Source: Phallusia mammillata
Taxonomy: Eukaryota
DNA length: 64,000 nucleotides
Direction of reading: 5' to 3'
Assembly (NCBI GenBank): GCA_965637545.1
Contig: OZ281499.1
Span: 7,936,001-8,000,000, forward strand
This document shows positions 1 to 64,000 of the stretch, in pieces. The translations under genes were made by a program, and so were the position numbers. The notes under the pieces are model-generated. The model saw nothing but the letters and a program-made list of their open reading frames with translations, did no database searches and was not told the DNA's origin. Numbering within the stretch: position 1 is the stretch's first letter; each line of letters begins with the position of its first letter.

Positions 1-3000
1 TTAAAGGTGTTTGACGTCAATGAAACCTGAAATTTCTTGGTTCATTAAGACGACAAAATTCTTGGTTAAAACAGAATCAGTCAAGTAATGAATATATATT
101 TCGCCTTAATGACCTTATTTGTTCGTTATATTCACCCGCCATCAAATAATTTTATTGCTAAAATTAACTGTAATATGGTTCCTTTTTTCTTTCAAGCCGG
201 TGAGACGAAAAATATATTGAACTGTAGCCGTTAAACAAAAATATGTTAAACAATATGAACTTGATCAAATCTACTTTTTTTCCCAACCAATTTCAACCAA
301 TTCTTATGTCTTTCGATGGACAACCGGTCTGTCAAGCACTTCGTGAGTGACAACGCGTGGCCAAGTTTCACTTACAAAGCCTTGACGTCCCAAGGTTGAG
401 TGGCTGTTCGTTGTTGCGGCGCAAGTCAATCGTCGGCATTTTAAGCACCACTTTGCCGCCTGTCTTTTGTGTTGTCGTGTTGTGACGGGAGATTAAGAGG
501 CAGGTACTTGCTCATACACTTGCACGTAGACATGCAGGCATGATTGTCCGGGCACTTCGTAATACCGAGTCGCCTGATGACACAGTTATTTCGATGCAAC
601 GAACAAGTCTTTATGCTAATTATAACTTATCACATAAAGATAATTTTTAGCAAAACAATGCATACAAGCAGAACAACCTTCGTCACGTTTGTCACTTTGT
701 TGGAACTTAAAAGCAAATTATCACGTGTTACGATTTTGCAGCATAACTGTTCAACAAAAACTTGAAGCAAGCCCTACAAATTACATTGACTCATAAAAGG
801 TTCCATTAGATTAGCATCATAAGCCATCTTATATGGACCGCATATAATAGCTTTGCCATCTGCAGACGATTAAGCCGTTGCTACGCCAATCCAAACGAGA
901 CGAGTCACAAGTGGGTCAAATTGAAATGTTGCATAAATCACCACCATGGCACCAGACATAATAATGCGGGGCTTTAAAAGCCGTCTTTGTTCATCTGCTC
1001 CCTGAGTAATGGTGATTTCCTAGCCGAATGTGTGTTTAGCGGGTACCCGGGGGTCCCGACGACACAGGCTGTGCTTTGTGCTTGAGTTATGACTCACGGC
1101 CAAGCGGCAAAGCCAATTGTGGGTGCAGATGTTGCAACTCGGCAATGATGCAACGATTGGCGCTCATCATCCATTTGGTGATGTAACTGTATGGTGACAT
1201 AAAATTCGTGCCATTAAATCTACTCAAAAAAGTCAATTTGCATTACAAGACTCGTTTGATTTGACAACTCTGTCCATTAAACTGGTCTATGAAGTAATAC
1301 GTTTTTAGCGACTCTAATAGCCTAACATATCCGGTCTTCATGTTGAATAATGCATATTAAGGGCAATCATGATGCATCATTGTGTAAACACTTGCCACAG
1401 TGCAAGAGCTTAAACAACAGTTACCTCGGCGCGGTTAGGCTATTTGTACGATGTCATATTTGCAAATCCGTTTTGTGGCGTAACCGATTCTTTCCGTTGA
1501 TGTTTGTTAAACGGCGTAGAATGGCCCTTTGTGCTGAACTGAAGTGCCAATTTCCTTCTGCGGGTGCCAGTCCCAACACACGACCCCGGAAATATGCGCA
1601 TGGATCGGCGGCATCTGTCAACACAAAACAACGGCAGAATATCTTTCAAATGCTGGATGTAGTATAGGACAAATGCCACCTTCGAGCAAATAGAAAGGGA
1701 ACTGTTTTTGGCGACAGCTCCTTTTGTTATAGATGAGTAACATAATCGTGTTTACGTTTGAGCGGAAGTAGACAACAATGGCTTCGACTGGCGGGTTGAA
1801 ATGACGTATTGCCTAAGAATAGAAAGTGATAAATTAGTGATACTGTACAAATGAATTGAAATTTGTCATGACCCAGCGAAATGGTCCAGTATAAACTAAC
1901 TGGGTCGCAAACTTAATGGTTAATTCAATAATCCGATGTCATTTTAAAATTTCAAGTCAAGTTTATTTTGTTTATTAATTACGAACAAAACATTTCAAAG
2001 GACGTAATATAACATGCGCGACGTCTGATGAAACACAAAATACAAAACAAAAATTCTGATTTAACTTTTAAGGCGACTTGAGTGGGGGTTTCCAATTAGA
2101 CAATGGGATCCAACATAAAAACAGCTGCACTTTAACTTAACCAACCTTCTTACTTCAAACTGTTTACATCCGGCATGCGATGTGTTACAGAAACTAAATA
2201 CCTTGAACACATCAACGTTTTTAACATCTTTTGGTCCTTACTTATAATTGGAGTGAAACACGGATGCCAAATTTACTCTACATCCGTTCACAGAGTCGAA
2301 TTATACTTTCCCACACAGATAGTCCCGTACGTGATAAAAATGAACCTTGTTTGTCGACTAAACATCGCAGAACGATGCACAGGTGGACTATAAATCCTGT
2401 CATGTGACGCAGCTTCAATGAACCGTGACATGACGTCATTGTTGCGAAAGTCCCCACATTGTAATTAGGGTTGGCCCGATACCCAGTGTTTAATCCGATA
2501 CCAGTGCACGATATCTTCAACAAAAAGTACTGCGATCCGATACTTTAGTGACTACATGTAACATAGTATTATTCACTTTAAAATCATGTTCACTTTCTGA
2601 CCATGTTGTAACAGCACAACAAACCAAAATTTTGATCGACGCATTGAATTTCGAATGAGAAAGTGTGATGCAGGTGTTTGTTCTTTCAACGATATGTTTG
2701 TGTCTTTATAAAATTTTCGGCTTTTAAGTCGTTTTAAACAGTCACAAATCATGCAATTGATGTAAAATTGACCCAAAACAGATATATTTTTGCCGAATTC
2801 ATTTCGCATTTTGTTGTTGTCGAAATGATTCAGACAGGCGGAAATGCATTGTGCGTTCGTTTCCTACAAATGCCTGCCACCACCTTATATACCTCAGTTT
2901 GCGACAGAATTTACGCAGCGCGAACGCAATTGGCGATTAGATGAGACAACAACTTCCACACTTCCGTAACAGTGGCTACACCTAAGCCAGCTCAGTCTTT

Positions 3001-3373
3001 ATTTAGTCTCGTCCCAGCCTTTGCAGCGAGTTTGCAAAAAGTCCGTTTCCTCTATTAATCAGTAAGTAACTGTTGTGAGTCACGTTGCAATTGGTTTCTC
3101 GCATCAGCAGTCTTTCTCGGTAAACTTTTGACCGCAGTTTTCATGTCAGTGCGTCATAAGTGCACAGGTCGAAAACAATCAACACTGATTTTGGCACTCT
3201 TTGTTTGAAAGGGGTTAATGTGTCACAATATGCTTTTTAACAAATTAACTATAAATCAGCGCATTGGTAAATATTGGTAAGTACACAGCAGAGGATAATA
3301 ATATATAACGGTAATTGGTTTCACCATGTCGATCTTTTAAGGCAGCAAAGATTCACCATTGATTTGTCTAATT

Positions 3374-3681
3374 CAGTGGTTCCCAACCGGGGTGCCGCGG
3401 CACCCTGGGGTGCCAATTGAAGTGGTCAAGGGTGCCGCGATATATTGCAATATTGCAGTCCATTATTTATTTTTAACCCGTTAAGTGCGGAATTTATTTA
3501 TTTCTAACCGAGTTTCAGTGCGTATCAAGTTTCGCGTCTCGCAGTTATTCCCGGCTCCTTGTTTCATACAGTTATTTGAAATACAGAAACCTCAAAAAAT
3601 TGATCCAGTTTTGCCAGGGTGCCGCAAACTATTTATCTCTTTGATAGGGTGCCGCAAGGTCAAAAAGGTAGGGAACCACTG
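3374..3681. mobile_element. Non-autonomous hAT (Charlie-type) MITE
   Basis: Termini CAGTGGTTCCC...GGGAACCACTG; exact 8-bp TSD GTCTAATT (3366-3373 / 3682-3689). Confidence 0.93.
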
Positions 3682-4299
3682 GTCTAATTAGTTGTTTTAA
3701 CCACACATAGCACAACAAACCAAATGTTCGTATTCAGTTTAATTTTGCTCTAAAGCACGGTGCCAATATAGGTCAGGGCGTTAAACAACCAAACAGTCTC
3801 TTCGTTTGATTCGAATAATTAATTTTCGGTGTTTTGCTGGGGTGTTCTTCAAAGAGTTACCATAAAAGTAATTTAAGTAAAGCGGGTGTATTGATGTTAT
3901 AAAGGAGTAGCAAGCCCTCCAAGCGAGCGTAAAATTCGCACCCTGATATCGCCTGACAAGAGCTGTTGCCAAAATATGATAATTGGGGACACTATAAACT
4001 TAGGCTTGTCACAATCCGCACCTTAAATCGTCAATGTTTTGAAACTTTTCCCAAGCCTTTACAGTCAATAAACAGAGTCACGTTTTGGCTTATAACAAAC
4101 GTTTGGAGTCAACTGTCAACACAACAGTTGCAATAGACAACACTGTAATTAAATCAAAACGAAAACCTACTATTATTATTGACTGTTCTGCCTAGTATTA
4201 TTTTTAACTGTTGGTGCTATTTAGGGAATAAAATCAACCAGGCGTGACGTTCACTGTCTCGCTTTATTGATTTTAGGTTGGAAGTCTGTTTATCTAAAG

Positions 4300-4972
4300 C
4301 AGGGGTGTCCAACCTTTTCGGCCTAAGGGCCACATGCGGTTTACGAATGATTGCGCGGGCCACTTGAGTGTTACTGCTAATTTGGAATCTTAGAAATAGC
4401 TGTCTTATAATTTCTAATTAAAATCGTCATACCGAAATTCTAATCTTGGACGATGGAGCAATGCGCAGCGATTTTTCCATATGGCTGTCAGAAATTACTG
4501 ATCTTACAGGGGATTTAATGTCACATGTCAACCTTTCTTGGAAAGTTCTGTTAGCGTTACTTGCTTTTTGTTTCCTGTTTGGCATAATCTATATCACTGC
4601 AGAGTGCGGAAGATGTTTTTTTTGCTAAATGCGTTTTGCGCAAGTCTCTGATACCAGATGTATCTCAATGAACCAAGAAATATTACTGACTGACTCTTGA
4701 AGCACCAGTCAGATTGTGACGTAATAAGTAGAAATTGTGATGCGTAACAATGTGCATTGTGACGTAACTTGAACAGTTGTGTATTACTACTCTATTAACA
4801 AAAAAATAAAGCAGCAAACAATAAATGCCAATTTTTCGGAATGAAAGTTCACCATAAATTACGTAGGCGATTAAGTTGCCAATATGAGTCATTTCAAAAA
4901 ATACCACGCGGGCCACTCAAAACCTTCCGGCGGCCCACATGTGGCCCGCGGGCCACGGGTTGGACACCCCTG
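4300..4972. mobile_element. Non-autonomous hAT (Charlie-type) element
   Basis: TIR CAGGGGTGTCCAACC / GGTTGGACACCCCTG; exact TSD ATCTAAAG (4292-4299 / 4973-4980). Confidence 0.93.
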
Positions 4973-5322
4973 ATCTAAAGGTTATGAGTTCATAATTGAT
5001 ACCCCTCAGTCTTCGCGCAATAAGGCAAGTCACATAAAACGTGACTTGGTACCAACAATGTTCAGCTTGCGTCGAAAGGTTGTGAAACACGGGTTTATGA
5101 TCAAAGGCGTGCCTTTTATTTGCTATGGGAAGTGCCTTACCATTAATTTTAGATCAAGCCTGCTTTCTCACATGTATGTCATCAATAGCATGTGTGATAA
5201 AAGTACTACAGACATACAAGATACAAATATCCTTAATATCAATGGTTGATGTTGTGCTTGTAGGCATTGTGAAGCCCTTACTGCCATGTTAAATGAGGCC
5301 TCTTCAAACGGTAGCTCTAATA

Positions 5323-5910
5323 CAGCGGTTCCCAACCTTTCTGGTGCCGTGACCCCTTAAAACAGTTCCCAAGTTGCAGTGACCCCAACGATAAAATTAG
5401 CAGGCTTTATTGAATTTGCTTCTAAATATCGCGAACTTTATTTCTCACTATACTTTCTTTTCCTAATACTTGTCTTTCGATGCATCACTGACAGCGTGAA
5501 ATTTTACTCATTAAATTTCAGTTTAGTTGACTATTAAGTTATAATTAGAGGATAGTGATATTATCGCGAGAATGTAACACAAGTTGGCAGCTGACTTGGT
5601 GATTATGATTATGTGAATGCAGTATTATTACGTAATAAAAGGCAATAATCAGCATTTTGTGAAAACAATTAAGTCTTCAAAAAAGAAAGATCCACCCCAG
5701 CTGTAGTTATTAGTTTTCATACGAGTTAACAAACCATGGCGGAAAGGCATGTTGATAACTGTTCTTTCGGTTTTTATTTGCTAAATTAGTCCACGGCTTA
5801 AAATGAGTTGGAAGCCATGGCCTTAGGCGAGGCAAAAAAAAAAAAAATTCCCCAGGCAAATTGTCAGGCGACCCCACTTGGGGTCGCGACCCACAGGTTG
5901 GGAACCGCTG
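5323..5910. mobile_element. Non-autonomous hAT (Charlie-type) element
   Basis: TIR CAGCGGTTCCCAACC / GGTTGGGAACCGCTG; exact TSD CTCTAATA (5315-5322 / 5911-5918). Confidence 0.93.
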
Positions 5911-5992
5911 CTCTAATATTTTGTACAAAATGTCTGGTATGTGTCTTGGTATCATGTTTACAATGTTAATCGAATCTCACTTTGTTTTTCAG

Positions 5993-8900
5993 TTGTTCAC
6001 TGTGGTGCCCACGCGTATAACGCAAAGTACTTTTCAAAATATTACAGTCCACGCTATATGGACTTAAACGTGGCCAAATACGCCAATCAGGTATGTAAAC
6101 ATCATTCTGTGTTTATTTACAATCGATACAAGAAGCTATGTACATTGATGGAAATATGTTTTTATGTTAAGAACCCGATTGCTATGATATTTACAACGGT
6201 GGCCGGTATAACAGGTTTGATGTTGGTCGTCTGTTTGGTTTTGATATCAACCTACGCTTCTAAACCACTCAGGTTAGATTTTGTTGTTTATTTTTGTTCA
6301 GACTTTTTCAAATGCTAGATTAAACCCAAAAGATTTCATAATAATCAGTTTTTATAATTTTTGGTCATGTTTTTTAGTTGTAAGGTATTCCTTATCTTCA
6401 CGTAAAGAAGTGTTTTAAATTACGCCGTTTAGACATCTCACATCAGAGTACTCAATTTGTTGATATACTGTTTGGCAAGAAATGTTCATACTGTTTTGCA
6501 AGATACAAGTTAATATTATTTCGTACCTTAAGATGATCTGTTTACGACTTTTCCCCTTGTTTTCAGGAAAAACAATCATGACCGATTTTGGAAATCCCAT
6601 CATCTATTTATCGTTTTCTACGTTGTTTTGTTTCTACACGGTTTAGAGTAAGTCCATTTTTGTTCATCAGTGTGAACTACGTAACTGGATCTACAGACCA
6701 TCAAACCCATTTTGACAAGCGTTTCCTAGATGTGTTTTTGATGATTTCATACCATCGTAATCGTTTTACCGTAATCGGCTTTAAAAGCGTTCGTAACCAG
6801 ATTCCAATCTTATAGCTCATTTAAGCAACATTTTTAACGCTTTTATGTTAAATCCACAGCGGAGTCATAAAATACCAGACTAACGTCGTAGAGCATCAAC
6901 CGGGCTGTTACTTAGAAATGGGTTCAAGAAACGAAACCTCAAGCCCACAACTGGTTATGCCCGAACCGGAACCATACCCAATGCCAGAAGTGCACTTGGA
7001 ATCCACGGAATACAAGAAGCAGGCACAAATGCCTAAGAAATTCGCCATGGGGCAAAAGTCCGCGAAAAAAATGAACAACAACAAGCGCATTGTAATGCCT
7101 GAACCCGAGCCAGCAATGGTTAATGTTGCCCGCGAGCGTCACCATGCGGCCGGTGAGCCGGAGCCAATGCCGGAAAATACAGCGATGGAAAATGGTGTTC
7201 GCAGAATTTTCCTCCATGGGGAATGGGTGGAGGTTAAAGAATGCGATCAACCGCCTCCCAAATTCGCATCCTGCCCTAGAGAAGTAAGTAGATTTGGTAT
7301 AGTGAGGGTATTTATATATCCGTGTATCACAGTAATTTTACAGTAACAACGATATCATTGCTTTATTGTTAAGTATTATGCTGTGTTTAAACGAATGTTA
7401 TGTAATTTTTCAGACCTGGATTTGGCTTTGCTTTCCGCTTTTTCTTTACATCCTTGAACGGGTGCTTCGGTACTTTTACGCATCCAACACCGACGCTACT
7501 ATTGTCGGGTACACGCTGCATCCTAGTGACGTCATTGAACTAAGATTGATCAAGAAAAACTTTTCAGCCAAAGCTGGTCAGGTAAGATTATCCTCTGTTG
7601 AAAAGAATACATTTTTAAAGTGATTAAATACTAAAATGATTAAAATGATTAAATATGCTTAATATTTGGTCCCGCAAAATTCCTCTAGAAGTTTAGAAGT
7701 TTAAAATTTGTGCTCTAATTTCATTTTTTGCCTGCAGAGCATTTGGATTCGTTGTCCTCTTGTTTCAAGAGTGGAGTCACACCCATTTACACTTACTTCA
7801 ATTCCTACCAAGGAAGACCCCACTTTTAGTATTCACATTAAAGTTTGTGGAGAACTTTCTTGGACCCGTAAGTTTCCACATGGATTTTGACACTATACTT
7901 TGTGTTATGCTCAGCAGTGTTTGTATACACAAGTGTTTTGTAGCAAATAACGCATGTCATTGAAAGTATACCTTAAAAAGTCCTACATTACATAAGAAAA
8001 CATTTGGAAAACGGTATTTGTGCTTTTTAGGTGAATTTCGAGATGTGATTACACAATCTGATTGGAATTCTTACCAGCAACGCAAAGTGTCAAGTGAGCA
8101 GAGTTACCAATTAGGCGACAAATGTGAAAAACGCGACAGCCGTTCCGACCAAGTTGAAATCCAACTTAATACCCCATCTAGCAATTCCGTAATAAATGAT
8201 GTCGAGACAGCTTCTCTGTATGATAACCATCACTGTGAAGAAGTAAGAAGCCAGATTAGTGATTGCGAAATATCATCGGACTCTCATATGCCAAAAATGA
8301 CTTCAAATGATGCAAAAGTGCAAGTCGACGTCGTTAGAAAGGATTGCCATGAAATGGATGTTCCTGTTTTCCCAACGGTTTTCGTCGAAGGTCCGACAGG
8401 TAGCGCTATGGAAGACGTATTCAAGTTTAAAACTGTTGTTTGCTTCGCCGGTGGAATTGGAGTAACACCGTTTGCCTCTGTTCTCAATTCTCTCAGGTAC
8501 CCCAAACATACCTATTTGCTACTTCTTTTGTTTCTTTACTGAAATGAATGTATTGAAAAATATATACAGGGCGATTTGTGTTTTGTTGTTTAAGCTTCTA
8601 TGTTTAGTAGCACGTCACACAATGCAACCTGATATAATAATTTTTGTATTGAATTTCAGGACGGACCCAACTTTGCTTTCAAAGATAAAACTTGAGCGAC
8701 TCCATTTGGTTTGGGCCTGTCGGGACGTTGCGTCGTTTGAATGGTTCGCAAACCTGTTGCAGGAACTCCAACAAAAGGTGTGTTGACGTACTTTTGCAGC
8801 TATGTAGTTCGCAAAACAAAAATAACAAACCTATTAAATTTGAAAGTTTACGCCTAGGGTCACCAAACTTTTTCACAGTGGGTCGCATGGCTTACAAGCC

Positions 8901-9851
8901 GTAGTTTTCACGAATAGTTGTGGTAATGACACGCGAGGGTCGCATGGCTGACCAACCTTTTCCTAATTGGAACACGCGAAGCGATTTTTAAATAAATTTT
9001 AAAAATGTGTGGAATGTATAATCGTCTCCTCCAAGCAATATTCCTTTATTCCATCACATGTAACAAAAGAAGGCTATGGTTCGCGCACAATTACGATATT
9101 CATTGCTTTTGTCTGTGACAAAACAATAACTGCTTTAGATCATTTCTATGCCTTGTAGCAATCCTGTGGGACTTGAAAAATTTGTTATAAAAACCATTTT
9201 CTGTATACTTTACCGTATTACGTTATAAAATGCTGTATACGTTTTGTTAAACCAAAAGTATATTCGTCGTGCTATGGTGAACCAGGATTCAAACTAACAA
9301 CAATATACATTAAGAGGGTCTAACTCACGTCACTCAATATTATTGAGTCAAATAAAGGCCTACAGAATAACAAGTTTGAACCTATTGTCTAACAAGGCTT
9401 TCAAACGCAACTTATAAAACGTATTTTTCAGTTGTGGACACACAACGTTCCTGATTTTCTGAGCGTAAGCCTTTATTCAACCAATCCAAACGTCGATATT
9501 GAAGAAGGAAGAAAACGGTTTGGACTGGAACGATGCCATTTACGCGCTGGACGACCTGACATTGCGGAAGTCTTAAAGGAAACTGGTCATTGTCATCCAA
9601 GGTACACCATACGTTGTGTTACCTATTGTGTATGGTATTGACTTTTCGTGTAGGCCTATAAGAGGTGTAAGACATTTAAAATGAATTTGGTGTTTGCTTT
9701 ATGAACTTAACACAACTTTCGCTTTTACAGGCAAACCGTTGGAGTTTTCTGTTGTGGCCCAGCGGGTTTTACATCCTCCGTTCGTCAGCAGTGCTTTCAA
9801 ACTACCTCATCCAGCAAAGCTCGGTTCGTTTTCAACAAAGAGTCGTTCTAA
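5993..9851 (+). CDS. NOX4: NADPH oxidase 4-like (5' exons for TM1-TM2 not located in window)
   Basis: Ten exons with GT-AG ends and consistent phases: 5993-6090, 6172-6272, 6567-6647, 6860-7283, 7414-7581, 7738-7867, 8031-8496, 8660-8777, 9432-9601, 9731-9851 (TAA). Motifs: heme His HCGAH and SHHLF..FLHG; [12 protein letters not shown] (human NOX4 YQTNLDTHPPGC); FAD-binding HPFTLTS; NADPH-binding [13 protein letters not shown]; terminal VFCCGP..FNKESF*. Confidence 0.92.
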
Positions 9852-10212
9852 AATGTTCCTTCCTTAAAAAGGATCCAGCTCAAATTGTTACTTCATAAAA
9901 CTCCAAGTATCTGCCAACAACTTCATGCGTGCAACATTGTTTTACTTTTTACCGCCGCCTTTTCCATATTTATTTTTTCTACTTGTGCCTTCAAGTTCCA
10001 TAAGCTGATTTTATGGAACAGTTGCCATTTAATTTATATCTATTTATCGTTTTTTTAGATTGTGACTAATTTGCGTTTTTAACATATGCAGTATTTTTTC
10101 TGTCCTTTTCTCAGCATTACACGTTAGAAAATTCGTTCCATTTTCGTACATACGTAACCAACACTGTATGATTTGAAATACAGGGTCAGCATTTTGCAAC
10201 GTTGGTATTTGC

Positions 10213-10218
10213 AATAAA
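10213..10218 (+). promoter_or_regulatory. Candidate polyadenylation signal (AATAAA) of NOX4
   Basis: First AATAAA downstream of the NOX4 stop codon at 9851. Confidence 0.45.
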
Positions 10219-10692
10219 ATGTCTCATTTCAAAACAAATTCAGTCCCTTTGCTGAAGCAGAAAAAAGATCAGTTATGTAACTTGATGTAGCTTTCAAGTG
10301 AAAAACTATTCAATTAATCAAGAGCAGAGAAAATATTTACATGTAACTTTTACAGAATGGAAATTGGTGTACCTTCTTGACCAAAATAAAACTTATTTAG
10401 TTTTAGGCATTTAGTCCACATATAGCAAAACCGCATATTTTTAGTCAATATATTTTTTACCTTTGTTACAACATCACTATTTAGAAGACAATTTCTAAGA
10501 ACATACACAGTATGCAACAAACTAAAAATGTTCTGTCTCATATACAATAAGTGGAACAGGAAAAAATATAAAAGACAAAAAGGAAAACAAATACCTCAGG
10601 GAAATTTATATGTACAGGAAAGGCGATGTATAGTTCAATCAAAAGTATACACACAGTCATAAAACTGACAACAATTTACAGTTTACTGTGGT

Positions 10693-11592
10693 TTAAAATG
10701 GGGCCAAAGCCTGGGGCAAAAATGTACCAGCAGGTCCCTCAAAGTGATACTTAAAACAATCAGTTGCAGGAGTGGATTCAAGGTTGAATTCAGCCACTGT
10801 AACACCCCTTAAAGCTACTTGTGGTGCATACATAGCAGCTGGGTATACAACTGATGATGTGCCCACCACAAGACATAGATCACACAAATCAATGTGACCT
10901 GCAGCACTTTGCGTTACATCCTTATCCAAACCTTCACCAAACCATACAACATGGGGCCTGGCTAGGCCATTACATTTTCCACATCTTGGTAGTTCTGCAG
11001 CAGGTATTGCAGCATCAGGGTTTGAAGGATCTGGTTCTCCTTTACCACGCAATGCTTCACAAATAGGGCTATCCCTATTTTCACAAACTTCACCACACAC
11101 TGTGCATCTGATTTTGAATAAAGTCCCATGTAGCTCAATGATGTTTTTCGATCCTGCTTTTTTGTGTAACTCATCAATATTCTGAGTAACCACAACCACA
11201 TTTTTTCCTTCTTTGGTCATGCGCTCCTCATAATCTGCAATAGCTTTATGTGCAGCATTGGGATGCTTGGAGTTCATTACCTCTCTTCTATGATGGTAGA
11301 ACTCCCAAACTAGTGAAGGATTTTCTGAAAACGCTTCCGGGGTTGCAAGTTGTTGTGCTTGCCATTTTCGCCAGTAACCTCCAGCACCACGAAATGTGGG
11401 TACACCACTCTCTGCACTTACGCCAGCACCAGATAAAATCAGTACATGTTTTGCATCTTTTACCTCTTGTCGGAAGGCGGCCATATCTGAACTTGGGCGT
11501 TCGGCAGCCATTCCAGGTAATATCTTTGTTAGCAAACTGCTACAAAACCGTGTGTTGAATAGCTGTGTTGCCTGCAGCCAGCACAGAACCAT
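10693..11592 (-). CDS. SIRT5: NAD-dependent protein deacylase sirtuin-5 (single coding exon)
   Basis: Uninterrupted ORF with [24 protein letters not shown] (Tyr/Arg pair equivalent to human SIRT5 Y102/R105), [10 protein letters not shown] catalytic His, CxxC...CxxC Zn site, RPHVVWFGE and [10 protein letters not shown]. Likely start is Met at 11592 (leader resembling a mitochondrial transit peptide) or Met at 11511. Confidence 0.95.
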
Positions 11593-12102
11593 ATTACAAA
11601 CAAAACCCGTCACGTTCCAATTTCCATCTATGGCATCTTTTTTTCTATGACGAACAATAGTACGAGAACATGTGTGCACTCAAGTGTGACGATTTTTTTT
11701 GCTCTGTGTTTTGGTGATTGCAGTCGCATAAGCATGCATTTTTTTGTATTCTATAGTTTTACCTTGCACTTATGGCTGTACATGGCACTACAAAGTATAT
11801 GGCTTGTAATAAAAGTTTTAAGCTAAGCTATGGACGAAGACCTTCTTACGTACGTACACTGTCTATTGTTTTCCTATGTATTATTGTTGCCTGTTTTGGT
11901 TGGGCACATGGGCGGCAAGCGGCATAATTTGTACAGAACTCGAAATAAACTCAACTCGAACTGAAATTTGTTCACTTATATTAAGTTCTATCATGTATTA
12001 TGCTTTAAAATTTCATCAAAATGTAAAAAACTTAATTTTATCTTTATTTCCAACAAGTAGACCAAATTATGTTAACTTGTTGCAATATTTTTAAAAATTG
12101 AC
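11593..12102. promoter_or_regulatory. Probable bidirectional promoter between SIRT5 (-) and the RRM/matrin-finger gene (+)
   Basis: Divergent start codons lie only ~510 bp apart; promoter function is inferred from this geometry only. Confidence 0.5.
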
Positions 12103-15100
12103 ATGGCTACTAAAAAAACCAATACTTTGGCTGCTTTGCGAATGATGGTTGAATCTGATGATGATGATGAGGAAGAAACATCAACACAGAATGGTAAGAT
12201 GTATTTTTTATGCAAAAAAGCTGCTTTACTTTTTTTCTTTTGAAATTAATGTGGGCATTATACATCTTGAACCATGCTGTGTTACATGAATATAGTTGGA
12301 AAGAGTAAGGATGTTTTGTTTGATAAAACAATTGGTTTGTGTGCAAAAACTGTGTTGTTTTCAACCAATATTGCTTTTATAGGTCTTAGTAATGAAGAGA
12401 TTCTTCGAATTCAATTTGAATCAACTCAGCCGCAACAACCCTTAAAAGGCATTTTAAAGCGAAAAATGCCGAAGCAGGATGGAACTGAAAAAGAAGATTC
12501 AGATTGCAGTAAAAAGTAAGAATTTTGTTGAAATTTTAGTTAGTTATTGATCAAGCTAAATTTCAGGACAGAAAATGGGTCTAGCCCAGAAAAGTTAAAA
12601 CCAACGGAAACAACCCCAATAAAACTTACCAACAACCAACAAGACCCACCATCACCGAAGAAAGGTTAGTTGGTTTATTCATGTGCAAAGCAGAATTCCA
12701 ACCTGGGACATTATGATTTCTCGTGTTAAAAGCAAGGTATTTGGGTTGTAGTGTTTGTATCTTAATAACACTATTTTTAAAAAATGGGGATATTGAGTAC
12801 AAAATACATTGAGTAAAAACAGAGTGTTTCCAGCCCTGGCATGTAGGTCACATAAGTTTCAATGGGAGTTTTGTGCAACTGCTACCACTTTCTGTATACC
12901 GTATTTACTGGATTGTAAGCGGCGGCTTATATTGTTTTTTAGCTGCCGTTTGTGCGGCTTATAATCAAGGGCGGCTTATATTTTAATTTTATACCGAAAT
13001 TATTTCTGCACTCTCAACATTTGAAATTATCTGGGGTTCAAAACATGTTTGCTTGTACAGATTATACGTCGATATTCATTCTGTTGGGTACAGTTATCAA
13101 CAAACTAACAGATATGGGCAAATAGTCATACCATACAACAACAGAAAGATGTATTAAGAAACAATTGTATCTAAAAATCCAGCGTGCGGCTTACAATCGA
13201 GGGCGGCTTACATTATTTTTTTAACACCTCAACATGCAGCTTACAATCGAGGGTGGCTTACAATCGAGTAAATACGGAACATTTATCCACTGGGTTTGTA
13301 TAAATACAATATATATTAAACATTAAAGTTGATTTGGGCAGCAAACTCATTGCTTTGATGGAATTTGCAGGCCACCAACTATTCTTGGAACCCTTAAGGA
13401 GCCTTTCATGCTCTCAGTCTAGGACAGGGGTTCCCAACCTTTTTACGATCTCGTACCACTTGGACGCTCTGTACTGCCATGCGTACCACTTCTTGCAGAA
13501 CAACTAATTTGATCGAAATATGTTTTATTTAGAAGAAGAATATTGGCCTACTAAAATAACACTAAAGCACCACAACTAAATTTAACGAGATTTTGGAGTT
13601 TGTTTACTGTCCACCTATTGGCCGATGCGCGGTGTAAATTTTCTAACAGCGGATGGAAAGTCATTTCCGGGCGCACCCAGTTTTTGTGAAAAAAACGGAA
13701 GCTACTCGCGTACCACTTGAAAAGCCTTCGCGTACCACTAGTGTGGGAACCGCTGGTCTAGGAACACCCTGAGCTAAATAATTGAGACTTGACCATAAAA
13801 ACAATGTTGTAATTGACAGCTAATATTTGGGTAAATTGTAATAAGCATCAATTTATTGCTTTTTACATAGGTTTAGCTGCTCAAGGCCTTGCTCAAGCAC
13901 TGATGTTTATCAAAGACAATGAAGAAGATGTGACCAAGGTGTGTAGAAAATGTTGTTCATAATATTGCATAAACTTTGACAAAATGTTAAGTGTACAAAA
14001 TTTGAAAACTTTTAGGATGAAAAAGAAGTTGAAAAAATAAAGTCAATGGAAACTGAATTAAAGCAGAAACAAGGTATGATGTCTTTTCTTTGATTTTTTA
14101 TGTCTGATTTTTGATTTTACTTCCTAGTGGTTGTTGCTTTAAAAAGCTTTGGTGGTCAAATTTTTAAACAGTGGCTGAATAAGACAAAATTTTCAAGGAC
14201 TGCAGTTTAGATCATTGTGGTTTAAGTTTTAATACCCTACCACGCTACCAGCCCCTTGAAAAGGATAATATAATAAAAAATGTCTGACCCTTGTTTTCAA
14301 TGAACATTCAGGTATATTTATACAATGTAATATAAGCAAATTGTTTTAAATTTTTGTTGTTGTTTTAAGAAGTTCCCATTATAAAGACAGAACCGGAAGC
14401 TACTGTACAAAGTGAATCTGTTATCTTGCTAGCAACAGAATTTGACACTGACACAAAATCAGAGGAAAAATCAGAGGAAAAATCACAAGAAAAATTACAA
14501 GACACTGATACAACACCACCCGTTATTGCTGTAAAGGAGGAGCCCCAAACAAACAACAATGATAAAACTACTGTTTCTAAAGAGCAGAAACATAAAGAAA
14601 ATCAAAATTCTGACCATTCTACAAAAAAATTGGAAGCTGATGAAAACGTAAACAAAGATGTCAAACCACCACTAAAAAAGTTTGTTTTTGAAAAGTGATG
14701 CATTAGTTTAAATTTGCGCATATATATATAACACAGGAATGACATTTTGTAGATTTATCATGAAACTTAATGGCCTACCACTACAGTTTTCTAAACGAGA
14801 ACTCATGATATTTTTGGGTGTTTGGCCTATGAATGGAAATGATGGAATCCGGTGCATTACTGACCGGTAAGTCTTTCATGCCATGCAACACAAGTAGCAG
14901 TAAATCTTGGAACCAGCAACAAAACTTAATGGAATAGAACATATTTGTTTTGTTGTGCTTGATGTAACATGCAGATGTGATTAATATAGACAATTCTGAT
15001 AAATGACACAAATGTATGTATTTATGATATTCAATTTGCCAAGCTTTTATACTGTTGAAATTCACAATCCATTGCAGTTATACAGAATATGTGATGACCC

Positions 15101-18100
15101 AGCATGTAGTTAAGCAAATTCATCTGCATTAACATTGTGGAGTGTTAATTGTTAGTGATGTGGCATAGTAGTTGCCTTAGATAGTTTCAGGTTAGACCGA
15201 AGTTTTCATCAACTAAGACTGAAACCGTTTTTTTGCAAAACAACAATTAGCAAATTGTAAGGTTTTAAACTGTACTAGTCTTTAAGGTTAGGAGAAATGT
15301 TAGGGCATGCAAATTTGATTCTTATTTTTGTAAATGCAGTTATGGTGAACCAACCGGTCGTGCCTACCTGGAACTAGACCGGCATCAGGATAAGATGGAT
15401 GTTCTTAGAATGTCTGGCATGACTTTTAATGACAAGTTGTTAAAGGCTGTTATTTCTTCAGCAAGTGAAATGAATCGGGATTGGGCTTTAACTGAACAAG
15501 CAACAAAACAGCTTGAAAAGTCTACGGTAAGCAGTGTTACCAAATGTGTTTGTTTTAAAAACATATCTTGTTTTAAGTTTGTGGAGCTCTTCTGGCAATT
15601 TACCCCACTAGCCCCCAAAATGGGTAAATTTTTTAAACAATGTCTGAATTGATTAAAATTTGGACAGCTTCTGGAGTGTGCCACTTATAGGTGTCGATTG
15701 TTGTTTTACCCTGTAGCACTATCATTTACCCCACTACCCCCTACAATCAGGTGCAATTCGCAATTAAAAGGAGCTGATTGTTGTGTTTAGCCTTTTTTCT
15801 CAGACAGAGAAAAACCTTGTATGAATGGAATGAATATACTATTCATAACTATGAGAAAGTTTGTTGTTGTAAGATAAAACACAGTGACCGGTACCGAGCT
15901 TAAATAAATATGCTATTTGGATGAATGGAATGAAATTTGAATAGTTTGTAGTCCATACAGCATATTTGTTTATGCTCAGTACCAGTCACTGTGTTTTACC
16001 TTACAACAACAAACTTTCTCATAGTTATCTCTTGAAATGCATTATTTACAACTTTGCATGTGTGGGGACCCATGAGTTTCTGCCTGCAGAAACAACCAAG
16101 GTTATAAAGACAGTAGATGGTATGGGACCCAATATAAAATCAGCATAGAAAATATATCAATGTTTTAAAGTAGGTTATAATGTATATGCAATGGCAATAT
16201 GTGCTAAGCCACCCTTCTAGTTTTTAAAAAAAATTGTCTTAATTTGTTTAAAATTTGTTTTTCATTTTGTCTCTGTTTTTTTTAGTTCAAACCAAAAAGT
16301 GTCAGAAGGCCCAATTTTTCAATCCACAACCAGACCGTTAATACAGTAATACGTACTCTCATGTGTCATAGTATTAAGGGTAAGGGGTGACATAGTAAAT
16401 TTATTGTCTATTGAATTTAGTTGGTGACGATCAAAAGTGGTATAGTAGCGAGGGTGGCATAATAGCAAGGTTGCATAGTATCGAAGTTTGACTGTACTTA
16501 CTAAAGTGTCCCCTGTGGCAAATTAAATACCCGACTATGCTTTTGAGATCACAAAAAATACAAAAAAATGCCAGCAAACACAATGCATTCAAATAGCAGC
16601 ATGTTTGAGCTGATGCGCCCTTGTCCCTGGTGTTTGTTTGCAAGACAAATATAATAGCTGAGTCTCACAGTTCTTGTATATATCTCTTCCCTTTGAAGTA
16701 AAATTGCCCGCAGCTCCAAAAATTGTCACCATCGCCCCCTTCGGTGAAAAAAACTCTCCCGTTGAAAAACCCTACTTTAGATTAATTTTAGTGAGTTCAA
16801 CGCTGTGTAAAGGTAAGCATAGGCCTTTTTAATGCCGATTGACTGCAAGATAGAGCAACACAGTGGAAGGTTGTTGTCAAGCACAACATTTTTTGTCATT
16901 ACATGCACCAAATACACTTTTATTCTGCGTAAACATCTGTTATAATCAGGGAGTCGAACCGCTTGTCATATGGGTTCGGGTTCGGTTCGGTTTCACTCGG
17001 TTTTGTTTTTAAGGGTTTGGGTTCGGTTTTGGTTTGTAAAAGTGTATATTTTCGGGTTCGGGTTTTGTTCCGGTTCGGGCAAATTATCGGGTCCGAACCG
17101 GTTTGCGGTTTTTAACCGGTTCAAATTTTTATTTGTTTTCATTTAATTCTACCCATCATCTGCCTGACCTTATCAAAATCCAAAGAATTTTGCCCGTGCA
17201 CTGTTATTTTTTACATGCCTTATAAGTGTTATCTCCAGTATTCTTTAGTACGCTGTGATGAAAAAAAAAAAAACACCAAATATAAAACAGACTGCATGTT
17301 TTACTGGTTCGGTTCCGGTTTGTGTCCAACGCCAAACAAAATATAGGGTTCAACCCTGGTTCGGGTTTTTAGAAAATCGTAATTAGCGGTTCGGGTTTGG
17401 TCGGGTTTAATGAAATTGACCGCTCAAACCGGTTCGCGGGTTCGGGTTCAGTTCCGGTTCGACTCCCTGGTTATAATATTGTCTGGTGGTGCTGTGATTC
17501 TTGTTAATGATAGAAAAAGAGTTGTTTCATGTTGGAAGAAAATAATACTGAACACTATTTGTAATTGAATTATTATGGGTCCCCTTCCCTGAAGGGTACT
17601 TGTTGTTCTGACAATTCAAGTGAACTTTATTGCATTTTAATCAAGACAAAACATGTCTGAAAGAGGTGTTAGCCACTGCTACAAGTAGAAAATGGCATAT
17701 GCATAAAATAAAACTGCGAATTAAAAATGTGTACATTAAAAGTTGGAGAAAAGCTTTTGTCACCTAATTGTATTCTCTGTGTAACATTTACTTAGATAAT
17801 TTTGTGTTTTGATTATTTGGGACAAGATTAAGGATTTTAAATATATGTCATAATATTTTCTGGTATTATATCGCTTGGAGCTTACAACAACTGCAGAAAC
17901 TTGAAGTTACTTTGGGCTTACCCACTTAATCGATGACTTTTTGAAGTAGTATTGTACAAAAAGTTTAATGCAGATTGCAATCATAAAAAACAGCAAACAA
18001 CTACATCAAGAAGCCTTTGTTTTTATAAAGATAAGAGGTAGACTAAAGTAAGGTAAAGATTATGGTAACGACCTTTACGTAATCTCCAAAAATTTTATTT

Positions 18101-21100
18101 GACAAATAATATTTACCATTCTAAGTTTGATTATCAATTTATTTGTAAATTAATTATTTTCTTTTATTTGCAAACAAAACTTTTTAGTAAAATTGTAACA
18201 GACTGTTGCAGGCTGCAGTACTCTGCTATCAGAAATATTATAGGCTGAACAAATTCTACACAGTTTGAAAATTGTTAAACTTTGTTTGATTCCTAGTGCC
18301 AGAAAAAAAGTATCATCAACATCTTCTTCAGCTTTATTTTTTTAAAATTGTTTTTAGGACTATATCTATTGTTGTATATATTGTGTAAAGCTGTGTAAAT
18401 CTTCTTTACTTTATTTTCTTGTGGAAAAAAGATTGTTGTTTTTGTGCCATCAGTTTGTTCGCCTGTCTAAACTGAAAACAACAGCAAGCAAGGAAGATAT
18501 TACCAAGGCACTGGCAAGGTTTCACCTCAAAACAGAAGGTAACAGAATCACATGGAAAAGTCAGATAGCTGCATAACAATTGGAAGTATATTACTATGTA
18601 GTTCTAAATGTTTTTAAGAGCTCAATTTAATACTTGTTTTGACCTAAATAATATTATATTTGCTGTATTCAATAGGTTAATACTTTTTATTGTTTAAATC
18701 AGTTTGATAAACTGTAATTAAAAATTAATTTGATAAAACTATTGAAAAGTAATTTATAAAACGATGAAAAAATTTTTTAATTTTAATAATGTGTACATGC
18801 AGACAAGTTTCTTTGCAGGATAAATCTTGAATCAATTCAGAATTAAACATTGAAGAAATCAGCAAAATTGTTGTGGTGTGCCCATTGCAGAAGATCTCAC
18901 AAAAGCATTTTTGTTTAAAAGTTTATCACAGTGATAATGTGCACATGTCTGGTTATTACTTATGTGTTTTGCAAATTTGTAAAAGAGAAATATTGGGGTA
19001 TTGTGAGTGTATTTCATTTTATGCAACAGAAAAAGTCAACTTTTTGGTTGTTTAAGTCTGGATTTATAGTCTGTTTTGGTAACTCAAACCAAATGTTGAA
19101 CAGTTATGGCGCAATATAGGCCTGTGTTTTGAAATTCTTGCCTTTTTCAGACATTTACTGCCACTCTTCTTCGGATGATTGTGAAAATGATGGTACAGTT
19201 TTTGTTGTAACTGATTCCTTTAAGGTTGCAAATGCACTCTGTTCTGCACAACTGCTAAGCAATGGAAGGTAGGTTTAGATCTTTTCTGTTACCTGGACAA
19301 ATTAACAAGCATTTTTTTTGCTTTTAGTCACAAACTAATTGTGTGTGACTTTTAAGCATTGGCATTAGCATAAATTTTTGTGATGCAAATAATTTGTCCT
19401 ATTTATATATGTTGGACAATTACGTTGGTTGAGTGTGAATTTACTGATGCATCAATTTTCTGCAAATTTACAGACCACTGGAGGCCAGAAAAGTCCACTC
19501 TGATTTTGTATCTCAATGGTGTTCGAAAAATGACATCCCATTTAGTGTGAGAGAATTTGGTGATGTGGATGTAACTGAGCTTGAAAGTCCTGAACAACTT
19601 GAACCAGGTTAATACTAATTTTTTCATTTGAGTATTTATCAACTAACTGTAATTGTGACCCCAATAAAAATATATAGGTCAATTTTGGAACAATTGAATA
19701 AAACTTGTACGGTTTGGAGAATTTGGTATAGTAGGGTGTTGACTAATGTATTTTCCTTTGCAGCTTCAACACTTACATTAAAGCAATAAGTTGTAGAACA
19801 TAAATCGAAAACATTTCGAAAAAATACTTTCTGAAAAAAATGACAAGTCATATTTTTCTGCTTAATCTTTTTTTTCTTTTTTTTTGATACTGATGCTAAT
19901 CCAATGTTATTTTATGGATTTTGCACTGATTTATTTTTGTGTGTTATGGCATATTTTGCAGACATTAATGAACCAGATCCCAATACAAAACTAACAGAAG
20001 CAGAATTGAAAACAACATCAACCCCAGAAGAAGATGTAACAACAGAGGTTTGTTCATGTTAAATGTGCACTGCAGAACTAGGGATTTATTTGGTCTTTTG
20101 ATCCATAAAAAACACCAAGAAAATATTTTTAGGTGAAGAAACCAGATTTCCAGTATGTTGATAAACATTAGTTTGCTCTTATTTTTCAGAAAACCATTAA
20201 AGCTGAAATATCTGAAAGTGAAAAACCTACCATCAGGTAAAAGCATCTGTTTGTGTATTTGGGCCGTTATTTTTACCATTAAACTTATTAACAGATCCGT
20301 ATATACTCCTCCAAAGGAAAAGCAGTTTTCCAATTGATGTACACTAGATGTCGGTAACCTTTTAGGCGACACATGCCATTTTTTTGTTATTTTCATGTGT
20401 TAATGACCTCTCGTGCCAGCGTTTTTCCAAATAATAGTGGTTCGTGCCAGCAGATATCAATAATAAAGAGAAAGCAGAGCGTTTTGTGCATGCAAGGTTG
20501 ATTTTTAAGAAAATGGTATGATAAAAAATGAAAACAAGCAGTTTTCCAAGTTAAATTGTTACAACCTTGGCGCGCGTACCATGGCTTGCCGACCCCTGAA
20601 GTACACTTACACACAAATTTTAACAGTTTAAATTAAACAAACACAATTTTATTTTGTTTTTAGTGCAAAACCGGTAATAGTGACAAGCCAGCCTCCAAAA
20701 TTGACCCCCACTGAAAGCAAACCTCCAAGACCAATTGCGCCCTTTCCATTGGGTCAACCACCTATGGGTCCCATGCCCATGAGACCCCCTTTTATGCCTG
20801 GACCACCAATGATGATGGGTATGATGAGACCACCTGGAATGATGCCAATGGGTCCACATGGAAGGCCAATGGGACCACCAGGGGCTCTACCCATGGGGCC
20901 ACCGGGAATGGGTCCACGGCCAGGTAAAATTCCTACAACTGCGTACTGTATGTACGAAGGTTTGTCAAATAAGAGTTGTAAGCGGGCCTGAAATTGAGCT
21001 CGTTCGGAAAAATTCATGTATAAAAATGCCCAAGCCTGAAACTCAGCCTGTACTTTACCAAAAACTAAGGCCTGAATTGGGACAAAAATTATATTTACCA

Positions 21101-24100
21101 AGCAGAAATTATGGCACAAACTAAAAAAAACCTAACCGTGACATATCCTGTAGTTTCTAATGCATTTAAAAATGTCAACAGGGTAATAATTTTAGTTTGT
21201 GCAACTGCTCAAGCGATGCTTGGTACCGATTACTCGGGTTCTGGTTTGGATCGGCCCATTCCTATTATCTAGCAATGGATGGTACCAGAAGCATAGGCGC
21301 CCACTTGAAAAAATATGCGGGGAGGCAGAGGCAAAACTTTCTAACCTAACATAGTACAAAAAACGCCGACTCCCAGATTTTTACACAAAAACGCCCATAC
21401 ACGACTCGGTCAACATTAACTGGTGACGTAATAATTTCCACACGTGATGGTAACGCAATTTGTAAGTACTTTGGCAAGCATTTTTAACTTGCAAAACTAC
21501 TACTCACAAGTTAATGCTAAACGCTGGCAACGCACACGACATGACTACTGGAACTGGAAGGTTAAACTTACTGTTACGTCGTTTTAACCAAGCGGTGTAA
21601 ATTTAGTTTTATCAGTTAAACGTAACAATCGTTATGTGACGCAACAGTCCGTAAGACAATTAGTATTCTATTGGATGACGTCAACTGCCTGCTTGCTGAA
21701 TGCTTTGTAATATGTTGCAATCAGTTTATATCTTACGTCGTGCCGCGTGCGTGTAGTTTATTTACACACTGCTTTTTTCATATAGAAACTAGTAAATTGT
21801 GAAATGTTGATTTTATTTACAAGGAAAGAACAGATATGCCTTATTGCTCATTGACAAAATGTGTTTTGTCTAATTGGATTCTGTGCAGCAAACTCAGTGA
21901 CAAGTTGATCCACATCAAGAGAGTCATCAATTTCCTTGTGGGTGCTCAAAATGCAGGTGCTGTTGAGACGTTCCTGTGACATGGTGGAACGCAAGTACGT
22001 TTTAATTCGACGCAGAGTGCTAAAAGATCTTTCTGCCTCTCAAGAAGTGGATGGCAAACACATATACAAACGATGAAGAGTTATCATGTTTGGATGGGCG
22101 TATTTAAGAGTCGGTTCTTTGCGAAATATTTCAATAATGTTTCCAATTGTTGGTTTCGAAATGTGGAGATGCTGAAGGTAATTTTGGAAATACTGGACTT
22201 CCAAGGAAAGACGATTGCAGTTGACGTCGGGAAAGTTTTCAATTAACTGTGCCTGGTCAACTTGTTTGCAAAGAAGTGTGTCCTCCATCAACCGAACTTT
22301 TTGCCAAATTTTCTTTAGAAAATTGGTTAACAAGTGCACAGTTTGCCAAGCGGTACATTTCTGTGTAAATATTTTTGTAATAATGAAGGGGAGTCAAATC
22401 GATATCTTGCGAACATCGACGCCTCCTTGCAACAACCGGTTCAGATATTTTAAGTTGCCTCGCTGAATCCACTACAGATTGTACAAAGGCTTCCGCATTT
22501 TTGTCGGAAGCACTCTCCTCTGAAAACGTGTTTACCAGTCTCCCAATCATTTCCTGAACTTCGGCCACAGTTGTATTTCTAAGTTGCATTTTAGTGTGAA
22601 CTGGATGAACGGGAATCAAAAATCTTTCCATTAGACGCAGCATAAAGTAAGTCGAAAATTTTTCCAGGGAAGCAAGATGAGAGCGCGCATTTGAACGTGT
22701 AACCACATCTATCGAAGTTTCGGATTGCAAACTTTCAAGCCAATCTAGAATTTTTTCATAATTGCAACCAATCCTTCAACTCTGTTTTTTTTTTTCTTCT
22801 AAAAATCTAATTAGTTGCATCATGTTGGAAGTGACCACGTACTGCTAGGCCTTGCCGTGTTAAAAAAATCACGCTTTCAAAAATAGCATGCAGAGCTTTT
22901 AATACTTTTTTCCTTCGAACTGAAATTCGATCCATCAATGCCTCATCACCTGCATCGCCGGCTTGAACCGAGGCAAGGTCCTTGTGGTGCTTGCTTTCGT
23001 GATGTTTTAGAAGACCAGGCTTTCCTTTTTTCCAATTGTTAAATCACTTAACCCAAACAATACCTTGGCCTTCCAAAAATTTTCGTGAAGCTGGTCCAAC
23101 TCGGTTGTTTTCATAGGCCCCATTTACAGACCTTGCACGTCAAACTGTCATTGACTGAATCATAATCGATCCAGTGGAACTCTTCAATCCACGACTGTTG
23201 GAATTTGCGACCATGCTGTGAAGCTGGCTCTGTCTCAAACACGATTTCTTGCGCGGCTTTATCTACTACCACTCTGTCACTGCATACGGGCGCCACTGTA
23301 ACATTTACCTCGGAAGTTGGACGGAAAAAGCTTTTTATTGTCGGCTGCTTACTCATGATTCTGTTATAAGGCTTGATTTTAAAGAATAAACTTTGGAACA
23401 TAAACTGCAAATGACCGTCTGGTCATTGACTTACCTTGCGTCTATGACGTAACACTATGCATTCGTGTAAATAATATATTGTAGAGAGGGTAGTAAAAGA
23501 AAAAAATAGACGTTGTTTATAGAATATTAAGACGCCCGGTAAGGGACGTCGAAACGTCGGATGACTTGTACATACTTGCCGGACAAACAAAAAAAGACAT
23601 TGTTTATTTAATTGCAAATCTTGCTTGTGACGTGGTTGGGGATGCAAATACCCGGGGAGGCGGCGCCTCCCCGCCTCCCCGTAAGTGGGCGCCAATGACC
23701 AGAAGACTTGCCTACAAACAAATTGCAATTATAGAATATATGTAGAATTTTTTGTATTCCTCAGGTTTTATACCAACCATTTACATGCGAATGTACAACC
23801 TGCCTGAACAGGCCAACACTGATGATATAAAGCAGTTTTTTGCCCCCATTGTTCCAGCTAAGATTGCCCAGGTAATGAAACTTTTCTTGGTGTTTTTAAA
23901 AAACTGTTGTAGGTGCTGCTGATAAACTTTTGAGTATTTTATAAACTTTAAATAAGTTGATTGTAATTATCTCGTTTAGAACCTAATCATTGTGCAATAT
24001 TATTTGTTCCATCAGTTGTATGTAGTTTTAAAGTTAAAAACCTCCTCAAACGTCCAACCCATTTATTTTGGCTTTAATTGTATACTACGTTTGCACATTA

Positions 24101-26824
24101 ACATCCATTCACATTTGTCTCAACAAACACTAAATCTGTTGCTGTTCTTAGAACACGGGATACAACATATTTGATGTGGACTTTTACACTCCCGCGGACA
24201 CAATGATGGCACTTAAACGTCAAGGCATGCTCATTCGTAAAAATCCTATCTCTATGGAAATGCTACCTGGCCCACCTATTCCCCTACCACCTCGAATGAA
24301 CCTAAACGTAAACAGAAAAAGGACCCGTCCCGAATCACCACCCCGGGCCCCAAGATACCCAGTACCCCCTAAACGTAGGGACTATTCACCCCCACGCCAG
24401 TCACGCTCACCCCCTCGCAGAGAGCAAGTGCCCCGAAGAGAACGCTCACCGCCACGTAGGGAACGCTCACCCCCACGAAGGGAGCGCTCACCCAAACGGC
24501 GGGGACGCACCCCACCTAGACGTGGGTATTCACCCTTAAGGCGAGGACGATCACCCCCAAGACATGAATTTTCACCCCCAAGACGGGGATATTCACCTGA
24601 GAGACGGGGACGGACTCCCCCACGCAGGTCACCAGACTTCCAACAAAAGAGACCACATGGTAAACGCTTGATGTTAAAGAAGTATTATGCAACATATTTA
24701 TAGTACGCCAGGCCTATTAAAGGCGCCATACCGAAACAGCCGGTTTTCCAAGCATTCCCATATGGAAAGGCACAGGCTAGAAAAATATAAGCTGCGGGGG
24801 AATACAAGGCAGGCAAGGGTGCTTGTGATTGGACTTTTGGCGGATTCTCCACTGAGCCTGTGTAGCTCAGTTAGTAAAGCGCGAGTCCCGGAATGACTCC
24901 TGTCGAGAGTTTGAATCCCACCGCAGACTAGATTTTTCTTGTCTGTGCCTTGCCATATGGGAATGCCTTGAAGACCGGCTGATTCGGTACAACGCCTTTA
25001 AAAACCCTGGCGTACTATGATATATCGATAAGTATGCCGCGATCGCTGATCTGCATGGACGCTTCAGTGCTGATCCCAGTATGAATATGAATATGAATAT
25101 ACTGTTGCTGCCAGGCATAATGTATCAACAAAATTTCAGCTCTTCCGGCAGTTTTTATTTTAATATGCCAGTATGAATATATTCATCGTAAACAATCTTA
25201 TGATAAAATCAGCCCCCAAACCAAGCCCCCAAACAACACCTTGTACATAGTTATAGATTGCCACTTACACAACTACTGAACAAAGTGGTTGGAGCATTTA
25301 TAGATGTTTAAAAGCTCGCGGGAATAGTTCTGCTTCTAAAACTGTTAAGCCAAAACCTAGAACTAGAACGAAACAAAGCTTAACCGTTTAGGCTTTGCTT
25401 TCCTCGCAATGTAAACGGGCATAAACAGCCAAGTTCACTGTCAATGAACAACAGATTAAGCGGGTGAGGTTTGGTTTTCAGTATGTAAGTAAACGTCAAT
25501 CACCTCTGTCCGAAAAATTTGCAATGGTGATGTCAGAATTTGTCGAGCGTTTTATGGTACCTACAAACCCCAAAACATATTTATACTGTATGCCAATTAA
25601 CAATCCTCTCAGATTTTAAGCTTAAACAAAAGAATCAAGAAAAACTTCTTATTCGCTGGTACGGTTTTGTTTTGGTAGAAAGTCGATGGAAACCTGTTAG
25701 GCCAAGAACTCCACCCTCCACACGGCAAAGGGAGTCGTCACCTGTACTAGTAAAAAGTATTGAAACGATAAAGGTTAGTTTTAATTGTTAAACTGCGTCT
25801 TTGACGTTTCCATACATTGTCATAGTTTGGTAGATATCTGAAATATGGAGTCAACACTTGCCTACATTCAGCTGCAGACAGTGTGCACTCTTTCGTAAGG
25901 TCTCATGTGACAAGACATTGGCCGTAGGGCTGGTGAAGCCACGGCACTCTAGTTAGTTTGGCAGCAACGAAAATCAATGCAATTAACAGGAGTGCTGTAA
26001 GCTGGCCGGTGTGCACTACATACAATTTGATTCTAGTCAAGTTTGCACAATACCGTGACCACCTGGTTATTTCGAAACCATTGAAACTTAGTTTAAGTGT
26101 GTGTGCTTATTCTTTCTGTTAAACTACCGTCCCAGATCCGTTTAAAAAAGCAATTTCTTCTCGTAACAGGTTGATCCATTCCCGGAAAATCCATTTGACT
26201 ACCGACTTGCGCAGTTTAACCCCGACAAGCCCGCTGGACAATGTGCAATACAAGTGATGGAGGTACATTTGCATTATTACAATGTACAATAACGTCGTAT
26301 CGGGCGGTTGTCAGTTTGTTATAGGAGCTTTCCAGTTGCATATGGCTGAAACGGAAAAATTCTGTTAGGCGCCTAACTGTTTACAGAGATACTATTTAGA
26401 ATGTTGTTTTATAGTTATCCTTGTCAGATGTTAACGCCCGACTTCCTTTGTGCACACAATAGTTCGCCGTTATTTGGCTGTTTTTTTGCAAGTAGAGCTT
26501 TTAAAGTTGACGTAACTTAAGACAAAATATGAAATAGACACAATCAATTTTTTTTAAGACGTTGTGTATTTGGACTAAGGAAAAATCTTTTAAGTACAAT
26601 ATATATAGCAACCTTACTTAAATATGAATTTTGTGCTATAGGTGTGGTGTGTTTTTAAATTAAACGGTTTTTGTATTATTTAGGGTTACTTCTGCCAGTT
26701 GTGCCGAAAGTTTTACAACTCAAAAACGGCAGGAAAAATAACTCACTGCAAGACGAAGGGCCACTACGACAAATTGAAGGAGCACCTAGAAAAACTCAAG
26801 CGGAAGAAAATGAACCAAAAATGA
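12103..26824 (+). CDS. RNA-binding protein: 3 quasi-RRMs (hnRNP F/H/RBM12-like) + Pro/Met/Gly-rich tract + RS/SP heptad repeats + C-terminal matrin/U1C-type zinc finger
   Basis: Phase-consistent exons: 12103-12193, 12383-12515, 12567-12664, 13871-13938, 14016-14073, 14370-14694, 14753-14866, 15340-15526, 16286-16345 (tentative), 18454-18538, 19151-19268, 19474-19607, 19962-20047, 20190-20236, 20664-20923, 23765-23871, 24152-24659, 25679-25773, 26170-26262, 26684-26824 (TGA); ~935 aa. qRRM segments: FIMKLNGLP..GEPTGRAYLEL, FVRLSKLK..GTVFVV, YMRMYNLPEQANTDDIKQFF. Final exon GYFCQLCRKFYNSKTAGKITHCKTKGHYDKLK resembles the Matrin-3 C-terminal finger. Confidence 0.75.
12899..13277. mobile_element. 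Tc1/mariner-superfamily (Tc2/pogo-like) MITE in an intron
   Basis: TIR CCGTATTTACT / AGTAAATACGG; TA on the left (right side AA, mutated); internal GGCGGCTTA(C/T)A repeats. Confidence 0.8.
13425..13755. mobile_element. Non-autonomous hAT (Charlie-type) MITE in an intron
   Basis: CAGGGGTTCCC...GGGAACCGCTG; exact TSD GTCTAGGA (13417-13424 / 13756-13763). Confidence 0.92.
16947..17469. mobile_element. Non-autonomous hAT element with many GGTTCG subterminal repeats
   Basis: TIR CAGGGAGTCGAACC / GGTTCGACTCCCTG; exact TSD GTTATAAT (16939-16946 / 17470-17477). Confidence 0.93.
20345..20598. mobile_element. Degenerate hAT (Charlie-type) MITE
   Basis: Right end TTGCCGACCCCTG, decayed left end TAGATGTCGGTAA; near-TSD ATGTACAC / AAGTACAC. 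Confidence 0.7.
20971..21085. mobile_element. Fragment of an Ac-like hAT MITE family (AGAGTTGTAAGCGGGCC end)
   Basis: Same terminal motif and CCCGA/CCTGA subterminal repeats as 31483-31784 and 60268-60516. Confidence 0.55.
21292..23697 (-). mobile_element. 2.4-kb internally deleted hAT transposon (ZnF-TTF / ZMYM1-like, Tip100-type) in an intron
   Basis: TIR CATAGGCGCCCACTT / AAGTGGGCGCCAATG; exact TSD ACCAGAAG (21284-21291 / 23698-23705); contains transposase remnants. Confidence 0.93.
21848..23356 (-). pseudogene. Disrupted hAT transposase (TTF zinc finger + C-terminal hATC dimerization domain; central catalytic core missing)
   Basis: MSKQPTIKSFF..RKFQQSWIEEFHWIDYD..CKVC..FNNWKK..LKHHESKHH (ZnF-TTF), then LPSTS*EAERSFSTLRRIKTYLRSTMSQERLN (hATC); several stops and frameshifts. 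Confidence 0.88.
24374..24634 (+). repeat. Coding tandem repeat, ~12 units of 7 aa (21 nt), consensus RRxRSPP / RRGYSP
   Basis: RRDYSPP RQSRSPP RREQVP RRERSPP RRERSPP RRERSPK RRGRTPP RRGYSPL RRGRSPP RHEFSPP RRGYSPE RRGRTPP RRSP, read within exon 24152-24659. Confidence 0.9.
24700..24803 (-). mobile_element. Partial inverted copy of the adjacent SINE body
   Basis: ~105 bp, roughly 80% identical by eye to the reverse complement of 24913-25018. Confidence 0.8.
24856..25100 (+). mobile_element. tRNA-derived SINE (~245 bp) with (TATGAA)3 tail
   Basis: tRNA-like head with A-box TAGCTCAGTTAG (24863-24874), B-box GTTTGAATCC (24909-24918) and 6/7-bp acceptor stem; irregular anticodon arm; unique body; tandem 6-mer tail. 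Confidence 0.8.
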
Positions 26825-28836
26825 CAGATAACTTATTTTGCGTACGCCGTACACCATACCAGTGGTACGTAAAACGGTATTTCATAACCAAGTTGTATTT
26901 TTGGTCAGTAATAACTTATATGTAGAAGTCTAATTGTATTATTGTGTTACAATAATAAGCAAAAAATTGATGTTACCTAAAAACCGTTTCTCTTTTTTAG
27001 AAACTGCAGTTTTGTATCTGATGGCATTGTGAAGAACAGCTGGAAGCAACTGTACCATTGAAAACTGCTGCATTCATGCTTTCGCCATAAGTGCCGTACC
27101 TTGTGCTATAAGAAAACTAATACCACGCAAGTTACTATAAGGAACTTGGAACGCTATGTGCGTAAATGTGGTGTCTCAATGACCATTTATAGTACGTAAT
27201 CTTATTGAATGCACTTTCTGGTCAACAATCGCCCACTATGTCCTGGAGAGCTGAAAGGGTCGATAAATTGCGGCCAAAGTCGGTTGAAAAAAGTTATTTA
27301 ATGTACTTTCTGGATTAAAAATTGCTGAAAGGCACCAAAAAGTGCGACCAAAAGTTGTACGAAGAAGAAATTAGTTAATGTACTTTCTGGCCCACTTTGC
27401 TCTTAAAAATAAAAAAGGGCTAAAAATGGGCACATTATTTGCCCCCAAAGGCGGTCAAAAAGGCTAAAAAAGTTGTGGTAAAGACAACAACCGTAATGTT
27501 GGATTGGTTTATTGTAAACCGGTTCGATTAACACACTACACATAAAATACACAGCGCACAAGGGGATTTGCAAATGACAAAACTGAATGGCAAAGCGGGT
27601 AAGCTAATAAACACTTGGTTTTGGAACTTCGGTTGAACGTGGAACGAGTTTTTAGGTTAGTTTGAAGAAAGTTGAAATGTTTAATTAGTGGAAGGTTTGA
27701 GACAAGCATAGGCACAGCTGTATTCCCGCGCAGACCAAAGGCATGTAACGCACTAAACAAAAAGAATAAAAACACAAAGGCCAAAAGCAGCCCAGTTGGA
27801 TGTACAAGCTCGATGCAAAAACATAGATTCCTGTTACTTCCAGGAATAACAGAAACGTAAACACAGCAACAAAACCAAACCGAGAAAATCCGTAATTTCT
27901 TCGCGGGGCGTTAATCGCTGTAGCGAATAGCACAGTAACTAAAGTCATTTTAAGAGTCAAAACAATTTTGCAACTTGGAAAGCATTAAATTTTGCCAAAT
28001 AAGTTCGAAATACGTGTACAATGAATTTAATCTCAATTTGGTACAAAACTTGAAGTGAAATTGCACAAGTATAGAAAAAATGTTTGTTTACTAAAGCAAG
28101 CATTTGTAAATTATGAGGTTAAGGGTTTTCTTTGAACCATCATCAGTGTAAATTATGCAGCAGGTTTCAGTCAACAAGAGAACAACAAATGAGAACAGAA
28201 AACTATACTGTGAGCAGACAACAAATTAAACACTTTAAACATTTATAGCTGCATTTATGTTGTTTGGTAATGTAATGCTAATAACAAGTATTCACTGTTA
28301 CAAGCAAAGATTTTTTGACACTTGGTAGTGTAAGCGTCCAAATTGAATATCTTGACAAAAGGAATTTTGGTATTTAAGACTTCGGACATAATAATCAGAA
28401 ATACCAAATCTTGATCGCAGGAAATTTTGCTACTTTGCACGTGTAAGCAAATCACAAACTACATAAAAGAGGTTTTGAATTAACACAATGGACACCAACC
28501 GATAATCTTCCATAAGGTATGTTACGTTGTGATGTACCCAACAAAAAAGGTATTTAGTTCCAAAAACCACGTAAATAAATCGCTAAAAGCAAGCAACTGA
28601 TAAGGCGCAGATTTCGATGCATCACCCCGCGCATAGTACATAGAGATCATGCTAAAATAACAAAACGCTTAAGTGTAACAAAACTATAGTAAACAGTTCC
28701 CAAAATACCAGTGCACATAAAAGCCAAACGGAGTAACTAACAACAAACGCATAATAACAACCAAATCGTAACTCGTTGCTAATGTGACAGTACCGCCGCC
28801 AATAGTCACAGTAAAATTCTCAAAGCCGGCCGTCGG

Positions 28837-31800
28837 CTAGCAATTAAGAGACGGCTCACAGTATCCAAGGACCGTCGTTGTGGCATTAAACCAGTTGCAG
28901 CAATTGCAGGATATTGTGCTGTTGGCCCTGTAAAATTAATGGTCGTTAGACGTTAGTATAACAGTATCAATAAATTGGCGAGATGTAACGTTTAACAAAA
29001 AATAGACCCGAACCTGAATTTGAAAGCCCAATGATGTTTTACGTACCAAACAAACCATTTTAGCAGATAAACTGACACAAAGAACTAATGGATGTACGAA
29101 GCAAATCATTACACACTCTGTGTGCATGTACGTGTAACATTCTGGTCAGTAGTGCACTCTCCGATGCGAAATGCATATTCCTTTAAAAAAAACACTACCG
29201 AAAAATCATGCTGATGACCCCTGTGTACATTAACATTGTGAAAAAGGATGAAATTTTCGTATGTTAGGGGAAAAATTGTTTTGTTTTTGTATGTAAAAGA
29301 CATATATATGTGGTGCAAAAATTTGTTGGTGTACTTACATGGCTTCCGGTCTTGAACAGCATTCTATCAGACGGTCGGTTTCAGTGTAAGTCCAGTTCGT
29401 TGATGCCAACATGTTGTCGCATAAGATTGGTCGTGGAACGTAAAGAAAGCCTAAGAAACAGGTGCAACAAATATATTACTATTCGCACAAAATGGTTACC
29501 AGACCCGTAAAATCTACTAACACAAGAACTCACATCAGACAAGGTTGCTAAATTTCATTAGGTAGCGCAAGGGCAGTCGCGAATATTTCGAATGCAATTT
29601 GTGTAAAAATGCTGACAGTTAGAGCTATCAGGGTTGGGGTGAGGTTTCATAATGATAATAGCAATACCACCAACTTAAAAACTTATTTCCAAACGCTAAA
29701 TTTACTTCCTAACCCTAACCCAGTCTTGATATTATCTTAATTAAATCGCTGCGCCCTCTTTTATCTATCGGTATTTTACAAATTTTTATGTTGTGGGTTC
29801 TTCTGTTGGTAGCTCTACCGTCAAACTCGTGTTTCTCAAGGGGCTACTCTAAAATACGCAATCTACGCAATCTGTACGCAATCTACTAGTAAAACTAATG
29901 AAGATGTTGACGGTTAGGGCTATTAGGGTCAGGGTAAGGGTTTGAAATGCAAATAACTTTATAATTCAATGTCAAAAACTCTTTTAGGCCCACTTTTCTT
30001 ACAAATGTGAACATGCACCATACAGTGTTTAGTACAACCCACAACACACACAAGAATATTAAGCCCAAAATGGGTATCCTAAATTAAATTACAATGTTAT
30101 TTTTATTATAAACCCTCACCCACACCATAAAAGCCCTAACCGTCAACATTTTCATTAGTTTTTCTAGTAGATTGCGTATTTTAGAGGAGTCCTTTATCAA
30201 GCCGAGCTCCTGACATATACTTTACAAAAATACTTTTTTATCATTTTATGTTTCCAGGTCCGCGAAAACGTATGCGGAAGCAAAACAATCATTCGTGGCC
30301 TAAATTCATTGACCAATCTTAAGTAAATCTCGTTATCGTTAAAAAGCTGCGTTTAGAAAAAAACAATTGAACGATGCTTTAAAAATGCAGTGGCCCTAGT
30401 TAACCTTTTATAAAAGAATTAACCTGTCCTGATCGGTCGAAACGAATGCGCTTATTTAACCTTAACACCGATAAAATCTAATATTTAGCGTCGAAAATCG
30501 GATTCATATCGGGTCAAACTTGACATCAGGTCACAGAGATCCCAAATACGTCATTGATTGGGTTTTTGTCTAGGTATCCTGTCACACAAGTGAATCGCAG
30601 CCTCGCAGGCAAATAACAGTCACCGTTCCCATTATACATATTATCCTAGCCACACTAAAACCAAATGAACTGTGACGTAAGATAATTTACGAGGCTTAAG
30701 CGATAAACAGATTCATTTTATGTCTACTTTGCACAACCAAAAAGCATGACAACCACGCTGTTATAATTACACATTAGGATTTTTGCGACGTAATATTTTT
30801 GGACCCATGTTCTAGCATCTAAATCACCACAGAGACCTAACTTGTGTAAGCGCATTTAAAGCTTTAAATGTATACATACCTGCAACACAAGCGTTCAGTA
30901 TACTGACAAATATTCCAGCGATAAGAGCCCGAAGAACAATCTTGGCCATTTCGCTTTGGCGCTTGGGAGCCATGCTTCCTGTAGAAAAGAAATGAAAGTT
31001 TACCCTTCAACGCAAAATGGTCTGTTTAGTGTACTATTTACAAAACATCAACCACTATTTACAAAACATCAACCATTTTTTTCGTAAAATGTTACATAAC
31101 CTTTATGTCAGATTTTTTTTCATACTGACTAAGCATCACTTACCTAGACCTCCCAACATTATTCCTAAAGATCCAGCGTTAGCAAATCCGCATAGAGCAT
31201 ATGTCACAATGGCTTCAGTTCTTTCGTCAACCCATAGTGTTGCCCCAGTTTCGGGGTCGTTTCGAGGAATGGTGCCATTGTCTCTGTTATCAATCATTAC
31301 TGCCAGTTCTTCATATGCGATGAACTCGTTGAGAAAGACTTTGGTGCCTACTAGTTCAGCAGCCTATGCAAAAAATGAATAATTTCATGTTATTTCGTCC
31401 TTTGAAAATATGACCTGAAATTAAAAGGTAACAAAATATCGTGCCTGATTTGTGATTGGTTCGCATAAAAAATACTGGGTGCGAGAGATGTAAACGGGCC
31501 TGAAATTGGAGCCCGAACCCGAAAGTATAACCCCGAAACCGAATCGTTTTATAGAAGTCCGTTTAGGCCCGAAAGTTTGATTGACAGGCGTATACATTTA
31601 AGTCTCAGGAAAGACCAAGACAGCAAACACAATAGACAATTGGCCTTGAACAAGACGTTTTAGGGCTTTTGACATTAGGTCATGTCTAGCAACTGGCTAC
31701 TTAGCTCAGGCCCGAATTAGGTCTGTTTTTAAAGCACGGTTTAATAAAGAAACCTAAGCCCGAACCCGAACCAGGCCCGACTTGCTGGGCGCAATAGTGT

Positions 31801-34800
31801 GTGAGCTGCCTAAAAACCTAAGCTAATTGCGTTTGTACCAGGCAAACATGCAGTGCAATGCACGAATATCGGTCGTTAGTTGTTGTCAGGACAGAATAAT
31901 CAACACGTTATTTGAGCAAGTTGTGCAATCCAAACAAACAACGGGTCGTGACATACCAAGCAAAGTCCAAGACAGAATTAACATAATGCGCAATCGCTAG
32001 TGATGGGACGGGTACTCGGTACTCGGTATCGATGGTATCGAGCGATTTCAGTGGTATCGATACTCGTACTCGGTATCGAAATATTTTGTCTCAGTTTTCG
32101 ATACCAACGTGCGAGTACCGAAGGCCGATTTACACCATAAGAATACGGGCAACTTTTGGCCTATATTTGCTTCGGACAGCACAAAATCAGGAAAAAGGTT
32201 CCGCCAGGTTACGTATATCATTTTCGCTATCATGTGGAGATTACATTTTTCGGCATGTGTGTGTGCACGCCTGCACCCCGACCACGGCAAAAAAATTAGC
32301 CAGTGATATACAACTAAGTACAACACTACACTTAAGTACTCGGTAATCGTACTCGGTATCGAAGGTATATACATGTGGTACTCGTACTCGGTATCGGTAC
32401 TCGCTTCATAACCTGGTATCGTCCCATCACTAGCAATCGCACTAACAAACCAGCTAGGATTTTCAGCTGATTCCAAGCTTTGCATTAACGATTTACTTGC
32501 TGCTGTTTAATGTTTATATTTTTCAAGTTTTCCTTTAAAAAACGAAATGTGCGTATTCAATTCTGTTTGAAACCCGGTTGTACATTTTCGTTTTAAACAC
32601 TTAGTTTTAAACTCCATTTTAATTTCACCATTTTTAACCATTTTAACCATTTTAACGCAATTTTATGTGCATGACTGCAATTTTTTAGTTAGGATTTTAT
32701 GGTATTGCTTGATCGTCTCAATGCAACAACCCCAACAAACAGCTAAAAGGCCATTTTGGTTCCCGCAAAAGTATAATTTTAATACGCACAAGTAGACCAC
32801 GAATGTTTGCAGATTATAGTTTACTGCAAGGACAATATTTACCTTGAAACAATCGCTCCAACTGATGCCCATGAGGTATGTGATTGGCATAAACACGTAC
32901 GAACAGATCAACTGAAACAAAAGGCATAATTTGAAAGCATATGACTAACGTTAAATGTTGGCACTATGTGTGTATTTAAAGATTTTTGTCTACAGCTTTG
33001 CAAACAACTGAATCAGTAAGGTGCTTTTAAACACCAGAGAATAGGTACAACTGGTCCTGATGTGAGTATTTTCCTATTGCTGTTCAATAAAAAAGTTTAA
33101 ATCGATACAATAAATTTCTTGGCAATATTACTTTAAGCGACGGTCAATGTAAAAGACTTAAAACGACTATGTAGAACTTGAAACCGGAATACTGATTTCA
33201 CTGTAGTTTTCCAGCAAAAAAAATGAAACTAACCTCAAAACTCAGTTGTGGAAAATCCAACAAGCCCCCAAACCAACCAAGGAATCCGTTGATGGCAGCC
33301 AAAAGTGACAGAAAAGCGATAAGGTTGCCACCAATGTTCAGCACCAAAGGTATGGCCTGTGATGCCCCGACAAAAGCGGCTTCAATTACATTTCTCTGGT
33401 CCCTGGTGAAATAAACAAGTTCTTGTTGGTGGAAAAATGTTGTTGTTTTGTTGAACGTGAGCAAGGATTGGTGACGATTTGACTTAAAAGGAAATAATTC
33501 CATTCATAAAATATTAAATTTATGCACATTTTTGGAGATGACAGGCTTAGAACCCAACTAAAACCAATTTGCATAAACAAATCGTACCACGATGTTTCCC
33601 AATAAAGCAGAAACTTAATATTTCGTGAGTTGCAGTATTTCCTTTTCAGTTAAATCGTCAAAAACATTTTAGCGTTGTATTTGTCCAAACTCGGTTTAAA
33701 CAAGAGATGTACCGAATATTCGGTCCGGCCACTTTTGCAAATTTTTTACGAACACAAATTTAAAGTGTTAAACGTGTCTTTTAACTTAATAAGGTAACTC
33801 GCAAGACGCAAACTATCAAAAAACACTGTAACTAAAATGGCGTCGATTATTATAATTTTTAAAACATTATCGTTTTCCCACTACCGTAGACAAAAAAAAT
33901 CCGTAATTGTTTGGCAGGTTGGCAACTCTGTATGAGGCAATGTTAAGGACAAAACACAGCTATTCTGCACTAATTGCCGTGTAGATAAACTTATGTTTTC
34001 GTGTCAAGCATACAACTTCACGTGGCGTCATGAATGATTTGGTTGATTCGGCCGAATTTATTCGACAAAACTGCCGAATATTCGGTTTCGGCCAAACCGA
34101 AATTTAACCGATTCGATACATAACTAGTTTAACATTACAATTTCGAGGTTCGTACGTTTTTTCAAGTATAAGGCCTTCTGTGGTAGTGAACTTCGACTTC
34201 TTGGTTTCAGGATAAACCAATTTCGCCGTGGCAAGCGCACACGGGGCTGCCATGACGCAAGCAGTGATGACGTAGACAGCCTGAATCTAAAATGAACAAG
34301 CAAGGCAAATTTTAGTTCTGAAAAATGTACGTGCCCAACAACAAACAAACGCATAATTTTTGCAAAAACTATCATTCTATCTAATCACTTTCATTAATTT
34401 CACAGTGTTTCATTTGCAGTTCGACTGTGTTTAGTATCGTCAGAAAAAAATAAGCACATTATTTTTAACTACAACAATCGTGTCGTTTTTAGGATGTCAG
34501 TAGTAATTTTAGTTTGCTCAACCACTAAACCAGACACAAGTGATAAACAACTCACCCCAAATCCTAGGTAGGCTCCAAGGACACTTCCAGCGATTGTACC
34601 AAACCCGGCTACCATAACAGCATGTAGTTCGGAAGTTGTAAGGTCGTTAATATAAGGACGAATCAACAGAGGTGATTCGGTTTGGCCCACAAATATATTA
34701 CCTGTTTAACGAACAAGGTGTTGTTTGTTAAAATCTGTAAACGACCAACAATAAAAAAATACAATCGAACATAAAGCTTACAACACGTTATTTTGTTTGT

Positions 34801-37800
34801 AATGTTTGTTTAGTGCTTTGTGAACACACACACAAAAAAAAAGAAGTGTACGGTTTTTTGTTAGTCCTGTGGTCATAAGTAATAAACACAATATTGTTTT
34901 CGTTTAAACTTCAAGTTCCATTGTAGTTTGTCAAACTGGCATCACATATTTGTAAAAAAAGTTTTCTTTCAAACGAGTGCCGTTTTAATTGCATTCAATA
35001 TACTCTATTTGATGTTTTACGAAAGAATGGTAGCGTCTTTATTGCATTGTTGGGTAACACTGTGGATTAACATTTGTAGCTTGTCCAGAAAAAATGCGTT
35101 TACCTGCCGCTACCATCGACTCTGTAGCAGAGGTGTTAAGCGAAATTTGCATCAACCAGGCGATTTTGAATATGAGCCACTGCATTGCTCCGAGATAGTA
35201 CATTATAGAGATGAATGCGCCGAAGTACAAGACAATAGGAAGCACCTGCAAAAAGTAACAGCTTTATAAATTATAAGTTACTCGTTTACGTTTTGCTGTG
35301 TGAAATAAATGTGTAATGTATAAACCATATTTCACACAAATAAACTTTTGCAGAGCTTTATTATTGGCCTAAAGTTTAAATAGTTTTGATGGCAAACTTT
35401 TTTGTAAGTACTAAGTACCATTTATCTGTGACAACTGTTGAAATTTCCAGACGATGTAGTACTTTTATTCACAGTCGGTAATACTGAATTAAACGAACGG
35501 CGTTGCTACGAAAACCAGACATTTGAACGAACACAACTATAGTAGCGCCACAGTTTTACTGGAAGGAAAGCCGATGGGGGCGTTGCCTGGGCGTGGCAGA
35601 TGCGGTGCACGTTTGGTTTGCATCTGAGCACGGCGGTAAATGCGTGTACAGGAGGTCAACAAGGTACAGGAAAGTATATGCTAGCAGCCAAAAAGGTCGT
35701 TTGGACACAGACTTATATTTCACACAAGTAATATCTAAGCCCATGCACGTTTTAAAAGCAGAATGCCACAAATGAAGGAACCTTATACACAGACCTTGAA
35801 ATAAGTACTTAATTATAAAACATAACTGCTTAAACAACAATTTAATACGTGAACAAGTCACTTTTTGCTGAAATATACATGGGAGCTTAAATTCCAATTT
35901 TCCATTTTTACACTTAGCTGCTATTTCTATTAACTTCCTACCTTAAAGGCAAAGTAATGATCCTGGAAAGATTCACCAAACACAAATTCTGCCCCGGCAT
36001 CTACGTAGTTAATAAAGGTCTGTGCCAAGTTGCCAACCCAGTTAAAGGCTTCAAAACCAGCCTGGGTACGTAGAATAAACATTCCAAAGCATACTTGAAT
36101 GAAGTAGCCCCACAGCACTGGTCTCCATATAACCTAATAGAGTTCAAAATAACGTTAAAGCAGTTTTCACAATTTCATTCAAGTCTTTGTATAGTGCTCC
36201 TAACCTTGTTGGATTTATGTTTTTAATTTAGAGAACAAAAAAAAATTCTAAAAAAAATAAATACAGGGTGATAATAAGGCTGGTCATTTAAGCACATTGT
36301 TTTTTACCTTATAAAAATTCCTGAAAATTTAAACCTTACCCTGTCCGGATATTTTGAGGTAATAAACAAGCCGAAAAGAAAGACCAAGTAGCCTCCACCA
36401 GAAACCAGTTGCTCTGGCCGCTTTGACGTATCCAAAGCAATCCACACAGCTAGCCCTGCTACTACAATAGCAATGAACAACCTAAAACAACAAGGATACT
36501 GTGATAGCAGAAATATAGCACATGTAAGCAGTTTACACATTTTTAAATTATACCAGCTTGTGTGCAAACCATTAATAAAATGGTATGAAATGGGCAATAG
36601 TTTATTGTTTTGTTTTTGTTTTTCAAAATGAAACCAAATTTTAACACACCACTTGATCCAAGTCATGTTACGGCCTATCAGTTTGTAGAGTGGATAAAAA
36701 GCCTCAGTTACAGCATCTCCATAATGATCTCGGAAAAGTGCATAGATGTTATATCCAACCACCACACACCATATAACGAGCAAAGGCATTGCTCTGCTCA
36801 AATTCCATATGCAAGCAACAATCATGTATGCTGTTATACCTACATAGAGGAAAATCAACAGTGGGAGTTACAATGTGAAAAAAAATACTAATGCAATGTA
36901 TTTTAAACGAGTGTGAAACGAAATTCAAACACTTACCAAGGAAAAAAGCCACACCAAAAATCTTGAGCAGAATACTTTTATTGTCGGCAAAAAATTGTGT
37001 GACCAAATGTATGGGAGTAGTAATAAATCTGAATATAAATACAAACGGGTTTTGTTAATGAAAACTAGAGATGTACCGAATATTCGGTTTGCCGAATTTA
37101 TTCGGCCGAATTGGTCATTTTTGCAAAGATTCGGTTTCGGCCAAATAATTTGTTGCGATTCGGCCGAAACCGAATCTTTTACGAACACAAATTTAAAACG
37201 TTAAATGTGTCTTTTCTGATTATTGAGGTACCACGCAATCTTTCAAAAGCCCAAACATAACGAAAATCGCATCAATTTGTATCTTTTTCAACATATTATT
37301 GTTTTTTCCAATGTAGTCAAAAAATAGTAATTCATTGGCAGGTTGCCAATCATGCTTGAGGCAATTTTAAACCCCACAGAACTGAAATTAGGACGAAACA
37401 CAACTATTCTGCACTAGTTGCCTGGTAAATAAACATTTTTTTCATGTCAAACGCATACTGTACGAAGTCACGTGACGTCATAAATGATTCGGCCGAATAT
37501 ATTCGGCAAAACCGCCGAATATTCGGTTTCGGCCGAATCGAAATTTAGCCGATTCGGTACAACACTAATGAAAACCTATACATCCAGACCAATCAACATT
37601 ACATATTAGTGTGTGAAGCAAAAACAATTATCTGCAATTATCTTTGTGAATATTTTAATCAGTAAATCGTAATAGTGGATATTTTTCGTATTAACCGCTT
37701 GTACCTCAAAAAAGATGTTGTCTCATAATTGTGGTCGTCATCATCATCTTCAATGTCAAGTTTTTCATGCTTCAACAAATCATTGGAAGAATTGTCGGGC

Positions 37801-38782
37801 GTTGACATCAATTTCTTCTGACTAGAATCCACTCCATTCTCATCAGACTAAAAACAAACATAAAACTACTAAAATGTCATGTTTTTTAAGCACAGAGGTT
37901 GCTAAACTGTTGCTATTTCAAGACACCTTTTTAGCTCTATAACCATTAAAAATTATGCAGCATATCCTGCAGGTTTTAATTTTAGGTATTCAAGACAACA
38001 TTTTGTCCTGTTCTCTAAGAAATTGGCTCTTGCAACTTTAAAATTTGGGAATCATATTTCTAGTACAATTCCCATTATATTTTATCTGTTTGCATACCAT
38101 TTCATTGTAGTAGTTATCTGACATAATTCTTCATGTAGACAGGTCTTACACAAATACATACAATATAACTTTTAGAGGCGGGGCTTTGTGTTTATATGCA
38201 TTTGTTTCAAGTAGCATGATCTCAAGAGCTCATAAGTGCCCATATAGTCATGCGTCAAAAAACTGACTCATGCATTCAGTGAAGTGAGTTCACTCCTAGA
38301 TCATTAGCGATGTAGCATTGTGTGTGACATAAATTGTTTCTACAGAGTTACTAAAATTTTTTTTTTTAAACAACCAAAAATCTTTGTTTGCCAAAAAAAT
38401 TAGCAAGTTACTAGGGTCGTTTCTTTGATTTGAACCGTGTAGATAGTATTTGTTTAATAAACTGTAGATGCTTTGAAAGACAGATAACTAACTATTTCTT
38501 TAGTAATTATATATCAACTATTTTTCACACCGTATTTGTCAAATAAGAAGAAAATCCAGAGGAATTGCTTTCAATGTCGACTATAGCAGAATTGTTTGCA
38601 TTTGCTCTTGGAGAATGATCATCAAGTAACGGAACTTCTGACTCATTTAAAGCAGTTTCTTTGCCACATATGTCATCCAATGTGTGCGGTATTTCATGTG
38701 CACAGAAATTAATGCTGCAGTCGATATGTTTTTTATGTCGAATTATTTTTCCAGCTTCATGAAAGCCATGGTTTTCAGACAT
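28837..38782 (-). CDS. SLC28A3: Concentrative nucleoside transporter, CNT3-like (SLC28 family), ~729 aa with the 38531-38782 first exon
   Basis: 15 phase-consistent exons: 38531-38782, 37705-37847, 36937-37028, 36650-36839, 36340-36481, 35942-36133, 35104-35245, 34556-34701, 34156-34286, 33234-33402, 32843-32911, 31144-31363, 30880-30978, 29339-29450, 28837-28927 (TAG). Motifs: [47 protein letters not shown] and a Cys-rich C-tail. The GQ and TI selectivity pairs match CNT3. Confidence 0.95.
29514..29812. mobile_element. MITE-like element with CTACTAACACAAGAACTCACA-type inverted ends and TTAGGG-like interior
   Basis: Inverted ends shared with 62894-63085; interior homologous (reverse) to ~50995-51110. 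Confidence 0.65.
29842..30192. mobile_element. MITE with long TIRs (CTCTAAAATACGCAATCTA...GACGGTTAGGGCT)
   Basis: Long imperfect inverted repeats at both ends; left arm carries a local TACGCAATC triplication; no clear TSD. Confidence 0.7.
31033..31074. repeat. Exact 21-bp tandem duplication (ACTATTTACAAAACATCAACC x2), intronic
   Basis: Read directly from the sequence. Confidence 0.9.
31483..31784. mobile_element. Degenerate Ac-like hAT MITE (CCCGAA repeats)
   Basis: Starts GAGAGATGTAAACGGGCC and ends near GGCCCGAC; related to 20971-21085 and 60268-60516. Confidence 0.6.
31998..32432. mobile_element. Non-autonomous Ac-like hAT element (TAGTGATG ends, GTACTCG/GGTATCG repeats)
   Basis: TIR TAGTGATGGGACG / CGTCCCATCACTA; exact TSD GCAATCGC (31990-31997 / 32433-32440). 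Confidence 0.93.
33702..34126. mobile_element. Ac-like hAT MITE (TAGAGATGTACCGAAT family), older copy
   Basis: Homologous to 37066-37567; near-TSD GTTTAAAC / GTTTAACA. Confidence 0.8.
37066..37567. mobile_element. Ac-like hAT MITE (TAGAGATGTACCGAAT family)
   Basis: Ends TAGAGATGTACCGAAT / ATTCGGTACAACACTA; exact TSD ATGAAAAC (37058-37065 / 37568-37575); GCCGAA subterminal repeats. Confidence 0.92.
38098..38124 (-). CDS. Candidate alternative first coding exon of the SLC28 gene (9 aa, MSDNYYNEM)
   Basis: ATG with upstream in-frame stop and a phase-0 donor ATG|gtatgc. Short, so it could be chance. Confidence 0.3.
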
Positions 38783-40363
38783 TTTGAAAGGTAGTTGTGT
38801 ATTCAAGCAGCGTTTTGAACAGATTGAGTATAGTGTTATTAGATAACGGATGAGCAGCAAAAATTAGCAACCAAGTTTGGTTCAGAGTTTCAGACACGGC
38901 ATTTTTTGTGTAGGTAAAGGCAAGACGAAATAGACAAATTTAGGTAAAGCAGAAAATATGATTGACTGAAAAATAACAAGAAAACTTTTAGACGAAGCAC
39001 TATTACACCAATATATCATTACAATTAGCTCACTGCGGCATAAATACTGCTCTTCAGCACACTTGATACTGTACAATTTATCCTGCTTTAAACGAAATAA
39101 TTTACCAGCTAATTTGGTAGTCACATTAACTCTAAGGCAGTCTTACAGCAGGCATGCCAAAAATATGCCGGTAAAATACTGCTAAAAATGCGTGATGAAT
39201 GCTGTTACTACGCCAACTGAACTGAGGCTTGCAAATAACAAGGCACTGCCCACTTTTCGTGTAACTCCCGCCGGTAAAATTACGAATTCAACCAGTACGC
39301 GGGAAGTGAGGATCCCACCAAAATTTGACAAAACGCGCACTGTTACGTCATAGTCAAACCACGTGTACCGGTCCATGACACATCCTTAAAACAAAACCGA
39401 AATTGAAATCGAGTTATTCTGTCCAGGCGCAAAGTACTGATGATTTTATTTTTTTGTGGTCTTTGTAAACAATATAAATACGTTACTGTTTCGAAAATAT
39501 AGGTATGTTTAGATTTGTCACATTGACTGTTTTAGTACTTGTCACATCGTCTTTAAATGTGGGCGTTTCGGGGGATAGTTGGCCAATCACAGGCACGAAA
39601 ATTGTAAGGAGAAAAGGTGGGAAATTTACTACGAATCGAGGAAATATGAATGGCGCCAGCCGTTGCTTTGAGCCGTGCGCAAACCGTGAAGCAACGTAAG
39701 GAAGCGTTTATTTGAATATCGCTAAAACTTTTGTTTGTTTTGTTTTCGACATTTAGAGTGTCATGGTTCTATTTTTTGACCACACAGACCACTTTTATTA
39801 CACAATTTAGTTTTTACAATAATAACAGCAGGGAAATATGATTTTTATGTTGTGCTGGTAGGAGACTATGAGTCGCCTTTTATTTTAGAAACACCTGTAA
39901 TTTCGGTTTAGTTTGCATGTACAAAAATGTGAACGTATATGTTTGTTTGGCGCAATATTCTTGCTATTCTCCTTTTTTGCTGACAGTCTAATCTAGGATG
40001 CAAAAGATTTGTAAAAAATGATTTTTTTCAAGCTTTGTACCACTAGCGTTGTTGTGATTGTACCCACAACCACAAAAACTTGCAATAAGGCCAAAATCAA
40101 GTCAAATCTATTTGTATTGGCACTTTCGTTGAATGGTTTCGTAAAACATTAAAGACGAAATAAGTCAAGTGTCCCAGCAGATGTACAAGTGAAACTTTTC
40201 AATATCATTGGCTGCCACGGAAAACCAAACATGTTTTGGCTCAGTTTAAGCATTTGCCAACGTTCGGCTCGGCTTGGCATATCAACATACACTCATTACT
40301 ATCGGTGCAGGTGTATATGACCTTAATGCTTTATTTTCTGAAAAATATGACACATAGATTTAC

Positions 40364-40426
40364 CTTATTAAAGTTTGAATTTTTATCTGAAGTATTCTCC
40401 CCTCTGGAAGCTGTTGTTTGATCCAT
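40364..40426 (-). CDS. Candidate alternative first coding exon of the SLC28 gene (21 aa, MDQTTASRGENTSDKNSNFNK)
   Basis: ATG preceded by an in-frame stop, open to a phase-0 donor AAG|gtaaat; a plausible 5'UTR intron lies at ~40481-40554. Confidence 0.4.
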
Positions 40427-41768
40427 TCACCTTGTCCCTTTTTTAAATATTTTGCACTGTTTTTGCTTATTTAAACGTTTCTAGCAGAATTGAGACACGT
40501 TGGGAGAATCCTCCCACTGATTAAGTTTTCTTCGCTATTTTGCCAGTATGCTACCTTACCGATGTTTATAGTTCCGTAAACTTAGAACCGCAGTACTTAG
40601 GTAGCGACGGGATGCATTTGTTATGAAAGGATTTTTAGAAGGCAAAAATGCACAATAAAGGGGACTGTTTGGTTACATTCAAATTTGATACAACCGGAGA
40701 AAAGTCGTATTTTGCCGGACGAAGATAGTTACTGAACGTCAAATCCTTGCGAATTCTAGTGAAACAGCAGTTAGTTGCTCGTCATATCTATTGTGTTTAT
40801 GCACCAATAGGGTTTATATATATTCGTATATATGTATACTCGTACCAAAGAGTATTACTTTTTGTGTCAACACTACTATTTGAAACCTTGATCAAAATCT
40901 AAATTATTGTCAGATTTGAAGTTGTTGATAACCCCTTAGGAACTAAGGCAAATTTCAACCCGTCAGCGTTTATTTACTTCGTATACAGCTTCCAACATTT
41001 ATGTTTTCCAGCTGTCTTCAAGTGCGTCACTGCATGCATGATACGCGTAACAGTTGTCCTTGGTAACCAATAAGACATGCACGATACAGTCCACTGAACA
41101 AAATTCCATAAGTGGTCCTTGACGTGCGTAATAATGTAAACGCGCTTTAGCTGGGAGGGAGAACAAACACCTACCAACTTCTTTATGTTTTGACCGTAAA
41201 AGTTCTTTCACGGCATGTCTGTGCCCTCGCCGCCAGCGTTGTTTGGCTTTTCGCTAGTGGATTAATGTTTACAGTTTGGGAAATCACATCACCAGGTGGT
41301 TTAATGAATCACATCGGCGAATTTTAATCACCCCGGTTTAAATTTACTAAAAACTCTTCTGTAAACCTTGTTGATTAAAAGAACGCGATAAGTAAAACTA
41401 AAAACGATTTTAAAATCAGTTAATTCACCTCGCTACAAATGCTACTTTTTTGTGACAACAAATTAAAACGGAGCTTAGTTAAGTTGGTGCCGTGCGTTCT
41501 TTTGCGAAAACGTTCAACCTGCGGCAGTTTAAATTTCATATGGTCTCCGTAAAGGGTCCATACAACTAAAGAATCTCAACTCTAGGGGTAGATTTGAAGG
41601 TTTGTACACAGAAGGCGAAGAATTAGTAATCTAACAATTTTCCTCAATGACAAACATTGGTTGGTCTTATGTTTTCCAACTAGATCTCAGGTTGGCATTG
41701 TGTTCCCAAGGAGTTATAAAGAGCCGTAGGTATTGTTAGCACGCACAAAACAAATACTTGGTACCAAC

Positions 41769-41885
41769 CCTTTTAAAGGCTGGATTGTCCACACCATCCA
41801 GCTCCAGGTTCTTCACTTTTATTATGATTCCGTCGGTATTCGCAGTCCTCGTGCTAAATGATGTGCTCTTCTCCATTTCCGACAT
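41769..41885 (-). CDS. Candidate alternative first coding exon of the SLC28 gene (39 aa, MSEMEKSTSF...LDGVDNPAFKR)
   Basis: ATG-initiated and open, ending at a phase-0 GT donor (AGG|gttggt) compatible with the phase-0 acceptor at 37847. Ends in a DNPAF motif typical of transporter cytosolic N-termini. Confidence 0.6.
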
Positions 41886-44800
41886 TATTAATCTTTAGTC
41901 CAGATATCAGTCTTTAGGTAATGTAATTAATGATTCTTTCAGCACAGCAGTTTTAAAAAATGTCCCTAAAAGTTTAGTGTTGCATAAGAAATGTTAATTT
42001 TTGAACTGAATTCGCTAAACAAGTACAAATTCTGAGAATAGCTATCAAGTTCCTCCCATAGGTAAGTCGAGACGAATCGTGTAATTGTAAACATTCCTTG
42101 CTGGTTCAACTGTTTGTCTTACAACAGGCAAGTTAAGGTTCAATGGTGTTTGCATTGCGTGCTATCGCTAACACATATCAATAAAATCCAAAACAAGGTC
42201 TAATAAACTTTTAGGGCATTGTATACATAGTTCAACATCCATGAAAAGCATACTGTTTATCCTATATAGCTGTTATTCTTTAGTTTACTCTACACTTCTG
42301 TTTTGAAAACCTGTTGCTGTAGTATTCCATGCACGCCAGCAATTGCCGATGATCATCTTAAATGCTCCAGGGTCTGACGCAGCGTTCATACCGTATACTA
42401 TTATAATCTACATACATTTGGACTCGCACGCAGGGCCTTATATACTCTACCAAAATTTAAGATTGCTGCAGAAAAACATGAAACTTCGTTGTTTTTAATT
42501 CAAAGTATCGTTTCTTTTTTGTGCGATTCCACTCACAGTAGTATTGCTGATTCATTCAATGGGTCACGTAACAGCCACACGTGAACCCTACTGTTGTTTT
42601 GAAAAGCGCGATTCTTAAAAACGCTGCGGCTCTGACTAATGATGGTTGCTTGGTGTCATGCTGGAGCATTGCGTCAAACGACTTCTGAGCAAACACTCAA
42701 ACACAGGACAAACAAATCCAATCTCCCACAGTTTAAACGACCATTGTTCGAAAATTAGGTCCTGTTTGTCCGAACTTTGCACTGGCGAACTCGTTTTTTT
42801 GTCAGCTTAGGCATTAGAAGGTGATTAACGTTCGTTGTACAACAATTTTTCACAAAGCCCGGCGTGGTATTGGCATGTTCAACACCCTTGTACTGTAAGA
42901 ATCGATAAGCTGATAGAATTTATATCGAAATTTAATAAATATAATTACCCATCAGTACCATATTGATGTAATGGAAAATAAATTATCGCTGACACCTGTG
43001 GACGTATTTTACATAAGATTAACCAGTCCTTAAAGCGTTGCAACATTAATACACTGAAAGCAATCTATTAGCTAAATGGCGAACAAAAAACACCAATTTG
43101 TCGTTACTGTAGGTGCCGACTGTTGTTTATCAATTTTCTAAACCGATAAAGTTTAAATAGAACACCTGGAATTGTTTGCTTTTTTATTTGAACTTTGATG
43201 AATCAGCAGACACGTCAATTAACATTAATGCCGCTTTAAATTTCTCCTTCAGTAAGTGACTAATACAGCTGAATCAAGGGAATAAATATATATATATCTT
43301 CATTTTTGTTTAGAAATTTCGTTTTCTTTCTAGAAACCAACGCCCGTCTGAACGTGATGGAATTGATGTAATACAATTCTGTGGGTTTATTTTTCTGTGA
43401 ACTATCCATCAGCAACTCGAAATATCTTGCGGCACGTTTTTATTCTCTCAACTGCTAGCAATAAAAAAACACAAAAACTCCTCTACTGTCAAAACATCAG
43501 AAATTTTTATGAAGAAACCAGTGTGAAAGACCCTTGGCTGAATATAATTTACGGGTATATATACAATTAATTTTTCACAAAAAATATATTTCGCAATAAG
43601 TTTTCGACGTCGTAAAAACCTTACGAAACTCAAAAAAACTCATGCATCGACTGCAAAAGTTAAAATCTAAACAACATTTAACAACTCAAAAACATTGGTT
43701 GCTAAAAATGCATTTTCTGTGCATAAAAAACGTTATTGTAAGCACGAAACATCAGAAATGGCTTTTGACTAACATCTGGAAATCGCCATGTTCGTTAGAC
43801 ATAAACGACGGGCCGCGTTTTTAATACATAGTGGAACAACATACTGGACAACATCCCGGCTTATATTCGCATGCGTTTCCTATGCGTATATTGCTGTTGA
43901 GCCTTCAGCTGCATCATAAACTATTTTACGACTGTCATTGCAAACTCTCTGCTGACTTAGTTTTATAACCAGTAACAAAATACTCTGCTGTTCAGTGTGT
44001 GCTGTGCCCCTGACAACACGGCTAACTTTACCTCTTCAAATATTTGATTTTGTGCAGGGCCCAAATGTGGAATATCATTTAATCAATTTGTGGATTATCC
44101 AGGCGACTACGTGCAGAAATATTCATCTGCAACTAACTCCGCAAATTAATCTTATTGCTACCAATATGTGTTCAAATAACATTTAACCTATTGTACGATT
44201 CAAAATGTTGACGTGTGTGACTGCATCTGGATCATGTATCACCTGTTCAAGCTTTAGGTGAGATCGGAAACCACCAGACTTTCACACTTTGTAAAAAATA
44301 CTTGACCTGTATTCACGATGGAATCGAGACACACTTCAGAAATAGGTTTACCTGCTTATTCTAATACCTTTCTATGGGTAATTATGTCCTTGTGAGTTCA
44401 CATCATAAATAACAAAAGCAAACTTTTAAATCACTTTCTTTTACCCATATATCATATTTCAAAAATATCATAAACTAGATGAAAAAAAAATCGTTTTAAT
44501 ATGACTAAAACGTTGCTCCTGTCGGATGTTAAGTTGTTGCAAAACGTGGATAAAAGCAACCTTAAAAGCAGCTTCTTGGTTAAATGCTTTTGACAAATAT
44601 TTACTTAAGCCTTGCCTATGCTAAACCAATATGGCATTTGTAGGCATGTTGTGCATCCAAGTCCTAAACTTCCAAGTCCAATAAATCAGTGGTTTAAAAA
44701 TAGCTACAACAAATGTAAAAACCGGTGGGTTCGCAATCAGAAAGTGTTTACAATCCAACAGAGTGAATTTAGGTTATTTCACTTTAAAAATCAGTCTGCG

Positions 44801-45739
44801 GTTTCATTACTCCCTTGCAAACGTCCTACAAGATTTGTCGTTCACTTGGAACTTTAAATCAAAGTAATAGGTCATATTTTCTCCGGTACGAAAACAACAA
44901 AAAATGCATTGTTATTCTTTCAATTTAGAACGATGGGTTTGTGACGAACAATACCCTTAAAGAGAAAGATTGTTTGCGAACATGTTATGCATGAGTGATT
45001 CCCTCCCTTTGGAAATTCCACAAGCAACTTTTGAGTGTTTTTGTACGGTGTACGCTTGCCTGTGCTATTTTAACTTGTACGGTCTAGAAAACTGCTGGAA
45101 AATTCTTCAATCTGACTTAGTGATGTTTAATAAATAGGCCAACGGGAAATTGAACGGACAACTGAAGTCTTCAAATGGAATAAAAGTTGTTAGGTAAGTT
45201 TACTAAACGATTTGCTTTTTCAGCGTGCTACTGTCGTGAATGACCCAGTTTTTCAATGGTGTTTGCTGTAAAAAAAAACTGACATGAACATGCAAGATTT
45301 TGCGGAAATATTTGGAGGTGTAGGAAAGTTGATCTATTCCTGCTTAAAGTCTATCTAGTGCTTTTGGTGTTGTTTAGGATCACATCATGCTTAAGCCTGT
45401 ATGTTTTTGGTAGTTATGGTCCTGTTTCTGTGCACCTTCATAACACTTATGATTAAAAACAAATCTGTTTTGTTAAAACAAAATGTATTTTTCATGATAG
45501 GTTGTCTCTTCTTTCAGTGTGATGCTTATCCTTGATTTCTGGTTACATGGACAAGTAAATGGAAGTTCTGTTACTCTGGAAAATAAAACATTCATTGTTT
45601 AAACCCAACAGCAAAAAGAGTACAGAATACGTGATGGATTTGTTGAAATTGTGCCTTTTTGGTTTTTGTATGAATAAAAAATGGGGCGACTTTTCTGCAC
45701 AAATGAAAAGACTGTTTACCAGCAGGTAAGTAAACCTAC

Positions 45740-48700
45740 CATTCGGACAAAGATATCTGACTTTGTAATTTTGACATTTTCTAGAACTTTGGTGAATTCC
45801 TCTGCACAGCAAACCATCTTTGGCACTAAATGCTTCAAATACGTCACCAGACTCTCTTGCAGGAATCTGAAAAGATAAACTTTGTGTAAAAACCTTTCTT
45901 GTGGTTTGTTGTTTGTTTTAAGCCCTGGAGGGCTATTTGTTGCCACATAGAAAAAACGTTAGTTTTTAGATTCCAAATAAATATTTAGAGTGAATCTATT
46001 CTAGACTGTGACTTAAAAAAAACTTGTATTGGCAAAGCCTTTGTATATTTTAGCTATAAACAAGTTTTATTTAGAAGGCAACCGACTATTTTCGGACGCT
46101 GACTTTAACAACTGAAACTATATGAGATGTGGAATAAATAGGCTAAATGCGGAAAATTTATAATATGAGTTGTTTGCTCTGACTTAGCATAAGAAAAGCA
46201 GTCGCGTGTAACATTTTATATCGTTTTCACAATCTTATTTAGAATTGAAATATAATTTATACTTGCCCCGTTAGTTGTCTGTGCTTGTATGGCAACTGGT
46301 TTCAAACATGATCCGCTGCCAGGCAACGTTTCATCATCGTCGTATGCCGGGCGTCGTGGTTTGTCTTGGTCCGTCCAATCAGTCCAGTAGACTATTAACA
46401 ATACAAAATGATTTAACTTCCATATAAACCAAAAACGTTGACTATTCCCGCATACAGTCTGTTTAGCTACCAAGTGTATTTGTTTCTGTGCGAACGTTTT
46501 ATCGTTGTTTTTGGTTTGTGAATGACAGAACAGGATATGTTACAACGTCATTATATAAATTGAGAAATAAATGGCGGTTTATTCTTGTGGTATAGGTTTT
46601 CTGCTCAATTTGTGCGTTCTATGTTTCTTCTGCAAAAGCTATTTATTTCCTTGTTTGGAGTACTAAGTAAGTATATTTCAGAACAGTCTTTTCTATCTTC
46701 GTAAACAGGTATAGCATCTAATTTTTTTTGTTCAGACAAACAATGTGCATGGCTACAAGGTACGATAGCCGTGTTAACAAGAAGACTCTGCCCTTGCTTT
46801 AAATTTAGTATTTACCCTGTAGTGCGTCTGTTGGTGGAAAATCAGTTCCAGAGATGGAACCAAGTGGACAGCTAAACCTTGCTTGGAAATGACTGTTCAC
46901 TTTCCGCGTTTCTGTTCCTGTAGGCATTTCGCAAACGTCATCAGGTCGGTAGGTCCTGGCGATGCGATGAAGTTCAGGCAGCGGGTCGAGAGGAAGGTCA
47001 TTGCGATTGTAGTGAGCGATTGGAATCCAAAGAGTCCATTCCGTTTCCTCTGCGTTTGTTCAACAAATGTTGTTGGAGTTTTGTGTAAAACACGTCGACG
47101 CATGACGTCACATATACCGTTATAACCGGTGGTGGGATTCATTTTTTTGTGAGCCTATTCTATCACAAAAGTCATATTTTTCAGCCGGTTCTAAAACTTA
47201 TTACAAAATCCATTGACAGTAACCAGTAATGCTAACCGGTTCGCTGATCTCATAAAATTTCGTGAGACTGTTTTGTCCGAACCGGCTGAATCACACCACT
47301 GGTTATAAGCTACTGTAAAAATGTAAGTGGCAAAGCTGTGAAGAGAAACGTATGCTCAAATTTTATTAGAAGCATACATTGTTTTCTTCCAAATAAGGGT
47401 ACACTGTAAGCAAGCATATCTTGTAAGCATGTTTAGATAAGAACGAAAATCATTTTCACGTGGTAGAAAACTATTATCGTACCGTCCAAATCGTCGTCGC
47501 TAGGTAGCGCTTCATCCTGCCACGGTGTATAAAGGTCAAGAGGCTCCAAGTCGCCACAGCTAACTCGCGGATTTGTGTCGTTATTTGAAAGTTTCATTAC
47601 TCGCCTTTGGATTGTTGACATGGTGGGAGAGATGCCGCACAAAATGTGTGCCAGGGTAACCTTCTTAATTGACCTCATTTGACCTGCGAGTTAGGTAGGC
47701 TAACATCTTTATCTAACGTTAAGTAATTTCTCCTGTATTTAATCTAATTACTTGAAATATACATTTGAACTAAACAAACAAAAGGACTTTATTGGTTATG
47801 ATTATTTGTGAAAGGTTCAGTTTAAAACTTTAAACGGTTTTAAATCGCCCAAAAGTAGATTTATTGTCTACTTGAAAAGACGTTTTTAAGCATTTAGTTG
47901 ATATGGGATGTTACATATTTACCTATTGTAAATTTTTAGGTCGGGGATTAAAGAATATCAATACACCACTTACGTTTTGTAAACCGATTTTCAATTCCCC
48001 CGTTTTCAAACCAATGAGAATCTCCACGTTTAAGATCGCGGAATTGATAAGCCAATAGACAAGCAAAAGTCGGTCCCACCGTTGCTCCCTGTAGCGGTGT
48101 TTCGGCGATTCCAGCAGGGAAAAGATCGATTTCTTCTGGGTCGCTGTTAACACAAACAGAACAACTGCTCAGAGCAGGGTTTCTACAGATTTTGACATCG
48201 GTAAAGTTACAAGTTGTGTTGTCCACAAACCGAATGCATTAAACAATGCATTGGGTAACTACCCAGACACACCCATGTTCATGAATCGCCCGGATGTGGA
48301 CAATACCGCCTGAGTTGAGATACTAAATACATTACTTAGGGCTGTTATCAAATAGGAATTTAAAATAAGTCCATTTTATTGTTTTTAAATCAAATAATCT
48401 AAATTTTAAATGATTATAGAGACACGAGGTCCGCTTTTTCTCCGGCAATTGTAATTTTATTTCGACGTTTTGATGTCCTATATAGGTCGTCTTCATCAGG
48501 GCAAATTACGCTGAATGTGCGTAGTACAGTGCATGATCAACAAAGAACAAAAGTTATGCGCAAACACGTCACAAGGCAACGACAACACCTTCTCTAATGA
48601 TTGGCGTCCTTGCGTTTAAGTCTTTTTTTCTTTGTTTATCGTGCTCTGCACAACGCGCATTCAGTGTTATTTAGCCTACCCTGATAAAGGTGACCTGAAT

Positions 48701-51700
48701 AGGACGTCGGAATACAAATACAATTGCCGGAAGAGCTCTATAAACTTAAAACAAGTTAATACATCGAGGTTTACTGGAAGAAAAACTTATTTGAAGTTCT
48801 GTAAACTTTAAAACTCACCTGTATATTGAGTTGAATTTACTTCGAACATCGCTTGGAATGTCCTGTAGATTTGATGAAAGGCCACAGAATCTACGGTGTG
48901 CCAAGTACGAAGGTATTCCGTGATCCCGACCTCTTTGTATATTTACCGCCATAAGATCTGAACCAAACTTTGCTGTGAAGTAAAAAGAAAGTATAAACTC
49001 CAGTAAAATTAAAAAAACATAATAATCATCGGTCTTTCTAGGTATGTATAAAAACTAATAAGAATGAACAAACGAAATTCTATGATTATTACACGCCACG
49101 TTTTAAAGACGTATTTTTTGTCTCTGACAATAACAGATGAATTCTATTTCATTTGTTCATTCTTATTAGTTTTTATACATCCCTAGAAAGACCGAAAATC
49201 AATTTAGTCGTTAAAGTCATAAAATTGTTGCCACAACGTCAATTTGAAAAAAATGCCATGTCGAAATTCAAATATAATAGGACCTGGATCTGTCGTAAAG
49301 AGTTGATCTGTCAACGCTTCGGCGAGCTGCAAATCATATTTTGAGGCCGGATCTTCGTTCATTCCTCGAATAATCTCACCAGTTGCATCGTTTTTAACGA
49401 TCGGTTCGGTACTGAAGAAGCTGAAAATGTGGTTTTGCATTAGGATTATTTCAACTGGCAAATTTGTTTGTCACGCGAAACGTTGTAAATTTCTTTTGTT
49501 TTATTCCCGTTCTGTGAAAACTTTTGCAATGATATCCTATATTGTGAGTAAAGTAATGCAATTAGTTTTCCATTTTGGGCAGGTATTTTTGTTTTTTGTG
49601 GTCACAATATGGGACACAATGGGAGCATCCAAAAACACCATACCTTACGGCAGCCTCACATTTGGCTAAACTCTTATTGTCAGGGCGAAGAGCACTAATA
49701 CCCACTTATAACAATATATCTCTACAAATGCCGACGGTGAAACCTAGTTTCTTGCGTAATATTTTGAAGAACTTACTTCCTAACCCCAACCCTCTTTTGG
49801 CGGTTAAATAAACAATTTAGCTCATTGCGCCAGCTATCAAAATTTATAGAAATGTGGGTGTATGTCGTGAGTTACGGTGTTAGTACCTCTAACAAAAGTA
49901 TGAGATAAAATAAGTTATGACTTGATCCTATACTCGATTACACCAAAAACCGTTTCGAAATCTCAAACTTAGAGATCACGTTTTATGTTTCCTTCCTTCT
50001 ATTGTCAACAAAACAGTGAACGACTGAAAAAGCATGAAGGTATTTGAGCTTACTTTCCTTCCAGGGGCATGTCTCCAACTGCGGCATAATGCGGGTTACG
50101 CAAGGATGGTGTTCCGTGCACCAAAGTGTGGCCAAACCGGAAAGCGGCAGTCGTAAAGCTATTGTCGATTGTTGCGTCGTATATGGGATTGTAACCGTAC
50201 CAGAAATCCTGCGATTTCAGAATGAAGGTCATTTCAAGCCGAGTAAACTGATTGTAATTTTGGAAAATACGGGCTTGATTTGGATTTTACCTGATATAAT
50301 TGATACCACCAAAATTTTACTTTTGACATAGCTCTGAGTTTACTTTCAAACAAATTCGAGTATGGACTGGTTGCGAGTTTGTACTTTTTAGGTTGAAAGG
50401 TAGCCATTTCGGGCTGATTATAGTTCTGTTTTAAAAGCATTGAGAAAAAATTGTTCATTTTAATGCAAAATGGGGACAGTTCTTACAATCGGAGGTAAAA
50501 AGCGCATAACTTCGTAAAAATGTTGATGCGTGTTGGAATCGGTATACTTTTAGTAAGTCTAACTGTCAGTTGTAGTACTAAAACAAAGATGGTAAAAATG
50601 TGGTGTAAAACTGATAGTCTGTCAAAGTTATTTTTTTACCTTCAGCGGTAAGTCTACTTACATGTTTTGTTAATTCTAGTCCATATCTCTTCATCACAGT
50701 GGGACCTAGAGCAGCTGGCAAAAACTCGTTATAGGTGATTTGCTGTATTATGGCACCGATGATTTTTCTTGTCGTCTACATCAAAACAAACAATCACTTT
50801 TAATCCGTAATCTAGGGCGGTAAAAGCATGTAAAAAGAGCAAAAAATCAACCTGATATATTTTGTCGCTGTCCCAGTGGGGATTTTGATCAGCCAGTTCT
50901 TTGGCCATAAGGTTGTGTTTTCTGATCCAAACTAAATGATTTATCGACAAAGGTGGCTGTTCGTTGATCCGTGGGTCACCTAAGAAAGTCATACTTTTGA
51001 GACTGGGATAGGGTTAGAAACTGAATTTAACGTTAGGAACAAAATTTATCAGTTGGTGTTATTGTTTATTTTGTTATAAAACCTCACCCCAAACCTAATA
51101 GCCCTATTATTTTTGCCTTCAAATATTCACAGATGCTCTTTGCGCCATCGAACGGTATATTTAGCAAACTTCGTCTGATGTAAAGACTTGCATGAAACAG
51201 TATGTACTTTGTACAGCTAAATCAATCCTTGGAATCGTTTATATCATGGTAATTTACAGCGTTTAAACAGAATATTGTTGTGCTAAGTAATTCATTTAAT
51301 TACCGGCTGCAAAACACGGTTGGTCAGCTGGTTTGTGGATTGCTGGACAATCCATTGGTACATCACTGGACACTTGTGTCTCTCGAGGAAGGCTGACCGA
51401 GATGGGCGTTGTTTCACTTCCTGTTAACATCTGACCTGAAAAGGAAATTACGTAAATTGTTAATTTGGTCGCGACCAACAACAACCGACCCATATTGTAA
51501 ACTACATTGTTTAATTAATTCCTGTTTACTTCTAGACCTAACACATCAGCACAGTTATTGGTACATCTACAATAGCAACTCACTATATCGACAGTTTGGC
51601 AAAAAACGTTTGTTTCAAAGCGTTTTAGTAAATTGCACTAGTTGTCACACAAAATGACTAAACCAAAATACATTTTTGTTGAAAATGTATATTGCATACG

Positions 51701-54700
51701 AAAATGTTTCTATCGGGTCGTCGGACCTATCAAGTCACATGAATGGTAGAAAGGCACACTATTAAGTTAATTGCAATAATTGTTACATTTTTTAAATCTA
51801 GCAAATATGACAAAAACAGTTCAGAAGTAAACACCAAGATTAAGTTGTCTGTACCTGGTTCGGTAGCCCTCAAAGCATCAGCATGGGAAGTCGTACTTCC
51901 GTATACATTGCTTGCATCAATATACGCCGACTCTAAGTTGTTTTGTTCCCTGGTCTTGTTTTGACCTTATAAATAGAATGCAAAGTTGTTCCAAACTTTT
52001 CAAAAGAGTTTCATACAAGTAAAACAATTAGTAAATTAACCAATTTGTTCAAACACGACAAAACAACCACGGAAACAAACAGCCAATGGGTGATTTTATT
52101 TTTTCATTGATCTAGATCTAGTGTCTTACAGTTTTTGTCAACTGTCCTTGCGCTCCTTTTCAACTCAATACATTCTATTCCACCCATGTTGTTCATGGGA
52201 TCCGTGGACGAGACCAAAATATTGAAACATTCTTCTGCCGTGGTTCCACAATCACTACAATCCAGATCTGCCACTAACAAAGCATGCACCAGCGGTAATT
52301 AAAAGTTGTTCAGATTTTTTAACAATAAATGTTTTTTAAGACATTGTTTCAAACTCATATTTTACTTCTGTTTGAAATAGAATAAAACAAAAGAACAATT
52401 TTATCATAAGGTGCAATTTCTATAGTCAACAAAGTTAAATTGTTCGGAAATAAGTCTAATTAACTCTTGTACCAAGACCGAAACAAAAAACAGCAATGTT
52501 TCATTCAAAATAAAAAATGCAATTTCACGCAACATGGTATCTAAAATAACCGCAGGGGTTGCAGATTTGTTTGAGATTCAAACGAAAATGTTGTACCTTC
52601 GCTTCCTTCAGTTCTAGCAATGTCGTGGGCCAAAAATTGTCCCCAAGCTGGCATGTAGTTAGACATTGTCGTAGATTTTGGTTCCTCTGATTCCCGCAAC
52701 ATAATACTAACATCTCGAGCTGAGGGCAATGAGCTATGTCCTCTTGGAATGTCTATGATAAATCAAATAAATAATGCTAATATTTTAACGACGATTTCAC
52801 AAGCAACTTCGATGCCCTTGAGCCTGTTTGCGATTACCCGAACGTTCAATAACTCGAAATAATTCTTCAATAATGATAGAATGCATTTAGGTTTGGTATA
52901 TATGAAAAAATCCTACTCAAAATCATTTTATGGCTTGTTTTAATGCTTAAACCATTTTTTATAATTCTGTCAATATGTCTTGAATCAAGATACTTAATCT
53001 TTTATTGCAGTGCGTATGATCTTCAAAAGCTAAAATCTTGAGATGCAAGATTATGACAATTTTAACTTAAACTCGCGCAAAGGACGTTATATTGCTTTTG
53101 AGCATTGCAGCAAAACTGTGCAATATTAAATCAAGTTTGTTTCGTTTAGGCTACTACATAGCGCCAAATAAACTCGATATAGAATATAGCCACAGTTGCT
53201 ACTTAAAACAATAAACAAAGTGTACCTTGTTGGTTATCATAAGCTGCTGGCAAAATTCTTTTAAACGCTCGATTCGCTTTTCCGCGCTGTGAATCTAATC
53301 CATTGTTGCAAGAGCCGTCGATAGTGGCGTATTCACTGTGCAAAATGTACACAAAGATTGTTGGACACATACAAATTTGCAATGCTTCAAACAAACTCTT
53401 TCAACTACTTACAGGTGGTCGCAGTTAGCTTCGTCATAACACTTCGCTGGCATAAAATCAGCTACATTAAAAAACAAAAAAAAAACAAGTTAGTTATAAA
53501 ACCGTAGCTTAAACAAACCGCCTCAAAGAGAAGTAGAAAAGATTTAAAATCAATTCTTTTTAAAATGCAGTTCCTTGTTTATTTAAAGATGTTACCTTTA
53601 GAGATTCTTTTTCGTTCGCACAAAAACATATGCTTTTCTGTACACTTTCTCAGGGCAAAAGTACGAGTGACAGGCCGAAAAGCTAAACAGTCTTTGCGTA
53701 GGGAGTTCGGCAGGTTAGAGACGTGGCGAGGAACAGACGGTTGATTTCCCTGCAGAAAAAATGGACAACTGTGTTGTTTTCAATTTGAATCGCGTTCTGT
53801 TTATAAAGCCGATCTAAAATTAAAAAATATGTTCTGTTTGGGCTTGTATTGCTGTTGTCGAATTGGCATCCGCGGTCCCTTAGTTAGGGGTCCGCCAAAC
53901 AATTTAGGACAGACCGCGAGGAGCTTGGAGTATTTCTACAATCTTATGTAATAACAAATCTTGGTAATGTTAAAGTAAAATTTGTGGTATATGTCCTGTG
54001 ACAAAGTATGGTTCTTAACTTCTTTTGTAAGTAACAAGGAGGCTATTTTTGCACAAGGTTTTATTGTTTAGTCTGCTGGTTTTTGACGTAATATCTTTGC
54101 CTTTGGATGATTTCCACGCGAGATAATCTTGAAAACGAAACTAAATTCAATCTTGTATGTAGTTGTGGAAATAGCCCAGTTGTTATGGCCAGGTTTAGTT
54201 TCACAAAAGTATATTTAAGCTTAGTTTCAAACATGCGACAGTAAGTACACAAGATGATCGCGAATTAACCGTTATTTGAATGACATTTTTTGTTTAAAAA
54301 AAACTACGGGCTAGTAGGCTCAGTTGGAATAATTTACTTACATCGTAGATCGTATACGTTAGACTCAGTTAAACGTGTTTAAGATATTAAGTAGATTTTA
54401 GTGAAACACAATTCATGTGGATGGACCATTTTTTGCTCACAATGCGTAGTCTTACCGCCGTATGAAACATAAACGTTCCTTCGGTTTGAATGTCATCCAA
54501 GCCAACCCATAGCTGTTCATTTTCCGCGTTTTTGCCGACCACCCTGTCTGCCACAAACCTGAAACGCATAAAACGAAATTGTATCACCGGAAATGTGTGA
54601 CATTCAATCTATTGATATCTTTTTTATACTGTCGTAAATTATGAATTTTAGAATGTAATTTATGCGAGGCCAGAGTTGACAACATACCTTTTTCAATTTT

Positions 54701-57286
54701 TTTTTTAAGTTGTCAAATTTTTCCAATGTGTTCAAGAATGTAATTGGACAATGACTAATCTATTTTACCTATTTAGTTGTCACTTAATGATGTTTTAAAA
54801 ATTTTGTTAATTAAATGACAAAAAATGCGTGATAATAAAGAATAGACCAAACTGACAGTCATACTTTTGAAAAAATGGTTTTATAGGACTTTGAAGAATT
54901 TAAAAATACGAAAAACATAATAATATAACTATGACCACCATAATATACTTTTGTTTTGAAGAATTTGGGCTGATAAAGATGTTGCATAAAAGCTATAAAC
55001 TGATTAATATTTTCATACATGGCTGGCATAACTTTAAGCTTTTAAAACAAACATGTTTGTGTTAATCAGGAAAGTAACGGCCCAAATACACTTTAAGTTT
55101 AACGCTTAAAATGTGCATTAACATGAGTAACTGATGTGGCCTTATATCACAGTGTACAATATTTTGGCCGTTATTTCCGTGTATAGAGTTTCTAACCATT
55201 TATTTTTATTTAGTTAAATGTAGAAAGCATAAAATTGTCGTTTTGTTTTTACAAAACTTACCTGGCTACTTTTGTATCAAGAATTAGTTCAGTCGCCAGG
55301 TGACCGTTCCAACTTTCACAAATCAACTTTGCAGCGGAGAATTTCATCTCCGACGACAACAGTGCATATGACTTGCCGTCTTTGGATCGGTGTGGAAAAT
55401 TTGGTGGAGTTCCTGTAAATGAATGAAATATAGCAATGACACACAAATTTTGTCATAACGGTGTTAGGTTTTACTATTGTTGTTAGCAGCTCTATAAATA
55501 GTTATTTAATTCGATTTGAATGCATTTCTTGCCAAAGTGGTTTCTAAAAGGACAAACCTGAAGTCAGAAATCAGTAGGCTACATTATATCAAAAATAAAT
55601 TCTGAAGACAAGTAGACATATAGATTCATGAAACAGTATTGTTTTCGTTTTACTGTACAAAAATGAAAAAAGGATCTTCGCAAGAATGTGTGCCTTACCA
55701 ATTTTAAGTTCACAAAGTCCAAAATGCTCATTTTCACATGATTCAGCCTTCAACAATCTTGCGCTATGTGCTTGTGGCCTGCTGCCCATTGTTACACAGT
55801 CTGTGTTTCCATGATTATTTGGTTCACCGGTGTGCCAAAAATTGCTCCAAGCCTGACCAATGCTCAACTAGAAACAAAGGAATAAGCTCACATAAAAATG
55901 GATCGATTTATAAAAATATATTACAAGAAATTGGGACAGGGGCGAAAGAACTAATTCGGAATGCCCACACTGTGGAGCAGATAAGGAGGATACAAACCAT
56001 CTTGTCCTAAAATGCCCCTCAACCAAATTACCAGGCGGATATCGGACAGTACATGAATGCAAATGCGAAAACATATCCAACCTTTTATGACTTACCCCAT
56101 CATTCCAAACATATTTGTCTTCTTGTTTACGGTCATCGAGTCCAATCCAAAGATCGCCATCCGAAAATTCTTCTTTAAGCTTTCTAGAACATAAAAAAAA
56201 TCTATAATTTCCAATCTTTTGTGGATTTGTGCACAAAATAACGGCCTACATTCAAAAGTTTTGACCCAAAACGCGTGTATTAAGGGTGAGAATTTTCGTC
56301 CAATACATCTTTCGACCAAATTTCAAATTGCAACATTTCAACTTGGACCTATGCTTTGTGGCAGGGGTCGCCAACCTTTTTTGGACCGCGGACCGTATTT
56401 AAAACGGAAATTTTATCGCGGACCGGCCTTCAAAAACTACAAAAAATTAGCAATGCAAAACGCTCAAATTTGTTTACCATTTCTGGGAGGCAGGGCAAAT
56501 TGTTTCAAAGCTTTTAACCTGAAAAGGTATATGGTACCGTAACGAACTTATCTCGGACCGGCGGTTGCCAACCAAAATAAGTCAGCACCACGATTCCTCA
56601 ATTTTGTGTATTGTATGTCACCAGTAGCATGCAAATAAAACAAAACTTACTTGAAAGCAACTTCGTCACGGACACCAAAATGTGCAAGGTCTCCATTCCA
56701 ACCCTGACACTCCTTTCTTGCTAGCTCGTAGTTGAGTTTTACTTGAGTCAGTGAATACTGGTATCCGTTGTTACAATCCACCCAACCCCGCTTCATGAGG
56801 GCTGAAGCACAAACAGCTTATTAATGACGGGCCATATTTGGTTCGGATTTAAGTAAGATTCTAATCTCACCAATGAAGTTTTTCAATAACTATACTATTT
56901 CAGAGGTAATCCAAGTCGAGGGTTTTTGAGACTTTTCCCGAGTTAACGTTGTATCATAATAATGGTCCCTTTCATGGAATTATAATCTGTGTTATGGTTC
57001 ATCTATGCTCTGTATCTCAAAAAAAGTACGCTCAGGGAATTATAGATAAAACCAGAATGAAATTAGTTTCAGTGTCATTTTTGCATTTGAATCAGACTCG
57101 ATTTTTAGATCACCACATATACACCACCTAAAGTACATCTCCACTAATATACGACACTAGTTGGCCACTCTTGCAATAAACACTCGGGCTGTTAAACAAA
57201 TGCAAGCCCCATGTTACCACAACAGACTTACCGTCGGATGTCGTCCACAGTGCCAGACTGGCCACAATTAAAAGTAATGGCTTCAT
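45740..57286 (-). CDS. Secreted C-type lectin (x2) - animal heme peroxidase - WxxW (x2) multidomain protein; terminal exon uncertain (~45.5 kb)
   Basis: 23 phase-consistent exons (3118 nt, ~1039 codons): 57232-57286 (signal peptide [18 protein letters not shown]), 56651-56801, 56096-56183, 55699-55867 (CTLD1), 55262-55412, 54456-54558, 53596-53749 (CTLD2), 53413-53461, 53226-53335, 52597-52752, 52130-52273, 51855-51965, 51304-51435, 50852-50979, 50662-50775, 50054-50208, 49284-49420, 48819-48972, 47974-48143, 47483-47683 (peroxidase), 46816-47049, 46267-46391, 45740-45866 (WxxW). Peroxidase motifs: [53 protein letters not shown]. Confidence 0.9.
47127..47301. mobile_element. 175-bp hAT MITE (CAGTGGTGGGAT family) in a peroxidase intron
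   Basis: Ends CGGTGGTGGGATTCA / TGAATCACACCACTG; near-TSD GTTATAAC / GTTATAAG; reverse-orientation sister of 58559-58733. Confidence 0.82.
48414..48743. mobile_element. 330-bp foldback element whose arms carry decayed Penelope-type hammerhead ribozyme cores
   Basis: Ends TTATAGAG / CTCTATAA; long imperfect inverted arms. Minus arm: CTGATGAAG-GACGACCTATATAGGACATC-like stem-AAAACGTC (48464-48499). Plus arm: CTGATAAAG GTGACCTGAATAGG ACGTC (48681-48708). Confidence 0.7.
50995..51110. repeat. Fragment homologous to the interior of the 29514-29812 element
   Basis: GACTGGGATAGGGTTAG...AAACCTCACCCCAAACCTAATAGC matches the reverse complement of ~29614-29728. Confidence 0.65.
56362..56575. mobile_element. 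Degenerate hAT (Charlie-type) MITE
   Basis: Left end CAGGGGTCGCCAACC with GGACCG repeats; right end decayed, so that coordinate is approximate; no TSD. Confidence 0.6.
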
Positions 57287-58558
57287 TACCACTGCTTTCA
57301 GAGTTATTTGTGAACCTTAATCACCGTTCCTGGAGAACAAACGAACCTAAATCTATACTTGCGTTTTACATGAGTTAAAACCAGCTGGTGTTCATGTACA
57401 TAAGATATCGGTCAAAAATATGCAAATTAAAAATGGTAATTCACATCCTATTAGCAAAATCAGCCAAATTAGACCGGGGCCTCTTAGTGTTTTGTGCCCC
57501 TATTTTACATTATGCTTTGTAAAAGAAGATTTTTTGCTCAGCAACATTTTTAATTGCAGCACTAGCGGTCTCAACGCCTATCGAAACTTACGAAACTTCC
57601 AAAGGTTACCTGACTATCTGAACCCTGATCCCTGGGTAAATCTCTAAGTAAACGTCTAGTAATGCTTACCTTACGTTTACTGTTAATAACTTATTTTGCA
57701 TTCCAAGCACCCAGAACTACTTTTTTTTAAAATATGTAGCTGAATACTTCTACGTGACTAAAGACCAATGGAAGTCTAAGTAAAGCATACGCAAACTTTT
57801 ATCTTGCTCATAAAGTGAACAACTAAGTTACGTTTCATAATAAGAAACAATATTTATTGTAATGCATCGTGTATCTAACCTTTCATTAACTCGTAAACAG
57901 CATACGTGGAAATACAATAAAAGGTTTACTGTTGGTTAATTTACTTTTAACAAATTCGAATCACAATTCATTACCTCAATAGCATGCATCAATTATTTTG
58001 ACAAACGGCTACCCATTCTCATCTCACTGTGCTGCTCAAATATCAAATGTCACTGAAAACAGACACCACAATTGCGGTCTAAGCAATATCAGCTGTATTA
58101 TAAAGCTTTGAGGCTACGTGATCTGGTGTCTATTGGCATCGCTGCCTCGTAACGCACACAAGCGGAAATTAAGATGAATGTACAACGCAGTGATTGTTTC
58201 GACACAATGGAGTCGTTCCAATTGCGAAATAAATAGGTGCTTCGTTTGTCTGTACGTGATGTCATTGGTGTACTTGTTTATGATACATACAATTTTGTTT
58301 TAGAGCTTAAGTACTATCATGAACTGTTATACGCACTTGCTTCATTGTTCCAAATTACAATGATGTTTTTCAGTTAGGTTTAGTTAGGTTATGTATACAG
58401 AATCTGCTGACGTGATGCAAGAACCCAACAAGCTTCAAAACAATGCAACGATTAAGAGAAAGCATTTGAAAGTATAGCGCGTAAAATTAAAAAAACTTTA
58501 AAACACAAAAAGTCTTTAAATGCAGCAATAGACTTTCGCCAATAGTTTCTGTTATAGG

Positions 58559-58733
58559 CAGTGGTGGGATTTAGCCGGTTAGCACTGGTTCTAGAAACGT
58601 CTCACGAATTTTATGAGACCAGCGAACCGGTTAGCATTACTGGTTACTGTCAATGGACTTTTTAAAACAGAACCGACTGAAAAATATGACTTTTGTTGTA
58701 GAACTGGCAGACAAAAAATATATCCCACCACTG
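58559..58733. mobile_element. 175-bp hAT MITE (CAGTGGTGGGAT family) upstream of the peroxidase gene
   Basis: TIR CAGTGGTGGGAT / ATCCCACCACTG; near-TSD GTTATAGG / GTAGTAGG. Confidence 0.85.
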
Positions 58734-59958
58734 GTAGTAGGGTAAACCGTTTCAAGGTCCAAAAAACGATTGTGAAGTAGTTATTTTGAAGCTCTCCAAC
58801 TTTTGTACAAATTCATAGCAGCAATGTACAAATTTACATCAGCCAAGATACACCTTAAAATCATTTTGTACCAAGGGATGTACATAAATTTCGAACCAAT
58901 TACACAAGAAAATCCAAAACAATTACACAAGCAACATTGCATTAATTAAACAAGTAACTTGTAGCAGGTATACAGATGTTGATGTTATGTGTAATTTGTT
59001 TGTGCAATATTATCAGTACGATAGTAAAACACAAAGAGGAGCCTTTAAAACGATGCAAGGATGATATTTTGCTCGTTGAAAAGTCACATTTTCACCCAGA
59101 ATACATCACTACAAAACTACGGTCACTGTGATACATATACACTTGCAAAACGTCTGCATCGTAGTATTCTTTGAGACACAATAAATGCAAGGGGGGCAGA
59201 AACCAAACCAAAACGCTTCCACTAGCCCTTTGATTGCTACTAACGAAACGTTGTAAATATCACAATTTTCATGGTGTGCTTGCCCATTGCTACGAGTTTT
59301 AGATTTTGTAAAGCTGTAAACCAGATATGTTTCGTTAATGAGTCAACTACTGTACAGATGATTATACGGCACGTACCACCTTCAACAAACATAAGTTTTA
59401 CTTTGTTGGTACAAAACGCTTGTAAGAGGCGGTGCAATTTTGTTTCTGAAATGCAGATTTTCCGACTTTTGGGTTTCGCTTTATTTTAGCATGTTGATAT
59501 TAGGTTGGAAATTTTTTTAACAATCATAACTACATTTTTATCAAACCGTGACGACGCGTTACGTCCGTAAAAAAGGAATCTTGAATTCTATTATATGCGA
59601 GAAATGTTGCAAAATACAAATCACTTGCCAACACGTTTAAAAAAGCGTGACAACGTTAGTCGCAAAACAAAAAGTCGGCTGTGGTTATAACCACGTATTA
59701 ACCATCCAACCTTATAAACAATAATTTCCGTAATGGTGAGGAATCTTAAAAGTGTGAATACAATGTTCAATTTATCACAACGTATAGGAAATAAACGTAA
59801 AAAAACAGACAGATATAATCGTGGTGTCATGTTACGTGCCTTTTCTTTTGTGTCTTAAAGTCATTGCCAAATTTGAACAAAAAAAGTCAAAAAAGTACTT
59901 TAAAAACAACCGTTATGCCGATTACCACAATGCAGTTCGGGTGAACAAAACACTTCGA

Positions 59959-62848
59959 TCACAACACCAAGTCCTTCTGGCCGTTGAGTAATTTGTCCTG
60001 CACGTCAAGAGCCTTTTTGGTGCGCTCTTCGTATTGCGGAAATATGGGAAAATATTTGGCCAACCTGCGTATAATGTAAACTAAAGTTTCTAGTTTGTAA
60101 GTGGTATAGGTTTGTATAGGTGAGTTATGGTAGAAACCATAGCACCATGGTATAGGTGTTGAGTTGTGATATAAACCATAGCACCATGATAACACAGCTT
60201 GTGTCCTGCAAGAATATCTATCAACACATTGTTTGTGGGAAATAGGTTTGTTTAGTTTTTCCTGTCTTAAAGTTGTCGGGCCGAACATTGCAGTCTGGGT
60301 TCCGGTTGGGCTCGGTTTGGGTAAAGTTTTAAATGTGAGTGAAGCAGACTTTATTTAAAGGTTACTAACACCCAGTCACATTTTTGTCGTAGTTCCACGT
60401 TGGTAAATTTTGTGCATAATTTGGGTCTGTTGTAAAACGAAATTTCTTGTTCGTATCGGGTTTCAGGCTTTTATGCTTGGGTTCGTGCTCTGATTTCGGT
60501 CCGGCTTATAACTCTGCTTAATCGATTTTTTCGAGTCTCCACAACTGCAAATCTCTTTTGAATACGATTTACTCCGCAAAAGGTGTACGTCTAAGGTTAA
60601 GGGTTGATTTGTACCAGTGTGCACCGAAGTTTCGGTTGGCCGAAATATTTTAGTCGATTATGCCGTTTTGCCGACGATTCGGTCTTGGTCCTAAACTCAA
60701 TATCTGTAGTTTAAAACATCATAGATAAACTAATTAATGACTAGTAAACACATGTCAAGTTGTCTGCAAATTAATCGAGGTTTTGTTTTGCTTACGTTTT
60801 GTGAAAGTTGTTTTGGAGTGTCATAAATAATTTCATCTACAATGCAAAGTTTAGTCCGTCAGATTGGGGATTTTAGGATAAGGCGGGTTCGGTGCATCAC
60901 TAGTTCGCTTTGCTATATTTACCTGAATTCAGTGGAAAACGGCAAAGAGTAGCATTTTCGTTGTTTTTCTTCAATCGACGAATGATCTTCAAAACCGTCA
61001 CCGTAACTTTGTCGCCATTTGGTAAATCCGCGTTCGGCATCAGTTCCTAAAAAAATATGATATGACTAAAAATCTTTCCGGCGATTAGGCAGTGAATGAT
61101 TCACAAAAGAACAATGTACGTTCCTTTACCTGGAAGAGTGTTATCAAAAAACATGCCGATAACTCCACCAATCAGCATAGGTGACTGCAAAATAATTGTA
61201 AAAATGTTGTCTATTTCAATCACTCCTGTTTGGATCGCATTTGGGTGAACTTTTGTCCATTCCGGCACAGAGAGTCCAAGGAAAATTGAAATTCCGATGA
61301 TAAAGATGTTTCTAAAGTTGAAAGATAAAGTTTATCAGCAAAATGATTTTACCTATACCTTCATTGTCTGGTAAAAGTTGAAATTTGTTTCTTGCCGTTT
61401 AGAATTTTGAAATGTATCGCTGAGTATTTTATTCTGTACTGTCCAAACTATTGCACCGAGTGGTTTAGATTTTTCTAGAGGTATGGGTGCAATTTCTAGA
61501 GGTATGGGTGCAATTTTTACCTGATATTGGTTTAGATTTAACAGGAGTCCAATCTTACAACACTGTTTTTTAAACTCGTTTTTTTATCGACAAAAGGCAA
61601 TTTAGCTGCAATTTTGTAAGATGAAAATAAATGTGTTAAAAATATTACTTTGGTTACCGCTTTAATCACACCTTTACCTGCTAGAATTGAGATCCACATA
61701 TTGAAGGTTACAAAGTCCCACAGCTGCTATCATTCCAAATAAAACCATGAACAAACCGCCGATAACTGGCTCCGGAACGAGGACAAAAATACCTCCAAGT
61801 TTTCCCAAACAACCAATAAGTACGAGAAGAAAACCAGCAGCTTGAAGTACCTTGTAAAGTGCATATTTTGCTTTGAGGCTATGCATTTAATTGAAAGCAA
61901 GTTTAGAGATTAAATGTATTAAGCAAAACCAACTGCTTATTTAAGTTGTCTTTAATGTTTGTTTCTTCGCAATCTTGAACGTAGTTTTGCTAAGTTTTAT
62001 TAAAACTCTTAAAAATTTCACGAACATTTTTTCTACTTATGCACTTTGCACGATCAAGCACATGTCAAATCGGTTATTCATGCTGACAAATCTATTTTGT
62101 GTAACTTTAAATTAAAAATAGCGCTCTGGTGCGCCATCTTGTGGAAATGTCAAGCAAAGTTTTACATCGACTTACTCTGCGACTCCCAACTCGTGTAATA
62201 CCAATGGCAGCAATGTTTTCGCTGTACGAGGTCGTACCTGTAGTGGTTCCGAAAATACCAGAAATCACACAACCAATTCCCTCGAAACATATTCCCCTGT
62301 AGGGCAAAATACCACAAAAGCTGTTTAAAAAACAGTAAAAAGCCAAAAAATGGGGGTTGACTTGACCTGTTAATTGCGTAGTCCGGTGGAGGAGGACCGC
62401 CCGCTAGTTTTGCGCATGCGTAGTAGTCGCCTATCGATTCGATGGTTGAGCCAAGTACACCCGCACTCATCCCAACTACCCCGGCCAGTGTAACTTTAGG
62501 CCAGCCCCACTGGAACGGATAAGGCACACGAAACCTTTAAAAGCAGAACAAGAGTATTATATTAACCATTTTTTGCCATCTTGATGCAAAGATCTAACGA
62601 TTTGAGACAAAGTTTAAAAGGCCATCGCAAACCGGTTACATTGGTTGTAAAACGAAATTGTGCTTTTTAACGTCAAAACAAAAGTACCAAAACAATTTCA
62701 AAAAAATATACCACGGACTATTTTTGAGGACATTAATCCTGAAATCTGCCCTTGCAACGTGCTGTGGATTGCTGGGGTCTGGCGAAAGCACATCAGTCAC
62801 TGTAAGAATCCAACAAAAAATCCAACCTAATACCATGGCGATGATTAC
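59959..62848 (-). CDS. SLC23 (nucleobase-ascorbate transporter) family member, 3' portion; 5' exons beyond the window end
   Basis: Exons 62712-62848, 62367-62534, 62176-62296, 61678-61850, 61130-61311, 60923-61046, 59959-60064 (TGA), phases consistent. Motifs: [69 protein letters not shown]. Confidence 0.92.
60268..60516. mobile_element. Degenerate Ac-like hAT MITE in an SLC23 intron
   Basis: Ends TAAAGTTGTCGGGCC / CCGGCTTATAACTCTG; reverse-orientation relative of 20971-21085. Confidence 0.55.
61472..61513. repeat. Exact 21-bp tandem duplication (TTTCTAGAGGTATGGGTGCAA x2), intronic
   Basis: Read directly from the sequence. Confidence 0.9.
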
Positions 62849-62893
62849 CTTAAAAAATGTTTTGAAATCAAATACAGGACGATTGTGGTAGAG

Positions 62894-63085
62894 CTACTAA
62901 CACAAGAACTCACAGACAGGCCTTCTAATTTCCAAGAAGTGGCGTAACGGAGCATAAGCTTTTACCATGGCAATAATTGCTGACTCAGCAAATGGCTGAG
63001 CAATTATTGCCACATAAAAGCTTATGCTCCGTTGCGCCACCTTTTGGAAATCAGTAGGCCTTTTTGTGAGTTCTTGCGTTAGTAG
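62894..63085. mobile_element. 192-bp near-fully palindromic (foldback) MITE
   Basis: CTACTAACACAAGAACTCACA...TGTGAGTTCTTGCGTTAGTAG; the arms pair almost to the centre (GCTGACTCAGC...GCTGAGC). Confidence 0.85.
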
Positions 63086-64000
63086 ATTTTCCTACGATTG
63101 TAGATCTAAAAAAAACATTTAACTAGTTTAGTTTCGGATACATTTAAAAATGAGTGATTCTCGACCACCTGTGTATGAATTTCTTACTGGAGAGCATATT
63201 TTACACTTATGGGTAGAATATTTCTTTAGTTTTGCACGTAATAACAAGACTTAATTTTCTTTTTTAAGCAAAGGTTTTGAAGAGGAAGGTTCTAAATTGC
63301 TTAATGAAAAATTTTTGAAAAAAATTAAACCAATTCTGGTCAATGTTCGTTGTTAAATCCAATGCATTTTCGGTACCAAATTCTTGGTTTATTTCGTTTA
63401 TTCTATACTCAGTGGGCGGGCAACGCCTAAATGCGTTATGCTTACAGTGAGTCCGCTGTCGAGCTGCCTACTTAGCTTCTAGTCTCTATTAGATTCTTTG
63501 TTATATGTTTTTTTTTTCGGTTTAAGGTAGTTTGTGACTTTGGTTTGGTCAGGGAAACACAAGTATTCGAGACGCAATTAAATGTATTTTTTGGCACCCG
63601 ATTGAATACCTACTTGTCTGTCGCGCTTCATTATGCGTAAACTGCACCACTAAACACAGAATTTGTCAAACCGTAATGCGGTAAAACATTGTTTGTTTGC
63701 CACTACACGATGAGGTGGCGTTGGTGGGTATATAGTCCACACATTTTCACTGGTGTGTAGTTTTAGCTGCGACTTTTGTCTTTAGTAACGCAACGCATAA
63801 ATAAGTCAATGTCGAAGTGTACCACCTTTCGAACAAACAGGTTTCACGTTGTTTTTGTTGTTCACAGCGTATACCCAGCAGCGAACGGAAATTTTTGTCT
63901 TCTAAGGAACGCTTATTGTTTTTTTATTGATTTTATAACGAACGGAAATGCATACCCAACGAACAGAAATATTTTTCTCTAAGGTACTTTTCTGGCGAAA

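What the first reader, a model, noticed from the sequence alone, without database searches (positions are those of the whole stretch)
45740..57286. Secreted lectin-peroxidase-mucin fusion: signal peptide + 2 C-type lectin domains + heme peroxidase + 2 WxxW domains
All four module types splice into one open frame over 23 exons with every phase matching. Known peroxidase-cyclooxygenase superfamily architectures (MPO/LPO/EPO, TPO, peroxidasin, peroxinectin, DUOX) do not to my knowledge include N-terminal CTLDs. CTLD1 has an EPN (mannose-type) motif but lacks WND, and CTLD2 lacks both. WxxW domains occur in gel-forming mucins and CILP. Inference: a glycan-targeted oxidative enzyme anchored in mucus or extracellular matrix, for pattern-recognition-directed killing or matrix cross-linking. 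This is the best candidate for an undescribed system here.
Basis: partly seen in the sequence, partly recalled or inferred. Interest (0 to 1): 0.85.

Follow-up and report, generated by a model that had tools for sequence, protein, structure and literature searches.

The report
Sea-squirt lectin-peroxidase-mucin-domain fusion gene
This is a real, expressed sea-squirt (Phallusia mammillata) gene for a secreted haem peroxidase with two lectin-like domains in front and mucin-type WxxW modules behind; the same design is conserved in two other sea squirts and sits in public databases mislabelled "myeloperoxidase", but I found no study of it.

Summary
On the minus strand, 57286 to 45740, 23 coding exons join in frame. 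They encode a signal peptide, two C-type lectin-like domains, a complete animal haem peroxidase domain, a truncated WxxW-like module and one canonical mucin-type WxxW (CysD) domain. A 24th exon with 5 coding bases (45575-45571) is inferred from the Ciona gene.

Single 3.2-3.3 kb RNA contigs from four runs (two studies) join exons 1-13 at exactly the predicted GT..AG sites and run on into exon 14.

The protein matches UniProt A0A6F9DLS3 ("Myeloperoxidase", Phallusia mammillata). Ciona intestinalis and Clavelina lepadiformis have orthologues with the same domains, the same intron phases and the same neighbouring gene.

The lectin-bearing genes nest inside a tunicate-wide peroxidase+WxxW family. 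That family branches with invertebrate peroxinectin/chorion peroxidases, not with MPO/EPO or the amphioxus TPO-like proteins.

The catalytic residues are intact, but the Asp that forms one haem ester bond is Ala. It is Ala, Val or Ile in all eight family members aligned at that site.

The lectin sugar-binding motifs are not conserved between species, so "mannose-targeted" is unsupported.

Most likely it is a secreted peroxidase tethered in an extracellular matrix or mucus. It is catalogued but uncharacterised: a new variant of a known kind, of moderate interest.

The parts
57287..57330 (-). 5' untranslated part of exon 1 (extent inferred)
   Evidence: In the run X1 contig, exon 2 starts at record position 100, so 99 nt lie upstream of the exon 1 donor. 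That is 55 coding nt plus about 44 nt of UTR. Run X4 has 154 nt upstream, reaching about 57385.
57232..57286 (-). Exon 1: ATG and signal peptide (residues 1-19)
   Evidence: P0001 threading. Joint 56801/57232 is seen in 4 runs. The hydrophobic core reads [11 protein letters not shown].
56651..56801 (-). Exon 2: CTLD1, N-terminal part
   Evidence: Pfam Lectin_C stretch 40-151 in P0001.
56096..56183 (-). Exon 3: CTLD1, middle part (WIGLDD)
55699..55867 (-). Exon 4: CTLD1, C-terminal part with EPN; no WND
   Evidence: Pfam Lectin_C on the exon alone, profile positions 69-106..
55262..55412 (-). Exon 5: CTLD2, N-terminal part
54456..54558 (-). Exon 6: CTLD2, middle part (WVGLDD)
   Evidence: Pfam Lectin_C, profile positions 36-84..
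53596..53749 (-). Exon 7: CTLD2, C-terminal part (no EPN/QPD, no WND)
   Evidence: Joint 53461/53596 links it to exon 8.
53413..53461 (-). Exon 8: short Cys-containing linker between CTLD2 and the peroxidase
   Evidence: Found only through P0001 mapping. Both flanking joints are seen in the RNA contigs.
53226..53335 (-). Exon 9: start of the peroxidase domain (Pfam positions 1-34)
52597..52752 (-). Exon 10: distal site. Gln382, Ala385 (in place of the haem-ester Asp), His386, Asp387
52130..52273 (-). Exon 11: peroxidase
51855..51965 (-). Exon 12: peroxidase, Ca-binding loop (Ser456, Tyr458, Asp460, Ser462)
51304..51435 (-). Exon 13: peroxidase
   Evidence: The loose end of each contig continues with the first letters of exon 14.
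50852..50979 (-). Exon 14: catalytic Arg528 and haem-ester Glu531
   Evidence: Its first 30 nt are seen as the loose-end consensus.
50662..50775 (-). Exon 15: peroxidase
50054..50208 (-). Exon 16: proximal His632
49284..49420 (-). Exon 17: peroxidase (weak GTCCTA donor)
48819..48972 (-). Exon 18: Asn713 and the RGRDHG motif
47974..48143 (-). Exon 19: peroxidase, RGD at residues 793-795
   Evidence: (100% match to P0001 residues 755-810).
47483..47683 (-). Exon 20: end of the peroxidase domain and an acidic linker
46816..47049 (-). Exon 21: truncated WxxW-like module ('unit A', residues 881-949)
   Evidence: No Pfam hit. Conserved in all 9 family members. hhalign 97% to the canonical WxxW N-terminal half.
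46267..46391 (-). Exon 22: canonical WxxW/CysD domain, N-terminal half (GC donor)
   Evidence: Pfam Mucin2_WxxW profile positions 1-49..
45740..45866 (-). Exon 23: canonical WxxW/CysD domain, C-terminal half (127 nt, GTAGGT donor)
   Evidence: Pfam Mucin2_WxxW profile positions 45-88, 34 bits. Same 127-nt length and phase as Ciona exon 23. The genome reading matches the Clavelina and Ciona C-termini.
45498..45575 (-). Exon 24 (inferred): 5 coding bases (45575-45571, completing Glu, then TAA) plus a 3' UTR of about 73 nt
   Evidence: Ciona has a 5-nt final coding exon after a phase-1 intron. The acceptor is ttttccag|AGTAA. The model gives a 3123-nt CDS and 1040 aa. Contig lengths leave 1621-1631 nt 3' of exon 13, against 1545 nt for exons 14-23 plus about 78 nt.

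Best explanation
One Phallusia mammillata gene of 24 exons makes a spliced mRNA of about 3.3 kb for a secreted protein of 1040 residues. Its layout is: signal peptide, two C-type lectin-like domains, a short Cys linker, a full animal haem peroxidase domain, a truncated WxxW-like module, and one mucin CysD-type WxxW domain.

Shown here:
- The exon structure.
- The physical joining of the lectin exons to the peroxidase exons in RNA.
- Conservation of the whole design in Ciona and Clavelina.
- Descent from a tunicate-wide peroxidase+WxxW family of the peroxinectin-like branch.

Inferred:
- The enzyme binds haem and turns over H2O2. The distal His386, Arg528, proximal His632, Asn713, Gln382 and the Ca site are all present.
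- It can hold its haem by only one ester bond (Glu531), because the second bond's Asp is Ala385.
- The non-catalytic modules tether it in a glycan-rich extracellular material. I favour the tunic or another secreted matrix, with mucus as the alternative. There it would oxidise halides or tyrosines locally, for cross-linking, halogenation or surface defence.
- The lectin domains probably act as matrix- or ligand-binding modules rather than canonical Ca-dependent mannose binders.
For: Gene model: P0001 threads onto the window with one residue difference over residues 1-1025 and 22 canonical introns.

RNA:
- In each of 4 runs from 2 studies, a single contig of 3240-3314 nt carries 12 joints exactly at exon boundaries 1-13, all CT..AC on the + strand. 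Each contig then continues into exon 14.
- Eight runs hold 0.18-0.20 of the sampled words of 47400-57300. By my own count, fully spliced exons would give about 0.205.

Domains.

Catalytic residues: mapped on lactoperoxidase and across 47 homologues.

Orthologues: Ciona P0197 and Clavelina P0151 have the same three Pfam families, identical intron phases and a Xan_ur_permease neighbour.

Phylogeny:
- The lectin-bearing clade is supported at 99/98.
- It lies inside the tunicate family, supported at 100/100.
- That family lies on the peroxinectin/chorion-peroxidase side, supported at 98/95.
- An AU test rejects a clade with MPO/EPO and the amphioxus TPO-like proteins, p = 1e-5.

Secretion: signal peptide and no hydrophobic stretch elsewhere.

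WxxW: the family profile matches solved mucin CysD domains, E = 2.8e-8.

Context from the literature: peroxinectin-like peroxidases (Oik21a/b) are components of the Oikopleura house matrix (PMC3390340). From established knowledge, relatives such as MLT-7, chorion peroxidase and peroxidasin cross-link extracellular matrices.
Against: - No tissue or stage is known for the RNA runs. Their identities are coded, and six other runs of the species hold none of the words.
- No activity, haem or ligand data exist.
- The lectin sugar-site motifs differ between the three species, so what the lectin domains bind is unknown.
- The Asp-to-Ala change could lower or alter activity.
- The link to Oikopleura house peroxidases could not be made. 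The Oik21a primers match none of the three Oikopleura peroxidase+WxxW loci I fetched.
- AlphaFold gave low confidence for the lectin part, so nothing can be said about how the domains pack.
Confidence: 0.55

Rival explanations
1. It is a peroxinectin-type humoral immune factor made by blood cells. The lectin domains would recognise microbes, the RGD/KGD motif would bind integrins for adhesion or opsonisation, and the peroxidase would kill what is bound.
For: The peroxidase domain branches with arthropod peroxinectin and related enzymes. RGD lies at residues 793-795, and KGD at the same place in Ciona and Clavelina. The closest solved relatives of the lectin domains are immune receptors: DEC-205, DC-SIGN and the mannose receptor. 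A Ciona peroxinectin induced by LPS is cited in the literature (Vizzini 2013, listed in PMC5465252).
Against: The R/KGD sits in the conserved ...GDR(F/Y)W... segment that most peroxidases share, with Asp or another residue at the first position, so it may be structural. The sugar-binding motifs are not conserved. WxxW/CysD modules point to matrix or mucus rather than to free opsonins. The cell type that expresses the gene is unknown.
Confidence: 0.22
2. It is an iodinating or halogenating peroxidase of the pharyngeal or endostyle mucus. It would be held in the mucus net by CysD-type modules, so it would be thyroid-like in function without being a TPO orthologue.
For: The WxxW module is the mucin CysD domain. 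Gln382, the distal-cavity residue corresponding to MPO Gln91, is conserved. Ascidians iodinate proteins in the endostyle (review PMC13078365). The enzyme that makes halogenated DOPA in tunicate holdfasts is unknown (PMC13079984).
Against: It is not in the MPO/EPO/TPO-like clade. Ascidians have a separate TPO-type gene (PMC8699336). There are no expression data.
Confidence: 0.12
3. It is a catalytically dead pseudo-peroxidase, and only its adhesive modules are used.
For: The haem-ester Asp is lost (Ala385) in every family member aligned at that site.
Against: The distal and proximal His, Arg, Asn, Gln, the Glu ester residue and the Ca site are all kept. They are conserved across a deep tunicate family. 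In Culex chorion peroxidase, the Asp position in the same alignment is also Ala.
Confidence: 0.07
4. The fusion is a gene-prediction artefact that joins neighbouring lectin, peroxidase and WxxW genes.
For: The public record P0001 contains one non-canonical 59-nt CT..AC skip (45782-45724) and a frameshifted tail. This shows that the deposited model is imperfect.
Against: RNA contigs from 4 runs physically join the signal peptide, both lectin domains and the peroxidase exons. The contig length fits the WxxW exons. Three species share the design, the intron phases and the neighbouring gene. The introns at the domain borders are only 77-433 nt.
Confidence: 0.02

Closest known systems
Ciona intestinalis XP_002120559 / XP_078492478 'myeloperoxidase' and Clavelina lepadiformis 'myeloperoxidase-like' (P0197, P0151)
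   Same: Orthologues. They have the same signal peptide, 2 CTLDs, peroxidase, unit A and WxxW layout. Identity to P0001 is 44% over 95% of its length for Clavelina and 50% over residues 700-1025 for both. They share the intron phases, the Xan_ur_permease neighbour and Ala at the haem-ester Asp position.
   Different: The sugar-site motifs differ: QPD/LDD in Ciona, APD/LDD in Clavelina, EPN/KAE here. They have KGD where this protein has RGD. The neighbouring gene is in the opposite orientation. None is functionally described in the papers I could search.
Tunicate peroxidase+WxxW paralogues (Phallusia A0A6F9DQD3 'mlt-7-like', Clavelina P0074, Oikopleura E4WT44/E4YTE0, environmental P0199/P0204/P0213)
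   Same: The peroxidase clade is the same (100/100). Unit A follows the peroxidase and is followed by a canonical WxxW. The haem-ester Asp is replaced by Ala, Val or Ile.
   Different: They have no lectin domains. Five of the six carry a second canonical WxxW domain, and some a Cys-rich tail. The lectin-bearing clade has only one canonical WxxW and ends right after it.
Peroxinectin / chorion peroxidase / MLT-7-type invertebrate peroxidases (subfamily 3 of the peroxidase-cyclooxygenase superfamily)
   Same: These are the nearest non-tunicate branch (98/95). They are secreted haem peroxidases used for matrix cross-linking or for adhesion and immunity (established knowledge). The K/RGD lies at the same position.
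   Different: In the members sampled here I saw no lectin or WxxW modules (precomputed Pfam lists). Most keep the haem-ester Asp.
Mammalian lactoperoxidase / myeloperoxidase (solved structures, e.g. 2e9e, 1cxp)
   Same: These are the best solved relatives (275 and 267 bits, covering the full domain). The catalytic His/Arg/His/Asn, the Glu ester and the Ca site all align.
   Different: They lie on a different branch (AU p = 1e-5). This protein has Ala for LPO Asp108 and Gln for the MPO sulfonium Met. It has no propeptide-type processing motifs that I could test. The database name 'myeloperoxidase' is therefore a misnomer.
Peroxidasin (LRR + Ig + peroxidase + vWC)
   Same: The principle is the same: a haem peroxidase flanked by extracellular binding modules that place it in a matrix.
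   Different: The flanking modules and the branch are different.
Amphioxus 'eosinophil/thyroid peroxidase-like' P0159 (somatomedin B + peroxidase + Sushi + EGF + C-type lectin)
   Same: It is a chordate peroxidase that also carries a C-type lectin domain.
   Different: The lectin domain is single and C-terminal, on a TPO-like backbone in the other main branch. It is an independent fusion.
Mucin CysD domains (MUC2, MUC5AC, MUC5B; Pfam Mucin2_WxxW)
   Same: The family profile of the tail domain matches solved CysD domains, E = 2.8e-8 to 1e-5. The WxxW start and the ...C.DY.VR.LC end are shared.
   Different: It has fewer cysteines (4 by my count), stands as a single domain at the C-terminus of an enzyme, and is preceded by a shortened derivative.

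Membership tests
Animal haem peroxidase (Pfam PF03098, peroxidase-cyclooxygenase superfamily) | Full-length match to the family profile | tested here: met
   524 bits, residues 309-840 on profile positions 1-530. The exon pieces are colinear with the profile.
Animal haem peroxidase (Pfam PF03098, peroxidase-cyclooxygenase superfamily) | Distal His, catalytic Arg, proximal His with its Asn partner, and the distal Ca site | tested here: met
   His386, Arg528, His632, Asn713, and Asp387/Ser456/Tyr458/Asp460/Ser462 align with the lactoperoxidase residues.
Animal haem peroxidase (Pfam PF03098, peroxidase-cyclooxygenase superfamily) | Two haem ester bonds (Asp before the distal His, and Glu after the catalytic Arg) | tested here: not met
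   Glu531 is present. The Asp is Ala385, and it is Ala, Val or Ile in all eight tunicate family members aligned at that site. Only a single ester link is possible.
Animal haem peroxidase (Pfam PF03098, peroxidase-cyclooxygenase superfamily) | Haem binding and peroxidase activity | not testable with these tools
   This needs recombinant protein.
Chordate peroxidases MPO/EPO/LPO/TPO (subfamily 1) | Branches inside that clade | tested here: not met
   It lies on the other side of a 100/97 and 98/95 split. An AU test rejects a joint clade, p = 1e-5 (the group was named after seeing the tree).
Chordate peroxidases MPO/EPO/LPO/TPO (subfamily 1) | MPO sulfonium Met after the ester Glu, or the TPO-type Sushi-EGF-transmembrane tail | tested here: not met
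   Gln532 follows Glu531. There is no Sushi or EGF hit and no hydrophobic tail.
Peroxinectin-like peroxidases (subfamily 3) | Branches with invertebrate peroxinectin/chorion peroxidases | tested here: met
   A 29-row clade supported at 98/95 includes Ixodes peroxinectin and insect chorion peroxidases.
Peroxinectin-like peroxidases (subfamily 3) | Integrin-binding KGD/RGD motif that mediates cell adhesion | tested here: inconclusive
   RGD at residues 793-795, and KGD in the orthologues. But the motif lies in a segment conserved in most peroxidases, and adhesion is untested.
Peroxidasin (subfamily 2) | LRR and Ig domains before, and vWC after, the peroxidase | tested here: not met
   None was found by Pfam.
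C-type lectin-like domain (Pfam PF00059) | Profile match, WIGL-type core and the four conserved cysteines, twice | tested here: met
   Lectin_C 74.7 bits in 2 stretches. WIGLDD and WVGLDD are present. The cysteines are C50/C122/C142/C150 and C186/C260/C275/C283, read from P0001. PDB relatives.
C-type lectin-like domain (Pfam PF00059) | Ca-dependent sugar site (EPN or QPD plus WND) | tested here: not met
   CTLD1 has EPN, but KAE stands at the WND position. CTLD2 has neither. The orthologues read APD/LDD and QPD/LDD.
Mucin2_WxxW / mucin CysD domain (Pfam PF13330) | Profile match above the curated cut-off | tested here: met
   This holds for the second module: 39.1 bits in P0001 despite its faulty tail, 34.3 bits on exon 23 alone, and 53.2 bits in Ciona. 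The profile hits solved CysD domains.
Mucin2_WxxW / mucin CysD domain (Pfam PF13330) | The first module (residues 881-949) is also a WxxW domain | tested here: inconclusive
   Pfam gives no hit for it. hhalign gives 97% probability, E = 1.2e-10, over 44 columns of the N-terminal half only. I read it as a truncated derivative.

The most novel reading that the evidence does not exclude
The tunicate peroxidase+WxxW family, of which this lectin-bearing ascidian branch is one form, is a dedicated class of matrix-resident haloperoxidases or cross-linkers for the tunicate-specific cellulose coats (tunic and house) and adhesives. The family-wide loss of one haem ester bond would tune halide or tyrosine chemistry. 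The lectin and CysD-type modules would dock the enzyme on the glycan scaffold. Such an enzyme could be the missing one behind halogenated tyrosine and DOPA in tunicate matrices.
Probability: 0.15. Interest if true: 0.7.

Novelty: new variant of a known kind. Interest (0 to 1): 0.42.

Why it matters
Multidomain haem peroxidases such as peroxidasin, TPO, peroxinectin and MLT-7 place oxidative chemistry at defined extracellular sites. This gene shows a further solution that is restricted to tunicates: a peroxinectin-like peroxidase welded to mucin CysD-type modules, and in ascidians also to two lectin-like domains, with a lineage-wide change at a haem-linking residue.

It corrects a misleading database name. 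The protein is not a myeloperoxidase orthologue.

It also gives a concrete candidate for unexplained peroxidase-dependent chemistry in tunicate tunic, mucus or adhesives. The candidate can be tested in Ciona, where knock-outs and in situ hybridisation are routine.

Tried and rejected
- My own splice-site scoring missed the 49-nt exon 8 and misplaced several weak junctions. It was replaced by threading P0001 (two scripts timed out).
- Link to Oikopleura house peroxidases Oik21a/b: the published Oik21a primers match none of three Oikopleura peroxidase+WxxW loci, even with 4-5 mismatches allowed. They also match nothing in the metagenome contigs. The link stays open.
- The ESM Atlas look-up gave nothing usable.
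- AlphaFold on the full length, with a 40-row alignment, gave pLDDT around 90 for the peroxidase domain but under 50 for the lectin domains. No conclusion on domain packing is possible, and I did not run fold searches on the model.
- An Rfam gathering scan of 45000-58000 found no RNA family.
- Ten literature searches found no description of the architecture, and the accession numbers appear in no paper.
- The 3' end could not be settled from contig lengths alone. The spliced model (end near 45498) and an unspliced read-through (end near 45662) would both end in A-rich DNA. I prefer the spliced model because Ciona has the same 127-nt + 5-nt arrangement, and because the read-through has no stop before the contig would end.

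Full report
**What is in the sequence.**
The window has no N and about 37% G+C. Between 57286 and 45740 the minus strand carries a chain of stop-free segments. Taken one at a time, they match Pfam Lectin_C, then An_peroxidase in strict profile order (positions 1 to 530 over twelve segments), then Mucin2_WxxW.

A search of 1.8 billion representative proteins with one 56-residue peroxidase exon returned a 1068-residue protein that is 100% identical over that exon (P0001). It is UniProt A0A6F9DLS3 / CAB3263936.1, named 'Myeloperoxidase', from the ascidian Phallusia mammillata.

**Gene model.**
P0001 threads onto the window with a single residue difference (Ser in the window, Gly in the record, at residue 930). 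This gives 22 canonical introns, 21 GT-AG and one GC-AG, with consistent phases. It includes a 49-nt linker exon (53461-53413) that my own splice scoring had missed.

After residue 1025 the public record uses a 59-nt skip (45782-45724) with CT..AC ends and then runs into a frameshifted tail. Read straight on, the genome gives ...[14 protein letters not shown], which matches the C-termini of the Clavelina and Ciona orthologues...YRVRYLCLKG and ...YRVRYLCNKG. The deposited tail is therefore most likely an annotation error.

In Ciona, exon 23 is 127 nt long. It is followed by a phase-1 intron and a last coding exon of 5 nt. In Phallusia, exon 23 is also 127 nt (45866-45740) and ends at a GTAGGT donor. 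The acceptor ttttccag|AGTAA at 45575 completes a Glu codon and gives a stop. My model is therefore 24 exons, a 3123-nt CDS and 1040 residues.

**Transcript evidence.**
Eight runs of the species, from two studies, hold 0.18-0.20 of the sampled 31-letter words of 47400-57300. By my count, the exons alone would give about 0.205. These runs therefore hold the spliced RNA and not the genomic DNA.

I laid four of the runs on 51301-57300. Each has one contig of 3240-3314 nt with twelve joints. Every joint sits at a predicted boundary of exons 1-13, and all have CT..AC ends on the + strand, that is GT..AG on the gene's strand. Each contig also has a loose end whose consensus is the start of exon 14. 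So the signal peptide, both lectin domains, the linker and the peroxidase are on one RNA molecule.

The contigs have 1621-1631 nt left 3' of exon 13. Exons 14-23 add up to 1545 nt, so the WxxW exons fit, with about 78 nt to spare. This is arithmetic, not a direct observation, because only one 6-kb stretch could be laid.

The contigs differ from the window at 56707. The change is synonymous (Cys50).

**Relatives and architecture.**
Word-indexed searches found two proteins with the same three Pfam families: Clavelina lepadiformis 'myeloperoxidase-like' (1071 aa, 44% identity over 95% of the query) and Ciona intestinalis 'myeloperoxidase' (XP_002120559 / XP_078492478, 1065 aa). Their genes have 23 and 24 coding exons, with the same phases and mostly the same exon lengths as the Phallusia gene. 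A Xan_ur_permease (SLC23-like) gene lies upstream in all three species. In the window it lies at about 62.9-60.9 kb on the minus strand, so its orientation differs from the other two species.

The same search uncovered a wider family of peroxidase+WxxW proteins without lectin domains: a Phallusia paralogue ('mlt-7-like'), a Clavelina paralogue, several Oikopleura dioica proteins, and marine environmental sequences.

Amphioxus has a peroxidase with a lectin domain too. There it is a single C-terminal domain on a somatomedin B + peroxidase + Sushi + EGF backbone.

**Phylogeny of the peroxidase domain.**
I built a maximum-likelihood tree of 45 peroxidase domains, rooted on two bacterial ones (the quick version is).
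- The three lectin-bearing proteins form a clade (99/98).
- That clade lies inside a nine-member tunicate peroxidase+WxxW clade (100/100).
- The tunicate clade lies on the side of arthropod, nematode and mollusc peroxinectin/chorion-peroxidase-like enzymes (98/95).
- It is separate from vertebrate MPO/EPO, the peroxidasins and the amphioxus TPO-like proteins (100/97).

An AU test rejects the best tree that unites the tunicate family with MPO/EPO and the amphioxus proteins (p = 1e-5). I named that group after seeing the tree, which weakens the test somewhat. The database name is therefore misleading: this is a peroxinectin-like enzyme, not a myeloperoxidase.

**Catalytic site.**
I aligned the domain with lactoperoxidase (275 bits) and with 46 homologues.
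- Present: Gln382, distal His386, Ca-ligand Asp387, the Ca loop (Ser456, Tyr458, Asp460, Ser462), catalytic Arg528, ester-forming Glu531, proximal His632 and Asn713.
- Changed: the Asp that forms the second haem ester bond (LPO Asp108) is Ala385. It is Ala, Val or Ile in all eight tunicate family members aligned at that site, while nearly all other sequences keep Asp.
- Gln532 stands where MPO has its sulfonium Met.

I infer an active enzyme with a singly linked haem. The possible effect on halide chemistry is speculation.

**Lectin domains.**
Both have the WIGL-type core and the four canonical cysteines (read from P0001). Both match Lectin_C. Their nearest solved relatives are domains of DEC-205, DC-SIGN and the mannose receptor.

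The Ca/sugar site is not canonical. CTLD1 has EPN, but KAE stands in place of WND, and CTLD2 has neither motif. At the same places Clavelina reads APD/LDD and Ciona QPD/LDD.

**The tail.**
I aligned the tails of all nine family members.
- Directly after the peroxidase comes a conserved module of 60-69 residues ('unit A': WTxW ... C ... RFxCP). Pfam does not recognise it.
- Profile-profile comparison links it to the N-terminal half of the canonical WxxW domain (97% probability, E = 1.2e-10).
- A canonical WxxW domain follows. Its family profile matches solved CysD domains of MUC5AC, MUC2 and MUC5B (E = 2.8e-8 and weaker).
- Five of the six paralogues carry a second canonical WxxW; the lectin-bearing proteins end after the first.

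On this tree, the simplest history is as follows. The fusion of peroxidase and WxxW happened at or before the tunicate ancestor. Later, in one ascidian lineage, the lectin pair was gained and the last WxxW was lost. The root and the order of these events are not tested.

**How it most likely works.**
Shown: a secreted, multidomain, conserved and expressed protein with an intact catalytic set.

Inferred: the binding modules hold a haem peroxidase in a glycan-rich extracellular material, where it uses H2O2 for local oxidation. I favour a secreted matrix such as the tunic, for three reasons.
- The family is tunicate-specific.
- From established knowledge, its nearest relatives include matrix cross-linkers (chorion peroxidase, MLT-7, peroxidasin).
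- The Oikopleura house proteome contains two peroxinectin-like peroxidases and a CysD-like oikosin (PMC3390340).

I could not show that those house peroxidases belong to this family. Immune (peroxinectin-like) and mucus or iodination roles remain live rivals. No tissue information was available for the RNA runs.

**Known or new.**
The sequence, its orthologues and their Pfam domains are already in public databases. Ten full-text searches found no paper that describes or names such an architecture, and none cites the accession numbers. Subscription journals are largely outside that library.

I class it as a new variant of a known kind: a multidomain extracellular haem peroxidase. Interest is moderate.

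Noticed in passing
window 45724-45782 (minus strand): The public protein record (A0A6F9DLS3 / CAB3263936.1) skips these 59 nt, which have CT..AC ends (GT..AG on the opposite strand), and then reads a frameshifted 43-residue tail. Read straight on, the genome gives the conserved end of the WxxW domain. This is probably an annotation error in the deposited model.
   Followed up: partly
window about 60900-62900, minus strand: A Xan_ur_permease (SLC23-like nucleobase/ascorbate transporter) gene lies just upstream. The same family is the upstream neighbour in Ciona and Clavelina, but on the opposite strand relative to the peroxidase gene. This suggests a local inversion.
   Followed up: partly
P0001 residue 385 and the same column in P0074, P0151, P0197, P0199, P0207, P0213, P0305: Every tunicate peroxidase+WxxW protein aligned at this column has Ala, Val or Ile where other animal peroxidases have the Asp that forms a haem ester bond. 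It looks like a marker of the whole family.
   Followed up: partly
window 46266-46265 (intron 22 donor): This is the one GC-AG intron among 23. Several peroxidase-exon donors are weak (GTACAC, GTACAA, GTCCTA, GTTGAT), yet those within exons 1-13 are used precisely in the RNA contigs.
   Followed up: partly
window 56707 and residue 930 (exon 21): There is a synonymous A>G difference (Cys50) in the RNA contigs of all four runs, and a Ser/Gly difference to the public protein. These are ordinary polymorphisms of this variable species.
   Followed up: yes
An Rfam scan of 45000-58000 at gathering threshold found no family. That does not exclude decayed copies.
   Followed up: partly
L005:8744-11725 (Oikopleura dioica FN653016.1): Two adjacent gene calls (a 212-aa An_peroxidase and a 473-aa An_peroxidase+WxxW) look like one peroxidase+WxxW gene split by the annotation. 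It lies about 20 kb from a second family member (L001).
   Followed up: no
L004:23462-24770 (Clavelina lepadiformis OX392447.1): A separate small Lectin_C gene lies about 5 kb downstream of the Clavelina orthologue. It could be related to the source of the fused lectin domains.
   Followed up: no
P0159 / P0173 (amphioxus and an environmental sequence): These are peroxidases with somatomedin B in front and Sushi, EGF and a C-type lectin domain behind. This is an independent lectin-peroxidase fusion on the TPO-like branch.
   Followed up: partly
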